Virus record (IMG/VR): IMGVR_UViG_2866360957_000001
Span: 15,162 to 79,161 of that record
Length of the DNA: 64,000 nt
Source: a virus
Taxonomy: Duplodnaviria; Caudoviricetes
Strand: one strand, 5' to 3'
Positions 1 to 64,000 of the stretch are shown piece after piece. A program made the translations under genes and the position numbers. Under the pieces are notes generated by a model, which saw only the letters and a list, made by a program, of their open reading frames with translations, was not told where the DNA came from and did not search any database. Every line of letters starts with the position of its first letter. Within the stretch, counting starts at the first letter, position 1.

Positions 1-2
1 AG

Positions 3-209
3 CGGCGGAAGCCAGACGGTGAGCCGGGCGACCGCTTCCAGGCCGCCCCAAAGGGTGAGCGGCTCGCGACCGAGCTGGCCGGACTGCGCGAGCACCGCGC
101 CGACTTGGCGGAGACCTATAACGCCGACAGCGCGAAGGCCAGCCGCAACGTGTTCAAGCCCGGGACGCTGCCGAAGCGCATCGGCGACACCACCCCCACC
201 TGCAACTAA
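3..209 (+). CDS. Partial (5'-truncated) phage hypothetical protein, upstream partner of the lipoprotein
   Basis: Open frame 3 reading ...LAETYNADSAKASRNVFKPGTLPKRIGDTTPTCN*, ending just before the RBS (GAGGAG) of the next gene. Confidence 0.6.
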   Translation, partial: RRKPDGEPGDRFQAAPKGERLATELAGLREHRADLAETYNADSAKASRNVFKPGTLPKRIGDTTPTCN

Positions 210-224
210 CCCGAGGAGACCCCG

Positions 225-755
225 ATGAGAACCAGATACGTCGCTGCGGCGATGGCAGCGGTCGTTCTCCTGACGGCCGCCGGAGGCTGCGACAGCGCCG
301 AGGACCGGAAGGCGGCGCAGGCCGTCTCCGGCGATCAGCAGAAGAAGTACGAGGCCGCCGACCCGTTCCCCGCCGCCGCGCTGAACGGCCAGTCGCTGGA
401 GCGTAAGAACATCTCCGAGCGGCTGGTCCGCTACAACAACCCGAACAAGATCAGCTATATCTACCTGTTGGCGGAGAACGGCCAGGTCATCAGCTACTTC
501 ACCATCAAGGGCAAGGTGTCCAACGCGGGAAGTCAGCTCCTCCCGGAGGATGACATCCTTGACCCGTGTAGCGCGGACTACTGCCCGATGGCGGTCGATT
601 CGGCCGGCGATGACGGGTCGTACGGCCCCGACGAGAACTCGATCTTCTTCTTCACGACGGACGGCACTCTCGTGGAGTGGGACGGCCTCTACCTGCTGTC
701 GGATCGCCCGCTGGAGATCAAGACGCCCGTCTCGCTCGTCGCTGAGGTGAAGTGA
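225..755 (+). CDS. Phage lipoprotein
   Basis: Signal peptide with lipobox-like AAGGC, RBS GAGGAG, typical codon usage. Confidence 0.75.
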   Translation: MRTRYVAAAMAAVVLLTAAGGCDSAEDRKAAQAVSGDQQKKYEAADPFPAAALNGQSLERKNISERLVRYNNPNKISYIYLLAENGQVISYFTIKGKVSNAGSQLLPEDDILDPCSADYCPMAVDSAGDDGSYGPDENSIFFFTTDGTLVEWDGLYLLSDRPLEIKTPVSLVAEVK

Positions 756-837
756 TGGGCAAGCTCGAAGCAGAAATCGGCTGGGACGCCGTACCCGCGT
801 CGCCGGTTGCCGAGTCGGACCGGATGGAGCACGGGTC

Positions 838-1146
838 GTGAGCCCCGACCCGAAGCCGCCGCTGCCCACAGCGCTCGGCGAGCCGATTCCTCGGATCCCG
901 GTGGACGAGCGCGAGGGCGGCCCGTTCGACCAGATCCGGCACATCGCCACCATCGCCGTAGATCTCTGGTCGGTGGGGCCGGACGGGCCCTACTACAACC
1001 CGGCCCAGACCCGATCTGAGACGACCCGCCTCCAGATGAGGGAGGCGCTGTTGCACCTGCTGGAGCTCGGATTGCTCGATATCGACACCGAGAGGCTGGC
1101 CGCCTCCCGGAGCTGGCCATCGACCCGCGAAGTTCAGGAGGGGTAA
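838..1146 (+). CDS. Hypothetical phage protein
   Basis: ORF coupled to the next gene (TAATG overlap). Confidence 0.6.
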   Translation: MSPDPKPPLPTALGEPIPRIPVDEREGGPFDQIRHIATIAVDLWSVGPDGPYYNPAQTRSETTRLQMREALLHLLELGLLDIDTERLAASRSWPSTREVQEG

Positions 1147-1556
1147 TGGGCTACATCAGCTACCTGTCGGGCGAGATCACGATCGATCCGCCGATTCGCT
1201 GGGGTGAGCTTCGCGGTAGTGACTTCGTCCGCACCAAGGAGCGTGCGGAGCACGAGCGGCTCGTCTGGCTCCGCACTGTCGAGAAGACGGTGGACACCGA
1301 AGAAGGTGTGCTGACCACCGTGATGGCGGTCGCCATCAGGCCGAGCGAGGAAGACGAGCTTCGCGCTGACGCGCTGGCCCGCGAGGTGCAGGAGATCGTC
1401 GCAGCGCACGGCGACGGCCGGACCTTCGAGGGGCTGATCCTCGTTCGTGGGGAGGAGTCGCCGGACATCTGGCGCGTCCGTGTCGTGGACGGTCACGCGG
1501 TGGAGGAGCGGCCCATGCTCCGCTGGCCAGATGGCACCGAGGAGGTGGCCCAGTGA
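1146..1556 (+). CDS. Conserved actinophage protein (DUF6205-like)
   Basis: MGY..GEITIDPPIRW N-terminus and GEESPDIWRV motif recalled from this family; RBS AGGAGG. Confidence 0.6.
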   Translation: MGYISYLSGEITIDPPIRWGELRGSDFVRTKERAEHERLVWLRTVEKTVDTEEGVLTTVMAVAIRPSEEDELRADALAREVQEIVAAHGDGRTFEGLILVRGEESPDIWRVRVVDGHAVEERPMLRWPDGTEEVAQ

Positions 1557-1780
1557 TGATTCATGACCACACGACGGGGTTCGCCTCCATCCTGATCGTC
1601 AGGCGACAGCCGGACGGGACCACACTTGCCCGCCGCTGGCACACCCGCGCCTGCTGCGCCGAGACTCTGGCGGCGCAGCTCGGGAAGCCACATGAGGAGA
1701 TGTTGGCCACCGCTCCGGCGGCCGACGCCGTACGGGATGTCATGCGTGACACCCCCGGCATCATCTGGGACGCGTCGTGA
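1553..1780 (+). CDS. Hypothetical protein (possible paralogue of 16487-16717)
   Basis: Overlapping GTGA start; LGKPHEEMLATA resembles LGAPQREAVATA. Confidence 0.55.
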   Translation: MMIHDHTTGFASILIVRRQPDGTTLARRWHTRACCAETLAAQLGKPHEEMLATAPAADAVRDVMRDTPGIIWDAS

Positions 1781-1992
1781 ACGTGTCTGAGGCGCGCGAC
1801 GTGCAGAGGGTGCTCGCCTGGATCCTCGGCGGTGAGGTGACCGACGAGGTCGCGATGTGTGCCGCCGGCCGCCTGGCCGCGCGGGCGCACGACCGGCTCG
1901 GCGCGGGCCCAGCCGAGGCCGCCCTTCGAGCCGAGTGGACGCGACGGCGCCCGATGGTCGTCCGCGACTGGCCAGGGAGCGACGATGCGTAG
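1777..1992 (+). CDS. Hypothetical protein
   Basis: GTGA-coupled ORF in operon. Confidence 0.5.
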   Translation: MNVSEARDVQRVLAWILGGEVTDEVAMCAAGRLAARAHDRLGAGPAEAALRAEWTRRRPMVVRDWPGSDDA

Positions 1993-2197
1993 ACCGCACC
2001 CTGTGGTCCAGATCCTCATGGTGCGGCGTCACAAGCTCGGGCTGCGGCAGCGTGACGTGGCTGACCGCATGGGCGTGAACCGGGTGATCATCGCCGAGTG
2101 GGAGATCGGCAAGCGCGACCCCCGCCTCAGCAACTTGGAGGCGTACGCGCATGCGCTGAACCTGCGGATCTCCTTTGAGGAGGTCGGCGATGCCTGA
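1985..2197 (+). CDS. XRE/Cro-family HTH protein
   Basis: RRHKLGLRQRDVADRMGVNRVIIAEWEIGKRDPRLSNLEAYAHAL is a canonical HTH_3 pattern. Confidence 0.85.
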   Translation: MRRPHPVVQILMVRRHKLGLRQRDVADRMGVNRVIIAEWEIGKRDPRLSNLEAYAHALNLRISFEEVGDA

Positions 2198-4937
2198 TCA
2201 CGCGATCGCCGCCGTCTACCGCTACGCCGACCGGGACGGCGACGAGCTGACGGTCGCCAGCGTGGCTTACGACGGTGTGCCACACGCGGCCATAGGAGTA
2301 CAGACGAGCCGCGGCCCGGCCGCCGTACATGTCCACCCCGAGGAAGCGTGGGAGTTGTGTGAGGCGATCCTGACAGCCGCGGGCGTGGACGGCGTAGGGG
2401 GCGGTAGGGATGGCTAGCTGGACACGCCGCGAGCGCACCGTCACCTATGTCGAATACGCGCTGGATCTGCCGGCTAATTGGGCCGAGGTCAGCAAGATCT
2501 TCGCGGAACTCAACCAGGAGCTCGGGGAGCGCGCCGAGTGGGACGACGCCGTCGAGGTGACCTCCGACAGCGCGGAGCTGGTGTTCCGCTACGTCAAGGA
2601 GGGCCCGTGATCGAGATCGCCATGCCGACTGATGGGCGCCCAGTCGCTGCCGGTGTCGCGCTGGACCGCGCCCGCAGCGATGGTGGCCTGCGCCTGCGGA
2701 TCGCCTGCGCGCTGTGGCAACGGGACCCGCAGGACGACCGAACGCCGTCGGCCGCCGGGCACCTCGGCGGCTACGTCTACGAGATGGCCGACCGGGTGGC
2801 CGCCGTGGTCGAGGAGATCCGGCGCGAGGACGCCGAGCGGATCGCCGCGGCGATCGAGGCACGCCGCTGCCCGTCCCCGGAGCTCTGCAAGAACTGCGTA
2901 TGTCGCCGAGAGGACGCCGCTCTCGTCCGCACCACGACGGGGGAGGCGGTCGCCGAACCGGCTGAACCGGAGCTGTCCGCGCGCTTCCTCTGGCACTGGA
3001 GACCGATGTCGCCGCAGGAGGTATGCGACATGACCGGCATCCCCGAGGACGAAATCCGGCGCCTGTACGGCGACACCGTGCTCGTGAAATGGGACCTGCG
3101 CGGCCCGCAGGAGTTCCGCTGGGGCGGCCCCGGCCCGTCGCCCGAGATCGAGGAGACGCGAGCGATCGACGACCGCGCCATGGAGGGGAACGACGGTGAC
3201 CAGCCCTGACGACTACCTGCGCACCGCGCTGCCGGTGCTGCTCACCTACACCCGCCAGGTCCTGCTCGATCTCGACCTGGGCCGCATGCGCGCCGCGGCC
3301 GAGGAGGCGAGCGATCAGACCGCCGTCGATTTCCTCAGCGCGGCGATCGTGTTCGCCCAAGCGGCGAGCCTCGCCCGCGACCGCGTCTACCCGGAGGGAG
3401 CGTGATGTTCCGCCACCGCCACCGCTACACGCCGATCGGCGTGCTCCATGAGCGCGCGCCGTTCGCCAACGCGACCACCCTCGTCCTGCGCCGCTGCTCC
3501 CGGTGTGGTGCGCACGACGTCGAGACGCTGCCCGGTCGCTGGGACGAGGCGCTGTTCGTGCACGGCACGGCCGCGCCCGATCCACAGGGGGCCGATCATG
3601 TCTGAGGTCGCAGGCTTCTGCCCGATGGGCTGCGGCCGGACCCTGTTCCTTGCCGAGGGCGGGCACGTCACCTGCTCGTCACTCCGATGCCCGAGGCCGA
3701 CGGTGGTCGATGAGCTGCTCGACGACCGGGAGTCCGAGCACCTCGTGCTGTTCGACGCCGCCGGATTCACCATTCGCCACCCCTTGCACGAACGCCTTGG
3801 CGACGCCCTGATGATCTGCCCGCTGCACTCCGACATCCAGGGCAGCAGCGGGCCGCCGGTCGCCCCAGGCCGCTATCGCGCCGTCCGGGTCGCGGACGGC
3901 TGGGTTTGGCAGATCAGCCGAGGTGTGTCGTGATCGCGGCGGCGGTCAACGCGGCGCTCGCAGCCTGGTGGCTGTACGCGGCCTGCTACGTGGGCCGCCA
4001 GCTCACCGTGCCGCTCAATGCCGCCGACTTGACCGTGTTCCTGCTCTGGACCGGCGCGGCCATTGCCAGCGCCGTCCTAGCCGCCCGCGCCATGGAGGAC
4101 CGACCATGACCATGATCAAACGCTGCGACGGCTGCGGCTCGGAGATCCGTGACCGTGACGACTGCGTGACCGTCGTGCGCGACAGCCTGTACGGCGGGGG
4201 GATGATCCACGATCCGGTCCTTCCGGATCAGGACAAGCCACTGCACTGGTGCCACGGGTGCGCGACGAAGGCCATCACCGCCACGAAGGGAAAGCCGTGA
4301 ACGAACCACACCTCACACCCGCTGAGCAGGAGGCGCTCGACGCCCGTACGGCCCGCTGGGCACGCATCGCGGGGATCGCCGCCCTCGCGGCCCTGGCCAT
4401 GGCCGGTGCCGCCATCTGGCTCGGCGACACGCGGTGGGCCTGGACCGGCGGCCTGGTCATGCTCGCCGCTGGCGGCTTCGGTGCAGCCGCCGCCATGGCC
4501 GCATCCCCTGAGACTCGGCGGCGCATGGCCGCTCGCCGTCGCGCGGACGAGGAGATGCCGTGAAATCGCAACCGGTCAAGGTCGAGGTCGATTTGTCCAC
4601 GATTGAAACGGTGTGCGCCGAGCTGCGTGAGCTGGTCCGCGAGGCCCACGGCGTCACCGGGGATCTGCGCAAGGCCGTGAAGGACGCCAGACGGACCGTG
4701 GAGTCGGACATCGCGCAGACGATGGAGGCCGAGGTGAAGCGGCAGGTCGCCGAGCTGGGCGAGGTCACCGCCGAGGCGATGCGCAACTCCGTGGCCAAGG
4801 TCGGCCGCGAGTTCGATCGATTGGAAGCGATCTTCCTTGGCGCCGACCCGCAGTCGAAACGCAAAGGGCGGCCGCCGCTGGAGGACCTCATCCGCGAGCA
4901 CCTCAACTCCACCCGATCCCAGAGAGGAGACACCTGA
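2190..4937 (+). CDS. Run of about 10 small overlapping hypothetical phage genes (2190-2417, 2410-2610, 2607-3209, 3196-3405, 3402-3605, 3598-3933, 3930-4109, 4106-4300, 4297-4563, 4560-4937)
   Basis: Consecutive ATGA/GTGA overlaps with GGAG RBSs. Includes Cys-rich ORFs (3598: CPMGC..C...C) and membrane ORFs (3930, 4297). Confidence 0.65.
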
Positions 4938-5332
4938 TGAAGCGGAAGCACGCGCACGAGTACTCACCTGAGGAGTTTGACCGTGCCGTCACGATGATCC
5001 AGTCGGACGCGGACCTGCGCGCCGACATCGAGGCCATCACCGGACAGAGCCTGGAGGGGAAGACCCCGCGCGAGCTGTTCGATACCTTCCGCTCGATCCA
5101 GCATGCCGCCGAGGTCCAGGCCGCCGTGGTCAACTACGGCCGGGCCCGTCAGGCCGTTCGGGACACCCGGGCCATGCTGGAGGCGGACGCGTCGGCCGAG
5201 GAGGCGCTGGGGCTCGCCCGCAAGGAGATCGAGCGCCTGGAGAAGTCCAACGAGGAACTGAAGCGGAAGAATCAGGCCCTGTCCGCCGGTCAGGGTGCGA
5301 CGCCACTGCGGGTCGCTGGAGGCCGGGCGTGA
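4937..5332 (+). CDS. Helical/coiled-coil protein directly upstream of the RAMP gene
   Basis: RBS GAGGAG, TGATG overlap, C-terminal heptad coil (LARKEIERLEKSNEELKRKNQAL), GTGA overlap with 5329. Confidence 0.7.
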   Translation: MKRKHAHEYSPEEFDRAVTMIQSDADLRADIEAITGQSLEGKTPRELFDTFRSIQHAAEVQAAVVNYGRARQAVRDTRAMLEADASAEEALGLARKEIERLEKSNEELKRKNQALSAGQGATPLRVAGGRA

Positions 5333-6084
5333 GCGCGGCCGACATCTTCGGGATCGCTGAGCCGGTCGCCACGTACCGCGTGCGGCTCCAGGTGCACAGC
5401 AAGATCGTGGGGGGCGTGCCATCGAGCTCGTCCGTCATCAAGGGCTGGCTGAAGACGCGCCTCGACCTGGGCGACCGCGACCTCCAGGAGCTGGCGGAGC
5501 AGACGTTGCGCGAGCGGTTCCCGGACCGCCAGCCGACCGCCGACGCGCTCGCCGGGGCGCTCATGGAGTCGGAGGCCGCCGAGCTGTCGGTGAACGGCTT
5601 CAAGCGCTTTGGGGACGTCCTGACCTACGAGGCGCGGTGCATGAAGGCCGCGATCAAGGAAGCGATGAACTCGGCGTATCCCGGCACCGACTGGGACGGA
5701 AAGAAGGGGGCCGGTGCCCACAAGCCGAAGATCGGCCAGCCGCTGCCCGCGAGCTTCCGCAAGGGCCTGATGAGCACCGCCGCTGAGCGCGTGTTCGTGG
5801 TCGGCGATGTGCACCGCGACTACATCTCGCTCGGTGTAAGCGCGCCGAGTGGGATCGAGGAGCGGGTGAAGCACGTCAAGACCCCGCAGGGGCCTAGGTC
5901 GTCGATCGCGCGCGTGGAGTACGTCGAGTGCCCGACCTTGAGTTTCACCGTGCGCGTGCACGACGACTTCCTGTCGCGCGAGGCGTGGGGCCGGATCTGG
6001 GTTCGCCTTCAGGACATCGGGATCGGTGCCGACCGCAGTAGGAGTGATGGGCAGTTCGAGCTGATCACCTGGGAGCGGGTGTGA
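5329..6084 (+). CDS. Stand-alone Cas7/Csm3-like RAMP-fold protein
   Basis: RAMP motifs in the expected order: N-terminal strand YRVRLQVHSKIVGG; LTYEARCMKAAIKEA (cf. IPGSSLKGAIR); ERVFV; PRSSIARVEYV..TLSFTVRV; C-terminal Gly-rich loop GIGADRSRSDGQF (cf. GLGxxRSRGYGxF). Confidence 0.75.
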   Translation: MSAADIFGIAEPVATYRVRLQVHSKIVGGVPSSSSVIKGWLKTRLDLGDRDLQELAEQTLRERFPDRQPTADALAGALMESEAAELSVNGFKRFGDVLTYEARCMKAAIKEAMNSAYPGTDWDGKKGAGAHKPKIGQPLPASFRKGLMSTAAERVFVVGDVHRDYISLGVSAPSGIEERVKHVKTPQGPRSSIARVEYVECPTLSFTVRVHDDFLSREAWGRIWVRLQDIGIGADRSRSDGQFELITWERV

Positions 6085-6097
6085 GGTTCCGTTCCAG

Positions 6098-6750
6098 CGA
6101 CGCCGTATCCGACACGGCTAGCCCAACCATGCTGACAGCCCACCGTTGCTCTTCGCGGGACGACCTGCCCGGCCCTGCCTCCACGGTCCCGGCCTCACCA
6201 CGCCGACACCCCAGCTCTAGTCACGCGCCCGCCGCATCGGCCCGCTTCGACTTGCCTTGCTCGCGTCTGCTCATGCCAGGCCGTCGCACGTCAGCCCAGA
6301 TCGACACGTCGAGCCGCGTCAACGCCAAGCCCTGTCGCGCCCGTCCTGTCCGCGCCGACCAGCCTTGCCGGGCCAATCCGCTGCTCTCCGCACCGACTTT
6401 TCGAACCCAACCCGCCCATGTCCGGAGCCGTCCATGTCCACCCCGTTCGACTGGCCTACCGCTACCCGAAGCCGACTGTCTCCGCGCGACTGCTCTCCCC
6501 CAGCCAGGTCCGGCCAAGGCGACATCCCCACCCAGGGCATGCCTGCCCGACCTCCCACCTCCATCCTGCCCATGCCGAGCCCCAGCGACAGGCCGTACCC
6601 AGCCTTTCCTGGCCCGGCGACACGTCATGCCGAGTCCCGGCGACAGGCCGTACCCAGCCTTTCCTGACCCTGCGACACGTCATGCCGAGCCCTGACGGGC
6701 GCGGACCGACCCACCCCGACACGCCGATCCTCACCTCACCCATCCGGCCC
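6098..6750 (+). ncRNA. Non-coding periodic array of GAC-(NNNYC)n units; putative guide/scaffold RNA array for the upstream RAMP protein
   Basis: GAC at 6111, 6134, 6162, 6205, 6249, 6303, 6357, 6395, 6449, 6488, 6521, 6549, 6587, 6619, 6642, 6674 and 6718, separated by runs of pentamers that nearly all end in C. Strong C skew. Fills the gap between the RAMP stop (6084) and the RBS GGAGGT (6755). Confidence 0.7.
6571..6692 (+). repeat. 55-bp tandem duplication (about 2.2 copies) inside the array
   Basis: catgccgagccccagcgacaggccgtacccagcctttcctggcccggcgacacgt at 6571-6625, repeated with few mismatches at 6626-6680, partial third copy from 6681. Confidence 0.9.
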
Positions 6751-6764
6751 ACCTGGAGGTGCCC

Positions 6765-7399
6765 ATGACCGACTTGCGCCAGCGGTACGCCGCGGCGATG
6801 CTCGACAACATCTATCCGCCCGAAGAGATCACCGAGCGGGCGACCTACTGTGGGCGGGTCTTCCCCGCCATAGAGCGCATTCTTGCCGTACGCGACCAAG
6901 AGGCCGAGCGGCACCGCATCGAACTGGCGGCTGTGCGCGAAGCTCAGGATCGCGCCACACGGGCCGAAGCCGCCCTTGCCCGCGCTCTGGCGGTCTGCGG
7001 CCAGGCTCTGGCCACACCCGACGCCCCGGATCGCTGGTTTGTCGCCGCGCAGGTGAAGGCCGCCATCGAGGGGCGGCCGTGATCGCGCTGATCGTGCTGG
7101 GCGCGCTGGTCGTCTACGCGGCGGGATTCATGGCCACAGCCCGTGTGATGGCCGCTGTGGACCGCCGCGCGCATATGGAGCCTGACGAGGGTTTGATCAC
7201 GCTGGTGGCCGCCGGTTGGCCCATCTTTGCTCCCGTCTGTCTCGTGCTCTTGATCGGAAGGCTGCTGTACCGCCTGGCCACGCGCGATGCCGGGATTCCT
7301 CGCGCCGAACGCCGCCGCCGGCAACTTGCCGAGCGACAGTCGGAGATCGCCGACCTGGAGCGCTGGCACGCCGCGTTCGACCACCGGGAGGATGGATGA
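6765..7399 (+). CDS. Two hypothetical genes (6765-7082; membrane protein 7079-7399)
   Basis: RBS GGAGGT, GTGA overlap; the second has two hydrophobic helices. Confidence 0.65.
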
Positions 7400-8034
7400 C
7401 CCCAGCCGAGGAGGTGCCCGCCCTCGTGGCCGAACTCAGGCCGCTGCTCGACCAGCTCGCCGAGCTGCTGCCCGAGCAGGTCGCCGATGCAGCGCGGGGA
7501 AGCGCGCAGCACCACAAGGTCACCGGCAGCCCCGCACCGTGGCACCCCGAGGCCGGTCCGGTGCTGCTCACCATCCACGCGGGGGTGCGCGAGCTGGAGC
7601 AGGATCTGCGGTATCACGTCGCCGGGCACACGGGAGCGGCCCGGGGCGGGTCCGATGCCAACACCGCGGCGGCGCTCGACTCGATCGAGCGCCTGGTCCA
7701 CGGCGTGCCGGACGACGTGGCCCGGGACGCGGCGCGCCGCCTCGGTCGCTGGGTCGAGCGGGCCCGCCAGGTCCGCGACGTGGGGGAGTCCGAGCGGTGG
7801 ATCCCCATCCACGTACCGAAGGGCCAGATCCCGCCCGCCTGCCCGTACTGCCGTACGTACAGCCTGCGGGTTGCGCAGGAGTCCGGGCGGGTGCGCTGCG
7901 CCAACCCACGCTGCACGGACGAACGAGGCGAGCGGCCGTCTGGCCGCATCGACAAGAACCAGATCAACGGAGATGCGATGCTCATCTGGCAGGACGGCCG
8001 AACGATCTACTACAGCCCCAGGGAGGCATCATGA
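7396..8034 (+). CDS. Phage protein with C-terminal zinc ribbon (possible transcription regulator)
   Basis: CPYC...CANPRC motif; coupled start. Confidence 0.6.
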   Translation: MTPAEEVPALVAELRPLLDQLAELLPEQVADAARGSAQHHKVTGSPAPWHPEAGPVLLTIHAGVRELEQDLRYHVAGHTGAARGGSDANTAAALDSIERLVHGVPDDVARDAARRLGRWVERARQVRDVGESERWIPIHVPKGQIPPACPYCRTYSLRVAQESGRVRCANPRCTDERGERPSGRIDKNQINGDAMLIWQDGRTIYYSPREAS

Positions 8035-8979
8035 GCGACGGTAGGCGGAGGCGAGCTGAGCTGCACAGAGCAATGGCCGCTCAGCACTCCCTGATCGCGG
8101 CGACCCTCGGTGTCACTGCGGCCTTCCAGGATGTGATCAGCGCGGCGCGAGACGGAGACGCTCGCGACATCGCCGCTCACCCGGATCTGGCGTACCTGGA
8201 CGTCCAGATGGACGGCTTTTATGGGGAGGTGTCGTGATCTGCAAGCCGTGTGCCGCCATGGCTGACCTCGGCATGTCCGGCGAGTGGCACACCAACGGAC
8301 AGTACGCCGGACAGTGCAACGACGAGTGCCCCGGCGGAACCTGGTGCGACTGCCAGCACCGGCCACCAAGGCTCGTGCTCGTCGCGCAGGGCGCGCCAGC
8401 AGCGCCGACCGCAGAGCAGATCGCCGCCGGGACCGGCATCGCCGAGCACCTCGCCTTCATCGAGGCGTCTTGAGTCACGACGACATCCGGGCGCGCCTGG
8501 CCGCCGTCCAGGGCATCGAATGGAGGATCGAGCGTGAGCGCGGTGAGGAGTACTACGGCGACTGGTTGAATGTTGGTCCCGTGAAGCTGATGACCACGTT
8601 CAGCCCGGGGCCGCGCGATGCTGCGACCACCTCCCAGGCGGAGGCGGTCGCTGAGTTCATCCGGCCCGCCGCCGCCGACATTCGCCGCCTGCTCGATGCG
8701 GAGGAGGGCCTTGTGGAGAATGAGATCTACGGCCCGCCGCCCGCGCCCGACCGCGGCGAGCCGGCCCGCCTGCTCGCCGACGCCATCGAGGTGCTGCGCC
8801 CCGACGGCAGCGCGGTCAGGATAGACCTCGTGGCCTTCGCCAATATCGCCCTGGCGGCGCAGCGGGAGAATGTTGGGCTGCACGCCGAGATCGACACCCT
8901 GAAACGGCGATTGGACAACCAAAAGGATCGTCAGCAGCGCGCGGGAGAACTCCTGGCGTGGCGGGGAGACGCTTGGTGA
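8031..8979 (+). CDS. Three hypothetical genes (8031-8237; Cys-rich 8234-8473; 8470-8979)
   Basis: Overlapping starts and stops with RBSs. Confidence 0.55.
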
Positions 8980-9250
8980 GCGGCAAGCTCTGGCTCATCG
9001 ACGGAACGGGAGCTCTCCGGCAGGACCGCGACCCGTACGACTGGGATCGGGGGGGAGGACATTCCGAACCCTCCGGTCGTCGCGATCGTCCGGGAGCTCC
9101 TCCTGGCCGGACACCGAAGTGAAGCGCGAGATGTACGAGAGGCACTTCGTGGGGCGGGTGTTCGGCGTGATCGACGACCGCGCCTCGGTGGTGGCCATGT
9201 GGCGAAGCCTGGACCTGACCGTCGTCCAAGTTGCAGAAGGGGCATTTTGA
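8976..9250 (+). pseudogene. Degraded HAD phosphatase (polynucleotide kinase/phosphatase C-terminal type)
   Basis: Pieces in different frames read LIDGT.ALRQDRDPYDWDR / GEDIPNPPVVAIVRELLLAGH / EVKREMYERHF.GRVFGVIDDRASVVAMWRSLDLTVVQVAEGAF*. The central SGR..MR segment is missing. Confidence 0.75.
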
Positions 9251-9495
9251 TGAACGACCAGCCTGACCTCGCCAAGATCTTCGCCGAAGCTGGCGCGAAG
9301 CTCCAGCAAGGGCTACAGCAAGCGGGCAACACCCTCACTGTGCAGGGCGCGATGGGCTGGGCCTACCGTGGCGACCTGGAGAAGCTCGCGGCCGCCCTGC
9401 GCGGCATGAGCACCGAGCAACTCCGCGAGGTGTCGGCCGCCGCGGCATTGCTCGCCTCGACCGCTGACGAGGAACTGGCCGGCCGGGATGGATGA
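9250..9495 (+). CDS. Hypothetical protein
   Basis: TGATG-coupled ORF. Confidence 0.55.
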   Translation: MNDQPDLAKIFAEAGAKLQQGLQQAGNTLTVQGAMGWAYRGDLEKLAAALRGMSTEQLREVSAAAALLASTADEELAGRDG

Positions 9496-9970
9496 GCTCT
9501 CACAGTTCGTCTCCGCCCGCCTGGACGAGGACGCCCAGGCGGCCGAGACGCTGTTGGGAGCGGACGCGCGCATCGGCCTCAAGCGGGGCGTGCCCGCGCC
9601 CCGCTGGGAGTACCAGACGGGCGGCATGATCCGGGGCACCGATGGCACTCTGCACGTCCGGTTCACGTGGGTGCGGGAGGCCGAGCACATCGTCCGGCAC
9701 GACCCGGCCCGGGTGCTCCGTGATGTCGAGGCCAAGCGGCGGATCCTCGATGAGCACGCCATCGTGTATCGGGATGTCGTCTGGCTGGAAGATGACGGCG
9801 AGGGGTTCGAGGAGCGGTCTGCCGAGCTTCCTGTCTGCGGCCGATGCGTTTCAAAGAACGCAGCGTTCCACAGCCGTGGCGACGTTCCCGAGGGGCCGTG
9901 CGTTACTGTGCACCTGCTCGCACTTCCGCACGACGGCCATCCCGATTACCAGGAGGAGTGGCGGCCATGA
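9488..9970 (+). CDS. DUF6221-like actinophage protein
   Basis: FVSARLDED...HIVRHDPARVLRDVEAKRRIL...LLALP...HPDYQEEWRP signature. Confidence 0.8.
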   Translation: MDELSQFVSARLDEDAQAAETLLGADARIGLKRGVPAPRWEYQTGGMIRGTDGTLHVRFTWVREAEHIVRHDPARVLRDVEAKRRILDEHAIVYRDVVWLEDDGEGFEERSAELPVCGRCVSKNAAFHSRGDVPEGPCVTVHLLALPHDGHPDYQEEWRP

Positions 9971-10115
9971 CGGGGCTACACGGGGGCGGAAACTGGGAGG
10001 GCGGGTATATCGACGCGTGGGGGCGTCGATGGGTCCATATTCCGTATCAGGGCTGGCGTCGCGACGATCGATGGGTGTACCTCCAGTCGCGAGCCTCCAG
10101 GGGGCGGCGTCGTAC

Positions 10116-10385
10116 GTGACTCACACGCCTACCGCCGCCTGTCGAGAGGTGCACTGCTACTCGCATGGCGTGGACGAGCCCGGCCCGCACTACCTGATCT
10201 GCTTGGAGTGCGGGCACGGGTTTCCGACCGCTGACGCGCTTCTTGCCGATCGCGCGGCGCTGGTGGAACGGCTGAACGCCAGCCTGCCACCACCGCCATG
10301 GGATCCGGCCTTCGAGGGGCCCATCGAGCCCGACGGCGACCCCGAGAAGATCACCTATTGCCCGCATTGCACGCACGATTTCTAG
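10116..10385 (+). CDS. Small Cys/His zinc-finger-like protein
   Basis: CYSH, CLECGH and CPHCTHDF motifs. Confidence 0.55.
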   Translation: MTHTPTAACREVHCYSHGVDEPGPHYLICLECGHGFPTADALLADRAALVERLNASLPPPPWDPAFEGPIEPDGDPEKITYCPHCTHDF

Positions 10386-10558
10386 ACGGACGACCGAAAA
10401 TCCGGTTACGACTTGGACGAGTATCGCGGCAGAGACTTGACGAGCACATAGAGGTGCAGGAACGTGCCAATGCAACAAAAGGCACATCCGCGTATTGGAG
10501 GGCCTCGATGGGCGATTCACCGTCGATGCCGACACCGACATGGCGCAGGGCGATCAAG

Positions 10559-10807
10559 GTGCGTCCGCTGCCCGACTACCTTCGTGAGCGCTGGGACGAA
10601 GAAGAGGCCGAACTCGACCGACTCCTCGGCATGAGACGTCCGCAGCGCTACATCCGCATCCACGGCGAACGCATGAGGGCCGACATCTTCGCCAAACGGA
10701 AGATCCTCGCCGAGTGCGAGAACATGGACAGCAACCTCGCCCGCCTCGTGCTCACGCTCTTAGCCGAGCCGTACGCCGACCGGCTTGACGGACCGGCGCG
10801 CTCATGA
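10559..10807 (+). CDS. Second, short DUF6221-like protein
   Basis: YLRERWDEEE...RMRADIFAKRKIL...LLAEPYADR. Confidence 0.55.
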   Translation: MRPLPDYLRERWDEEEAELDRLLGMRRPQRYIRIHGERMRADIFAKRKILAECENMDSNLARLVLTLLAEPYADRLDGPARS

Positions 10808-11112
10808 GCGAGCGGGACCGGCTGGCCGTGGTCAAGGCCAGCCTCAAGGAGCAGCGCGACCTCGTGGTCTGCCTGGAACCGCGCGCGGACCATGACGCGT
10901 GGTGGCGACAGCATCTGCGCGGACTTCGCGGCGCGATCGAAGCCAGCGAGGCGCACCTCGCGGTGTATGAGCGGCTCGCCTCGGAGGGCGAGCGGGCGTC
11001 CGCGGCGGCGGCCTTGAGCCTGCTCGAACTGGAGCAGGCCGCGATGAAGGAATGGCACGATATCGTCGTCAGCCGTCCCGGGTGGGCGGCTGGCCCGCCA
11101 GTCGGCCGATGA
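10804..11112 (+). CDS. Hypothetical protein
   Basis: ATGA-coupled ORF. Confidence 0.5.
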   Translation: MSERDRLAVVKASLKEQRDLVVCLEPRADHDAWWRQHLRGLRGAIEASEAHLAVYERLASEGERASAAAALSLLELEQAAMKEWHDIVVSRPGWAAGPPVGR

Positions 11113-11189
11113 CCGGCCCGCTTCCTCAAGGTGGCCACCGATGACTAAGCGGGTTCTACAGTGAAACCAGTTGTAGCTGCGAGGAGATC

Positions 11190-11405
11190 ATGACCGAGGT
11201 CCGCGTCAACATCACCGTGGGGGACACCGCGGAAGTGACGACCCCCAGGCATCCGTACACCGCACCACTGCGCATCCCTGCCGCCCGGATCGCACAGCAG
11301 GCCGGCCTGCCCGCATCCGAGTTGCCAGGCCGCCGCTTCACCGTGGCGGCCCTGACCGATCAGGACGCGGACGGCTTCACGCTCCTGGACGACCCCCGCG
11401 TCTGA
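11190..11405 (+). CDS. Small hypothetical protein (paralogue of 13619-13870)
   Basis: RBS GAGGAG; AEVTTPRHP...PLRIPA...LPGRRF shared with 13619-13870. Confidence 0.7.
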   Translation: MTEVRVNITVGDTAEVTTPRHPYTAPLRIPAARIAQQAGLPASELPGRRFTVAALTDQDADGFTLLDDPRV

Positions 11406-11842
11406 GAGGTCCCGCGCGGTCGGCCGCCGCCGACGCCCCGCCCCGGCCGTGCGGCGATGACGCGGTCCAGAGTGGACCGCTTGATGTGGGCCACACCGTA
11501 CACGTCCACCCAGCCAGGCAATCGGCCCACTGCGCGGTCGTGCCGTACGGCCGCGTAGGTGACCCCCAGGGCGTCGGCGGCGTCCTGTTCATCGAGCAGG
11601 TCGCCGGGGTGCTCGCGTGTGCCCTGGGGCCAGACCGGCAGCTCGCGGCCGTCGCGTACGGCCTCGACTTGAGCGCGGTCGTAGAGCAGCGTCCGGCGGC
11701 CCTCGTTCAGTGGGCGCAGGCCGAACGCCTTGGCGCCGCCCTTGTTGCTCCAGGTCTTGTGGCTGATGCCCAGGATCTCGGCGGCGCCCCGCCCGTCCAC
11801 CACGTCTCTTCCGTTCGGGATCACCTCTAAACGATACCGCAC
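11360..11842 (-). CDS. Tandem HTH (excisionase/MerR-like) DNA-binding protein
   Basis: Two HTH-like units (GAAEILGISHKTW; LLDEQDAADALGVTYAAV) and a C-terminal RPGRG tail. Confidence 0.7.
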   Translation of the reverse strand: MRYRLEVIPNGRDVVDGRGAAEILGISHKTWSNKGGAKAFGLRPLNEGRRTLLYDRAQVEAVRDGRELPVWPQGTREHPGDLLDEQDAADALGVTYAAVRHDRAVGRLPGWVDVYGVAHIKRSTLDRVIAARPGRGVGGGRPRGTSQTRGSSRSVKPSAS

Positions 11843-11973
11843 TCATGCCCCTTTTGGGAAGCCGAGAGAGTCGCCGGATCTGGTCACACGGATGCGTACC
11901 GAATCCAAAACTTATAAGCAGTTAGTGCCCGAAACTGCTTCCATTCGGGGTGTGAATGCGGTATAGTTTTTCT

Positions 11974-12019
11974 TGTCGGAAGGGGGTCGGAACCCCACCC
12001 GACAGCAGGTTGAAAACTC
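11974..12019 (+). promoter_or_regulatory. Conserved 46-nt leader (hairpin plus boxA-like TTGAAAACTC), copy 1
   Basis: tgtcggaagggggtcggaacccc...gcaggttgaaaactc; -10-like TATAGT at 11962-11967; inverted near-identical copy at 13485-13530. Confidence 0.75.
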
Positions 12020-12032
12020 AAGAGAGGAGATC

Positions 12033-12395
12033 GTGGTGGAAGACCACGACCCGCTGGCCTGGCTGGGTGCTCTGCTCATGAGCGCCTACGCGACACTCGG
12101 CAAGTTCATGTGGAGCCTGCCGGTGCCCACCGGGCTCCCGGTCCCCGAAGGGCCGGACGGCCCCGACGCCGTAGAGGCGATCACCAGGGCGCGAGCTGCC
12201 TTGCGTGACCAGCCCATGGACGACATCACCAGGTCCATGATCGACCGGATGTGCCTCGAATGGCTCACCGTCCTGGACCTGGGCGCTGTGGTCCGCATGG
12301 CGGGTCCTGATCCGTGGCGGCTGGAGGCGATGTCCTACGGGATCGACCGCTTCTTTGCCTTGGCGGAAGTCGTAGGCCCCCGGCTCGAAGAGTGA
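12033..12395 (+). CDS. Hypothetical helical protein (paralogue of 13089-13466)
   Basis: RBS GAGGAG; LPVP..R.R...P.D...WR pattern shared with 13089-13466. Confidence 0.65.
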   Translation: MVEDHDPLAWLGALLMSAYATLGKFMWSLPVPTGLPVPEGPDGPDAVEAITRARAALRDQPMDDITRSMIDRMCLEWLTVLDLGAVVRMAGPDPWRLEAMSYGIDRFFALAEVVGPRLEE

Positions 12396-12404
12396 GCCGT
12401 CGCT

Positions 12405-12427
12405 GCCCCGGGCTGACTGCCCGGGGC
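12405..12427. terminator. GC hairpin after 12033-12395
   Basis: gccccggg-ctgactg-cccggggc; near-identical hairpin at 13052-13080. Confidence 0.6.
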
Positions 12428-12575
12428 GGCACTCCTGGTCTCCGCCCTTGGGTGCGCGGGCATGAAGAGGGCCGGCGCGACGGCACCCCGAGAGGTGCTG
12501 TATCGGAAGTCGCGCCGGCCCGCAGGTCGAAACTCCGAGGAGTTCAACGTCATCGTATCGCTCGCCCGCGCGGTG

Positions 12576-13001
12576 TTACCCCGATCGGTGATACCCGCGC
12601 CGCTTGCCGAGGGCCGAATTTACTGTGCTGCGCCTCCATCGCTTGACGCCGTGCTCGATCTCGTCGGGCGCTGGCCATCGCCCGCGCGAGATGTCGGCGT
12701 CGATGGTGCCTCGGGCCAGACCGGTGTGGTCGGCGATCTGGGCGATGGTGAGCAGATCGTCCGGGCGGCCCTCGGCCACTGGAGCGGCCCGCAGGAACAC
12801 ACGGCGCACCAGCTTGTCCACGGCGTCCGCGTCGTACTCGGCCCACCGGCCGCGTCGCCCGCGCGGCTTGGGCCAGTCCGGGTGACGCGTCCACGTCTTC
12901 TGGACGGTCGTCAGCGCACGGTCGTACTTCTCGGCGATCTCCGGGGCGATGATGCCCGGCGCGGGTACCACGTGCGGACTCCTCTCGCGAGTGATCAACA
13001 T
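12576..13001 (-). CDS. Tandem HTH (AlpA/excisionase-like) protein
   Basis: EIAEKYDRALTTVQKTW..HPDWP; LLTIAQIADHTGLARGTI...GRWPAPD. Confidence 0.7.
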   Translation of the reverse strand: MLITRERSPHVVPAPGIIAPEIAEKYDRALTTVQKTWTRHPDWPKPRGRRGRWAEYDADAVDKLVRRVFLRAAPVAEGRPDDLLTIAQIADHTGLARGTIDADISRGRWPAPDEIEHGVKRWRRSTVNSALGKRRGYHRSG

Positions 13002-13088
13002 GGCGGACCCGTCCGGTTCTGGGTGGCCCGCCTTCCTTCTGACTCCACCGCCCGGCCCCGGGCTGGCTGCCCGGGGCCGGTGAGAGGG

Positions 13089-13466
13089 TTACGCCTCCTC
13101 TTCGCCCGTCAGGACGAGGTGTGCCAGGCTGATGTGGATGATCGCCATGTCGCAGGCGAAGATGACAGCGTCATACCGCCAGTCGCGCATCTGATCGAGC
13201 CTGGCGAGGGACATGACGTCGAACGCCATCATGATGTGCAGCACCGCCAAGTCGAGTTCCCCGAGGGCCGCGTGGTCGGCGGGCTCGGACTCGATCAGGG
13301 TCCGCGTCCTCTCCATCCCGTCCATGAACTCCTCGATCGTGGAGCCGACCGCGAGGTGGGGGAGCTGGATGGGGAGGGGCAGGAACGTGAGTGCCTGCGT
13401 GAGGTGGTTGAGCGCGTGGGAGATGGCGGCTGCCATCTCGCCGTGGCGCTCGGGGTTGTCAGCCAT
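13089..13466 (-). CDS. Hypothetical helical protein (paralogue of 12033-12395)
   Basis: Preceded by the second copy of the conserved leader and followed by the matching hairpin. Confidence 0.65.
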   Translation of the reverse strand: MADNPERHGEMAAAISHALNHLTQALTFLPLPIQLPHLAVGSTIEEFMDGMERTRTLIESEPADHAALGELDLAVLHIMMAFDVMSLARLDQMRDWRYDAVIFACDMAIIHISLAHLVLTGEEEA

Positions 13467-13484
13467 TGCTGACCCCTCTCTGTG

Positions 13485-13530
13485 GAGTTTTCAACCTGCC
13501 GCCGGTCGGGGTTCCGACCCCCTTCCGACA
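13485..13530 (-). promoter_or_regulatory. Conserved leader copy 2, with upstream sigma70-like promoter
   Basis: Reverse complement tgtcggaagggggtcggaaccccgaccggcggcaggttgaaaactc; TTGCAA(13561-66)-N18-TAATGT(13537-42) on the minus strand. Confidence 0.75.
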
Positions 13531-13618
13531 CCCCTTACATTACATGGTTGGAGTAGTGATTTGCAAGCTTTCGGGCATGCTGAATCCACCGAAACGGCCC
13601 GGCCTCACAACCGCGGGA

Positions 13619-13870
13619 CTAGCTCTGGACCGCGGTGATCCGCTCCCCGTCCACCGCGGCCCGGAATCGCCGCCCGGGAAGGGAGGCGACCACCAGGCCG
13701 AGCATGGCCGCCAACTCCACCGCGGGCACCCTGAGCGGATCGGCCACAGGATGGAAGGGTGTCGCCACCTCTGCGTGCGGCCCGAAGAGCAGCGACACCC
13801 GGGCATCCACCCAGCGCGGCGGCGCGAGCCCCTCGCGCGCCGCGTCCGGCCCCGCCTCCCAGTCGTTCAC
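13619..13870 (-). CDS. Hypothetical protein (paralogue of 11190-11405)
   Basis: AEVATPFHP..PLRVPA...LPGRRF. Confidence 0.65.
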   Translation of the reverse strand: MNDWEAGPDAAREGLAPPRWVDARVSLLFGPHAEVATPFHPVADPLRVPAVELAAMLGLVVASLPGRRFRAAVDGERITAVQS

Positions 13871-14388
13871 TCTGACACCGCCTTCACCGCTTTCGGCCGA
13901 CCACCCTTGCGCTCCCAGGTCGCCGCCCAGCGCCGCACGGCGGCCCCCGGCCAGATCGCCCCGGCCGCCAGCGTCTGAAGGGGCTGCGGGAAGTCGTCAC
14001 GCCGACTGAGCTGATCGGCGCGCTGGCGGGTCACGTCGAGCAGCTCGGCGATCTCGCGCACGCCCATAAGCTCCGGGGGCGTCTGCCGGAGTTCTTCATC
14101 GAGCTCGTCCTCCGGGAGAGCCTCGACCCGCACCGCGCGGGCCGACACGCCGAACTCGCGCAGCGCGGCCGTCACCTCCCGCACGGCCGCGTCGATCGCC
14201 TGCCGGACGGTGGATCCGTCGATGCTGAGCTGGATGCTCACCCGGTCGGCAACCTGCCTGCCCGCCGCATAGGCCGCGCCGGCGGCGGGGTGGCGCGCCG
14301 CGAGGCGCTCGCGCAGGTGCGCGTCAAGCGCCTCGCTGTAGTCGGCGCCGGTGTCGGCGTCGATCCGCACACTCCACACGGGCCTCAT
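13867..14388 (-). CDS. Putative HicB-like antitoxin with C-terminal HTH
   Basis: Coupled to the HicA-like gene; ELMGVREIAELLDVTRQRADQL..RDDFPQP HTH. Confidence 0.65.
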   Translation of the reverse strand: MRPVWSVRIDADTGADYSEALDAHLRERLAARHPAAGAAYAAGRQVADRVSIQLSIDGSTVRQAIDAAVREVTAALREFGVSARAVRVEALPEDELDEELRQTPPELMGVREIAELLDVTRQRADQLSRRDDFPQPLQTLAAGAIWPGAAVRRWAATWERKGGRPKAVKAVSE

Positions 14389-14594
14389 CCCCTCGCTGGC
14401 GGCCAGATGAACCCGGCTCGCCGTAGTACGGCTATGGCGTTTCGGAGACCGCGATCATCACCCGGCGTGGCCGCCAGGGTTCCGATTAGGCGGCTGTCCT
14501 TGTAGACCTTCCAGTGGCCCGAGCGGCCCATTGTCACCTCGAAACCTTGCCGCCGTAGCGCCTTGATGATCTCTGCGATCTCCTTGCGGCTCAT
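14385..14594 (-). CDS. HicA-like toxin (mRNA interferase fold)
   Basis: KEIAEIIKALRRQGFEVTMGRSGHWKVY...TPGDDRGLRNAIAVLRRAG; conserved GH. Confidence 0.75.
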   Translation of the reverse strand: MSRKEIAEIIKALRRQGFEVTMGRSGHWKVYKDSRLIGTLAATPGDDRGLRNAIAVLRRAGFIWPPARG

Positions 14595-14699
14595 GATGCC
14601 CTTTCCCTTGCTCACTGTCAATGCAATCACAGTACCGAAACTATTGACAAAGCGCAAGAGTAAGCGCATCATGGAATCAGGAAGGCAGGAGGTCGGGGC
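14595..14699. promoter_or_regulatory. Divergent promoter region
   Basis: TTGACA on both strands (minus 14616-21, plus 14644-49), each followed 17 nt later by CATCAT. Confidence 0.6.
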
Positions 14700-15242
14700 A
14701 TGTACGAAGTCGGCGCAGAGGTCACCTACCAGGGCTCTATCGAGCATCTTCACGGCCAGATCTTTACCGTCGTGGCGCACTGCTGCGGGGGAGAGCGCTA
14801 CCGGCTCCAGGGCCGCAGCGAGGCTCTGCGCCACGCCCGCCCCGCCAGCGTCGCCCGCTACGCGGAGCCCATCGAGGCCCTTGCCGTCCTGGAGCGGGCC
14901 ATCGCCGCAGAGCGCCCGGTGGTGATCACCTACATCGCGGCGGACGGCGAGTGGACGACCCGCACGATCGAGCCGTACGAGCTGGACGTCACCGCGCGCG
15001 GGCACCTGATCGTGCGCGCGATGGACCGGCTCAGGCGCGCGGAGCGCACCTTCCGCCTCGACCGGATCGACAGCCTTACGCAGTACCCCGGCGTGTTCCT
15101 GCTGACCGCCGCCCGCATGGAGCGTGACGCGCTGGCCCGTATCCGCGCCGAGATCGCCGAAGTCGCGTCGGCGGGCTTCGGCGGCTACGACGGCTACGGC
15201 GCGATGCGCTGGACCCCCGAGTGTCCTGTTCCCGCTCTTTGA
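14700..15242 (+). CDS. WYL-domain protein (no obvious N-terminal HTH)
   Basis: AIAAERPVVITYIAADGEWTTRTIEPYEL...AMDRLRRAERTFRLDRI. Confidence 0.85.
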   Translation: MYEVGAEVTYQGSIEHLHGQIFTVVAHCCGGERYRLQGRSEALRHARPASVARYAEPIEALAVLERAIAAERPVVITYIAADGEWTTRTIEPYELDVTARGHLIVRAMDRLRRAERTFRLDRIDSLTQYPGVFLLTAARMERDALARIRAEIAEVASAGFGGYDGYGAMRWTPECPVPAL

Positions 15243-15297
15243 TCCCCACGCCGGGCGGCATCCGGCCGCCCGGCTCAACCCTCGAAGGGAATCCGCG

Positions 15298-16425
15298 ATG
15301 ACCATCACCGACGTCAACGAACAGCTCTATCAGCAGCGGCGGACCGCGATCGAGTCCGGCCGGTGGACCCGCCGCGATGACGGCTCCTATGTCGCCTGGG
15401 ACCGGGCCGAGGTCCTCGGGCGTGAGGGGCTGGACATGACCACCGGGCAGGCCGCGCTCTACACCTCCACCCCCGCGTGGCACGGTCTCGGCAACGTCAT
15501 CCCCGGCGGCATCTCCGACATCGACGAAGTGCTCCGCCTGGGCGGGATCGACTTCGACGTCGAAAAGCGCGACGTCCGGTACTCGTTCATGGGCGATGCC
15601 GACGCCGTGCCCGCGCTGCGCACCATGCCCGGCCAGTACGTCACCGTCCGCTCCGACACGGGCGCGGCCCTCGGTGTCGTCGGCTCGCGTTACGAGGTCA
15701 TCCAGAACCGCGAGCTGTTCACCTTCCTGGAAGACCTGGTGGATCAGCACGGCGTGATCTGGGAGTCGGCGGGCGCGCTGCGCGACGGACGGCGGGTATT
15801 CGTGTGCATGCGCCTGCCGGAGAACGTGATCATCGACCGGGGCGGCCTGGCCGACGAGATCGTCCTGATCCTCTCGGTGATCAACTCTCATGACGGGCGC
15901 GGCACGGCCGAGGCCGTCCCGTCCGGGTGGCGGATCGTCTGCGCCAACACCGAGCGGTTCGCCCTGCGCGACGCGGTGTCCCGTTGGAGCATCCGCCACA
16001 CCTCCGGCGCGCTGGGGCGGATCGAAGAGGCACGCCGCGCCCTCGGCCTCACCGTTGAGTACGCCCACGCGTTCGAGGAGGAGGAGACCGCACTCGCGCG
16101 CACGGACATCGCCCTGGACGAGTTCCACCGCGTGATCGCCGACCTGTGGCCGGTGGACCGGGACGCGTCCGCGCGCACCACGGGCATGGCCGACCGCCGC
16201 CGCGAGACCCTGACCGCGATGTTCGAGGGCGAGTCGGTCCGCGTCGGCCGTACCGCTTATGCGGGGGAGCGGGCGATCACGGACTACCTCGACCACGTCG
16301 CGCCGCGCCGCCCCGGCAAGACCATGACGGAGGAGATCGCCCGGGCGACCGCGCTCATGGAAGGCGCGGACGACGCCATCAAGACCACGGCCCACAAGAG
16401 GCTCATGACCCTGGTCCGCCGCTGA
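15298..16425 (+). CDS. DUF932 / phage-plasmid-like protein
   Basis: PAWHGLG, LGVVGSRYEVIQN, ESAGALRDGRRVF, NSHDG, RIVCANT and IRHT motifs. Confidence 0.85.
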   Translation: MTITDVNEQLYQQRRTAIESGRWTRRDDGSYVAWDRAEVLGREGLDMTTGQAALYTSTPAWHGLGNVIPGGISDIDEVLRLGGIDFDVEKRDVRYSFMGDADAVPALRTMPGQYVTVRSDTGAALGVVGSRYEVIQNRELFTFLEDLVDQHGVIWESAGALRDGRRVFVCMRLPENVIIDRGGLADEIVLILSVINSHDGRGTAEAVPSGWRIVCANTERFALRDAVSRWSIRHTSGALGRIEEARRALGLTVEYAHAFEEEETALARTDIALDEFHRVIADLWPVDRDASARTTGMADRRRETLTAMFEGESVRVGRTAYAGERAITDYLDHVAPRRPGKTMTEEIARATALMEGADDAIKTTAHKRLMTLVRR

Positions 16426-16433
16426 CCACCCAC

Positions 16434-16468
16434 CCGGGGCGGCCCGATCGGAGGCCGGGCCGCCCCTT
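16434..16468 (+). terminator. Stem-loop after DUF932 gene
   Basis: ggggcggcccg...cgggccgcccc. Confidence 0.55.
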
Positions 16469-16486
16469 CACCCGGAAAGGGAGATC

Positions 16487-17114
16487 ATGATTCACCACTG
16501 CGAACGCGGCAGCGCCACGCTGGCCGCCGTCCAGATGACGCCGGACGGCGGCGCGATCTACCAGTCATGGCAGATCTGCGGCTGCGTCCTGGCCGGGCTC
16601 CTCGAGGCGCTCGGCGCACCCCAGCGCGAGGCCGTGGCCACCGCCGAGCAGGTTGATGCCACCGGCAATGCCGTCATGGCTGCGGGCGGCGGCATCCACC
16701 TGGTGGGGCCGGAATGAGCGGCGAGCCCGAGATCCAGGACGAGCTGGCCCGCCTCGCCGACATCGTGGACGGCCAGGGCGAGGTGACCTGGTGCGGCTGC
16801 GGTGAGCCGATCACCGAGTACTACGGCGAGTGGTTGCACGTCTACAACCCCGCGCTGACCGGCGCGAACGACCACGACGCGGAGCCCTGAGAGGAGGGGA
16901 GATGGTCATCGCCGATGACGTGGCCGCTGACTTCGCTGACGCCTTCGGGATGTACTGCTCGGGGGACGTCGCAACGAAGCTTGCCTGCTCAGAAGTGGAC
17001 GCCCTCGCCGCCATGTTGACCGCGATCGGCCGCGAGGATCTTGCCGCCGTGTGGATCGAGGACCACGCCGAGGACGACGAGGAGGGCGACGCGCACTATC
17101 GCCCGCCCTTGTGA
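16487..17114 (+). CDS. Three small hypothetical genes (16487-16717, 16714-16890, 16902-17114)
   Basis: RBSs GGGAG/GAGGAGG; coupled starts. Confidence 0.55.
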
Positions 17115-17189
17115 TCTGAGACCCCCTGCGGGCCGGATATGCGACCCGGGGCCCAGCCGCCCCATCGACTCGCTTCCGGCCCGCAGGGC

Positions 17190-17762
17190 TCAGGACTCCT
17201 CGGCGGGGTCCAGGGCGTCGGACAAGCGCAGGTAGTCGAGCACCGTCCGCAGCCGCACGCCTGCGGCCTGGGCCTCGCGCACGGCCGCCGCGATCGGGGC
17301 GAGCACCTCTCGGTGCTCGGCGATCGCTGCCTCCAGGCGGTGCAGGTCGGAGGTTACGTGCGGCCGGTTCTCGGCCATGAACCTGATCACGTCCGCGGCC
17401 GGCGTCGGGGCGTCGAGTGGGAACAGGCAGTACTCGCCCGTCGCCCACCGCCACGCGGCGTCCTCTGTAGGGCTGGAGACCTCCGGCGTCAGTTCCACGC
17501 CTGCCGCGGTGCCGGCGGTCCCGGGTAGAAGAAGCCGGTTCGGGGACACGTCGAGCGCGAGGGCCAGGGCGACGAGCTCATCGGAGTCCACCCGGCGCTG
17601 GCCTTGCTCGATCTTGTGGATGCCGGATGCCAGGATGGGGCGCCCAAGCTCGGTCACGCGCGCGGACAGGGCGCGCACGCTGATCCCGCGCGCGTCGCGC
17701 AGAGCCTTGATGTTGGCCGCCACGCGCAGGCCGGTCGGTCCTGGCTCCTGGATTGTCCCCAT
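17190..17762 (-). CDS. XRE-family transcriptional regulator (repressor-like)
   Basis: VAANIKALRDARGISVRALSARV...IHKIEQGQRRVDSDELVALALALDVSPNRLL. Confidence 0.85.
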   Translation of the reverse strand: MGTIQEPGPTGLRVAANIKALRDARGISVRALSARVTELGRPILASGIHKIEQGQRRVDSDELVALALALDVSPNRLLLPGTAGTAAGVELTPEVSSPTEDAAWRWATGEYCLFPLDAPTPAADVIRFMAENRPHVTSDLHRLEAAIAEHREVLAPIAAAVREAQAAGVRLRTVLDYLRLSDALDPAEES

Positions 17763-17879
17763 GGCGGGCACAGTAGTAGCCGGTTGACGAACGTGCAATA
17801 CGGCACCAGACTGTCCCCATCACGGGTACAAACATCAGTGCGAGGGGGACGCGAGCGGTGTCGGAGCACTGGCGGGCCC

Positions 17880-18233
17880 ATGGGCGCCGGTAACGCCAAG
17901 CTGGCCTTCGGGCACTACGCCGGTCGCGTCCCGCCGAACTCCATGCTGGCCCTCGTCTTCATGGCCTTGACCGCGATGGACAAGGACGATCCGCCGCTCT
18001 TCTGGGGCGGCCACCAGTCCATCGCGGTCAACGTCCTCGGGCGGCGCGGCGAATATACCGACGCCGACGCGCGCGCCGTGCGGCGGCTGATCACCCCTCT
18101 GTTCCAGGTGGGGGCGATCGAGGTGTACCAGCACGCGTCGGTGCGGCGTCAAGGGTCCAGCACCGTTTGTTATCGGCTCAATCTGCATCCCGACGTAGGA
18201 CGGTTTCCGTCCTATGAGCAGTCGGTCACATAG
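17880..18233 (+). CDS. Winged-helix protein resembling the N-terminus of a replication initiator
   Basis: LALVFMALTAMD...FWGG..IA...AVRRLITPL...GAI...YRL; ends inside a palindromic repeat cluster. Confidence 0.55.
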   Translation: MGAGNAKLAFGHYAGRVPPNSMLALVFMALTAMDKDDPPLFWGGHQSIAVNVLGRRGEYTDADARAVRRLITPLFQVGAIEVYQHASVRRQGSSTVCYRLNLHPDVGRFPSYEQSVT

Positions 18234-18352
18234 GACGGAAACCGTCCTATGAGGAGCCATTCACGTAGGACGGTTTCCGTCCTTCACGTAGGACGGAATG
18301 TGGTCGTCACGTAGGACGGAAAGTGTCCGTACACAGGACGGAAACCGTCCTA
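18196..18352. repeat. Six copies of the palindrome TAGGACGG(AAA/TTT)CCGTCCTA (iteron/operator-like)
   Basis: Copies start at 18196, 18231, 18266, 18289 (half), 18312 (degenerate) and 18334. Confidence 0.9.
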
Positions 18353-18524
18353 CAGAGGAGTACGGCGGAGGATGAGGACCCTATTGAAGAAGGAAGGGGC
18401 GAACTTGGGAACCGACGTGCAGGTATCGCGCGCGCGAAGCTCTCCCGACGAGGAATCCCATCTACGGACTCTCGGGTGTCCGCAGAACGCCGGGCATCGC
18501 CCAGCCGGGAGTCATCATGAAGTC

Positions 18525-18640
18525 GTGGACGCCTGGACGATCGACGACGCTGTGGCCCTCCTCCATCCCGTCATGACGGCCGCCGAGGTCCGCGCCATGC
18601 TCGACCTGATCGGCATCACCGCCGTCGGCACACGCCGGAC
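18525..18640 (+). pseudogene. Truncated copy of the HTH gene at 20406-20633
   Basis: WTIDDAVALLHPVMTAAEVRAMLDLIGITAVG vs WTVEDAARELHPVMTVQQIRALITLAGLCPIG; same upstream GAGTCATCATG. Confidence 0.7.
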
Positions 18641-18877
18641 GGCATGCGTGTGCGCCGCTCGTGCTCAAGTCGAGGTGGAGCAGTCGGCATTGTCAGGACA
18701 CAGCCGGGTTGCAGCAGCGCCACAACGCTGCATGTCGCCCGCTCGTGTCGCCACGTTTCTGGACGCGGATTGAGGAAATATGGCCTTAGCCCCTTTCTTT
18801 GGTGCCAGGGACGCGGCATTGCCACATCGTACCTATGGGCCGATTTGAGAAGCGACTTCACATCGCTGAGCCCAGCG

Positions 18878-19447
18878 CTATAATTGAGAATTATCGATAG
18901 CGATATCCGGCCAGATAGCCTGCAATGGGGTAGGCGCCCGAGTAACCACCGGGATATTAGCTTGGCGAGCCGCATGGACTACCGATGCTGCGACTAGAGA
19001 ATAAGGGCCGGCAGGTCGTAGTACATCTGCTATCTCGCGGGCTGTGGTACGTGTCAGGTCGATGCATTGAGTGGTCGGTAGCGACAGGATCAGGTCGATG
19101 ACAGGCGTCATAACCTCCGGAGCTTGGGCCAGTGCGGCAGAAAGTGCAGGTGAGGGGATTATTAGCCGCCCGCCGCTGGCCAAGCTCCGCCATATGATCG
19201 CCTCTACATATTTGGCGCGCCCTGAAGTAAGGTCGATAAGCGAGGTGTAGTCGAGCACGCGGGATGTCACAGGATCGCCATGTGAGTCCGCTAATTCGGC
19301 ATCTCTACCTCTAGCGACAGCAAGTATCTCGGGCGTGGGAATGCCGAATAGGGCCTCTATTCGCTCGCGCCTTTCCTTGCGAACCTCTGATGGAGAGATG
19401 GTCATTGGGCCTATTCTGGCAAATAGATCGTCGTCGCCAGTGTGCAT
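18878..19447 (-). CDS. PIN-domain-like protein with N-terminal extension
   Basis: VLDYTSL...IIPSPAL...IDLT..AREIA...AASVVHAA...PVVT; lower GC than flanks. Confidence 0.55.
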   Translation of the reverse strand: MHTGDDDLFARIGPMTISPSEVRKERRERIEALFGIPTPEILAVARGRDAELADSHGDPVTSRVLDYTSLIDLTSGRAKYVEAIIWRSLASGGRLIIPSPALSAALAQAPEVMTPVIDLILSLPTTQCIDLTRTTAREIADVLRPAGPYSLVAASVVHAARQANIPVVTRAPTPLQAIWPDIAIDNSQL

Positions 19448-19834
19448 AGCGACATCATAGTGTGGCTCGCCTCTGAATGCTGGCCGATGCTGAGATGCTG
19501 TCAGGAGCGTTGAGACAGTCGGAATGACATTGAGGCAGGCAGGGTCGTTTAAGGTGCAGGAGCGGCTGTCGGGCGCGGGGTGTAGTGCCCGCTCCCCTGG
19601 CCAGCTACCAAGCCTGCCACGCGAGAGGCAGGTCGCGGCGGCGCCGCCGGAAATAGGGAGGGGCTTGCTACCCCAGCTAAACGACAGTCCGAAAGCCTGC
19701 TATTGGGGTGACCGATATTTGCCAGTGCAAGGCTATTGCAAAGCCCTTGCGATGCCGCTATCGTCATCCACGATTTGTCCTTACATGCTGCTTGGTGAAC
19801 CACTATCCAAGTAAATGTCTAAAGGAGAAGCCCA

Positions 19835-20125
19835 TTGAGGTTACAGGCAAAGATTGCTGCTGCAATGCTGGTCGCAGCTCTTGCGATCCCAGGCTTTGCG
19901 GCCACACCGGCTTCCGCAGCAGCTCATGATGTTCCTCCGCAGCCCAATGCGACTTACCAAGAATACTGCATGAGTATCCTCGCTCAAGAGGGCTATATCG
20001 TGGGCCCCAAGGTGACGGAGGCATGCTCCCATGCGAATACGTCTACAAGGCTCAGCCAGTGCTACGACCCCCTGCGGGCGCTGGGAGTCACGTCAGCCCA
20101 TGCGAGTAGGGCCTGCTTCCTCTAA
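19835..20125 (+). CDS. Small secreted Cys-containing protein
   Basis: RBS AAGGAG, signal peptide ending ASA-AA, four Cys; hairpin downstream (~20152-20192). Confidence 0.65.
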   Translation: MRLQAKIAAAMLVAALAIPGFAATPASAAAHDVPPQPNATYQEYCMSILAQEGYIVGPKVTEACSHANTSTRLSQCYDPLRALGVTSAHASRACFL

Positions 20126-20405
20126 ACGGCGCTGCCGTCGGGCCATCTAATGGGCGATGCCTCGGCTGTGTCGGAACCAGGCGAGGCATCGCCTCCTTAA
20201 ATTGTGGAGTACGAATTAATTTAGCAAACGCGTGTGCCTACGAAATGCCTGTACGTCCACTCGCCTCCAGATGTTGAGAGGCAGTCATCCATGAGACCGA
20301 ACGCGAAGCAATCTGCTACCCATGGTGGTACCACAGGCGACGGTGGGGAGTGAGGGGCACCGGCCACCGCAGCCAACGGGAATTGTCCTGAGTCATCATG
20401 GAGAT

Positions 20406-20633
20406 ATGGCTGTCGATCTCTGCCCTGAGCTATGGACCGTCGAAGACGCTGCGCGCGAGCTCCACCCCGTGATGACCGTCCAGCAGATCCGGGCGCTCAT
20501 CACCCTGGCCGGCCTCTGCCCGATTGGGAAGAAGCCGCCTGGCCCCTACGGCGGCCGGCCGGCCGCCGTCTACGACGGCGAGCAACTCCGGCACGCCCAT
20601 GCCGTCATCGCGCCACTGTTGATCGCCGCGTGA
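20406..20633 (+). CDS. Small HTH-like DNA-binding protein
   Basis: WTVEDAA..L...QIRALI...GRPAAVYD. Confidence 0.6.
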   Translation: MAVDLCPELWTVEDAARELHPVMTVQQIRALITLAGLCPIGKKPPGPYGGRPAAVYDGEQLRHAHAVIAPLLIAA

Positions 20634-20790
20634 GGTTTGTGACAAACTGCCTGACAGGAGAGGTGTCTCCAGACCTGACTGATGGGCCGGATTCCGTGCC
20701 ATCCGGATCTCCCAGAACTGTCAGACCCCTACGGCAGACTGGCGTGATGACCCCGCCGCGGTTGGCCGACCCAAGGGGAGAGCGACAGGC

Positions 20791-21309
20791 GTGACCCTGC
20801 ATTTTCGCGACCCCAGCCCCTTCGAGCAGGACGAGACGTTTGACCTTGCCGCACGCGATCTGGAGCCGCCGCAGGCCCGGACGCCCTGCGTGCTCGACGA
20901 TGCAGATCCCGAGCGGTGTGGGGGCTGGGCGGAGCCGACCGCGCCGGTCCCGCTGTGCCGGGATCACCTCGTCTTCGTTCGGATGTGGGTCAATGACCGG
21001 TTCAATGACCTGCTGAACAAGCCGTTCGCCCCACGCTCCCGGCCGATGAAGCAGTACGTGTACTTCATCCGCCGAGGCGACCTGATCAAGATCGGGTGGA
21101 CCTCCGACATGGCAACGCGGATGCGGTTCCACAAGCCGGACGCGATCCTGCATTTCGAGCAGGGCGACCAGAAGGACGAATCCGAGCTCCACCGCAAGTT
21201 CGCCCACCTGCGGGTTCCGGCAGTCGATGGATGCCCCGTGCGCGAATGGTTCCGCCCCGGCGACGACTTGATCGCCTACATCGAAGAGCGCAGGCGCCTC
21301 ACCGCCTGA
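20791..21309 (+). CDS. GIY-YIG-like (T5orf172/MUG113-type) protein
   Basis: YVYFIRRGDLIKIGWTSD...E.ELHRKFAHLR...EWF. Confidence 0.8.
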   Translation: MTLHFRDPSPFEQDETFDLAARDLEPPQARTPCVLDDADPERCGGWAEPTAPVPLCRDHLVFVRMWVNDRFNDLLNKPFAPRSRPMKQYVYFIRRGDLIKIGWTSDMATRMRFHKPDAILHFEQGDQKDESELHRKFAHLRVPAVDGCPVREWFRPGDDLIAYIEERRRLTA

Positions 21310-21365
21310 CGGGGCGAGGCAGGCAACTGCGGGACCTGTGTTCGATCGGACTTTCGGGAGGGTTC

Positions 21366-21578
21366 GTGAGTCCAGTAGAACTGGCGAACCGGTTCGCCTA
21401 CCACCCGCCGCTCACTGACCAAAGACGTGCTGCGCACGAGACGGTCCGGGATCTGTGCTGGAAGCTCGCCGTAGAACTTAACGGCATGCTGCCCGAAGGG
21501 CGAGAGAAGGGTCTCGCCATCAAGTCCCTGGAAGAGGCCATGTTCTGGTCGAACGCGGGCCTGGCCCGGCAGGACTGA
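21366..21578 (+). CDS. Acb2/Tad1-like hairpin protein (putative anti-defence signal sponge)
   Basis: NRFAYHPP...HETVR...LPEGREKGLAIKSLEEAMFWSNAGLAR; RBS GGGAGG. Confidence 0.7.
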   Translation: MSPVELANRFAYHPPLTDQRRAAHETVRDLCWKLAVELNGMLPEGREKGLAIKSLEEAMFWSNAGLARQD

Positions 21579-21617
21579 TGCACGCCCCGCCACGGACAGA
21601 CCAAAGGAGAGCTGGCC

Positions 21618-21950
21618 ATGCGCTACGTCCTGATCGGCACCGTCGGCACGTACACCGTCCCCGGCGGCGCGGAACGCTGGAAGATCGACCTCGGCACCCA
21701 GTCGCCGACTCGCGTCCCCCTCGCGGCGCTCCCGAACGGTCTCGGGACGATCACCGGCTGGATCAACTCAGCCGAGACGATCATCAACAGCATCGGGGGC
21801 GAAGTCCTGGTGGACCTCGGCGCGGCGTTGGCCGACTACCACGGCCCCATCGTCATCACGGGGTGGGACGCGGTGGCCGAAGAGGTCCGCGGCCTCAACT
21901 CCGACCAGGCCGCCGCCATCCGCCAGGCGTACGACGACGCCAACGCGTAG
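21618..21950 (+). CDS. Hypothetical protein
   Basis: RBS AAGGAG; typical codon usage. Confidence 0.6.
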   Translation: MRYVLIGTVGTYTVPGGAERWKIDLGTQSPTRVPLAALPNGLGTITGWINSAETIINSIGGEVLVDLGAALADYHGPIVITGWDAVAEEVRGLNSDQAAAIRQAYDDANA

Positions 21951-22051
21951 GGCGCGCGCCGATAACCACCGGCCATGAGGTGCCTGCCGTTCCGCCACCG
22001 CTGGATCCAGCGGTGTGCGCGATGCGGAGCCACCCGCACACGGGTCCGCTG

Positions 22052-22324
22052 ATGTCCCGCAGCAAGGGACGCCAAGGCCGCCCCTACCGCCGGGCCCGCG
22101 CTCAGCTCCTCGCCGAGTCCACGATCTGCTGGATCTGCGGACACGACGGGGCCGACACCGCCGACCACGTCATCCCGCTCAGCCTCGGCGGAGACCCGCT
22201 CGCCCCTGAGAATCTGCGCCCGGCCCACGGCGTCCGGGGCTGTGCGGTATGCGGGCGCAAGTGCAACAGCTCTCGGGGGGCGAAAATGACCCTCCCGGCC
22301 CCGCGCGCATCCCGGGCCTGGTGA
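22052..22324 (+). CDS. HNH endonuclease (packaging-associated)
   Basis: CWICG...ADHVIPLSLGG...NLRPAH...CNSSRG. Confidence 0.85.
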   Translation: MSRSKGRQGRPYRRARAQLLAESTICWICGHDGADTADHVIPLSLGGDPLAPENLRPAHGVRGCAVCGRKCNSSRGAKMTLPAPRASRAW

Positions 22325-22451
22325 CTACTGGGGCGTCGGTATCGGGGCGGACCGGGGCCCTGCACTAGGGGCTCGGTGACGGGGCCCGGAGTGAAGCGGG
22401 GAACGGCTGCATCCAGGGCTACGGGGCCGAGATCAGGGGGCTGGATCGGGG

Positions 22452-22904
22452 ATGGCGCTCTGGGTAGTGACCGGGCCGCCGGCCTCCGGCAAATCCACCT
22501 GGGTGCGCAGCAGAGCCAGGCCAGGTGACATCGTCATCGACTACGACCTACTGGCCACAGCCCTCACAGCGCCTGGCGCTGCACCACACGACTATCCCAA
22601 GGCACTGCGACAAGTCACCTCACGAGCCAGAGCCGCAGCGATCACCGAAGCGCTCAAGCACGCTGCTGGCGTCGATGTGTATGTGATCCATTCACAGCCC
22701 TCGACAGAAGCAGTCAGACGCTACACAGAGCAGACTGACGACCAGACAGAACTCCATCTCATCGTCGTTGACCCAGGTCGCGACGTGGTGATGAGGCGGA
22801 TCGCCGAGCAGCGTCCACCCCAGATGCGTGCCGTCGCAGAGCGTTGGTACAGCAATGCTCACCACACAGAGCAAGCAGCGTCGAGATCGTCCCGAAGCTG
22901 GTGA
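22452..22904 (+). CDS. Small P-loop NTPase (AAA_33-like)
   Basis: VVTGPPASGKSTWV Walker A; IVIDYD. Confidence 0.8.
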   Translation: MALWVVTGPPASGKSTWVRSRARPGDIVIDYDLLATALTAPGAAPHDYPKALRQVTSRARAAAITEALKHAAGVDVYVIHSQPSTEAVRRYTEQTDDQTELHLIVVDPGRDVVMRRIAEQRPPQMRAVAERWYSNAHHTEQAASRSSRSW

Positions 22905-23266
22905 CGCATCGTCACAGCCAACGAGATGTCACACGTTGTGATTACTGTGATGGCGAACACGAAGAGTTATTGCAGGTGAAGCCGGTAGCCCTACGTTTCC
23001 GCAGTTCAGAATGGGTAGGGGGGCGGCTTCGCATCGTGATCATGGACCCGCGGATCACCCGCCCGCCCAGCCTCCCTCGCCCCTCCCCGCTCAAAAAAAC
23101 TTTCGCCGTCACGTTCCGTGATGCGAGCCGGAGCGCCACTCGCTTCCGCTCATCCTCGTCACCGTCCGCTACATCACATCCTGTAGTCGCCCGCCGCTGA
23201 TCCCGGTGGGAAGGAAGCCCCGGCCGCCCCCAGGCGCCGGGGCTTCCGCATGCCTGGGGAGTTCTC

Positions 23267-23893
23267 ATGCCACGTAGGCCGGACACGCCGTGCTCGTCTT
23301 GCGGCAAGCTGCTCTGGTCGGGGACAACATCGCTACCGGCGGGAAGTCGCAAATGCCGACCGTGTCGGCGGGCTGCGAGCAAGGCACCGTGCAGTACATG
23401 CGGGCTGGAGTTCGACGCCTGGACGGGCGGTCATCGAAGGCGGACGTGCTCATCAGCTTGCGAACGTGAGGCTCGCCTGCGTGCTATCACCGAGGCGCGC
23501 CAGGCACCGCGCCCGCTCCGCGAGTGCGAGGACTGCCTAGTTGCAGTGGCCACGTGTGGTGTCGTTGCGCTGTGCGATCGCTGCCGGGTCGTCCGGAAGG
23601 CGCTGCGGGACCGTGAGCACTGGCGGCGGAAGAACCGGCGGCGGCGGGTCGATCTCGCCCGTGTGACGTCGGAGCCGTACACGCTTGTGGAGATCGCCGA
23701 GCGGGATGGTTTCTGCTGTCAGATCTGCCGCGATCCGGTGGACATGAAGCTCGTCTGGCCGAAGCTGTGGGCCCCGACGATCGATCACGTCGTACCGGTG
23801 GTGGCGGGCGGCGATGACACGTTGGCGAACGTGCAGCTCGCGCATTTCGTGTGCAACAGCCGCAAGGGCGCGCGGCTGGAGCTGGCCTCGTGA
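23267..23893 (+). CDS. Cys-rich HNH endonuclease
   Basis: ERDGFCCQIC...TIDHVVPVVAGGDDTLANVQLAHFVCNSRKG. Confidence 0.85.
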   Translation: MPRRPDTPCSSCGKLLWSGTTSLPAGSRKCRPCRRAASKAPCSTCGLEFDAWTGGHRRRTCSSACEREARLRAITEARQAPRPLRECEDCLVAVATCGVVALCDRCRVVRKALRDREHWRRKNRRRRVDLARVTSEPYTLVEIAERDGFCCQICRDPVDMKLVWPKLWAPTIDHVVPVVAGGDDTLANVQLAHFVCNSRKGARLELAS

Positions 23894-24153
23894 CGCGCAG
23901 CGTGCGCGTGGACCTGGTGGCATCGGTCCGTGGGGACCTGCGGCGGCTGGGCGTCGATGCGAAGAGCACGCTAGCGATGGCCGCGCTGGACATCGCGGTA
24001 CGGCTCGGCGTGGACGGCGTGCGCCCGACAGCGGCGGCGATGCTGCACAAGGAGCTGCGCGCGACGCTGGAGGCGCTGGAGCGGGTCGCCGCTGGGCAGC
24101 CGGCCGAGGACGCGATCGACGAGCTGCGGACCCGTCGGGCGAACCGTGCCTGA
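23890..24153 (+). CDS. Terminase small subunit (putative)
   Basis: Directly upstream of TerL; KELRATL...DAIDELRTRR. Confidence 0.7.
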   Translation: MTRSVRVDLVASVRGDLRRLGVDAKSTLAMAALDIAVRLGVDGVRPTAAAMLHKELRATLEALERVAAGQPAEDAIDELRTRRANRA

Positions 24154-25672
24154 GCTGCTCGGCGATCAGACACCGCGGATCCGGTGGGTGCCGGAGTCGT
24201 ACCGGTCATCGGGGGCTGACGCGACGGAGCTCGCCGAGACGGCCGGGCTGCTGCTGGATCCGTGGCAACGCCTGGTGCTCGATGACGCCCTGGGGGAGCG
24301 GCGTGACGGCCGGTGGACTTCGTTCGAGACCGGCCTGGTCGTGGCGCGTCAGAACGGCAAGGGCGCGATCTTCGAGGCCCGGGTGCTCGCTGGCCTGTTC
24401 CTGTTCGACGAGCGGCTGATCATGTACTCGTGCCACGAGTTCAAGAGTGCGCAGGAGTTCTTCCGGCGGATCCGGCTCCTGATCGACGGCAAGGACGAGT
24501 TCCGGCGGCGGGTCCGGAAGATCGTGACGGCGCACGGCGATGAGGGCATCGAGCTCACGACGGGCCAGCGTCTCCGGGTCATCGCCCGCTCGACCGGCAG
24601 CGGCCGGGGCTTCAGTGGCGACCTCAACATCTGGGATGAGGCGTTCAACCTCCCTTCGACCGCCGTTGACGCGCAGATGCCTACCATGTCCGCGCGGCCC
24701 AACCCGCAGGCGTGGTACGGATCATCGGCCGCAGACAAGACCATTGCGCCGTGCGAGCAACTCGCTGCTGTGCGACGCCGGGGCATCGCGGGCGACGATC
24801 CCGCGCTGACGTATCTGGAATGGAGCATCGACCCGCACACCGAGCAGTGCGCGCGCGACGCCGAGGGCACTATCACCTGCATCGACCACGACGACCGCGA
24901 CGACCCGGCAAGCTGGGCGAAGGCGAATCCCAGCCTCGGCATCCGGATCTCGGTCGAGCACGTTCAGCGCGAGTACAACTCGATGTCGCCGACGGGCTTC
25001 GACCGCGAGCGCCTATCGGTGGGGAACTGGCCGACCGACAAGGCGAGTCAGTGGACGGTCATCCCCGAGGCGAAGTGGCGGGCGGTCGCCGACGAGCAGT
25101 CGGAGGCCGAGGGCCGGGTGGCGTTCGCGATCCACGTCAGCCCGGACCGGAGCTGGGCGGCGATCGCCACGGCGGGCCGCCGCGCTGACGGGCTGCTGCA
25201 CCTGGAGGTCGTGGACTACCGGCCGGGCACTCGGTGGGTACCGGACCGCGCCGCGCAGCTTCAAAAGCGGTGGGATCCGGTCGCCTGGGTGGTGGACGCG
25301 GGCGGCCCCGCGGGGTCGCTGATCGCCGATCTTGAGGCGGTGCGGATCGAGGATCCGCAGACCCGCAAGGTCACCACCCTGGAGATCACCAAGCCGACGG
25401 CGCGCGAGGTGGCGCACGCGTTCGGGCAGCTCCTGGACGCTGTGATGCCCGAAGAGGGCGACCCGGGCGCACGTGTCCGGCCACACCCAGCTCTCGACGC
25501 CGCGGTGGCCGGGGCTGCGACGCGGAAGCTCGGCACCGCGCACGCGTGGGACGCCCTGACCACGGCGGTGGACATCTCGTCGCTGGTCGCGGTGACCAGC
25601 GCCGCGTGGGGGTTTGCGACAAAAGGCCATGTCGAGGACGAGGCACCTGAGCCGTGGGTGCAGTTCGGGTGA
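24146..25672 (+). CDS. terL: Terminase large subunit
   Basis: LDPWQ, VARQNGKG, GRGFSGDLNIWDEA and ANPSLG motifs. Confidence 0.93.
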   Translation: MPELLGDQTPRIRWVPESYRSSGADATELAETAGLLLDPWQRLVLDDALGERRDGRWTSFETGLVVARQNGKGAIFEARVLAGLFLFDERLIMYSCHEFKSAQEFFRRIRLLIDGKDEFRRRVRKIVTAHGDEGIELTTGQRLRVIARSTGSGRGFSGDLNIWDEAFNLPSTAVDAQMPTMSARPNPQAWYGSSAADKTIAPCEQLAAVRRRGIAGDDPALTYLEWSIDPHTEQCARDAEGTITCIDHDDRDDPASWAKANPSLGIRISVEHVQREYNSMSPTGFDRERLSVGNWPTDKASQWTVIPEAKWRAVADEQSEAEGRVAFAIHVSPDRSWAAIATAGRRADGLLHLEVVDYRPGTRWVPDRAAQLQKRWDPVAWVVDAGGPAGSLIADLEAVRIEDPQTRKVTTLEITKPTAREVAHAFGQLLDAVMPEEGDPGARVRPHPALDAAVAGAATRKLGTAHAWDALTTAVDISSLVAVTSAAWGFATKGHVEDEAPEPWVQFG

Positions 25673-25682
25673 GGGGGCGGCG

Positions 25683-26143
25683 GTGACCTTGACGATCCCC
25701 GTGGAGCGGATCTCGCATGAGGCCCGGCGGCGCGACGTGCGCGCCGGTCTGCGCAGGCTGGTACGGGCTCTGGCGACGCTTCTGGTGGGCGTCCCGTACG
25801 TGCTCGGCTGGGCGGCCGGTCGGCTGTGGCTCGGTCTGACGATTGCGTGGGTCGCGGCCGGGGAGGGCTGGCGCGAGGGCCGGCGTTCGCATCCGGGCGC
25901 GGGAGGCCGATCCCGATGAGCGAGCGACAGGCCCTGGAGGGCATCGTCGAGGGCCTGGTCGTGCGGTCTGGGGACACGCTGATTTTGCACCTGCCTGCCG
26001 ACATGACGGCGGCGGACATGCAGCGGATCGCGGAGAACGTGAAGGATGGCCTGTGCCAGAAACTGCCTGACGTCGAGATCCTGATGGTGGCGGGCATCGA
26101 GCGGATCGCGGTGTACCGGCCGGGCGAGGACGCGCCGGCCTGA
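25683..26143 (+). CDS. Two small genes (membrane protein 25683-25919; 25916-26143)
   Basis: Coupled ORFs between terminase and portal. Confidence 0.55.
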
Positions 26144-27573
26144 TGGGCCTCCTGGAGCGGGTCTCGGCGCGGCACGCCGAGCGGTTTCGGCGACCCGCCG
26201 CTGAGAATCGGTTCGGCTGGGACGACTACCTCAATCTGTTCGAGCGCAACCCGTTCGGGCTGGGCTGGTTCCAGACGATCACCGGCTCCCAGGAGCGGAT
26301 CGAGGGCCACTTCGAGGGCATCGTCAACCTCGGCTACAAGCGAAGCGGCGTGGTGTTCGCGTGCATCCTCGCGCGCCTCCTGGTCTTCAGCGAGGCGCGG
26401 TTCCAGTGGCGCGGCTTCAACCGCGGTCGGCCGGGGGCGCTGTTCGGCGCCCCGGAGTTGGCGTTGCTGGAGCGGCCGTGGCCGGGGGCGACGACCGGTG
26501 ACCTGCTGGCCCGGATGGAGCAGGACTCGACGCTCGCGGGCGGCTTTTTCGCGACCCGGCGGGGCGGCCGGGGCGGGCAGGACCGGATCGTCCGGATGCG
26601 CCCGGACTGGGTGACCATCGTTCTCGGCTCGTACGAGGACCCGGACTTGCAGGCGTTCGACCTGGACGCCGAGCTGATCGGCTACATCTACCAGCCGCCG
26701 GGCGGGCAGGCGGAGATCCTGCTGCCCGAGGAAGTCTGCCACTACGCGCCGGTGCCGGACCCGATCGCCTCCTACCGCGGCATGTCGCTGCTTCAGTCGG
26801 TGATCCGCGACATCGAGGGCGACCAGGCGGCCACCACCCACAAGCTGCGCTTTTTCGAGCAGGGGGCGACCCCCAACATGGTGGTCACGATGGACTCGGC
26901 GGTGACGCCTGAGGCGTTCGCTCGCTTTAAGGCCGTCATGGAGGCCGGTCACGCCGGGGCGCTCAACGCCTACAAGACCTTGTACCTGGGCGGCGGCGCC
27001 GACGTGAAGACCGTCGGCAACAGCTTCGAGCAGATGAGTTACAAGGCCATCCAGGCGCTGGGGGAGACGCGCGTGGCCGCGGCCATGGGCGTCCCGCCGG
27101 TCATCGTCGGCCTGTCCGAGGGGCTCTCATCTGCCACGTACTCCAACTATTCGCAGGCCAGACGGCGTTTCGGCGACGGTACGTTGCGCCCGCTGTGGCG
27201 TAACGCGGCCGGGTCGCTGGCCAACCTGCTGCCGCCCCGGCCGGGCGCGGAGCTCTGGTACGACGACCGCGATGTGTCCTTCTTGCGGGAGGACCAGAAG
27301 GACGCGGCGCAGATCTTCTCCATCCAGGCGTCTACGATCGCGACGCTCGTCCGCGAAGGTTTTACACCCGAGTCGGCGACGGCGGCCTGCGCCGCCCAGG
27401 ATTCCAGCCTGCTGGTGCACACCGGCCTGCTCAGCGTGCAGCTTCAGCCGCCCGGTACGAAATTCAACCAGCCGAACGGCTCCGGCCAGTCCGACGAGAC
27501 CGAAGACGACCCCGAGGACGATGCCGCAGACGACGAAGGCACCGGCCCCGACGAGGAGGAAGAGCAGCCGTGA
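26143..27573 (+). CDS. Portal protein (HK97-type)
   Basis: VFACI, GMS.L, FFEQGATP, VAAAMGVPP.IVG...ATYSN. Confidence 0.92.
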   Translation: MGLLERVSARHAERFRRPAAENRFGWDDYLNLFERNPFGLGWFQTITGSQERIEGHFEGIVNLGYKRSGVVFACILARLLVFSEARFQWRGFNRGRPGALFGAPELALLERPWPGATTGDLLARMEQDSTLAGGFFATRRGGRGGQDRIVRMRPDWVTIVLGSYEDPDLQAFDLDAELIGYIYQPPGGQAEILLPEEVCHYAPVPDPIASYRGMSLLQSVIRDIEGDQAATTHKLRFFEQGATPNMVVTMDSAVTPEAFARFKAVMEAGHAGALNAYKTLYLGGGADVKTVGNSFEQMSYKAIQALGETRVAAAMGVPPVIVGLSEGLSSATYSNYSQARRRFGDGTLRPLWRNAAGSLANLLPPRPGAELWYDDRDVSFLREDQKDAAQIFSIQASTIATLVREGFTPESATAACAAQDSSLLVHTGLLSVQLQPPGTKFNQPNGSGQSDETEDDPEDDAADDEGTGPDEEEEQP

Positions 27574-28481
27574 AGCATCTGATCACCGTGCGGGCGAACG
27601 CCGCGCCCGTCAGCCTCCATCCGCGGGCCGCCGCAGAACCCGAAGGACTGGACTCCACTCCCGCCGCCGAGGCCCGCGCTGAGAGCACGGGGGAGCAGGT
27701 CATGGTGTTGCGCTTCTCGGCGTTCGGCGTGTGGTACGAGATCAACTCCTGGTACGAGGGCCGCTATCTGGAGCGCGTCCTGCCCGGCGCGTTCGCCAAG
27801 ACCATTCAGGAGCGCGGCGACCGGGTGAAGATCTTCTTCAACCACGGCTACGACTACCAGATCGACCAGAAGATCCTCGGCGTGCCCGAGCTGCTGGAGG
27901 AGCGCACCGACGGCGTGTGGGCCGAGGTCCCGCTGCTCGACACCTCCTACAACCGCGACCTGATCCCGGGCCTGCGCGCCGGCGGGTATGGCAGCAGCTT
28001 CATGTTCAACGTGCTGGACGAGCTGTGGAATCACGAGCCCGGCGAGTCCGAGCACAACCCGGAGGGCCTGCCCGAGCGCAGCATCCTTCAGGTCCGTCTC
28101 TTCGAGGCCGGGCCGGTCACCTGGCCGGCGTCGCACGCGGCGACCGCCGGGATGAGGTCCGTCGCCGGGCTCACCGACTGGTACGGCGAGCAGCTCCGCA
28201 CCCGCGACTCGGGCCGCCACGACGCGCTCGTGCGCGGCTTCACCGACTTCCGTGCCCAGCACGGACTCCGCACCTCCGAAAGCGAGGCCGTCCCGCCCGC
28301 CGCCGACCCGCAGCAGGTCGCCGACGAACGGCAGGACACCGCGCCGGACGAGGCCGCGACCACCCCGACCGACGCGCCGGACACCCTGGTAGTGCACCAC
28401 GCGGCAGGTCTCACCCATTCGCAGCGCGCCGCCCGACTGCGGGCGCAGCGCTATTCGTTCCTGACCAGGGAGGCGTCCTGA
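27570..28481 (+). CDS. HK97-family prohead protease
   Basis: ERVLPGAFAKTI, FNHG, SSFMF, LFEAGPVTWPA. Confidence 0.9.
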   Translation: MKHLITVRANAAPVSLHPRAAAEPEGLDSTPAAEARAESTGEQVMVLRFSAFGVWYEINSWYEGRYLERVLPGAFAKTIQERGDRVKIFFNHGYDYQIDQKILGVPELLEERTDGVWAEVPLLDTSYNRDLIPGLRAGGYGSSFMFNVLDELWNHEPGESEHNPEGLPERSILQVRLFEAGPVTWPASHAATAGMRSVAGLTDWYGEQLRTRDSGRHDALVRGFTDFRAQHGLRTSESEAVPPAADPQQVADERQDTAPDEAATTPTDAPDTLVVHHAAGLTHSQRAARLRAQRYSFLTREAS

Positions 28482-29944
28482 TGGACGAGATCCTGCGCAG
28501 GCTCGGTGAGATCGAGACCGAGATGCGTGAAATGCACGAGGCCGCTGGCGATGCGGCGTTCACCGAAGAGCAGCAGGCCCGCTGGGCCGAGCTGGAGGAG
28601 CAGCGTGCCGAGCAGCTCCGGCTCCAGGAGGAGGAGCGCGCCCGCCAGGCCGACCTGGACCGGCGGCGCAGCGCGGTCGCCGGGTTCGCCGCGCGCGGCA
28701 CCACCGAGGCCGGGGACGGCAACCTCGACGTGCGTGGCGTGCAGGTGATGCAGCGCGTTGACCCGTGGGACGGCGCCGACGTGCGGGCCCTGCCGGACCT
28801 GAAGGCGCGCGACAAGGCGCTGAAGGCGCTGGAGGACCGTGACCTGACGGCGCACACCAGCGACGAGCAGCTCGCGCGGGCCATCAAGGTCCTGCGCACC
28901 CGCACCCGGGACTGCAACGGCGCGTACGTCGCCCGCCGCATGCTGCTGACCGAGAACGAGCACTACCGGTCGGCGTTCATGAAGTTGATCATGCGCGCCC
29001 ACCCCGTGCTCACTCCCGAAGAGCAGCACGCCGTCGAGGCGTACGAGGAGTACCGGGCCATGTCGATCGGCAGCGACCCGGGCGGCGGCTTCGGCGTCCC
29101 GGTGCTGATCGACCCGACGATCATCCTGACGGCGCAGGGCAGCCCGAACGACATCCTCAACCTTGCGCGCGTCGAGACGATCACCAACGACGAATGGAAG
29201 GGCGTCACCAGCGCGGGCGTGTCCTGGTCGTTCGACCCGGAGTCGGCCGAAGTGTCGGACGACAGCCCGACGCTGGCACAGCCCACAGTGCCAACGCACA
29301 AGGCGCAGGGCTACCTCCCGTACACCATCGAGGTCGGGATGGACTACCCCGGTTTCGCGACGGAGATGAACGCACTCCTCGATGAGGGCTACCGGGAGCT
29401 GCTAGCGCAGACCCTCACCACCGGGTCGGGCGTCAACGCGCCGACCGGCATCGTGACCGCGCTCGACGCGAACACCAACGTCGAGGTCGCCGTCACCACG
29501 GATGGCGCGTTCGGCGGTGCGGACATCTACAAGCTGTGGGACGCGCTGCCGATCAAGTACCGCAACCGGATGCCGAATTGGATGTCGTCCACGGATGTCA
29601 TGAACGAGGTCAGGCAGTTCGGCTCCGGCGGGTCCGGCGGCTCGAACTTCTCGGTCAACCTGACGCAGGAGTCGATCCCGCGGCTGTTCGGGAAGCCGTA
29701 CTACGAGAACGACTTCATGGACGACTTCACCGCTACGACCGGCGCCGCGAACCTGCTGATCGTGGGCGACTTCCAGAACTACCTGGTCGCCCAGCGCGCG
29801 GGGATGAGCGTCGAGCTCGTGCCGCATGTGTTCGGCACCACGAACAACCGGCCGATCGGCCAGCGCGCCTGGTACGCCTGGGCCCGCGTCGGTGCCGACT
29901 CGATCAACGACGCCGGGTTCCGCATCCTCCAGAACATCGCGTAA
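28481..29944 (+). CDS. Major capsid protein (HK97 fold with N-terminal delta domain)
   Basis: Coiled N-terminus; GGFGVPVLIDPTII; GDFQNYLVAQR...RVG. Confidence 0.92.
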   Translation: MDEILRRLGEIETEMREMHEAAGDAAFTEEQQARWAELEEQRAEQLRLQEEERARQADLDRRRSAVAGFAARGTTEAGDGNLDVRGVQVMQRVDPWDGADVRALPDLKARDKALKALEDRDLTAHTSDEQLARAIKVLRTRTRDCNGAYVARRMLLTENEHYRSAFMKLIMRAHPVLTPEEQHAVEAYEEYRAMSIGSDPGGGFGVPVLIDPTIILTAQGSPNDILNLARVETITNDEWKGVTSAGVSWSFDPESAEVSDDSPTLAQPTVPTHKAQGYLPYTIEVGMDYPGFATEMNALLDEGYRELLAQTLTTGSGVNAPTGIVTALDANTNVEVAVTTDGAFGGADIYKLWDALPIKYRNRMPNWMSSTDVMNEVRQFGSGGSGGSNFSVNLTQESIPRLFGKPYYENDFMDDFTATTGAANLLIVGDFQNYLVAQRAGMSVELVPHVFGTTNNRPIGQRAWYAWARVGADSINDAGFRILQNIA

Positions 29945-30055
29945 GCGCAGGCGCTGAGCCTGCTCTTCACCCACCTCCCGTCGGCCGCCTGGGTGGTCGG
30001 CCGGCGGGAGTCACCACCACCCACCGCCACCGCCCGGAAGAGAAGAGAGGTTCCG

Positions 30056-30298
30056 ATGAGGTACGTCTTCCCGACCTGTGTCGCGGTCGTCCATTGGGAG
30101 GGGGGCCGCGTCCACCTGCTCCGTGACCAGCCATGGGATGCCGACGACCCGTTCGTCAAGGCCAGGCCGGATCTCTTCGCCGAGCATCCGCAGGATCCGC
30201 AGCGGACCGCCCCTCCGGTGGAGCGGGCCACCCAGGCGCCAGGTGAGCGGCGGCAGACCCGCAGGCAGACCCGGAAGGACGGCCCGGCGGGTGAGTAA
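30056..30298 (+). CDS. Small head-associated protein
   Basis: DDPFVKARPDLF...VERATQAPGERR, a motif common after actinophage capsid genes. Confidence 0.6.
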   Translation: MRYVFPTCVAVVHWEGGRVHLLRDQPWDADDPFVKARPDLFAEHPQDPQRTAPPVERATQAPGERRQTRRQTRKDGPAGE

Positions 30299-31043
30299 CG
30301 GCACCGTCCTGGCCGCCTACCTACACCCCAACGCCGTTTCACACTCCTTCTCCGACTCGCTGATGAAGCTGATCTCCCACGACATGGTCAACCAGGCCCG
30401 GGTGGTCCGCGCCGGGGTGCTGCAATTCCGCTGTGGCGCGGGCGGCCTGGTGCAGGCCCGCAACGAGATCGTTCAGCAGTTTCTCGACCGGTCGGACGCC
30501 GAGTGGCTCTGGTGCGTGGACTCCGACATGGGATTCCTGCCGGACACCGTTGACCGCCTGGTCGAGGCGGCCGACCCGGCGGAGCGGCCGGTCGTGGGGG
30601 CGTTGTGCTTCGGGCTGCGGGAGGTGGCCCCGGACGGCATGTGCGGCTGGAAGGTGCGGCCCTTTCCCACGATCTATGACTGGGGGCGCGACCCCAAGGG
30701 CACCTTTGGCTTTCATGTGCGGCGCGACTACGCGCGCAACGCGCTCACCCAGGCCGCGGGCACGGGCGCCGCATGCCTGCTGATTCACCGGTCGGCGGCC
30801 GAGAAGGTGCGCGCCGACGCGGGCGACTCCTGGTTCGACCCCGTGAACTTCGCGGACGGCCGGCCGGTCAGCGAGGACCTCTCCTTCTGCTACCGCCTGA
30901 ACAAGGTCGGACTGCCCGTCTACGTGCACACCGGCATCCCGACCTCGCACCACAAGCAGATCTGGCTGGGCGAGGAGGAGTACCGGGTGTTCGAGGCGGC
31001 CTATCGAGCCACGGCCGACAGCATGGCGGCGGTGAGCGCATGA
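30291..31043 (+). CDS. Glycosyltransferase (GT-A/GT2-like)
   Basis: ARNEIVQQFL, WCVDSDM (DxD), GAACLLIHR, SEDLSFC. Confidence 0.85.
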   Translation: MSNGTVLAAYLHPNAVSHSFSDSLMKLISHDMVNQARVVRAGVLQFRCGAGGLVQARNEIVQQFLDRSDAEWLWCVDSDMGFLPDTVDRLVEAADPAERPVVGALCFGLREVAPDGMCGWKVRPFPTIYDWGRDPKGTFGFHVRRDYARNALTQAAGTGAACLLIHRSAAEKVRADAGDSWFDPVNFADGRPVSEDLSFCYRLNKVGLPVYVHTGIPTSHHKQIWLGEEEYRVFEAAYRATADSMAAVSA

Positions 31044-31732
31044 GCGACGGCGAGGGCCTGGTCGTCATCGTGCCGTCACGCGGACGCCCGGCCGCGGCGC
31101 ACGACCTGGCCAAGACGTTCAAGCAGACCTGCGGCCTGCGCACCGAGCTCGTGTTCGCCATCGATGACGACGACCCCGAACGGCCCGGCTATGAGGGCCT
31201 CGACACGCTGGCCGGTCCCAACACCACGATGGTGGAAGCGCTGAACCGCGCCGCCGCCGAAGTACTCGCCCGGCCGCGACCGCCGATGGCGATCGCCTTC
31301 ATGGGAGACGACCACCGGCCGCGCACCGCTGGCTGGGACCTCGATTACCTGACCGCGCTACGCAGTCTGCCCGGCTTCGTGTACGGCGACGACCTCGTGC
31401 AGGGAGTACGCCTACCGACGCAGGTCGCGATCAGCACGACGGTCGTTCGGGCGCTCGGGCACATGGCCCCGCCGACCCTGCGGCACATGTACGTGGACAA
31501 CTACTGGCTACGGCTCGGCCAGGCGGCCGGATGCATCACCTACCTGCGCAACGTGGTCGTCGAGCACCTGCACCCGGTGGCCGGGACCGCGGCCTGGGAT
31601 GCGGGCTACCGACGCGTCAACGCGCGCGAGGTCTACGACCAGGACAGGAAGGCGTTCGAGGCGTACATGGCCGCCAACGGCCACCGTGAGACCCTCGCCG
31701 TGCTCCAGGCCGCCGCCGCGGTACCGAAGTGA
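31040..31732 (+). CDS. Glycosyltransferase (GT2-like)
   Basis: VIVPSRGRP, FMGDDH, HMYVDN, EHLHP. Confidence 0.8.
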   Translation: MSDGEGLVVIVPSRGRPAAAHDLAKTFKQTCGLRTELVFAIDDDDPERPGYEGLDTLAGPNTTMVEALNRAAAEVLARPRPPMAIAFMGDDHRPRTAGWDLDYLTALRSLPGFVYGDDLVQGVRLPTQVAISTTVVRALGHMAPPTLRHMYVDNYWLRLGQAAGCITYLRNVVVEHLHPVAGTAAWDAGYRRVNAREVYDQDRKAFEAYMAANGHRETLAVLQAAAAVPK

Positions 31733-32286
31733 CCAGGAAGCGCCTGCGTCCGGCCTACTCGGACGCCGAGCTCAAAGCCCTCTACTGCACGCCGCACGAC
31801 CATCGCCGGTGGCGAGATCACCACCTGCGCGTCGATGTGACCATCGCGATGGCCCGGTGGATGGCCGGGGACGGCGTCGCTGCGGCGGCGGACCTGTCGT
31901 GCGGGAACGGCGCGATTCTGTCCGCGGTCCCCGCGGGGGCGAAGTACTTCGGCGACTTCGCGCCCGGCTACCGGTTCCAGGGCCCGATCGAGGACACCAT
32001 CATGCAGATCCCGCAGGTGGACCTGTTCGTGTGCTCGGAGACGCTTGAGCACGTGGACGCGCCCATGCTGGTGCTGGGCCGGATCCGCGACCATGCCCGC
32101 ATGCTGGTGCTCTCGACGCCCGTGGACGCCTGGGACGACGACAACCCCGAGCACTACTGGGCCTGGTCGCGCGAGGACATCGAGGAGATGCTCGCCGCCG
32201 CCGGGTGGCGGCAGCACGTGTACGCGACCGCTGACTTCCGGCCGATGGGCCTTCCGTACGCATTCGGGATCTGGGGGGTGCGGTGA
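31729..32286 (+). CDS. SAM-dependent methyltransferase-like protein
   Basis: DLSCGNG, SETLEHV, LSTP. Confidence 0.75.
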   Translation: MTRKRLRPAYSDAELKALYCTPHDHRRWRDHHLRVDVTIAMARWMAGDGVAAAADLSCGNGAILSAVPAGAKYFGDFAPGYRFQGPIEDTIMQIPQVDLFVCSETLEHVDAPMLVLGRIRDHARMLVLSTPVDAWDDDNPEHYWAWSREDIEEMLAAAGWRQHVYATADFRPMGLPYAFGIWGVR

Positions 32287-33200
32287 AGCGGGCTCTGGTC
32301 ACTGGGAGCGCGGGGTTCGTCGGCCGCCACATGGCCGCAGAGCTGTTTGACCGCGGGTGGGAAGTGCACGCCGCCGACATCGTCAACGGGCACGACGCAC
32401 ACGAGATCTTCCGCGGCGGTGGCGACGCGCCCGGGTTGTTCGGCGGGGAAGTCGGCCGCTACGACCTGGTGGCGCACGCGGCGGCCACCGCCCCACACCG
32501 GGCGGCGATCGACGGCCAGCCGATGAACCTGGCGCTGGACCTGGCGCTCGATGCCGCGATGTTCGAGTGGGCGGTGCGCACCGGCCAACGGCGGGTGCTC
32601 TACCTGTCCAGCAGCGCGGCCTACCCGATCGACCTGCAAGATGACCTTGCCGCGGCGAAGGACCTGCGCGAGGAGATGATCCGGTTCGACCGATACAACA
32701 TCGGTGCTCCGGATGCCTCATACGGCTGGATGAAGCTCACCGGCGAGCGCATCGCCGCCGCCGCGGCGCAGGCCGGGCTCGCCGTTCACGTCGTGCGGCC
32801 GTTCTCCGGCTACGGCACAGACCAGGGCGAGCAGTGGCCGTTCGGCGCCTTCATCGCGCGGGCCCTGCGGCGCGAGGACCCGTTCACGATCTGGGGCAGC
32901 GGCGAGCAGGTCCGCGACTGGCTGCACATCGACGACCTGGTGGCCGGCGCGCTGGCCGTGGTGGACGCCGACGTGCGCGAACCGGTCAACCTGTGCACCG
33001 GACGCGGCACGAGCATGCGCGAGCTCGCCGCGATGGTGTGCGCCGAGGTGGGATACCGGCCGCGGTTCGAGCTGCGCGAGGGCGCCCCGGCCGGGGTGGC
33101 GTACCGGGTCGGTGACCCGGCCCGGATGCACCGCATCTTTCAGCCGGCGGTGTCGATCGAGGACGGTGTCCGGCGCGCGTTGGCGTCGGCCTATCGGTGA
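32283..33200 (+). CDS. NAD-dependent epimerase/dehydratase (extended SDR)
   Basis: LVTGSAGFVG, SSSAAY, YGWMK, RPFSGYG, RDWLHIDD. Confidence 0.92.
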   Translation: MKRALVTGSAGFVGRHMAAELFDRGWEVHAADIVNGHDAHEIFRGGGDAPGLFGGEVGRYDLVAHAAATAPHRAAIDGQPMNLALDLALDAAMFEWAVRTGQRRVLYLSSSAAYPIDLQDDLAAAKDLREEMIRFDRYNIGAPDASYGWMKLTGERIAAAAAQAGLAVHVVRPFSGYGTDQGEQWPFGAFIARALRREDPFTIWGSGEQVRDWLHIDDLVAGALAVVDADVREPVNLCTGRGTSMRELAAMVCAEVGYRPRFELREGAPAGVAYRVGDPARMHRIFQPAVSIEDGVRRALASAYR

Positions 33201-33218
33201 TCAGAGCAAGGAGGACGC

Positions 33219-33842
33219 GTGATTATTGACGCGGGTTCGGCCGCTGAGGGGATGGGCGTGGGCGTAGCCACCGCGCCGACCGACTGCGGCCGAGGAACGA
33301 CACTGTGGCGGGTGGAGCGGTGGGACGCCGACGCGGTCGGCTGGGTGCGGCGCCGGTCGGGCCTGGCGGCACCGGAGGGCCACGTGTTCCACGAGCTTAA
33401 GGTGCCGTCCTACCGGACGACGGAGCACCTGGGAAACGCGATCCTCAGCGCAGGGTGGACACGCATCCTGAACTTGCTGATCGGTACCGGCTCGACCCAG
33501 GCCATGGACGCGACCCACACCCGTGTCGGTGTGGGCGACGGGACCACGGCGGTCACCACGGCGGACACCACGCTGACCGGGAGCACCAACAAGTACTTCA
33601 AGACCGCCGCGGGTGTGGGGACGATCGGGGCGGGCGCCGGGCCGCCTACGACGACGTTGACGATCGCGGCCACCTTCGGCATATCGCAGGCGAACTTCGA
33701 TTGGAGGAAGTTCGGCGTCGATTTCGGGACTGCGGACGGCACGACAGAGGTCGCGCCGCTGCTCAACGCCGCCGTATCCAACCAGGGAACCAAAGCGTCC
33801 GGCCAGATCTGGACGGCCACCGCGACCCTCTCATGGACCTGA
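33219..33842 (+). CDS. Virion structural protein (beta-rich, Thr-rich)
   Basis: GVGDGTTA, ATF...ANFDW, GTKASGQIWT; position in structural operon. Confidence 0.6.
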   Translation: MIIDAGSAAEGMGVGVATAPTDCGRGTTLWRVERWDADAVGWVRRRSGLAAPEGHVFHELKVPSYRTTEHLGNAILSAGWTRILNLLIGTGSTQAMDATHTRVGVGDGTTAVTTADTTLTGSTNKYFKTAAGVGTIGAGAGPPTTTLTIAATFGISQANFDWRKFGVDFGTADGTTEVAPLLNAAVSNQGTKASGQIWTATATLSWT

Positions 33843-33870
33843 TCACTTAGCGCTCGATCGGTAGACGTTC

Positions 33871-35076
33871 ATGGCGATCCGGTTCAGTGGCTCTGGTCAG
33901 CGGTACACGGCATCCCTCGGGCTCGGCGTCCGGACCAGCCTGACGGTCGCCTGCTGGATCAAGATCTCCGTTGACCGGAACACTCGTGTAGTGCCGTGGG
34001 TGATCCACAACGGCGCAAGCAACTACCTGTCGCTGGAACTCACCAGCGCTGGCGAACTCGGGGTCTACACCGAGAACACCACACCCCCCGTGGCCCTCAC
34101 CCCCGACGTGGGGGACTGGCTCTACGTCGCGGTGACCGTGGACGCCTCGAACGTGCGCATGACCTACGAAACGACGCCGTTCTCCGGTTCCTTCTCCAGC
34201 TCGTTCTGGGGCATCTCCCATTCGACGAACGCGGCGAGTCTGAGCATCGGCGAGTGGGTGTCCGGAACGAGCGCGTGGCTCAACGGCTGCGTGTGCGGGC
34301 TGAAGATCTGGACGGCCACGCTCACTGCGGACGAGCTTGAAACGGAGGCCACCCAGTACGCTCCGGTCCGAACCTCGGGTCTGGCGGCGTACTACCGGTT
34401 CGACGGCCCATCGACGACCGACGACAGTGGTAACGGGCGCACCCTCTCCGGCGGAGCGGGTGTCACCCAGGAGCCGGATCCGGATGACGTCACCGTGGTC
34501 ACGCCGGCCGACTCCGCCGCCGCCGCCGACGCGCTGACCGCCGCCGCCACGGTGACGCTCGCGGAAGCCGCCGCGGCAAGCACAGGTGTGGCCGTGGCCG
34601 CGGGCCTGGGAGTGGCCGACTCCGGCACGGCTGCCGAGAGCCTTACGATCACCGCGACCGTACCTCTCTTGGACACCGGCACGGTCACCGAGGTGATGAG
34701 CAGCGGCATGCCGGTCCCCGTTGCCGACGCGGGCACGGGTGCAGATGCGTTCGCGACCGGCGCCACCGTGGTGCTCACTGAGACCGCCACTGGCGCCGAT
34801 GCGCTGTCCATCACCGCGGCCGTACCGCTCGCCGACTCGGCGGTCGCGGCCGATGCGGTCGAGCGCGCGCAGCTCGTTGGGAAGGCGCTCGCCGACGCCG
34901 CGGCCGGGCTCGACGCGCTGGCCGTGCAGAGCTACATCGTGCGGGAGATCGGCGACCCTGGCCCGCCGCGAACGGCGTGGCCGGTGCGCACCCCGCGCCG
35001 CGCCTGGTCGGCGGCCGGGCCGCGCCGCCGCTGGTCCGTCCGCCCGCCCCGTACCGATGTGCCGCTGGAGGTGTGA
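33871..35076 (+). CDS. LamG/concanavalin-like domain plus ~20-aa Ala/Asp/Thr repeats (virion decoration/fibre)
   Basis: TVACWIK, W.YVAVT, LKIWTATLT, GLAAYYRFD; then DxAxAxDxL repeats. Confidence 0.7.
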   Translation: MAIRFSGSGQRYTASLGLGVRTSLTVACWIKISVDRNTRVVPWVIHNGASNYLSLELTSAGELGVYTENTTPPVALTPDVGDWLYVAVTVDASNVRMTYETTPFSGSFSSSFWGISHSTNAASLSIGEWVSGTSAWLNGCVCGLKIWTATLTADELETEATQYAPVRTSGLAAYYRFDGPSTTDDSGNGRTLSGGAGVTQEPDPDDVTVVTPADSAAAADALTAAATVTLAEAAAASTGVAVAAGLGVADSGTAAESLTITATVPLLDTGTVTEVMSSGMPVPVADAGTGADAFATGATVVLTETATGADALSITAAVPLADSAVAADAVERAQLVGKALADAAAGLDALAVQSYIVREIGDPGPPRTAWPVRTPRRAWSAAGPRRRWSVRPPRTDVPLEV

Positions 35077-35372
35077 TGCACGCCGCGCTGTCGATCTCCA
35101 GCTTGAGCCGCGAGTACGTGTACGCGTGGGTGGGCGGTGTGCTCGGGACCGAGACCGTCGAGATCGCGCTGATCCAGGGCGACGAACCCACCTCGGGGGA
35201 CTGGGAGACCGCGGACTGGGCCAACCAGACGCCCTCGGGTGCGGACGCGCGGATTCTGGTCGGGCCCGGCGGCACGGTCACCCCGACCGACGGGGTGTGG
35301 CACATGTGGGTGCGGGTCACCGCGGTCACCGAGACGCCCGTGCTGTACTCGGGGCCGATCCTCATCACATAG
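35076..35372 (+). CDS. Small structural protein
   Basis: SREYV...DWETADW...LVGPGG...WVRVT..ETPV. Confidence 0.6.
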   Translation: MHAALSISSLSREYVYAWVGGVLGTETVEIALIQGDEPTSGDWETADWANQTPSGADARILVGPGGTVTPTDGVWHMWVRVTAVTETPVLYSGPILIT

Positions 35373-35376
35373 CCGC

Positions 35377-36678
35377 ATGACGACGGTCAGTACCAACTTC
35401 GACGGGGGCACGAACGGCCAGGTGATCACCCTGGCCAACTCCGGTACCTCTGGCAACGCGCTCCAGTTCATCAGCGGCAGCCCCGTCTACTCCAACGCAC
35501 AGGCCCACTCCGGCACCCTCTCGTGTCGATATCCCGCCTCGGCCTTCACCTCGATCGGCTACGAGCTGGCGGGCACGTCGATCTGGATCCGGTTCTACGT
35601 GCGGTTGCCGCAAAACCGTGACGAGAGCCTGGTGCGGCTGTGGGACGCGGTCGATGCCCAGGGCACGTACATGGGCGGCATCGACGCCACGGCCAGCGGT
35701 GCCATGGATCTGAACGTGGGGTTCGGCAACACCGGCACCGTGTCCGGGGCAGTGGTCCTCGGGCAGTGGATCCGCGTCGAGGCGATGTGGAGCACGACCC
35801 TCGGGGGCGAGCTTCGCGTCTACCACGACCAGGACTCGGCGACCCCCTCGGTCACGGGCACCCTCGCCACCAATCTGAGCGGCACGGTGCGCACCGAGGA
35901 ACTCATCCGATTCAGCAGTACGACCGCAGTTACGTATTTCGATGACTTCGCTGTCTCCACCGATGGGTGGATCGGCCCCACGGTCACGCCGATCGCGGTC
36001 ACCGACGTCGGCCAGGGCGCGGACGCCATCGGGCTCGCCGCGGCCGTCCCGGCTGGAGATGCCGCAACCGCTGCCGACGCCGTGGCGGTGTCCGCAACGG
36101 CCGGGCCGGCGGACAGTGCCGGAGCGGCCGACACGGTGACCGTGGCGGCGTCCACCGCGCTCGCTGACGCCGCGACCGCAGCGGACGCCATCACCGTGAC
36201 GGTCGCCGCAGGACTGCCGGACTCGGCGGCCGGCGCCGAACTGCTCGGCGCGAACGCGGGCCTGGCGATCACTGACTCGGCGGCCGGCGCGGACACGCTG
36301 ACACCCACCGCCGCAGTGGGCCTCGGCGACGCCGCCACGGCGGCCGAGTCCATGGTGAGCGGTCAGCTCCGGCCGGGCGTGGACGCCGGGTCCGGCACCG
36401 ACGCCATGGCCGTGAGCGTGGACGCTGTGCCGGGCGACGCGGGCAGCGCGGCCGACCTGCTCGGCGTGAACACCGCGCTCACCCTGATGGACACGGCCGT
36501 CGCCGCAGACCACTTCGCGGCCATCGAGGTCACGCCGATCAGCCTGGCCGACGCCGCGACCGCCTCAGACGCACTGTCCGTGATCCGGGATCGCGACGTC
36601 GGGCCGGTCGGGCGCCCGCGCCGGAACTGGAGCGTCCGGGGCCCGCGCCGTGGGGTGGCCGCGGCCCGACCGCTGTAG
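35377..36678 (+). CDS. Carbohydrate-binding-like domain plus Ala/Asp/Thr repeats (virion decoration/fibre)
   Basis: AHSGTLS, GQWIRVE, YFDDFAVS; repeats DSAAGAD; Arg/Trp C-terminal tail like that of 33871. Confidence 0.65.
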   Translation: MTTVSTNFDGGTNGQVITLANSGTSGNALQFISGSPVYSNAQAHSGTLSCRYPASAFTSIGYELAGTSIWIRFYVRLPQNRDESLVRLWDAVDAQGTYMGGIDATASGAMDLNVGFGNTGTVSGAVVLGQWIRVEAMWSTTLGGELRVYHDQDSATPSVTGTLATNLSGTVRTEELIRFSSTTAVTYFDDFAVSTDGWIGPTVTPIAVTDVGQGADAIGLAAAVPAGDAATAADAVAVSATAGPADSAGAADTVTVAASTALADAATAADAITVTVAAGLPDSAAGAELLGANAGLAITDSAAGADTLTPTAAVGLGDAATAAESMVSGQLRPGVDAGSGTDAMAVSVDAVPGDAGSAADLLGVNTALTLMDTAVAADHFAAIEVTPISLADAATASDALSVIRDRDVGPVGRPRRNWSVRGPRRGVAAARPL

Positions 36679-36686
36679 GGGGTGCC

Positions 36687-38024
36687 GTGGCCGAGCCGTC
36701 GTACGTCGCCATCGGCGGATACGTCGCAGAAACGGGCGTTCAGGCGGCGGTGCCGGTCCCGCCCGGCGCGGCGGCCGGGATGGCGATCGTCGTCGGAATG
36801 TTCATGGACGGGCCCCCTCTGGCGGTCCCCCCGACGATGCCGCCAGGGTTCGAGGTTCCTGAGAACGCGCCGGTGCAGATCCCGTCCGGGGCCGGGACGC
36901 ACAGCCTGTACGTGTGGATCAAGCGCCTCACCGGCAGCGACGGCGGCACCTATACCTTCACCTGGGGCGAGGAGCGCTACCAGGAGTCGCAGGCGATCCT
37001 GTACCGGGACGTGGCCACCACGGGCCCGCTGTTCGACTCACCAACCGACTCCGCAGCCGACACCGCCGCCATCACCACCAGCCCGCCTGTCGAGGTGACC
37101 AGCGCGGGCCCGGACCGGCGGCTGGTCTGGCTATCGACGAACTGGTCGGGCGGCACATGGACGGCACCAACAGGCTTCACTCGGCGCGTGCAGGGCGGCG
37201 CGCAGATCTGGAGCGCGGCCGACCGCTCGTGGCCCACGGCCGGAGCGACCGGCTCGGTGGTCGGTTCGTGTACCGGTAGCGACCGGCGCACGGCCTGGCT
37301 CGGCGCCCTGCGCGGCACCACGTCCGACAGCACACCCGTCGCCGTGGCCGATGCGGCGTCGGCCGGTGACGCGCTTGCCGTCGGCGCCACCATCGCGCGG
37401 GGCGACACCGCGACCGCAGCCGACACCGTGGCGGTCACCGCGACCGCAGCCGCCAGCGACTCCGCCACCGCGGCCGCCGCGCTGACCGCCGCGGCCACGG
37501 TGGCGACCACCGAGAGCGGCACGGGGGCGGACACCCTGGCGGTCGGGGGCCTCGCGCCGCTGGCCGACGCCGCAGTGTGCGGTGATGGGCTGATGGTCGC
37601 GGTCACCGTTCCGCTCGCGGATTCCGTGGTCGGCGGTGAGGCCCTGCTGCCCGCCGTGACCGCGCCGCTCGGCGATGTCGCGGCCGGGGCGGACCTGCTG
37701 ACCGCCGCCGTACAGGCGGCCATGGCCGACACTGCGGCCGGCGCGGACCAGCTCGCTCGCGGCGAGCAACTCGCGCTCGGCGACGCCGCCACGGCGGCCG
37801 ATGCGCTGGCGGTGCTCGTCGCCGCCGGGCTGGACGAGCAAGCGGCGGCCGTCGAGGTGCTCGCCGCGGCAGTGGACGTGACGCTCACCGACGCCGCGGC
37901 CGAGCTCGACGTGCTGGCCGTGGCCGGTCCGGCGGCGACCGGCGGGTTCATGACGGCCACCGACCGCCGTGGAACAGCGATGGCAGGCGCAGCGCGCGCC
38001 GGCGCGAGGATGGAGGCGCGGTGA
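36687..38024 (+). CDS. Third repeat-containing virion protein
   Basis: N-terminal beta domain followed by DAAxAxDAL repeats. Confidence 0.65.
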   Translation: MAEPSYVAIGGYVAETGVQAAVPVPPGAAAGMAIVVGMFMDGPPLAVPPTMPPGFEVPENAPVQIPSGAGTHSLYVWIKRLTGSDGGTYTFTWGEERYQESQAILYRDVATTGPLFDSPTDSAADTAAITTSPPVEVTSAGPDRRLVWLSTNWSGGTWTAPTGFTRRVQGGAQIWSAADRSWPTAGATGSVVGSCTGSDRRTAWLGALRGTTSDSTPVAVADAASAGDALAVGATIARGDTATAADTVAVTATAAASDSATAAAALTAAATVATTESGTGADTLAVGGLAPLADAAVCGDGLMVAVTVPLADSVVGGEALLPAVTAPLGDVAAGADLLTAAVQAAMADTAAGADQLARGEQLALGDAATAADALAVLVAAGLDEQAAAVEVLAAAVDVTLTDAAAELDVLAVAGPAATGGFMTATDRRGTAMAGAARAGARMEAR

Positions 38025-38842
38025 GCTACGACCTCGGGGACGTCGTCCCACTGACCGTCACGATCACGGATGCGGACGGCCACCCGGCGAACGCCAGCAC
38101 GGTGACACTGACGATCACCCTGCCGGACGGCACCGTGACCACGGTGGGCCCGGTCGCGCCGACCGAGACCGGCGTATACGGCCACGACTATCCGACCGTC
38201 CAGACCGGGCTGCACGTCGTGCGCTGGGTCGCCACCGGCGCCAACGCGAGCGCGTATGACGACGTCATCGACGTCCAGCCGGCGGCCGTGACCTTCGTCA
38301 GCTTGAGCGACGCGCGGGAGCACCTGAAGAAGACCGGACTCGCGGGCGACGACGAGAAGCTCCGGCGGTTCGTCGGGGCCGCCTGCCGCATGATCAGCGA
38401 CCGGATGGGCCACGTCGCGCCGACCACGCGCAGCATGGACGGCTCCGGCTGCACGGTGATCCTGGAGCGCCCGGTCATCGCGGTGACCTCAGTGACGAAG
38501 CTTCCCGGCGGCGACGTCGTACCGGCCGCCGACCCGATCGCGGGGACCGCCGGATGGACCCTCGACGGCGCGGCCGCGGTGCTCACGCTGACGCGGTCGT
38601 ACGGCCGGGTGCGCGTCACCTACCGTGCCGGACGCAGTCCGATTCCGGCGAACTTCCGCCTTGCCGCGCTGGAACTCACCGGGCACCTGTGGCGGACGTC
38701 GCAGCTCAACGGCGGCGGCGGGCGCCCGTCGCTCGCTGGCGACGAGCAGGTGGTGCCCGGCGTCAGCTACGCGCTCCCGTACTCGGTGCGGCAGCTCCTG
38801 GGGCTCGACAAGAGGCCCCAGGAAGAGCTCCTGGTCGGCTGA
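38021..38842 (+). CDS. Ig-like domain fused to head-tail adaptor
   Basis: VSLSDAREHL...DDEKL..F; VTYRAG..PANFRLAALELTGHLW. Confidence 0.75.
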   Translation: MSYDLGDVVPLTVTITDADGHPANASTVTLTITLPDGTVTTVGPVAPTETGVYGHDYPTVQTGLHVVRWVATGANASAYDDVIDVQPAAVTFVSLSDAREHLKKTGLAGDDEKLRRFVGAACRMISDRMGHVAPTTRSMDGSGCTVILERPVIAVTSVTKLPGGDVVPAADPIAGTAGWTLDGAAAVLTLTRSYGRVRVTYRAGRSPIPANFRLAALELTGHLWRTSQLNGGGGRPSLAGDEQVVPGVSYALPYSVRQLLGLDKRPQEELLVG

Positions 38843-38871
38843 TACCGACCGCGCCCTGTTCGCCGATCGAG

Positions 38872-38918
38872 GGTCAAGCCCAGCTTGACCTCTGCCAGGT
38901 CAAGCCCAACTTGACCTC
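38872..38918. promoter_or_regulatory. Two tandem copies of the palindrome GGTCAAG-N5-CTTGACC
   Basis: 38872-38890 and 38898-38916, intergenic. Confidence 0.7.
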
Positions 38919-38942
38919 AGAACTCCCAGGAGGACACGGCCG

Positions 38943-39437
38943 ATGGAGCCGACCATAAGCACCGTCCCGGCCTGCCTGCGGGCGCTCGTGGCCGCCGCCG
39001 AGCGCGCCGTGCCACCGCGGATCGTCCGGGGCCGCGAGGTGCCGGTGACGGTCGTGCTCGGGCAGCCGAACGTCGGCCAGATGGACTCGGACGAGATGGT
39101 CCTGATCGCGTTCACGGGCGAGCCCGGCGACCCCGGCGTGACCTCCAACAGGACGCAGCCTCAGGGGGTCACCGCGCCGGACCGGGAAAGCTACGACGTG
39201 ATCTGCCTCGCGACGAGCTGGCACGGGCACGATGATCAGCCGCTCCCAGTGCTGGATCGCACCTACGAGATGGTCAACGCACTGGCCGCCGAGCTTGCTG
39301 CCGACGGCACGCTCGGCGGGGTTGTCGGCCGAACGCGCATCTCGACGGACCAGCTCGTTCAGGTCCAGACCGAGCAGGGCGCGGTCGCGCTCCTCAGATT
39401 TACAGTCCACGTCGAGGCGTTCACGAGGGCGTACTGA
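38943..39437 (+). CDS. Tail terminator/completion-like protein
   Basis: Position; RBS AGGAGG; LAADGTLGGVV motif. Confidence 0.6.
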   Translation: MEPTISTVPACLRALVAAAERAVPPRIVRGREVPVTVVLGQPNVGQMDSDEMVLIAFTGEPGDPGVTSNRTQPQGVTAPDRESYDVICLATSWHGHDDQPLPVLDRTYEMVNALAAELAADGTLGGVVGRTRISTDQLVQVQTEQGAVALLRFTVHVEAFTRAY

Positions 39438-39889
39438 TGATGGCCAGGAAGACCCGGACGTACACCCGCGGCGCGGAGGAGATCCGGGCGTTCGCCCGAG
39501 AGCTCGGCAAGATGCCGAAGGAGGTCCGCCGGGAGCTGCGGCCCCGACTCAAGTCAGTCGGTGCCAAAGCGTTGATCAGCGCGCGGCTCCGGGCGGCCTG
39601 GTCCACCCGGATCCCGCGGGCGACCCGCCTCAAGATCGGCCTGAGCCAGCGGAATCCCGGCCTGGCCATCGAGGTGGACCGGAAACGCGCCCCGCATGCC
39701 CGCCCGTACGAGAACAACGACGAAGACGGGATTTTCCTGGCGCCGTTCTTCGGCAACAAGAACGGCCGCTGGTACGGGCACCGGGCGCGGCCGTTCCTGG
39801 TCCGAGGCGCCCGGCCCTGGTTTGAGACGACCGATCGCGATGTTGCCGAGGTCGTGGACGACGTCGCCCGCCGGACGGGCTTCCGATGA
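39437..39889 (+). CDS. HK97 gp10-like neck/tail completion protein
   Basis: Basic; APHARPYE...RPFL. Confidence 0.6.
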   Translation: MMARKTRTYTRGAEEIRAFARELGKMPKEVRRELRPRLKSVGAKALISARLRAAWSTRIPRATRLKIGLSQRNPGLAIEVDRKRAPHARPYENNDEDGIFLAPFFGNKNGRWYGHRARPFLVRGARPWFETTDRDVAEVVDDVARRTGFR

Positions 39890-39901
39890 GAGAGGACACT
39901 C

Positions 39902-40408
39902 ATGGCTCTTAGCGTGCGCGCGCTCGTGCAGCTCGCGGCCGACCTGACCAGCGCGCAGGACCTGACGACCGCGAGCGCACCGCTCAGTTTGGCCCGGCAG
40001 GTCACCCTGACCGACGGCGCCGGCCTCAACCAGGCCAACCGGATCTGGAGCGACCAGAGAACGCTCGCCGCGTCGGCCAGCGAGGACATCGACCTCGCCG
40101 GGACTCTGACCGACCCGTTCGGCGCGACGATCACCCTGGCCCGCGTCAAGGCGCTGATCGTGTCCGCCGCGGTCGGCAACGTGAACAACGTCGTCCTGGG
40201 CAATGCCGCGGCCAACGGCTGGGTCGGACCATTCGGGGCGGCCGAACACACCCTGGCCGTGCGTCCTGGTGGTGTCCTCGCGCTGCTCGCGCCGGACGCC
40301 ACCGGCTACGCGGTCACCGCGGGCACCGCCGACCTGCTGCACGTCGCCAACAGCGGCGCCGGGTCCGGGGTGACCTATCAGATCGTCGTCGTCGGCGCAG
40401 CCAGCTAG
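39902..40408 (+). CDS. Structural protein
   Basis: Beta-rich, in tail operon. Confidence 0.6.
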   Translation: MALSVRALVQLAADLTSAQDLTTASAPLSLARQVTLTDGAGLNQANRIWSDQRTLAASASEDIDLAGTLTDPFGATITLARVKALIVSAAVGNVNNVVLGNAAANGWVGPFGAAEHTLAVRPGGVLALLAPDATGYAVTAGTADLLHVANSGAGSGVTYQIVVVGAAS

Positions 40409-40416
40409 GGGGAGCC

Positions 40417-40650
40417 GTGGAGCTGGAAACCGTGGAGATGATCCACCCGAACCTGCCGGGCCAGTCCGCGAACGTGCCACGGCAGGCCGTATCCCACCAT
40501 CAGCGCGCGGGCTGGCGACTCGCCGAGGAGCCGCCGCCGGATCCACCCGCACCCGAGAAGACCGATCAAGCCCCGTCCGCCGCCGGGGCTTCTTCTTTGC
40601 CCGAAAACGAGAAGTCGCCGCGGGGTCGGCGCACCAGGGGGGATGAGTAA
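40417..40650 (+). CDS. Small hypothetical protein
   Basis: HPNLPGQ...HHQRAGW; coupled to the major tail gene. Confidence 0.55.
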   Translation: MELETVEMIHPNLPGQSANVPRQAVSHHQRAGWRLAEEPPPDPPAPEKTDQAPSAAGASSLPENEKSPRGRRTRGDE

Positions 40651-41138
40651 TGCCCGCTACGCCGATCGCCACGGTCAACAGGTATTGGCCGACCGGCACG
40701 TCCAAGTGGTTGTTCTGCCCGAGCGTCGCCAACATCCAGGCGATCACCCGGGCGGAGATCAACGCCGGGACGGACCTGACCCGCGAGGTCGCGGCGACCG
40801 AGGGATGGTCCACGACCGGTGAGCTGATCGAGACGCCGGACGGCGACAGCCGGTTCGTCGCGAGAATCCCCGGCAAGATCACCGCCGACGACTCCAGCAT
40901 CACCTTCTACCTCGACCCGTCCGGCGTGGACGCGAGGGCCCTGTTCCCGCGCGACACCTCGGGCTTCATCATTCGCATGCCCGGCGGCGACATCGCCGGG
41001 CGTCTCTGCGACGTGTTCCCCGCGAGGGTCACCACCGCGACCAAGCTCGTGAACGTCGGCGAGGAAGAAGCCGGGCGCCTCCAGGTCGCCTTCGCGATCG
41101 TGCGCGAGCCCGCCGAAGACATCGTCATCCCAGCGTAA
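40650..41138 (+). CDS. Major tail protein
   Basis: TRAEINAGTDLT...SRF...IPG...DSSITFY; upstream of chaperones and tape measure. Confidence 0.8.
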   Translation: MPATPIATVNRYWPTGTSKWLFCPSVANIQAITRAEINAGTDLTREVAATEGWSTTGELIETPDGDSRFVARIPGKITADDSSITFYLDPSGVDARALFPRDTSGFIIRMPGGDIAGRLCDVFPARVTTATKLVNVGEEEAGRLQVAFAIVREPAEDIVIPA

Positions 41139-41155
41139 GGAGAGGTCAGGCCCCC

Positions 41156-41832
41156 ATGGCTCTACTGAGCAAGGACCAGATCTGGCAGGCCCACGACATC
41201 ACCTATGAGGACGTGCCGGTGCCCGAGTGGGGCGGAGAAGTCCGCATTCGCGGCCTCGCTGGTGAAGAGCGCGACGCCTTCGAGGAGGCGTCGCTCAAGC
41301 GCGGCCGGGGCGGTTCTCGCGAGCTCAATCTGAAGAACGCGCGAGCCCGCTTGATCGCGGCGTGTGCGATCAACGAGGACGGGTCGCCGATGTTCGTCAC
41401 GGCCGACGTGCTCAAGCTCGGCTCGAAATCCGCCGCCGCGCTGGAGCGGCTGTTCAAAGTCGCCCAGCGCCTGTCCGGCATGACGGCTGAGGACATGGAC
41501 GAGCTGACGGGAAACTCCGAGCCCGGCCAGAGCGGGCCTTCGCCTTCCGCCTCGCCGGGCACCTCGGATACACCGTCGCCGAGCTTCTCGCTCGGATCTC
41601 ATCACGCGAGCTGACCGAGTGGATGGCCTATGAGCGCCTTACCGGGGCGCTCGGCCAGCAGCGTGACGACATCCTCGCCGCACGCACCGCGTTCTACGTC
41701 GTCTCGGCGCTGAGCAGTAGCAAGACCAACAAGCCGAAGCTCTCCGACTTCCTCCCCAACTGGGGCCTGATCAGGGAGGAAGCCGGTGGCGACGATCAAG
41801 AATCTGCTGATCAGGCTGGGGGTGGTCGCTGA
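41156..41832 (+). CDS. Tail assembly chaperones G (41156-41614) and GT via -1 frameshift at GGGAAAC (41509-41515)
   Basis: VPVPEWGGEVRIRGL; the -1 frame is open from the slippery site (KLRARPERAFAFRLAGHLGYTVAELL...ELTEWMAYE) to 41832. Confidence 0.85.
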
Positions 41833-44800
41833 CGTCGATCGCGGCGTCAACGAGACGACCCGCGGTCTGGAGCGTGTCGCCCGCCAGGCCGACGCCACCG
41901 ACCGGAAACTCCGCGGCTTGGGCGGCGGCTTCGACTTCCTGAGCGGCGCGGCGGGCCGCGCTGGCACTGGCCTCCGTTCGGCGGCGACGGCGTTCGCCGG
42001 CCTCGGGTCCGCGGCCGGGGGCGCGGCGGGAGGACTTGGCTCACTCGCGTCACAGGTCGGGCGGATCGGGGGTCTGCTGGGTGGCCTCGGTTCCATCGCG
42101 GGCCGCGCCGCGGGCGCGCTCGCCGGATTAGGTTCGGCGGCGGCCCGCATCGGTGCCGCCGCCGCGAGCGCCGGGGTGGCGATCGGCGCGCTGGCGGCTG
42201 CGGCATCGGCGGCGACGACGGGGGTTGCGGGCCTGGTCGCGGCGCTGGCTCCGGCGGCCGGCGCGCTGGCGGCGCTGCCTGGGGCCGCGCTGCTGTGGAG
42301 CGCGGCTCTGGGCACGTTGAAGCTGGGCCTCAGCGGGATCGCGGATGGCTTCGCCGCGGCGATCAGTGGCGACTACCTGAAATTCATGGAGGGCACCAAA
42401 GACCTCAGTCAGGCGGCCTCTGAGGTGGCCTACGAGCTCTTCCAGATGGCGCCGGCGTTCCAGCGGTTGAGGGACACGGCTCAGGACGGGATCTTCGGTC
42501 CGCTGGTCGGCCAGATGTGGTCGCTGTTGCCGTTGTTGAACGTCTTGAACGCTGGCATTGGCGAGGTGGCCGCCCAGTTCGGCCAGGCGGCGCTGGCCAT
42601 CTTGGAGTTCATCAGGGCCGCCGAGACCGTCCGCGCGGTCGAGATCGTTTTTCGCGCGACCCGCGATGCCATCGCGGCTCTGATACCGGCGATCCGGCCG
42701 GTGCTGGACGGGCTGCGTGATCTCGGCGTGGTCGGCGCGGTCTGGCTGTCGGGGCTGGCGCCCGGGATCGCGGACGTCGCCAGCCGCTTTGGTCAGTGGA
42801 TGTCCGCGATCGCGGCATCAGGACAGGCCCTGGCCTGGATGGACGGTGCGCTGGTCGTGCTGCGCCAGCTCGGCGCGCTCCTGGCCGATCTCGGCGGGAT
42901 CGTCGTCGGCGTCCTCCGCGCGGTCCAGGCGTCGGGGAACGGGGTGCTCGGCGTCCTGGGCCAGCTCGTTGATGCGGCGCACGCGTGGGTGGACTCGACA
43001 GCCGGCCAAGAGGCGCTGGTCGCCGTGTTCAAGGCATTGGCGCAGATCGGAGCCACGCTCGTCCCGGTCGTCACCCTGATCGCAGCCGGAATCGCGCAGC
43101 TTGCGCCGTTGGTTGCTGAGCTGGCGGTCGCGGTCGGCCCGCTGCTCACCGCGGCGATCTCCGGGCTCATCCCCGCGCTGGCCGCCGTCGCACCGGGGGT
43201 CCTCGCGCTGGTCGGCGCCTTGACGGCCGCGGTGCAGATGATCGGCCCTGCCTTGGCCCCGCTGGGAGCCGCGCTCGCCAGCGGCCTCGCCTCAGCTGCA
43301 CCCCTGCTGGTCACGCTCGGAGCCGCGGTCACCGCACTGCTGCCCCACCTCCAGGCGTTCATCGTCGCCGTCGGCAGCGTGTTGAGCCAGCTCAGACCCG
43401 CTGTATCCGCTCTGCTGCCCGCCGTGGCCACTGCATTGGACGCGATCGGGGAGGCGCTGGCCATCGCGGCGCGGGCGGCGCTGCCGCTCGCGCAGGCCGT
43501 GGCGGGGATCGTGTCGGCCGCCGCGCCGCTGGTCTCCCTGCTCGCGCAGGTCGCGGTGGCCGCCGTGTCGGCTTTCGGGCCGGTGGTCGTCGCCGCAGCG
43601 AACGGGCTGGCCGGAGCGATCTCCGCTCTGGCGCCCGGGGTCCTGGCGGTGATCGACGGGATCGCGGCCGGAGCGCGGGCGATCGTGCCGGCGCTGGCTC
43701 CGCTCGGGCAGGTACTGGGCGGCATCCTGTCGGCCGCCGGGCCCCTGCTCGCCCAGATCGGCGGGGCGATCGCCGCCCTGCTGCCCGGCATCCAGGCCCT
43801 GGGGAGCGCCCTGGCGGCCGGGATCGGCGCGATCGGCCCGGCCCTGGCTCCGATCGCGGGCGCCTTGACCAGCGTGGCCACAGCAGCCGCCCCGCTCGTC
43901 CCGCTGCTGGCGGAGGTGGCCGTTCTCCTGATCGGCAGTCTGGCCTCCGGCATCCAGACGATCATGCCTGCGGTCGTCGCGCTCGGCCAGGGGATCGCCG
44001 CCCTGCTGCCCGGAGCGCAGGCCCTCCTGTCGGGGCTGGCGACCGGGATCGCTGCTCTCAGCCCTGCCCTCCAGCCACTCGGGGAGGCGATCAGCGGCGT
44101 CCTCGTCGCGCTCGCGCCGCTTCTGCCGATCGCCGGGGAGCTCGCAGCGGTGATCACCACGGCGCTCACCGGCGCGATCCAGACCCTGACGCCCGCCTTG
44201 GTGCCCGTGGTGGACGGGATCGGCCTGCTCGCAGCCGCGATCGGGCCGCTAATCGGGCAGGTGCTGCAACTCGCCGCCCAATTCCTGAGCGCGCTGCTAC
44301 CCGCCTTGGCGCCACTTCTGCCGACACTGGGCCAGCTCGCCCAGGCCGCCCTTCCCGTCCTAGTGGCGATCGTCCAGGCCGGCACCCCGCTGCTCGGCCA
44401 GCTCAGCGACATCCTGCGTGCGGTCCTCCAGGCGATGTCGCCACTGCTGCCGGTGATCGGCCAAGTAGCCCGCATCCTGGGCGAAGCACTGATCGGCGCG
44501 ATCAGCACACTCCTGGAGGCCGTGCGCCCGCTCATCCCGCTGATCTCGGATCTCGCGAACACGGTCGGAGCACAGCTACTGTCTGTCGCGGTCGCGGCGG
44601 CGCCGGTGCTCACTCAGCTTGCCGAGGTGGTCGCCGGGCTCGTCACCGCGGCCATGCCGCTGCTGCCGATCTTGGTCAAGATTGCAGCGGTGATCGGGAC
44701 CACCGTGCTCACGGTCCTGTCCACCCTGCTCAAGGCGATCGTTCCGCTGCTGCCGTCGATCGGCCGGCTCGCCGAAGTGGTCGGCAACTTGCTCCTCATG

Positions 44801-46378
44801 GCCGTCCAGACCGTCGCGCCGTTCATCATCAGGATCGCGGAGGCGATCGCCCAGCTCCTCCCGATCTTGACCCCGGTGATCGACCTGGTGGCCAAGGTCG
44901 CAGGGCAGATCGGCGAGATCCTGGTGACAGCGGTCGGCCAGCTCCTCAACGCTCTGACGCCACTACTGCCTGTGATCGTCGATGTCGTCACCACGCTCGG
45001 GACGAGCCTGACCGACGCCCTGACCGCCCTTGCACCCCTGATCATCAAGGTCGTCGAGGCATTCGTCGGATTGCTGCCCATCGTGACGCCTTTGATTCAA
45101 ATTGTGGCCGATTTGGTGCAGGCTTTCATGCCGCTCATCCAGGCGATTCTGCCCGTGATCGTCGATCTCGCAAAGGCGCTATCGCCATTGATCGAGACGG
45201 TCGCCAAACTTTTCGGCGACCTGCTGAACGCCGTGATGCCGCTTGTCAAATCGCTTGCGGACCTGATCGTCGCGATCCTGCCTATCCTTGACCCGCTGAT
45301 CCAGCTAATCAATACAATTCTCCCGTTCCTTATCGACCTCGTCGTGAAGCTCGCGGACTTCCTGGTCAAGATCCTGGTTCCGGCTTTCGAGCTTATCGTG
45401 AACATCGTGAAATGGGTCGTTGATGTCGTCGCCGGTGCATTCAGATGGCTCTATGATGTTCTGGTCGGAAATTCGATCATTCCCGATATGATCACGGCGA
45501 TAAAGAGCTGGTTCGACAAGGCCCTCCAGTGGATCACCTCGATCGTCACCGGTATCCGGGACGTCATCGTCCGGGTGGTCACGGCGATCTCGGACTGGTG
45601 GGGCCGCACTTGGGAATCCATCGTCGCATTCGTAACGCGGACCTGGGATCGCATTAAAACAGCGGTCAGCAACGCGATCGAAAACGTGCGGACGATCATC
45701 TCGACCATCATGGGCAATGTCCGGGATCGATGGTCTGAGGCGTGGGAGCGTGTGACCGGCGCGCTCGGCCAGGCGTGGGAGGCGATCCGGCGCTCCGTGT
45801 CGGACGGCATAAATACCGTGCTGAACTTCTTTCGTAATCTTCCGGGCCAGATCGCCGGGGCTCTGGGCAATCTCGGTGGAACTCTATTCAATGCGGGCCG
45901 TGACCTCATTAATGGGCTCTGGAATGGGCTTGTCTCGATGTGGGAATGGTTCAAGAACGCCATTTACAACTTCTTTTCCTCGATCATGCCGCAATGGGTC
46001 AAGGACGCGCTGGGAATCAAGTCGCCCTCGAAGCTGTTCGCGGAGATCGGGAAGATGCTGCCCGCCGGGCTCGTCGCCGGTATGGACGGCGCGCTCGGCA
46101 TGGTCACCGCGGCGGCCGACCGCATGGCCGCCGCGGCGACGGTCGGCATCACCGGGACCATGGCCATGGCCGCCGCGACACCCGCCACGATGTTCGCCGG
46201 CGCCGTCCCAGCGCCCGTGGCGGTCGGCGGCGGCCGGGCAGGGGGGAACGTCATCGAGAACCTCAATCTGACCGTGAACGGCGCTGACCTCGATTTCCGG
46301 AACGTCAGCGGCACGGCCCGGAAGCTCCTCATCGAGGTCCGCGAGGGCCTGCGGCAGCTCGACAAGGAGCAGGAGTGA
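41786..46378 (+). CDS. Tape measure protein (1530 aa)
   Basis: Long Ala/Leu/Gly amphipathic repeats; GNSIIPD and LGIKSPSKLF motifs. Confidence 0.92.
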   Translation: MATIKNLLIRLGVVADVDRGVNETTRGLERVARQADATDRKLRGLGGGFDFLSGAAGRAGTGLRSAATAFAGLGSAAGGAAGGLGSLASQVGRIGGLLGGLGSIAGRAAGALAGLGSAAARIGAAAASAGVAIGALAAAASAATTGVAGLVAALAPAAGALAALPGAALLWSAALGTLKLGLSGIADGFAAAISGDYLKFMEGTKDLSQAASEVAYELFQMAPAFQRLRDTAQDGIFGPLVGQMWSLLPLLNVLNAGIGEVAAQFGQAALAILEFIRAAETVRAVEIVFRATRDAIAALIPAIRPVLDGLRDLGVVGAVWLSGLAPGIADVASRFGQWMSAIAASGQALAWMDGALVVLRQLGALLADLGGIVVGVLRAVQASGNGVLGVLGQLVDAAHAWVDSTAGQEALVAVFKALAQIGATLVPVVTLIAAGIAQLAPLVAELAVAVGPLLTAAISGLIPALAAVAPGVLALVGALTAAVQMIGPALAPLGAALASGLASAAPLLVTLGAAVTALLPHLQAFIVAVGSVLSQLRPAVSALLPAVATALDAIGEALAIAARAALPLAQAVAGIVSAAAPLVSLLAQVAVAAVSAFGPVVVAAANGLAGAISALAPGVLAVIDGIAAGARAIVPALAPLGQVLGGILSAAGPLLAQIGGAIAALLPGIQALGSALAAGIGAIGPALAPIAGALTSVATAAAPLVPLLAEVAVLLIGSLASGIQTIMPAVVALGQGIAALLPGAQALLSGLATGIAALSPALQPLGEAISGVLVALAPLLPIAGELAAVITTALTGAIQTLTPALVPVVDGIGLLAAAIGPLIGQVLQLAAQFLSALLPALAPLLPTLGQLAQAALPVLVAIVQAGTPLLGQLSDILRAVLQAMSPLLPVIGQVARILGEALIGAISTLLEAVRPLIPLISDLANTVGAQLLSVAVAAAPVLTQLAEVVAGLVTAAMPLLPILVKIAAVIGTTVLTVLSTLLKAIVPLLPSIGRLAEVVGNLLLMAVQTVAPFIIRIAEAIAQLLPILTPVIDLVAKVAGQIGEILVTAVGQLLNALTPLLPVIVDVVTTLGTSLTDALTALAPLIIKVVEAFVGLLPIVTPLIQIVADLVQAFMPLIQAILPVIVDLAKALSPLIETVAKLFGDLLNAVMPLVKSLADLIVAILPILDPLIQLINTILPFLIDLVVKLADFLVKILVPAFELIVNIVKWVVDVVAGAFRWLYDVLVGNSIIPDMITAIKSWFDKALQWITSIVTGIRDVIVRVVTAISDWWGRTWESIVAFVTRTWDRIKTAVSNAIENVRTIISTIMGNVRDRWSEAWERVTGALGQAWEAIRRSVSDGINTVLNFFRNLPGQIAGALGNLGGTLFNAGRDLINGLWNGLVSMWEWFKNAIYNFFSSIMPQWVKDALGIKSPSKLFAEIGKMLPAGLVAGMDGALGMVTAAADRMAAAATVGITGTMAMAAATPATMFAGAVPAPVAVGGGRAGGNVIENLNLTVNGADLDFRNVSGTARKLLIEVREGLRQLDKEQE

Positions 46379-47541
46379 TCGTCGGCCGTACGGTGCTGAC
46401 CGAGCCGCACGCCGTGGACGAGACCGGCGAGGCGGCGATGACCCTGTCGGGCCGTGAGGCGTGGCCGATCATCACGCGCGGGGCGGTGCTGGCCCGGCAC
46501 GAGGCGGTGCTGGGCCTGCGCGGCGCGCTGGTCGCCGTGCGGTTCGGCCAGAAGTGCGAGCGCGACGGCTACTACATGGTGGTGAGCAGCTCGTCGAACC
46601 TGACCGACCTCGCCGGGTACTCCGGCTGGGCGGACTGGTCGCTGTCGCTCCTGCGGCACGGCCCCGACAACGTGGTGGACCTGGAATCCCGGCTGACCGG
46701 CGCGGTGCGGGCGAACGACTTCTCGCTGAGCGGCGAGCGCTGGCACGCGCCGGCCATCGGCGCGTACGGCTACTACACCGGATCGACGACGCCGAGCACG
46801 GTGACCCGCACCGGGGAGGACGGCCCGATCATCGTCTACCGGCAGGTGCCCGCCGGGGTGTCGCCGCGGTGGGGGTGCGCGGTCGCGGACTACCTGCGCG
46901 GCCGGGTCCGGATCCGGACCGGCTACCCGCCACGCGAGCTGACCGGGCTGACCGCCGCGGTGGACGCCGACCAGTGGGAGCTGTCCAACGGGCTCGTGCG
47001 GGCCAGGCGCTCCTACACCGCCGGGTCGATCGAGGTCGGCAGCTACACCGGCGGCTGGAAGCCGAAGGTCTGGCACATCGACATCGGATCGGGGCCGATC
47101 ACCTCATGGGAGTCGGCGACGATCCTCCGAAACGACCCGGAGGCGGCGACGCTGCGGCTCACCGAGTCGCGCGCGCCGGGCCGGGTCGCCGTAGACCTCA
47201 CGGTGCGCAGGGGGTCTCGCACCGTCGAGGTCTACGTGCAGCGTGGAGACAGCGGGACGATCAGCGTCTACTTGGCCAGCGCCGAAACGATGATCGACAA
47301 CGCGTCGTACGTGGTCCGCTCGACGAACGACGGCGACGGGAACCGGGCGATCGCCGGGTCGGCGAGGAACTTCGACCCGCACGTCAACGGCGGGATCACC
47401 CGCACAAGCACGACGGTGCTGGACTGCTGGCTCGGGGTGGTGGCGGGAGGGGGGAGCGCGGTGTCCGGCGACCAGGCCGCCCACCTGCGCGACCAGTACA
47501 TCGGCGCGCTGCCGGAGGTTGTCGCCGCGGTGCGGCGGTGA
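46375..47541 (+). CDS. Minor tail (distal tail-like) protein
   Basis: Directly after the tape measure gene, GTGA overlap. Confidence 0.7.
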   Translation: MIVGRTVLTEPHAVDETGEAAMTLSGREAWPIITRGAVLARHEAVLGLRGALVAVRFGQKCERDGYYMVVSSSSNLTDLAGYSGWADWSLSLLRHGPDNVVDLESRLTGAVRANDFSLSGERWHAPAIGAYGYYTGSTTPSTVTRTGEDGPIIVYRQVPAGVSPRWGCAVADYLRGRVRIRTGYPPRELTGLTAAVDADQWELSNGLVRARRSYTAGSIEVGSYTGGWKPKVWHIDIGSGPITSWESATILRNDPEAATLRLTESRAPGRVAVDLTVRRGSRTVEVYVQRGDSGTISVYLASAETMIDNASYVVRSTNDGDGNRAIAGSARNFDPHVNGGITRTSTTVLDCWLGVVAGGGSAVSGDQAAHLRDQYIGALPEVVAAVRR

Positions 47542-47557
47542 CCCGCGGCGCAGCGGG

Positions 47558-47761
47558 TCACTCGTCCTCGCCTGGAGTGGGCTCGCCCGTGGTGAGTTCG
47601 AGGGACTTGCGCCCGCGCATGATCGTGGCGATCGCCCGCCGGTCGATCTCCTCGCTGGGCATGTTCTTGTTCTCTTCCGCGATGCGGACCCATACGCCCA
47701 TCACGGTCTCCTGATCGACGCCGTACTCTTTTGCGACCGCGAAGAGCCCGACGCGGCTCAT
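47558..47761 (-). CDS. Small antisense gene inserted in the tail operon
   Basis: MSRVGLFAVAKEYGVDQETV...; fills the gap between two tail genes. Confidence 0.5.
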   Translation of the reverse strand: MSRVGLFAVAKEYGVDQETVMGVWVRIAEENKNMPSEEIDRRAIATIMRGRKSLELTTGEPTPGEDE

Positions 47762-47843
47762 GTGATGGGCGGCGATGCCGCCGCCGCGCCCGAGTTGCTT
47801 CGAAACCTTGTCCAGGGTTCGCGACAAAGATTGAGGTGATCGT

Positions 47844-50801
47844 GTGGCGGTGACGGAGGTCGTCCAAGGGCTCGGCTCCTGGGCCCTCACCCTCGACGGA
47901 TCCCCGCGAGAGATCACCGACACCCTGCTCTACTTCGGCCACGTGGCGATCGTCCCCGGCCGCGTCGCGCCCGCGCAGTACGGCGACCAGCTCCTCACCA
48001 TGGCCCGCTACGTCGGCGTCCTCACCAAGCGCGACAGCGACGACGACCGCATGGCCATCGCCGGCCAGGGCATGGAGGTCTGGCTCGGCGATGGCGACGA
48101 CAAGGGCGAGATCTTCGAGTCGCCGCTGAATATCACGGGCCAGTCCTTCGCGAACAGCATCAGGGCGATCCTCGGCTCAGGTACGGCGGTCGTCGAGGGC
48201 ACCCTGCACTCGGTCCCTGGCGCGTACACCGGCCGGCACCAATGGGAGTCACGCCGGTCGGCGATCCGCTACGTGTGCTCGACCTTCGGGGCCGAATACC
48301 GCGTCAACGGCAACGGCACACTCGACGCGGGCACCCAGGCGCAGCTCTACGCCGCGACACCGACGTGCGTGATCGTACGGCGGGGAGCCGAGGGCCGGGA
48401 TCTGGCGCTGACGGCTCTGCCGGGGGAGATGCAGCTCTCTCGCGACGTCGAGGACTTCACCACGCGGGTCGTGCTGCTCGCCGAGGGCGAGGGGGCCGCC
48501 ACCGCCACCGGCGCGGCGAACATCGCCTCGAACCCGTATCTCGACCTGCGCGGCCAGGCCGTCAAGCGTACGCGACTCGTCTCCGAGTCCGGCACGGTGA
48601 CCGGCAACGCCCAAAGCCGCGCGCAGCTCCAGCTCAACCGCTTCACGGGCACGCGCAACGCGCTGAGGCTGGGCGCCGAGGACTTCGAGGTCCGCGGCAG
48701 CTTCCGGCCGGGCGACATGGTGTACGTCTACGACCCGGACGCTGGCCTGTACGACCCTGCGAACGAGGTGACCTTCCGCGGCCAGCGGATCAACCCGATC
48801 GCCCTGCGCAGCGTCGAGGCGAGTTGGCCGATCGTCGAGGGCATGACGGTCGCCTACCGGCATCAGTCCGGGGCCTGGCTGGACTTGACCGACTTCGTGC
48901 GGTGGGAGACCGGCTCGACGACGGTCGGCGTGGGAGAGCTGGGCCGGTCGCTCACTTCGACCGGGTTCGAGCCGGTCGGGCCGCGGCCGATCCCGGACAG
49001 CACGATCCCAGACGTGGTGAGCTGGGTCCTGCCGTTCCAGAGCAGCGTGTACGTGGACGCCGAGGGCAACACGAGGGCGAGCATGCTTCTGGCGTGGGAC
49101 CTGCCGCTCAACGCCGACGGCAGTACGATCCTGGACGGCCACCACTACGAGATCGCGTACGGCGTGAGCCCGGCGGCCGAGTGGCAGACGGCCTACGCGC
49201 CGTGGGGTGAGCTCCAGGCGGTCGTCAACGACCTGTCGCCGGGCGTGGTCTATGACTTCCGGATCCGCGCGGTGGACACCTCGGCTAACGTCGGCGCGTG
49301 GTCGGTCACGGAATCGGCGCTGGCCGAAGCCGACACGATCCCGCCGAGCACGCCCGCGCCGCCGGTCGTCGCGGCGAGCCTGATCGCCATCCAGATCACG
49401 CATACCCTCGGCAAGGCGTCCGGTGGCGAATGGAACCTCGAACTGGACCTCGACCACCTGGAGGTTCACGTCGGTGCGAGTTCGGGCTTCGCGCCGGATG
49501 CCACCACGCTGCGAGGCAAGGTCCCGGCGAACGCCGGGATGATCCAGGCCGAAATCGCCGCCGTTGGTACGGTGCCCGAGCCGGACACGACGCTCCGGCA
49601 CGTCAAGGTCATCGCGGTGGACCGAAGCGGCAACCGGTCGCCCGCGTCGAACGCGGCTCCGGTGACGGCCCTGCTGATCGACAACGCGCACATCAGCGAC
49701 CTGAGCGTGTCCAAGGTCACGGCAGGCACCATCTCCGCGAACTGGCTGATCGGCGCGTCCATCCGCACGGCCAGCAGCGGCCAGCGCGTCGAACTCAACG
49801 CCACCGGCCTGCACGGCTACAACAGCGCCGGGACCGAGCTGGTGACCCTCTCCAACACCGGCTCCTTCACGCTGCGGTCGGCTTCGTCGGGCGCCCGGGT
49901 CGAGCTCGACGCGTCAGGGGTCCGGGCCTACACGAGCAGCGTCCAGACCGTGAACATCTCGTCCGCTGGCACCTTCTTCATAAGGTCGGGGGTTTCGCCG
50001 AGCGCGCGCGCCGAAATGGACGCTGCGGGCCTCCGCATGTACAACTCTTCCAATCAGGAACTGGTCAATATTTCCTCGGGCGGTACGTTCGCCATCCAAA
50101 CTGGTACATCGGGCGCGCGTGTCGTGCTGAGCGGCGCTGGTGTCGAGACGTTCAATGGCAGCGGCGGCCGTACTTTTTTTGCCAACGCGAGTTCCGGTGA
50201 TGTCGAAATGACCGGGCGGCTGACCAGTACCGTCAGCGGGTCGGCCGCACGCCTCGTCATCAATCCGAATTTCGGGGTTGACCCTGAGATTCGGATGTAT
50301 GAGGATGCGACGAACTATCATTACATCACGTCTTTTGTGGCCGGTACAGGGCTTCAGATCGGCACGACGACGATCTTCAATCGCAAAGCTGTGATCAACA
50401 TGTCCGACACCGGATGGCAGGTCAGCCTCCTCGATGGGGCTGGGGTCAATCGCACCGGCGGGTATGTCGCGGCTGGTACCGACCTGGCGGAACTCGGCGT
50501 GCAGGGCGGCGCGGCGCTGCGATTCCAGGCGACACATCAGATCCGCCTGTACGGGGACTGGGGACACAACAATTCAGAGTCAGCGATCGTATCGTTCACG
50601 ATCGACCCCGGCGGGCCCGCGAATAGCTGGGGAATCAGTTATGGCGTGACCCTCCAGACGCTGCCGGGCGTATCGTTCACAGCGGACACCGGATCGGCTT
50701 TTGATGGTACATGGATCCAGGGCCGTACCAACTCCGGCGTGACGCTGCGGACGCAAGGCGTCGGCTTCATTATCGCCCAGATCTGGGCTTGGCAGAACTG
50801 A
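47844..50801 (+). CDS. Large minor tail / host-recognition protein with FN3 domain
   Basis: DLSPGVVYDFRIRAVDTSANVGAWS (FN3); VSKVTAGTI; beta repeats SGARVELDASG. Confidence 0.8.
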   Translation: MAVTEVVQGLGSWALTLDGSPREITDTLLYFGHVAIVPGRVAPAQYGDQLLTMARYVGVLTKRDSDDDRMAIAGQGMEVWLGDGDDKGEIFESPLNITGQSFANSIRAILGSGTAVVEGTLHSVPGAYTGRHQWESRRSAIRYVCSTFGAEYRVNGNGTLDAGTQAQLYAATPTCVIVRRGAEGRDLALTALPGEMQLSRDVEDFTTRVVLLAEGEGAATATGAANIASNPYLDLRGQAVKRTRLVSESGTVTGNAQSRAQLQLNRFTGTRNALRLGAEDFEVRGSFRPGDMVYVYDPDAGLYDPANEVTFRGQRINPIALRSVEASWPIVEGMTVAYRHQSGAWLDLTDFVRWETGSTTVGVGELGRSLTSTGFEPVGPRPIPDSTIPDVVSWVLPFQSSVYVDAEGNTRASMLLAWDLPLNADGSTILDGHHYEIAYGVSPAAEWQTAYAPWGELQAVVNDLSPGVVYDFRIRAVDTSANVGAWSVTESALAEADTIPPSTPAPPVVAASLIAIQITHTLGKASGGEWNLELDLDHLEVHVGASSGFAPDATTLRGKVPANAGMIQAEIAAVGTVPEPDTTLRHVKVIAVDRSGNRSPASNAAPVTALLIDNAHISDLSVSKVTAGTISANWLIGASIRTASSGQRVELNATGLHGYNSAGTELVTLSNTGSFTLRSASSGARVELDASGVRAYTSSVQTVNISSAGTFFIRSGVSPSARAEMDAAGLRMYNSSNQELVNISSGGTFAIQTGTSGARVVLSGAGVETFNGSGGRTFFANASSGDVEMTGRLTSTVSGSAARLVINPNFGVDPEIRMYEDATNYHYITSFVAGTGLQIGTTTIFNRKAVINMSDTGWQVSLLDGAGVNRTGGYVAAGTDLAELGVQGGAALRFQATHQIRLYGDWGHNNSESAIVSFTIDPGGPANSWGISYGVTLQTLPGVSFTADTGSAFDGTWIQGRTNSGVTLRTQGVGFIIAQIWAWQN

Positions 50802-50809
50802 GAAGTGAT

Positions 50810-51602
50810 ATGGGTAAGGAATGGAACGTTGTAGCCGTAGAGGAGACCGCGGCGAATAATGGCGCAATTCCGATGTGGCGGGTGGTATTCGAGGTCCCCG
50901 AAGAGGTGGGTGTCGGGCCGCTGTTTCGCTGCCTGTTCCCCAAATCGATCTTCGCCCAGTACGCCGCCGAATACGGAATCGACCCCGACGACGTGGACCT
51001 TTTGCTGGACATCGTGCTCCACGAGTTCCAGATGCGCCCAGAGCAGGCCGCGGGCCGGATGCCGATCCCCGTCCCCGGCCGCACGAACGAGGACGAGGCG
51101 CGGGTCGCGATGCTGGCCAACCTGAAGACCATCAAGGCGCAGCGCGACGGCGGCGTCGTCCAGCGCGCCTCACCCCTGCGCGCCCGCGGCGACATGAATG
51201 CCACCCAGGACCTGCTCGCCCCGATCCGGAACACCACCCGCCTCGACCGGCAGGCGGTGACCGACAAGCAATGGGAGATGGACATCATCCGCCACAACCG
51301 CGGCGTCGCCGTCCAGCGCGAGCGGTTCGCCAACGGCGCGACCGCAGAGGAGTTCGGCGCGGCCCTGCGCGCGCTCAACCAGATTGGAAGGAAGACGTCA
51401 CGTGACTGACCACACGGTGGCCGTCGCCCAGGTCCTGGACGTGGTGCGCGGACAGCGCAACGCCGCCCTGGACGAGGTGGCGAAGCTCACGGCGGCCGTC
51501 GATGACTTGCTCGCCGAGAACAACAAACTCCGCGCCGAGAACGAGCGTCTGACGCGCGGCGACACCGCGCCGACCGTCGTCTCAGGGACCGTCGAGTCCT
51601 AA
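50810..51602 (+). CDS. Two hypothetical tail-associated genes (50810-51409; coiled coil 51402-51602)
   Basis: ORFs follow the tail gene in the same orientation. Confidence 0.6.
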
Positions 51603-51766
51603 CGGTGCCGCGTGATCGTCGTCCCCCGCCGACGGCGTAGCCACACCCACGGCCACAGCAGTCCACACGACAGCACCACGGCCAGGACCTGACCGATCGT
51701 CCACGCCGGTTTCGTCACACTCCTGCCGACCTGCTGGACGCGCACGGGCGGTTCGTTGTTCCTCAC
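51599..51766 (-). CDS. Small membrane protein (55 aa; not in the ORF track)
   Basis: Translates as MRNNEPPVRVQQVGRSVTKPAWTIGQVLAVVLSCGLLWPWVWLRRRRGTTITRHR*. Confidence 0.55.
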   Translation of the reverse strand: MRNNEPPVRVQQVGRSVTKPAWTIGQVLAVVLSCGLLWPWVWLRRRRGTTITRHR

Positions 51767-51851
51767 ACATCTGTGACGCGCCCACCGCCGCTCTAGTTCA
51801 CCTCACCCCGTGTCCACATCCGGACACCCGATACCAGGAGGCCGCGTGACG

Positions 51852-52157
51852 ATGCCCGGTGAAGAGCCGACGATCGGCGAGGTCGGCCGGACACTCTCGT
51901 CGTTCGTCCTGGACACCCGCGAGAGGTTCGCCCAGTTGCGAGCGTCGATCGATGTCATGGTCACCCGCGACCTCTACGAGGCGCACCGTACCGCCATGCA
52001 GGAGGACATCGTGCAGCTCCGCGAGGAGCTGCGCACCGAGCGGGAGCGCAAGGCCGCCGACCGGCGCATGGTCGTGGCCGCGCTCATCTCCGCCGGCCTT
52101 TCCTTGGTCGTCGCCATCGTCGCCGCCGCGCTGCTCCTGGCGCTCGGCATCAAGTAG
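51852..52157 (+). CDS. Membrane protein, lysis-module associated
   Basis: EPTIGEVGR..., coiled coil then C-terminal TM helix. Confidence 0.65.
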   Translation: MPGEEPTIGEVGRTLSSFVLDTRERFAQLRASIDVMVTRDLYEAHRTAMQEDIVQLREELRTERERKAADRRMVVAALISAGLSLVVAIVAAALLLALGIK

Positions 52158-52659
52158 ACCGGCGCAGCAGCTCGGCCTTAGCCGCCTCGAACTCGGCCCG
52201 AGTCAGATCACCGGACCGAACCAGCGCGCCGAGCCGCTCCAACTGGGACACGAACGCCTCGCCGCCGCCCGTGACACCCGTGGGTGCCGACACCACAGGG
52301 ACCATGGCCTGACGGGCGGCATGCTGCTCGCGTAGCCGTGCCTGGTGGCTGGCATGGTTGATCGCCTGCTGAACGCCGCGCGGGTCGTGGACGGACTCAA
52401 GAGTGATCATCTCGGGGCCGGTCGGCCGCTGGACGTGCACGATCACGTCTCCGACGCCGCGGGTCTTCTGGGCAACGCCCTGCTTGACGTCGATGTCCAC
52501 GACCTCGTGTACGAGCACCTGCTGGGCGTCGGTCCGGAGCAAACCCCGCTCCCAGTACAGGTGGTGCGTCGTCAGCCGGTAGCGCGGCGCCATCCGGCCG
52601 CCGGTCGCGGCCGACATCAACGAGGCCGAGGTGCCCTCCCAGATGACCTGTTCGGGCAT
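52150..52659 (-). CDS. Bacterial PH domain plus SHOCT protein
   Basis: RYRLT...ERGLL...DIDVKQ...RGVGDV; LERLGALVRSGDLTRAEFEAAKAELL. Confidence 0.75.
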   Translation of the reverse strand: MPEQVIWEGTSASLMSAATGGRMAPRYRLTTHHLYWERGLLRTDAQQVLVHEVVDIDVKQGVAQKTRGVGDVIVHVQRPTGPEMITLESVHDPRGVQQAINHASHQARLREQHAARQAMVPVVSAPTGVTGGGEAFVSQLERLGALVRSGDLTRAEFEAAKAELLRRST

Positions 52660-52864
52660 GGCGTGCGGCGGGGGATAGCTCACGGCAGCTCCTGATGAAG
52701 GGCTCGTAGGACGCTCCAAGCATCGCCGCTCGCGCCCCGCCGCGACAGGCCGACATGACTTTCCGCGCCTCGATTGTGCCGTGGCCGCCGCCACCCCGAC
52801 TCGGCTTTCCGCCCTGTCCACGCGAGGCGTCCGCGCGTGCCCGGTAACGATACAAGGAGATGGT

Positions 52865-53938
52865 TTGAAGAAGTCACGTGCCATCGGTGCGGTGGCCCTG
52901 CTGGCGGCGGCGCTGGCGGTCCCTGGGACGGCCAGTGCCGATCCCGACTGCAACGGCAGCAGCCACTGCTACGCGCTCGCCCACACCGCGATCAACGCGA
53001 CGCAGATCAACGCGGTCGGCCTGGGCATCTGGACCGAATGTCTGCACGTCGCCGACCCGGTCGGGGATTTCGCGACGAACGAGATTTGGATGTGGACCGA
53101 CGACGATCCCGTCTACTTCATCGAGGGCGGATACATCCGCGGCCTGGTGTACGGCCATTCACAGCAGAGCTTCCGCTGGTTCTGGGCCGAGGCCGCACCC
53201 AGCGGCTTCTACACCCACTACATCCAGGAAGCAGCCAGATACGAGTTCAAGAACCTCAGCTTCTATAAGGAACCGACGCAAGGCGACCGGTGGTCGATCC
53301 GCCTCGCCGGCACCACGGTGGGCCTGTCGGACCAGAGCGCGAACGGCGGCATCTACGTCCAGGTCGGCGCCGAGACGACCGACCCGCAGGTAGAGGACCA
53401 CGGCAAGTCCATCGACCTGCGGTACCGATACAACGGCGCGAGCCTGTGGACCGTAGGCACCTCCTACGCGACCGGGGCCACCGCCGGCGTCTACACCATG
53501 GCCAGCCAGCCGAACGTGGGCGGCGACGGCACCGAGCACTGGTCGCTCCAGGACCTGTGCGGCAGCGGCCCCATGGCCGCGGCAAAGGCCGCCGCCGTGG
53601 CGCCGAGGATGAGCGATCTGAAGGCGAACTCCCTCGCCTTTATCGCGAAGCTCGGAAAGGGCAACGCCGAGCAGAAGCCCGCCATGCGGATGGTGAAGAG
53701 CACGAGGAGGGCAGCGCAGCCCGGTGCCCGGCTGACCTCCGACCAGGCCACGTACGTAATCCAGGCCACCGGCAAGTTCACCGCCGACCTGGCCCCCCGG
53801 CCCCCCAAGGCGCCAGCGCCTACCGGAACCGTTCTGACCATGGTCGTCGATGCCCAGACCGGTGAACTGACCGACTGGAGCCTTACCAAGAAACTCCCGC
53901 GTGATCTCGCCAGCCTCGGCAAGGTCAGCGACTTGTAG
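52865..53938 (+). CDS. Secreted protein (moron)
   Basis: RBS AAGGAG, TTG start, signal peptide ending ASA-D; aromatic beta-rich domain. Confidence 0.7.
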   Translation: MKKSRAIGAVALLAAALAVPGTASADPDCNGSSHCYALAHTAINATQINAVGLGIWTECLHVADPVGDFATNEIWMWTDDDPVYFIEGGYIRGLVYGHSQQSFRWFWAEAAPSGFYTHYIQEAARYEFKNLSFYKEPTQGDRWSIRLAGTTVGLSDQSANGGIYVQVGAETTDPQVEDHGKSIDLRYRYNGASLWTVGTSYATGATAGVYTMASQPNVGGDGTEHWSLQDLCGSGPMAAAKAAAVAPRMSDLKANSLAFIAKLGKGNAEQKPAMRMVKSTRRAAQPGARLTSDQATYVIQATGKFTADLAPRPPKAPAPTGTVLTMVVDAQTGELTDWSLTKKLPRDLASLGKVSDL

Positions 53939-53947
53939 GAGGTCGAG

Positions 53948-54637
53948 ATGAAGCTCGTCACGCGCGCAGCGCTCAGCTGGCCGCCGTCCGCCGCCGACCC
54001 CGCCAGCCCGAGCCGTGGGCTGGTCATCCACTACGACAGCAGCGATCAGGGGCTCGCCCGCAAGCCGCATTCCGCCTGTCTGGCGTACTGGCGGAGGACC
54101 CGGGCCTTTCACATGGGCCCGTCCCGCGGCTGGAGCGACCTGGGCTACTCGTGGGGGGCCTGCCCGCACGGCTACATCCTGGAGGGCCGCGGCCTGGGCC
54201 GCTACCAGGCCGCGCAAGGCACGACGGCGGGCAACCGCGACTGGTACTCGGTGACCCTGATGTCCGGCCCGAACGAGGACCCGACCCCCGAGCAGATCGA
54301 CGCCGTCCGCCAGCTCCGGGCCTGGCTGATGAGCAAGGGCCTCGGCGCGGCAGTGAAGGGGCATCGCGACTTCTTCAGCACGAGCTGCCCCGGCGACCGA
54401 CTGTACCGCCTGGTCAAAGGCGGGACATTCAGCAGATCACCCGAGGAGGGGGACGACGACGTGAGCGCGAAGGACGTGTGGACCTACGAGATCAAGGTCC
54501 CGTTCGGGACCAAGGAGAACCCGGAGTGGCAGGCCAAGAGCTTGCTCCTCAACAACAACGAGCGGATCCGCGGCCTGGAGGAGAAGGTAGGCGAGCTGAC
54601 CGCGCTCGTCCGCGAGCTGCTGAAGGAGAAGTCATGA
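53948..54637 (+). CDS. Endolysin, N-acetylmuramoyl-L-alanine amidase (PGRP/Amidase_2-like)
   Basis: VIHY, HMGPSRGWSDLGYS, EGRG, GHRDFFSTSCPG. Confidence 0.9.
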   Translation: MKLVTRAALSWPPSAADPASPSRGLVIHYDSSDQGLARKPHSACLAYWRRTRAFHMGPSRGWSDLGYSWGACPHGYILEGRGLGRYQAAQGTTAGNRDWYSVTLMSGPNEDPTPEQIDAVRQLRAWLMSKGLGAAVKGHRDFFSTSCPGDRLYRLVKGGTFSRSPEEGDDDVSAKDVWTYEIKVPFGTKENPEWQAKSLLLNNNERIRGLEEKVGELTALVRELLKEKS

Positions 54638-54855
54638 GCGATGCGAACAAGAAGGCGATCCGGACTGCGCTTCAGACGGCGGTGGGTATCGCCGTGGCGC
54701 TGCCGGCCATCGTCGCGGCGTCCGGCATCCCAGAGGCGCTGCCGTGGGTGGCGGGCGCCCTGGCCGTCGCGGGCGGCTTCGCGCGGGTGATGGCACTGCC
54801 CGCGGTCCAGCGGCTGCTGCCGTCGTGGCTGCGGACGGACGTGCCGCAGGGGTAG
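54634..54855 (+). CDS. Holin
   Basis: RTALQTAVG...ARVMALPAV; two TM helices; after endolysin. Confidence 0.75.
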   Translation: MSDANKKAIRTALQTAVGIAVALPAIVAASGIPEALPWVAGALAVAGGFARVMALPAVQRLLPSWLRTDVPQG

Positions 54856-54924
54856 CCTGACGCCAGGATTCGATCGCCCCGATCGAGCGCCATCGGCGCG
54901 CTGCTTCGGCCGAGGGGAGCATGA

Positions 54925-54961
54925 GGCCCCGGTCCTCTTCGGAGGATCGGGGCCGTCTTTC
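54925..54961 (+). terminator. Intrinsic terminator ending the lysis operon
   Basis: ggccccggtcctc-ttcg-gaggatcggggcc followed by gtcttt. Confidence 0.75.
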
Positions 54962-54962
54962 G

Positions 54963-55154
54963 CTATGGCGCAGGGAAGTTATCGACCTCGGTGAGGGTCG
55001 CCAGATCCACGATCTTGGCCACCTCCTGCACGCTGGTGCAGTATGCGATCAGGTAGCGGACATCGCCGTACCAGCGCTGGACACGTAGCATCGACCGCGA
55101 GTCGAGCACGACCGCCTCGACCTCGTGGCCGTCCTGGCTGACCCAGCGCCCCAT
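54963..55154 (-). CDS. Small hypothetical protein
   Basis: MGRWVSQDG..VEAVVLD...LRV...YC.SV.E. Confidence 0.55.
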   Translation of the reverse strand: MGRWVSQDGHEVEAVVLDSRSMLRVQRWYGDVRYLIAYCTSVQEVAKIVDLATLTEVDNFPAP

Positions 55155-55288
55155 CCGGACAGGATACGAAGCCCGACACGACGTCGTTCCTCGCAGGTGC
55201 AGGGGTCTTACGCGAAAGCCATTGCCCGGCCTATCGCGTAGCCGTACTGTCACGCTAGGCAGTTGACCTAGGCGAGGAGATCACCGCC

Positions 55289-55444
55289 ATGAGCGCAGCA
55301 TGGGGCAAGCACGAGGACCCGGACAGCCCCAAGGACGAACCCCTCGACGCCAGTTCTGGCGGGACCGGCAGCAACGACGACGAAAACCGCACTAGCACCG
55401 GCAAACACGGTAAGGACGACAAAGGCGGCGACGGTACGAAGTGA
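55289..55444 (+). CDS. Putative RiPP precursor peptide (imiditide/pamtide-like), 51 aa
   Basis: RBS GAGGAG; MSAAWGKHEDPDSPKDEPLDASSGGTGSNDDENRTSTGKHGKDDKGGDGTK*; GTGA overlap with the methyltransferase. Confidence 0.7.
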   Translation: MSAAWGKHEDPDSPKDEPLDASSGGTGSNDDENRTSTGKHGKDDKGGDGTK

Positions 55445-56589
55445 CCGAAGCCAGGACCGACCACCGCATCGATCGACTGATCACCGCCCTCGATCCGGAG
55501 GGAGATATCAGCGACAGCGTCAAGGCCGCAGTCCGCGCCGTTTGGCGGGATCAGTTCATCCCCCCGGTCGGGCTCATCGCACGGCCACAGCCCCACCTGA
55601 TCGACCGCGACACCGACCCGGACGAGTGGTGGGACGCCGTCTACTCCGACACCAGCATCGTCACCCAGCTCGACGACGGCGCGACCGACCTGAAGACCCT
55701 GTCCAGTGGCTACACCTCATCGGCCTCCGCCCCTAGCACCGTCGCCGATCTGCTCCAGCGCCTCGATCTGCAAGCCGGACACCGGGTTTTGGAGATCGGC
55801 ACGGGCACCGGGTGGACCGCCGCCTTGTTGTCCCACCTCGTCGGCGAGCAGAACGTCACATCGATCGAGGTCGATGCGGCGGTAGCCGAGCAGGCCGCGA
55901 AGAACCTTTCCGCCGCCGGCCACACCCCGCATCTGATCCTCGGAGACGGCACCCAGGGCGCACCGGATCGCGCGCCGCATGACCGGGTACATGTCACCTG
56001 TGGCATCCGCAGCGTGCCGTACGCGTGGGTCGAGCAGACCCGCCCCGGCGGTGTCATCGTCGCCCCTTGGTGCCCGAACTTCGGCACCAACCACCTGGTG
56101 CGGCTCGTCGTCGTGCCAGACGGCACGGCGCACGGCCGGTTCCCCGGTTTCGCCTCCTACATGCCGTTGCGGTCTCAGCGGGCCGTGGCCGACCGCGCCG
56201 CTCCCAGCGACGAGTGCAAGCACCACTTCACCACGCGGGTAGACCCCCGGACCATCGCCTACGCACCGGCCGGGGCGGACCTGGCGATGGCGGCGCTGAC
56301 CGGGCTCACCTCACGCAGCGCCTCTGGCAGCGACGACGACGGCGAACTGCACCGCGTATGGGTTTCAGACCCGGCCTCGGCGTTCTCGTGGGCGGCGGCC
56401 GTGTGGCGTCCTGGCGCCGAAGAGTACAAGGTCTACCAGGTCGGTGACCGGCCACTATGGGATGAGGTCGTTGACGCCTACTTCCGGTGGGTGGCATGGG
56501 GCGAGCCCGGCCGGGACCGGTTTGGGATGACCGTCACCCCGGACGGACAACAGGTGTGGCTAGACACCCCTGAACAGGTGATCGGGTAG
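55441..56589 (+). CDS. PIMT-like O-methyltransferase with C-terminal extension
   Basis: SIVTQLDDG, TSSASAPS, VLEIGTGTGWTAALL, W..WG.PGRDRFGMTVTPDGQQVWLD. Confidence 0.88.
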   Translation: MTEARTDHRIDRLITALDPEGDISDSVKAAVRAVWRDQFIPPVGLIARPQPHLIDRDTDPDEWWDAVYSDTSIVTQLDDGATDLKTLSSGYTSSASAPSTVADLLQRLDLQAGHRVLEIGTGTGWTAALLSHLVGEQNVTSIEVDAAVAEQAAKNLSAAGHTPHLILGDGTQGAPDRAPHDRVHVTCGIRSVPYAWVEQTRPGGVIVAPWCPNFGTNHLVRLVVVPDGTAHGRFPGFASYMPLRSQRAVADRAAPSDECKHHFTTRVDPRTIAYAPAGADLAMAALTGLTSRSASGSDDDGELHRVWVSDPASAFSWAAAVWRPGAEEYKVYQVGDRPLWDEVVDAYFRWVAWGEPGRDRFGMTVTPDGQQVWLDTPEQVIG

Positions 56590-56696
56590 CAAGTGCGCCG
56601 CCCGCGAGGGCGGCTGCCGACCTCCTCGTTCCCTGGTACGACAACGGCCCTGCGCCGTAGCCTGATGATGTCGAAGCCGTCAGGAAGGGCAGGGCC

Positions 56697-57890
56697 ATGA
56701 ACGACGCTAGCACGACCATCGGACAACGTCTCCGATCCCTCCGTGCCGCGCGAGGGCTGACGCAAGCCGAACTCGCCGAGGCCGCCGAAGTCTCAATCGA
56801 CCTCGTCTCCAAACTCGAACGCGACGTACGCGAAAGCATGAGCTGGGCCAGCATGGCGAAGCTGGCGCGGGCGCTCGACGTGGACCCCGGGGTCATCGCC
56901 GGGAAGGGCAGCCGTCTCAACCCGGCGCCCGGCGGTACGGTCCTCACTGTGCGGGATCTGGTCATCGCCCCTGATCTTCTCCCAGACGTCGCGCCGACGC
57001 ACGACGGAGAACCGCCAACGGCTGAGGAGCTGTGGCGCCTCGTGGAGCGCGCTTACGGGGCGTACTTCAGTGGAGAGTTCGGGGTGCTCGCCGCGGACCT
57101 CCCCGACCTCGTCGCCCGATGCCGCTGGCTCCAGGCCGCCGACCTGGTCGCCGCCGCGGGCCCCCTGGCGCACGCCTGGCAGCTTGCCGCGTGCCTCCTG
57201 GTTCACACAGGCCGCGACGATGCCGCATCCATCGCCGCGGAGCGCGCCATCTACGCCGCGCGGCACGGCGATGACGAGTGGCGGTCGGCCACCATGTACG
57301 GCACCTACTCATGGGTGCTGTTGCACCAAGGGCGCCTCACCGAAGCGGAGCACCTCGCCGCCACGCAGGCCGACAAGATCGAGATCGCGATCTCCCGGGC
57401 GCAGCCGCAGCAGATCACCGCGTGGGGTGGCCTGATCCTTCATGCGGCCGTGGCCGCCGGAGGACGCGGAGACGCGGACCGGGCGCTGGATTATCTGCGG
57501 ACCGCGGCGGCCGGCGCCGCCCGCGCTGGGGAGGACCGGCACGACTACTGGGTGTCGTTCGGACCATCGCACGTGGCGGTACAGCAGGCGCACATCATGA
57601 CCGCGCTGGGCCGCCCGGAGGCCGCGCTCAAGGCCGCCCGCACCGTGGACAGTGGGTGTCTCTTCACAGTCCAGCACGGCCGTCACCTGCTCAACGTCGG
57701 CCGGAGTCTCTTGGAGCGGCGGCGGGTCGATGATGCGGTGGAGGTGACGGCGAGGGCGCAGTCCATGAGTCCAGAGTGGTTCCGCCACCAGCAATTTGCG
57801 AAGTCTCTGGCGCTGGATCTGGCCGACCGGAAGAGCCGAATCACCGGCCCCCTTCGTCAAGTCGTCCGGGCGTTCGATCCGGTGGTGTGA
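56697..57890 (+). CDS. XRE HTH regulator with TPR-like C-terminus
   Basis: IGQRLRSLRAARGLTQAELAEAAEVS; FGPSHV; PEWFRHQ. Confidence 0.85.
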   Translation: MNDASTTIGQRLRSLRAARGLTQAELAEAAEVSIDLVSKLERDVRESMSWASMAKLARALDVDPGVIAGKGSRLNPAPGGTVLTVRDLVIAPDLLPDVAPTHDGEPPTAEELWRLVERAYGAYFSGEFGVLAADLPDLVARCRWLQAADLVAAAGPLAHAWQLAACLLVHTGRDDAASIAAERAIYAARHGDDEWRSATMYGTYSWVLLHQGRLTEAEHLAATQADKIEIAISRAQPQQITAWGGLILHAAVAAGGRGDADRALDYLRTAAAGAARAGEDRHDYWVSFGPSHVAVQQAHIMTALGRPEAALKAARTVDSGCLFTVQHGRHLLNVGRSLLERRRVDDAVEVTARAQSMSPEWFRHQQFAKSLALDLADRKSRITGPLRQVVRAFDPVV

Positions 57891-57984
57891 CCCGGACAGC
57901 ATGTCCGGGTTCCGCTACTGAGCGCGATCGAGAGCTGACGCGCTGTCCGTGTTCCTGATCCGGCTGCGGGCGTACTGTCCTGCC

Positions 57985-58215
57985 ATGAGCACCCGGGACA
58001 CGGACCTCCACGGCTGGCCGGCCGAAGAAGAAGGCGAACTCGGCCAGCTCCAGGCCCGCCACCCGAAGTGGCGGATCTGGCGGGGACTCGATGACCGCTG
58101 CCGGCCCACAGGCTGGCACGCGACACGAGAGCCCGGCGAACGCGTGGACGCGGAGACCTTCAGGGAGCTCGACAGGATGCTCACTGGGCAGGAATCCACC
58201 GGAGAGATCACATGA
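57985..58215 (+). CDS. Small hypothetical protein
   Basis: LQARHPKWRIWR...WHATR. Confidence 0.55.
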   Translation: MSTRDTDLHGWPAEEEGELGQLQARHPKWRIWRGLDDRCRPTGWHATREPGERVDAETFRELDRMLTGQESTGEIT

Positions 58216-58218
58216 CCC

Positions 58219-58629
58219 TCAATGCGACGGGATCTCTATCTCGACACGGTCGGCTGGGAACACCTGGACGGCTCCGCTGCGATCCAGCACGATCACCGGC
58301 ACACCCTCGTCCATGCGGAATTGCCGCCGCTCCTCCGGCGTCGGCATCCGCACTCGGAGACGCGCCGGGCCCTCGACTCGTTCGACCTCCGGCTGCGCGG
58401 GTTCGCGGACATATGAGCCCTGACCGCGGACCGTGCGGATCAGTCCTTCACCGCGCAAGATCTGAAGAGCGTCACGAACGGTGTCCTTGCCGACGCCCCA
58501 CTCGCTCGCAAGACGATCCTCGGCGGGCAGTCGCTCGCCAGGGCGCAGGGCGCGAGACGTTATCCGCTCGCGCAGGTCGTCGGCGATCTGGCGGTAGGCC
58601 GGTACGTAGGATGCGGGGTCGATCGGCAC
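58219..58629 (-). CDS. GntR-family regulator
   Basis: AYRQIADDLRERI...PGERLPAEDRLASEWGVGKDTVRDAL..L..EGLI...GQGSYV. Confidence 0.88.
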   Translation of the reverse strand: MPIDPASYVPAYRQIADDLRERITSRALRPGERLPAEDRLASEWGVGKDTVRDALQILRGEGLIRTVRGQGSYVREPAQPEVERVEGPARLRVRMPTPEERRQFRMDEGVPVIVLDRSGAVQVFPADRVEIEIPSH

Positions 58630-58645
58630 TCCGTGATCGCATCAT

Positions 58646-58687
58646 GCCTATTGGCTGCTTCCCGTATTGGCCAATAGGCCAATACGG
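58646..58687. promoter_or_regulatory. Operator-like inverted repeat upstream of GntR
   Basis: ccgtattggcc-aata-ggccaatacgg (58662-58687) plus an extra cctattggc half-site. Confidence 0.65.
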
Positions 58688-58708
58688 TGACCGGCCGAGG
58701 GGAATCTC

Positions 58709-58996
58709 GTGATCGCGCTTCCTCACGACGATGACCTCCTCCTGGTATGGGATGTGGAGGCGGGCGAGTGTGGGGGAGGGGGCGTGCACGACTCCCGCGA
58801 CGCAGCCGAGACAGCGATGCTGGACACCCTCGACTCCCACCCGGAGGGCCGCGGACGCGTCCGGTACGCGCGGCTCGTGCCCGCCCCTCACGGAAGCATC
58901 GGCGACTACCGGTACGGCTCGACCCTCATCACCGCGCACCGGGCGGACGGCGAGACCGTCTCCGTCGTCGGCGACGCATGGGAGGACACCCCATGA
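58709..58996 (+). CDS. Hypothetical protein
   Basis: Divergent from GntR; RBS GAGGGG. Confidence 0.5.
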   Translation: MIALPHDDDLLLVWDVEAGECGGGGVHDSRDAAETAMLDTLDSHPEGRGRVRYARLVPAPHGSIGDYRYGSTLITAHRADGETVSVVGDAWEDTP

Positions 58997-58999
58997 TCG

Positions 59000-59226
59000 G
59001 GTACGGCGGCGTGGCGCGGGCATGGGCGCCGCCGTACCGTACGGCGGGCCGCCGAGGGCCCGCCCGGCGCGGGCGGGTACGAGATGACCTCCCCGCCCGC
59101 GCCCACCAGACTGCGCGGCAGCCCCACCCACCCCCGGGTCCCTGCCGCGCCGCACAGGGAGCCATCGACCCCTGTGCCCGCGCGGGCGGGCGGCCCTCCA
59201 CACCACGACCCGCCGCCCGCCCGCGC
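59000..59226. repeat. Six consecutive GC-rich inverted repeats (hairpin array)
   Basis: Stems 59000-11/59027-38, 59043-50/59057-64, 59066-77/59092-103, 59113-21/59142-50, 59152-59/59170-77, 59180-94/59212-26. Confidence 0.85.
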
Positions 59227-59246
59227 ACTCCCCGGCGAGGCGTGCA

Positions 59247-59480
59247 ATGGACCCATTGACCCCCACTCAGCGCGCCCACCTCACCTCGATGGAGAACACC
59301 TTCCCCGGCTGGGCCCTCCTTGTACGCGACGGCTGGTGGTGGGCCACCCTGCGTGTCCCACCCACACCGGAGCAGAAGGCGGCCGGCGTACTCCACGACT
59401 TCGCTCGGGCAGGGCCAAACGAACTCCTGGCCGCCCTCATTGTGCAGCGCGGCATTCTGGTCCGCCTGGGCGCCACCTGA
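59247..59480 (+). CDS. Small hypothetical protein
   Basis: FPGWALL...WWWAT; similar in style to 57985-58215. Confidence 0.55.
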   Translation: MDPLTPTQRAHLTSMENTFPGWALLVRDGWWWATLRVPPTPEQKAAGVLHDFARAGPNELLAALIVQRGILVRLGAT

Positions 59481-59540
59481 CCACGGAGACCGAGCAACGT
59501 GACCATTGGTCCAAACGATTTTTGTGCGACATGTAGACAC

Positions 59541-59663
59541 ATGACGTGCCGCGGCCCCGGAAAGTGCCGGGACTGTCCCCTCTGCAACGGAGCTTTCAAA
59601 AAGAAACCCAGCATTAAGAAGCAGTTGAAGAAGCTGCCCCCGCCGAAACCACCGAAGAAGTAG
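59541..59663 (+). CDS. 40-aa Cys/Lys/Pro-rich peptide
   Basis: MTCRGPGKCRDCPLCNGAFKKKPSIKKQLKKLPPPKPPKK*; ends 5 nt before the kinase-like gene. Confidence 0.5.
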   Translation: MTCRGPGKCRDCPLCNGAFKKKPSIKKQLKKLPPPKPPKK

Positions 59664-59668
59664 GACGT

Positions 59669-60571
59669 ATGGGCATCCAATGGGAGCAGCTACCGCAGCA
59701 GCTCCGCGACGACGTGGAAACACACCTCGGAGTGGTCCTCAAGACCGCCGCCCCGGCTCGCGGGCACGTACCCGCCGCAGGGATCCGCCTCCTACACGAG
59801 AACCGTAGGAGCACGTGGCTCAAGGCGTGCCCCGCGCGCCACCCCATCGCCCGCATCTACGAGCGGGAGCGCCAGGTCGGCCTGGTCCTGCCCGTCGCGG
59901 TGCCCGCTCCGCGGATGCAGTGGTCCAGCACCGCGCATGGATGGATCGCGATGGTCCACACGTTCGTCGAGGGGCGGCAGGTGGATCTAACGCCCGGGTC
60001 GCTGGACGTTTCGACCGTGCTGGCGGAGATCGCGCGCCTCGGCGACCTACTGACGCCATGCCCGCCCGGCGTGCCGTCACTGTCCGACCACATCGGCAAT
60101 CTGCTCGGACGAGCCCACGCGATACTCGATGATCAGACCGTCATGCCCGCAGGCGACCGGGCGATGTACGCAGACGTGCTCGACGGATTCGACGTAGAAG
60201 CCCTGAAGGGCGACACACTGCTGCACTTCGCGCTGCACCCCGGCGTGCTCCGCATGGTCGGTTCGCCCGGGGCCGGCCCCAGCATGTTCATGTTCGACTG
60301 AGGCTTCGCCTGCCAGGGCCCGGCATGGGTCGAGCTCGTGATGTTCGGCCCCTGGTTGATCTATGCGGGCCACACGGCGCGGCGGACCGAGTCCCTGCTG
60401 GCGAACCTCGCCGTGTGGCAGGCCGCACCGGATGATCAGGTGACCAGGCTGATCGCGCTGTGGACGCTGTTCCGCCTCTACAAGGCCGCGGTGGGGCCGG
60501 CGTCCAGCCAGGCCACGTACCAGCATGCGGCCCGGTCCGGCCGCTCGTGGCTGCGACATCGGATCGCCTGA
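59669..60571 (+). pseudogene. Aminoglycoside-phosphotransferase-like kinase interrupted by an in-frame TGA (60299-60301)
   Basis: W.QLP..LR, WLKAC, VPAPR, GDTLLH; FD*GFACQGPAWVEL continues in frame to 60571. Confidence 0.75.
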
Positions 60572-60653
60572 CGCCACCGCCCGCCATCGTCCGGCCGCGC
60601 CTGTACTGGCCCGCCGGACACCGACTGATCAGAGACCCCCAGGATACGACCTC

Positions 60654-61604
60654 ATGACTACAAATTCCCGCCGCCCGCGAATCGGCAGGCCGAAGCGGAT
60701 CGTCTCGTTCGCTGAGTACGCCGCGCATCATTACGCTCAGCGCCGCAGCATTGCCCAACGGTTCGCCCTCGTCTATGGGACACCACTCCTGTGCGCCGGC
60801 CTCGGAGCCCTGCTGCGCCTGCTCGCCGACGGCGAATATCGTTCTGCGGCCTTGGTGTTAGCCGCGCTGGTCGCGTGCGAGGTGATCGCGTACGCCTTCA
60901 ACGGGAAGGCGCTCAAATCGCGGCTCGCCATCGAGGACTCCAGCATCCTGCCCTATCAAGCCGGCCTCTCCATCACGCTTTCTGGGCCGGTGCGGGAGGC
61001 GTGGGACAGGGCGAGGGCGGTGTTGTCCCAGGGCCGCCGGGGTACCGCGCTGCTCTACCAGGCGGATGCCCCACCCGGCCACACTCATGACGGGATGTGC
61101 CTGGCCCGCTGGTCGGTTGTGACGCTCTCCGTGAAGGCAGATGGGGCCTTCCGCAACGTGATGATGGTGGGGCATGATCTGCTGCACCAGGCCGACCTGG
61201 CGCTGCTGCGGGTCGTGCTGGCCCGCGGGGCACGCCGCGCCATCCTCAGCGGGTGGTGGGCCATCGGATACCTGCTCCTGAACGTCTTCGGGTACTTCGC
61301 CGTCGGCGTGCTGGCCCCCGCCTCACCCAGAGAAGCGATCACGCTTGCGATCGTGGTACGTGTGGCGTTCCTGGCCCACGCCTGGGGAATCGAGCTGGCC
61401 AGCGACAAGGCCGCGATCGTGGCCCACGGTGACCATATCGCCGACCTCGTGGACATCCAGGCCCGGTGCGCACGGTGCCGGCGAGCGGAGCCATGGTGGC
61501 GGCGCGTCGTGAGCGCGCTGCTCGCGCCCCAGCCCATCGTCCCACCCGCGTGGCTGCGCATCTGGCACGGCCACCGCGTCCGTCGCGCTGCGTCACCCAC
61601 CTGA
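60654..61604 (+). CDS. Membrane protein (M48/M56 peptidase-like scaffold lacking HExxH)
   Basis: Several TM helices; ELASDKAA motif. Confidence 0.5.
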   Translation: MTTNSRRPRIGRPKRIVSFAEYAAHHYAQRRSIAQRFALVYGTPLLCAGLGALLRLLADGEYRSAALVLAALVACEVIAYAFNGKALKSRLAIEDSSILPYQAGLSITLSGPVREAWDRARAVLSQGRRGTALLYQADAPPGHTHDGMCLARWSVVTLSVKADGAFRNVMMVGHDLLHQADLALLRVVLARGARRAILSGWWAIGYLLLNVFGYFAVGVLAPASPREAITLAIVVRVAFLAHAWGIELASDKAAIVAHGDHIADLVDIQARCARCRRAEPWWRRVVSALLAPQPIVPPAWLRIWHGHRVRRAASPT

Positions 61605-62047
61605 GACCCCTCGGCGGGGTGCATCACGTCCCAGGCTCCGCACCCCGCCGAGGCCAACCAAAGTGCGAGGCGAGACCATGCGGCCAGTGCCCTATCCATA
61701 CGCCTTCGGGCCCAGCGACCGCCTCGCCACCTGCCGTCACTGCGGCCGAGACATCTACGGGATCTACACGCCCTACGCCTACAACTGGCGACTCGCGGGC
61801 GCAGACCAAAACGGTCATCCGATACCGCTTCTGAGCGAGGACACCTGCGTCCCGGGCCAAAGCCAGCCGCCGACGATGCCACTCCCGCACGAACCGGAGA
61901 AGGAAGCAGACCCCTCGGCAGCTCGGCCTGGGAAGTTGAGCGTCGAGGGGCCTACTTCGGTGCAGCCACTGTAGAACAGCCGTACTACCCCCGACTACCC
62001 CAGAGGCTAGCTATGGCTGGGTAGAGGCGGACGCATAGGCTCTGCCC

Positions 62048-62308
62048 ATGATCGACAGGGAGGGGCCGATCCCGCCGTACCAGCAGATAGCCGCAGCGTT
62101 GCGTAAGCGGATCGAGGCCGGAGAGATTCCGCCGGGCCGCCGTATCCCATCCCTGGTAGAGATGGAGCAGGAGTTCGGCGTGGCCCGTGACACCCTGCGC
62201 AAGGCCGTGCAAGTCCTCAAGGACGAACGCCTGGTGGAGACCGTGAGCGGCATGGGCATCTATGTAGTCCAGCACAGCGAGGACGGCGGAGTGCCGGGTG
62301 CTTCGTGA
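62048..62308 (+). CDS. GntR-family wHTH regulator
   Basis: PPYQQIAAALRKRIEAGEIPPGRRIPS...EFGVARDTLRKAV..L.DE.LV...GMGIYV. Confidence 0.88.
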   Translation: MIDREGPIPPYQQIAAALRKRIEAGEIPPGRRIPSLVEMEQEFGVARDTLRKAVQVLKDERLVETVSGMGIYVVQHSEDGGVPGAS

Positions 62309-62564
62309 GTTGGGCCGCGCGGCCGGCGCCTGGGACGGACTTCCCGACCGCGCGGGGCCCTCGCCTATTCGCCTTCTGGGCGAGACAGGATCGTAACGAG
62401 CGCTCGGTTGAGTCGGCATCCGTAAATGTGCCTATTTCTGCGCATTATGCGCTACCGGATGGCAGTAGCGAACACGTCAGGGCCGTCCTCCCCCAGACTG
62501 CGAGCCCTTCGCCAAACCAGCCGGCCAAACCGTACCGCGAGCGCCAGGAGGACGATGGTGCACT

Positions 62565-64000
62565 TCATGTCGTCTCCCCCTGGAGGAGCTCGCGGGCCCG
62601 GGCGTGTGGACAGCGAGGTTCGGTCTGTGTCCAACCGTGCGCCTTGCAGTGGCCGTGGTGGTCGTACTGGCACTCGTCCGGATCGGCGAGGTCGCGGACC
62701 AGGGTGCGCACCCGCCCGATCTCGGCGAGCAGGCCGGGCAGCATGTTGCGCGCGGCGGCGATCAGCTCGGCGATGTCGCGTCGCAGGTCGTCATCCTCGC
62801 CGTCCCGCTCACCACGATCCCATGTGTCCACGTAGCGCTCGTACAGGAGCTGGCTGGCCAGGTAGGCACTCGGCGTGCTGTACCCGGCGATCTCTCCGCG
62901 CGCATCGCGGGTGATGTGAGTCAGCGCGGACTCCTGCCACACTTCAATCCGGCCCTCACAGTCCGTGGCGTGCCACGGGCCGACCGGGAGCCGGTCGAGT
63001 AGCGCGCGCAGCTTGTCGAGCTGCTCGGCGGTCGGCGCGGTCATCGAGCACCTCCTGCGGGGAGGTCTCGCCGCCTGATCTTCGTCATTGCGGCGTCTCC
63101 TTGTTGGGCGGTGTCTCCTCGGTGGCGAACGCCTCGTTGAGCACGCTGTGCGGGACGCCGTTGAAGTCGCTGGGGTCGCCCTGGTGCCCAGTTGCGCAGC
63201 GCCTCACGAGGGTGACCGCGGTCCTGTGGAGCCGATCGGCCCGGCGGCGGAGGTTGGTGTGCCGTGCCTCCGAAATGAAGATCACGGCCAGCGCGGTGAG
63301 GAGCATCCACCATCGCCAGTCTGTATGGTCCAGAGTCCAGGCGGTGGCGACGATCGCGCCGATACCGGCCAGGTATAGGAGTAGGTCAAGGGCTCGCGCT
63401 CCACGTGTGGTCATGCTGTCTCCCTGCTTTGTGTCTGAGCGGCGCGCTCGCGCCGGTAGAGGGCCGTGCCAACGATGGCCAGCGCAGTGCCGACCGCCAT
63501 CGTGGCGCCATTCGTGGTCATATTGGTCCCGCGGGCCAGATCGGCGGCGGCGAGCGCCACGCCCAAGAGCGCCGACAGACAGCCTGCGAACAGCAGGTAC
63601 GACACGAGCCTGTCCATCAGCTCTCCCCTGCGGGGTGGATCACGCGCCCGTCACGGACCACCATGAGGGCGCCGGGGCCGGCCTCCATCCACGCCTCCAT
63701 GATCGGGTCGTCGGGCATGCCGGGGGCGTAAGCTCCCGCTGCGTCGGCGTCCTGGGCGGTGTGCGCCAGGAGGAGCAGCTCCACGCCGAACCTGCCGCCG
63801 GTCACGAGGTATGTCTCGCCCCATGCGGCGACGTCCAGGGCCTCGTAGTGGACGTGCAGGATGTCTCCGGCGCGGGCCGGGTACCACGGCGCGGACGTGA
63901 GGGCCTCGTAGCCGTCCTTGATCGCGCCGAGCTCGCCGTCGATGTCGCGACGGCGCTTGGCATCATCTGCCCGTGCCAGCGGGCTTCGCTGATCGGTCAT
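62565..64000 (-). CDS. Minus-strand run of phage-like hypothetical genes (62565-63044, 63085-63414, 63411-63617, 63617-64000)
   Basis: Coupled ORFs; GPW...RDIAELIAAARNMLPGLLAEI and CQYDHHGHCKAHG are typical phage accessory motifs. Confidence 0.6.

What the first reader, a model, noticed from the sequence alone, without database searches (positions are those of the whole stretch)
6098..6750. Grammar of the array: GAC-delimited units of 4-10 pentamers ending in C
Parsed by hand. Examples: 6162 GAC ctgcc cggcc ctgcc tccac ggtcc cggcc tcacc acgcc; 6357 GAC cagcc ttgcc gggcc aatcc gctgc tctcc gcacc; 6488 GAC tgctc tcccc cagcc aggtc cggcc aaggc; 6521 GAC atccc caccc agggc atgcc tgccc; 6718 GAC acgcc gatcc tcacc tcacc catcc ggccc. 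GAC-to-GAC spacings are 23, 28, 43, 44, 54, 54, 38, 54, 39, 33, 28, 38, 32, 23, 32, 44, almost all 5n+3 or 5n+4. Pentamer positions 1-2 are highly variable and positions 4-5 are conserved (YC). A period of 5 is incompatible with codon structure. (C)GAC may mark processing sites or unit boundaries, giving about 16 guides of different lengths (inference).
Basis: seen in the sequence. Interest (0 to 1): 0.85.

Follow-up and report, generated by a model that had tools for sequence, protein, structure and literature searches.

The report
Phage VIPR guide-RNA array (pentamer repeats)
The odd five-base rhythm is real and marks the guide-RNA array of a prophage VIPR system, a CRISPR-like RNA-guided DNA-silencing device first described in 2026 preprints, so it is a new example of a recently discovered kind and not a new kind.

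Summary
Window 6098-6750 is a non-coding, C-rich (46% C, 24% G) gap whose C residues recur every 5 nt (lag-5 z = 7.3 against shuffles). It is the only such stretch in the 9.8-Mb genome. CGAC is over-represented (19 against 8.4 expected). It resets the pentamer phase by 3 nt.

The gene just upstream (5329-6084) folds as a Cas7-like RAMP. It forms a conserved cassette with a 131-aa helical partner (4937-5332) and the array, inside a prophage. The same cassette occurs in 12 of 12 related genome loci and 15 of 17 viral contigs. It also occurs in many distant metagenome loci and in Microcystis phage Mae-JY09.

This matches VIPR systems (bioRxiv 10.64898/2026.04.26.720920). There a Vipr RAMP protein filaments on RNAs made of GGY/NN pentamers, and the NN bases pair with DNA.

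Three things are open here: which strand is the RNA, whether GAC is a processing site, and what is targeted. No target was found. The finding is a new member of a known kind.

The parts
4937..5332 (+). 131-aa accessory gene (vap-like). Helical, with a long helix at residues 44-118. Its stop overlaps the start of the RAMP gene.
   Evidence: The ORF is. A homologue lies directly upstream of the RAMP gene in 10 of 13 loci compared, aligned as A2. The AF2 model has pLDDT 79.7. Foldseek PDB gave no match at E <= 0.001. No Pfam, PHROG or NCBIfam family above cut-off.
5329..6084 (+). vipr-like gene: a 251-aa Cas7-like RAMP protein with a C-terminal glycine-rich loop, IGIGADRSRSDGQFEL.
   Evidence: AF2 pLDDT 82.2, pTM 0.73. 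The top Foldseek PDB rows are all Cas7-family: type VII Cas7 8z4l_F E 1.2e-6, then Csm3, Cmr4 and Cas7-11. VIA-align, independent of Foldseek: Csm3 9g9a_D Z 10.8, Cas7-11 Z 10.2, type VII Cas7 Z 10.2. Profile-profile match to the phiSUSP1 Vipr family: probability 71.5%, E 3.6e-5, 128 columns. No Pfam, PHROG or NCBIfam hit.
6097..6123 (.). Conserved junction motif GCGAC-GCCGT-loop-ACGGC-TAGCC. It is a hairpin with stem 6102-6106 / 6114-6118, at the vipr-near end of the array.
   Evidence: Present in the related loci with variable loop length. At the closing pair, 17 are T:A, 6 are C:G (compensatory) and 1 is T:G. These counts are among 26 distinct matches to the search pattern, two of which (L060 and window 26665) are unrelated chance matches.
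6124..6750 (.). The array: pentamers NNnCC on the + strand (GGnNN on the - strand), grouped into blocks of 4-10 by GAC (+) / GTC (-) insertions.
6571..6692 (.). 55-nt tandem duplication (2.2 copies, 92% matches) that copies a two-block stretch of the array.
   Evidence: Tandem Repeats Finder. The duplicated blocks have near-identical NN strings at 6590/6645 and 6622/6677.

Best explanation
The region is the RNA array of a prophage-borne VIPR (Viral Interference Programmable Repeat) system. The cassette has three parts: an accessory gene (4937-5332), a vipr gene for a Cas7-like RAMP protein (5329-6084), and a 650-nt array of tandem pentamers (6124-6750).

By analogy with the characterised phiSUSP1 system, one Vipr protomer binds each pentamer. 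The protomers form a helical filament that buries the conserved GG(Y) bases and displays the two variable bases. The displayed bases pair with double-stranded DNA while skipping every third target base, and this silences genes of competing phages.

Shown here: the periodic grammar, the RAMP fold, the conserved three-part cassette across many phages, and the distant profile match to the SUSP1 Vipr family.

Inferred:
- That RNA is made and bound.
- That the GAC/GTC insertions separate functional units of about one filament turn (6-7 pentamers).
- That the RNA is the minus strand. I put this at about 55% against 45% for the plus strand.
- That the targets are rival phages.
For: 1. The grammar is real and unique in the genome.

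2. The neighbouring protein has a Cas7/RAMP fold by two independent structure searches. It has the RAMP G-rich loop. It matches the SUSP1 Vipr family profile at probability 71.5%, E 3.6e-5.

3. The protein and array travel together.
- All 3 homologue-bearing genomes among the 60 relatives searched have the array.
- 12 of 12 genome-contig loci have it.
- 15 of 17 viral contigs have it.
- 55 of 91 loci with at least 300 nt downstream have an array downstream, and a further 19 period-5 regions lie upstream of vipr.
- Relatives at 31-35% identity keep the same 'GAC plus pentamers ending in C' grammar at 43-72% GC. Examples are L109, L115, L102 and Microcystis phage Mae-JY09.

4. The window is a prophage, with terminase, portal and tape measure genes. 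The host's own cas genes are type I-E and lie elsewhere.

5. The published VIPR definition fits: a RAMP homologue plus vap in a two-gene locus, mostly in (pro)viruses, flanked by YNNGG / NNNGG tandem repeats. phiSUSP1's own locus shows the same NNRCC/GGYNN arrays beside its vipr.

6. Arrays grow by pentamer slippage and block duplication: a perfect (CCAAG)x11 run in L004/L009 and the 55-nt duplication here.
Against: - No RNA data exist for this locus.
- No natural target was found. The own genome gave nothing above shuffled controls. In 110 held loci, perfect hits were 4 for the 1-nt-skip rule against 2, 5, 8 for the 0-, 2-, 3-nt skips and 6.5 for shuffles. Adjacent-block pairs gave nothing. 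One 10-pentamer block in 401 family genomes gave 7 hits at up to 2 mismatches, fewer than the reversed-pattern control, which had roughly 40 by my count of the table. In IMG/VR two 20-base patterns gave 0 hits and one 16-base pattern gave 6 against 8 for its reversed control.
- Blocks hold only 4-10 pentamers (mode 6-7). The published vrRNAs hold 9-16.
- There is no ~40-nt tail between blocks.
- The GG strand is antisense to vipr, unlike phiSUSP1.
- The SUSP1 residues that read G1 and G2 (D177, W178) align to A234 and D235 here.
- Between alignable arrays, p4 evolves as fast as the NN positions.
- The profile match to SUSP1 Vipr is moderate, not decisive.
Confidence: 0.85

Rival explanations
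1. It is the same VIPR-type cassette, but the functional RNA is the C-rich plus strand (NNnCC), co-transcribed with vap and vipr and cut out of the operon transcript. On this reading the clade uses a mirrored CC code read by a Vipr with changed base-contacting residues.
For: - 79 of 81 period-5 regions in 108 loci are C-rich on the vipr sense strand, whether upstream (19) or downstream (58) of vipr.
- Arrays run from a stop codon straight into the next ribosome-binding site. In L076, L089 and L107 that site is vipr's own, so the plus strand must be transcribed there and there is no room for an antisense promoter.
- One T:G closing pair in the hairpin (L079) pairs only on the plus strand.
- L033 has TTGCTT-18-TATCAT on the plus strand between vipr and the array (read by eye).
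- The SUSP1 G-reading residues are not kept.
- In phiSUSP1 the arrays are co-directional with vipr.
Against: - All published vrRNA motifs end in G (YNNGG, NNNGG, YNNNG, NNNNG). The plus-strand motif here is the exact complement of NNNGG.
- The single conserved hairpin plus the GGCTA junction sits at the 3' end when read in GG sense, as the tail does in phiSUSP1.
- L115, L109 and L083 have minus-strand terminator, promoter or gene arrangements that fit antisense transcription. These scans are within the noise of shuffles.
Confidence: 0.4
2. It is a passive or cis-acting spacer and not a guide array. For example, a decaying pentanucleotide satellite, or a C-rich G-poor Rho-loading (rut) or insulator region between early phage genes, with the RAMP gene adjacent by coincidence.
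For: - Perfect (CCAAG)x11 microsatellite in L004/L009.
- The composition, C 46% and G 24%, is what Rho-binding regions look like (recalled knowledge of rut sites, no call).
- No target was found.
Against: - A decaying satellite would lose all five positions alike. Here p5 changes at 0.059 per site against 0.16-0.17 for p1-p4.
- The grammar persists at 31-35% protein identity and from 43% to 72% GC.
- The array is tied to the RAMP gene in most loci while the other neighbours vary.
- It matches an experimentally characterised RNA class.
Confidence: 0.05
3. It is a protein-coding region read in an unusual way. Three long open frames cross it: 6081-6695, 6257-6667 and 6418-6768.
For: Open frames of 204, 136 and 116 aa exist on the plus strand.
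Against: - G-poor, AT-poor DNA rarely makes stop codons.
- Lag-3 autocorrelation is negative, z = -3.3.
- None of the three frames passes the GC3/GC2 screen that picks up the flanking genes.
- Orthologous arrays differ by 1-, 2- and 5-nt indels.
Confidence: 0.01

Closest known systems
VIPR systems (Vipr protein, vap gene, vrRNA), type II as in Escherichia phage phiSUSP1. Sources: bioRxiv 10.64898/2026.04.26.720920, 10.64898/2026.04.26.720927 and 10.64898/2026.10.15.759431.
   Same: - It is phage-borne.
- It has a small RAMP-fold protein with a G-rich loop.
- It is a two-gene locus with an accessory gene.
- It has long flanking non-coding tracts made of tandem pentamers, with two or three conserved positions (GG, or CC on the other strand) and variable NN.
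- A conserved hairpin sits at one end.

   Different: - The GG strand is antisense to vipr here and co-directional in phiSUSP1.
- Blocks hold 4-10 pentamers separated only by GAC/GTC. phiSUSP1 has ~100-nt RNAs of 9-16 repeats, each with a ~40-nt tail.
- There is one hairpin per array.
- The third position is weakly constrained: G 0.48 here against A 0.90 in the phiSUSP1 antisense reading.
- The protein is 251 aa against 195 aa.
- The accessory gene precedes vipr.
- The G-reading residues D177 and W178 are not aligned to like residues.
- The preprint mentions 'staggered arrays' and NNNGG variants, which may be this architecture. Its figures and supplementary tables could not be seen.
Type IV-B CRISPR-Cas (Csf) complex. 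Source: PMC7937560, of which I saw only the start of the abstract as printed in a search listing.
   Same: A Cas7-like filament with a small helical partner, no CRISPR array, and assembly on non-CRISPR RNA.
   Different: In type IV-B the RNA is heterogeneous cellular RNA with 6-nt Cas7 spacing. Here a dedicated array with 5-nt spacing is encoded next to the gene. The 131-aa partner gave no Cas11 fold match.
CRISPR arrays with class 1 effectors (Cas7 backbone)
   Same: A RAMP protein that binds RNA periodically, and an array of many short variable units next to the gene.
   Different: There are no direct repeats of 23 nt or more and no spacers of free sequence. No cas1 or cas2 lies nearby; the host's type I-E genes are about 450 kb away or on other contigs. 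The period is 5, not 6. Rfam gave no hit.

Membership tests
VIPR system | Vipr protein with RAMP fold (RRM core, glycine-rich loop, thumb) outside a CRISPR locus | tested here: met
   AF2 model with pLDDT 82. Cas7-family matches come top in Foldseek (E 1.2e-6) and in VIA-align (Z 10.8, rmsd 4.6 A over 152 residues). The G-rich loop is seen in alignments A1 and A4. The thumb was not examined separately.
VIPR system | Sequence relationship to an experimentally characterised Vipr (phiSUSP1, 195 aa) | tested here: inconclusive
   hhalign of family profile A3 against SUSP1-family profile A6: probability 71.5%, E 3.6e-5, 128 columns that include helix 1 and the G-loop. Against the single SUSP1 sequence the result is only E 0.011. 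Whether the preprint's 2,664 PSI-BLAST hits include this family could not be checked, because the supplements are closed.
VIPR system | Encoded mainly in phages or prophages, in a minimal locus of vipr plus one vap gene | tested here: met
   The prophage context is shown, and 17 IMG/VR loci. The 131-aa partner lies directly upstream in 10 of 13 loci, while other neighbours vary.
VIPR system | Adjacent tandem pentanucleotide repeats with conserved GG(Y) alternating with variable NN, at least four units | tested here: met
   The plus-strand motif NNnCC is GGnNN on the minus strand. Frequencies are p5 C 0.86, p4 C 0.72, p3 G 0.48. This fits the 'NNNGG' variant named in the preprint's Methods.
VIPR system | vrRNAs are expressed as discrete small RNAs and co-purify with Vipr | not testable with these tools
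VIPR system | Invariable structured 3' tail after the repeat tract of each vrRNA | tested here: inconclusive
   There is one conserved hairpin per array, with compensatory T:A to C:G changes. It is 3' only if the RNA is the minus strand. There is no tail between blocks, only GAC/GTC.
VIPR system | NN positions match natural DNA targets under the 1-nt-skip rule | tested here: inconclusive
   No enrichment over controls in the own genome, 110 loci, 401 family genomes or IMG/VR. The blocks specify only 12-20 bases, and only exact or near-exact matches could be searched, so the tests have low power.
CRISPR-Cas (class 1) | Array of direct repeats of about 23-50 nt separated by unique spacers, with a cas operon | tested here: not met
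   Tandem Repeats Finder finds only a 55-nt duplication. The only recurring delimiter is 3-5 nt. No Rfam CRISPR family was hit. Cas1 and Cas7e genes of the genome lie at C1:3574-6522, C31 and C77, not near C1:456918-520917.

The most novel reading that the evidence does not exclude
In this large clade the guide may be the C-rich sense strand, cut from the vap-vipr operon transcript. The clade spans Streptosporangiaceae prophages, Microcystis phage Mae-JY09 and many soil and marine phages. That would be a mirrored CC code, read by a Vipr whose G-contacting residues have been replaced. The GAC insertions would chop the filament into one-turn modules of 6-7 pentamers that act in combination. This would be a second, independent solution of the noncontiguous code and a distinct array architecture.
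Probability: 0.35. Interest if true: 0.7.

Novelty: new member of a known kind. Interest (0 to 1): 0.42.

Why it matters
The finding shows that a reader working from raw sequence alone can recover the grammar of a guide-RNA class that was published only months earlier.

It places VIPR systems in Nonomuraea-type actinomycete prophages and in a cultured cyanophage.

It also gives a compact description of an array type with three features: GAC/GTC-punctuated blocks of about one filament turn, a single hairpin per array, and a fixed orientation opposite to that of the model system phiSUSP1.

If the sense strand proves to be the guide, the code has a mirrored form. That would matter for understanding how RAMP proteins read RNA and for engineering these small DNA-binding complexes.

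Tried and rejected
Whole-region Fourier power at period 5 was not significant. I rejected it as a test because the phase slips; autocorrelation and motif-anchored profiles are the right tests.

Rfam at gathering threshold and tRNA scans of the window found nothing.

blastn and tblastn against 50,697 phage records found only Mae-JY09.

Pfam, PHROGs and NCBIfam gave nothing above cut-off for the RAMP protein or its partner. A PDB sequence-profile search gave only an irrelevant cytochrome hit.

The partner's fold search gave no match at E <= 0.001, so I do not call it Cas11-like.

Promoter and terminator scans of the window and of four lower-GC loci were at the level of shuffles.

Target searches are listed in the Against line. 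The six IMG/VR hits were inspected and matched by eight control hits, so I reject them as targets.

Before finding the preprints I considered and dropped these ideas: a Rho-loading region, a CsrA-type sponge, G-quadruplex or i-motif DNA, a type III toxin-antitoxin RNA, a TIGR-Tas array, and hammerhead-separated units. For the last, no Rfam hit was found and there is no room between blocks.

Supplementary tables and all figures of the three preprints could not be seen. They may show whether this clade is one of the seven published types and which strand its vrRNAs come from.

Rows dropped:
- In some searches and later, L019 (same as L017) and L022 (same as L012) were removed as duplicates, and L001-L005 as copies of the window or of L006, L009 and L016.
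- L032 and L034 have no array and are not in the 26-array set.
- L029's array was under-called by the boundary rule.

Full report
WHAT IS THERE

Window 6085-6758 is the gap between two plus-strand ORFs, 5329-6084 (251 aa) and 6759-7082. Within 6098-6750 the plus strand is 46% C and 24% G. GC skew stays near -0.3 across the gap and returns to zero at both flanking genes.

The five-base rhythm is real but short-range.
- C autocorrelation is 0.277 at lag 5, z = 7.3 against 500 dinucleotide shuffles. It remains at lags 10 and 15 (z = 4.8 and 4.1). Lag 3 is negative.
- A whole-region Fourier test at period 5 is flat (p = 0.75). The phase jumps every 20-55 nt, as a phase table shows.
- The signal is confined to this gap within the 64-kb window.
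- Of 195,800 windows over the 9.8-Mb genome, this is the only place with a run of seven windows above 0.2.

THE GRAMMAR

CGAC occurs 19 times against 8.4 +/- 2.2 in shuffles (0 of 1000 reach it). GAC occurs 24 times against 17.1 (2 of 1000).

I aligned 186 CGAC sites from 13 related arrays with no parsing model. C reaches 0.89, 0.87 and 0.78 at +8, +13 and +18. It reaches 0.84, 0.76 and 0.73 at -5, -10 and -15. The C of CGAC is therefore the last base of a pentamer, and GAC is a 3-nt insertion after which pentamers resume.

Spacings agree. Of 440 CGAC spacings in 26 non-redundant arrays, 155 are 5n+3 and 112 are 5n+4, against 37-94 for the other classes. The modes are 33, 38 and 28 nt. In the window alone 12 of 18 spacings are 5n+3 or 5n+4.

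A model parse of the window gives blocks of 4-10 pentamers. Over all arrays the mode is 6-7.

The region does not code for protein. Lag 3 is negative. The three open frames fail the GC3 screen. The 85%-identical array of L006 differs by 1-, 2-, 3- and 5-nt indels.

THE NEIGHBOURS

The 251-aa protein has no Pfam, PHROG or NCBIfam family. Its AlphaFold model (pLDDT 82) matches Cas7-family RAMPs by two routes.
- Foldseek: type VII Cas7, Csm3, Cmr4 and Cas7-11, E down to 1.2e-6.
- A Foldseek-independent aligner: Csm3 Z 10.8, Cas7-11 10.2, type VII Cas7 10.2. The first 28 rows are all RAMPs.

Its C-terminus carries the RAMP glycine-rich loop.

A 131-aa helical protein, overlapping its start, is the only other conserved neighbour. 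It is present in 10 of 13 loci. No fold match was found for it.

The window is a siphovirus-like prophage, with terminase, portal and tape measure genes. The host's own cas genes are type I-E and lie far away. No type III RAMP family was found in the genome.

CONSERVATION

The protein family is large: 285 proteins in one search and 918 clusters at 50% identity. The close members come from Streptosporangiaceae.

The array follows the gene widely.
- All three homologue-bearing relatives have it.
- 12 of 12 genome loci from six genera have it.
- 15 of 17 IMG/VR loci have it.
- In 80 metagenome loci of a distant clade, many have an array either downstream or upstream.
- The cultured Microcystis phage Mae-JY09 has a 35%-identical gene followed by a CCGAC-punctuated C-rich array.

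Array sequences diverge fast, but the grammar persists. The delimiter varies by clade: CCGAC here, GACGAC in L115, CCATGATGAC in L102, GCAGACAAACC in L107 and TGAC/CGAC in the 43%-GC L109. It always contains GAC.

A hairpin, GAC-GCCGY-loop-RCGGC-TAG, marks the vipr-near end. Its closing pair shows 17 T:A, 6 C:G and 1 T:G.

Arrays seem to grow by slippage, as in (CCAAG)x11 in L004/L009, and by block duplication, as in the 55-nt repeat here.

WHAT IT IS

A literature search found bioRxiv 10.64898/2026.04.26.720920. I read its abstract, Results, Discussion, Methods parts 1-2 and figure legends by search. It describes VIPR systems as follows.
- A phage-encoded RAMP homologue (Vipr) plus an accessory vap gene.
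- vrRNAs built of 9-16 YNNGG pentamers followed by a 3' tail.
- The NN bases pair with double-stranded DNA while one target base in three is skipped.
- The targets are rival phages and satellites.
- Seven types exist, with NNNGG, YNNNG and NNNNG variants, 'staggered' arrays and ribozyme-separated arrays.

A companion preprint (10.64898/2026.04.26.720927; abstract and section 5 read) shows one protomer per pentamer in a right-handed helix of six subunits per turn. There G1 is read by H17 and D177, and G2 by R138 and W178. For a third preprint (10.64898/2026.10.15.759431) I read only the abstract.

I checked the model locus directly. In phiSUSP1 (KT454805.2) the two minus-strand genes at 28031-29061 are flanked by tracts that read NNACC on the record's plus strand. 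That is GGUNN in gene sense.

A profile of the window's family matches a profile of the SUSP1 Vipr family with probability 71.5%, E 3.6e-5, over 128 columns including the G-loop.

Fold, context, cassette and repeat grammar all fit, so I file the locus as a VIPR system with confidence 0.85.

WHAT DIFFERS AND WHAT IS OPEN

First, the strand. Here, and in 79 of 81 period-5 regions of 108 loci, the C-rich strand is the vipr sense strand. In phiSUSP1 the G-rich strand is.

Arguments for the minus strand:
- If the published GG chemistry holds, the RNA is antisense to vipr.
- The hairpin then sits at the 3' end, like the SUSP1 tail.
- Some lower-GC loci have fitting minus-strand signals.

Arguments for the plus strand:
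- Arrays abut stop codons and ribosome-binding sites, including vipr's own in L076, L089 and L107. The plus strand is therefore surely transcribed, and an antisense promoter has no obvious place.
- One U.G pair is valid only on the plus strand.
- The SUSP1 G-reading residues align to A234 and D235.

I put the odds at 55:45 for the minus strand.

Second, the units. Blocks of 6-7 pentamers are about one turn of the published helix. They are separated by only three bases and carry 12-14 specified bases, fewer than published guides.

Third, evolution. In five alignable array pairs only p5 (0.059 substitutions per site) and GAC are slow. p4 (0.158) is as fast as the NN positions (0.167). The pairs are few and related, so this is weak evidence.

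Fourth, targets. None was found above controls in the own genome, the held loci, 401 family genomes or IMG/VR. The searches could only see exact or near-exact matches of short patterns. The result therefore says little either way.

VERDICT

The interpretation as an array of guides is largely vindicated by independent published work. The unit-boundary role of GAC and the existence of targets remain inferences. The element is a new member, and perhaps a distinct architectural variant, of a kind described in 2026 preprints. It is not a new kind.

Noticed in passing
L004 2396-2445 (same sequence in L009): A perfect (CCAAG)x11 pentanucleotide microsatellite lies inside the homologous array of a Streptosporangium prophage. 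It suggests arrays expand by slippage of single pentamers and then diversify.
   Followed up: partly
L035 5867-5900 (Microcystis phage Mae-JY09, record about 38866-38899): A strong GC-rich hairpin lies directly after the array, near the right end of the linear record. The array and vipr are the last features of the deposited genome, and all genes there are annotated as hypothetical.
   Followed up: no
L102 600-1400: In a distant metagenomic relative the delimiter is CCATGATGAC. The AUGAUGA within it equals the box C consensus of box C/D RNAs (recalled) and resembles the hammerhead CUGAUGA core (recalled). I did not test either idea.
   Followed up: no
L031 1890-3540 and a second tract further downstream: A 49%-identical relative carries an array of about 1,650 nt, plus a further long period-5 region flagged 2.2 kb downstream of the gene. 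These are the longest seen.
   Followed up: no
L109 4520-4900: Between the RAMP gene and its arrays, a marine 43%-GC contig has a non-coding stretch with long inverted repeats and two plus-strand promoter-like sites. It may be another structured RNA.
   Followed up: no
window 17190-17798 (-) and 13867-14388 (-): A repressor-like HTH gene and an excisionase/regulator-like gene lie on the minus strand (PHROG matches). They probably form the lysogeny switch of this prophage, which is the kind of gene that published vrRNAs of other phages target.
   Followed up: no
G000 C1:3574-6522 and C77:185940-189196: The host genome has two type I-E cas loci (Cas7e and Cas1 family matches), and a third Cas1 on contig C31.
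   Followed up: no
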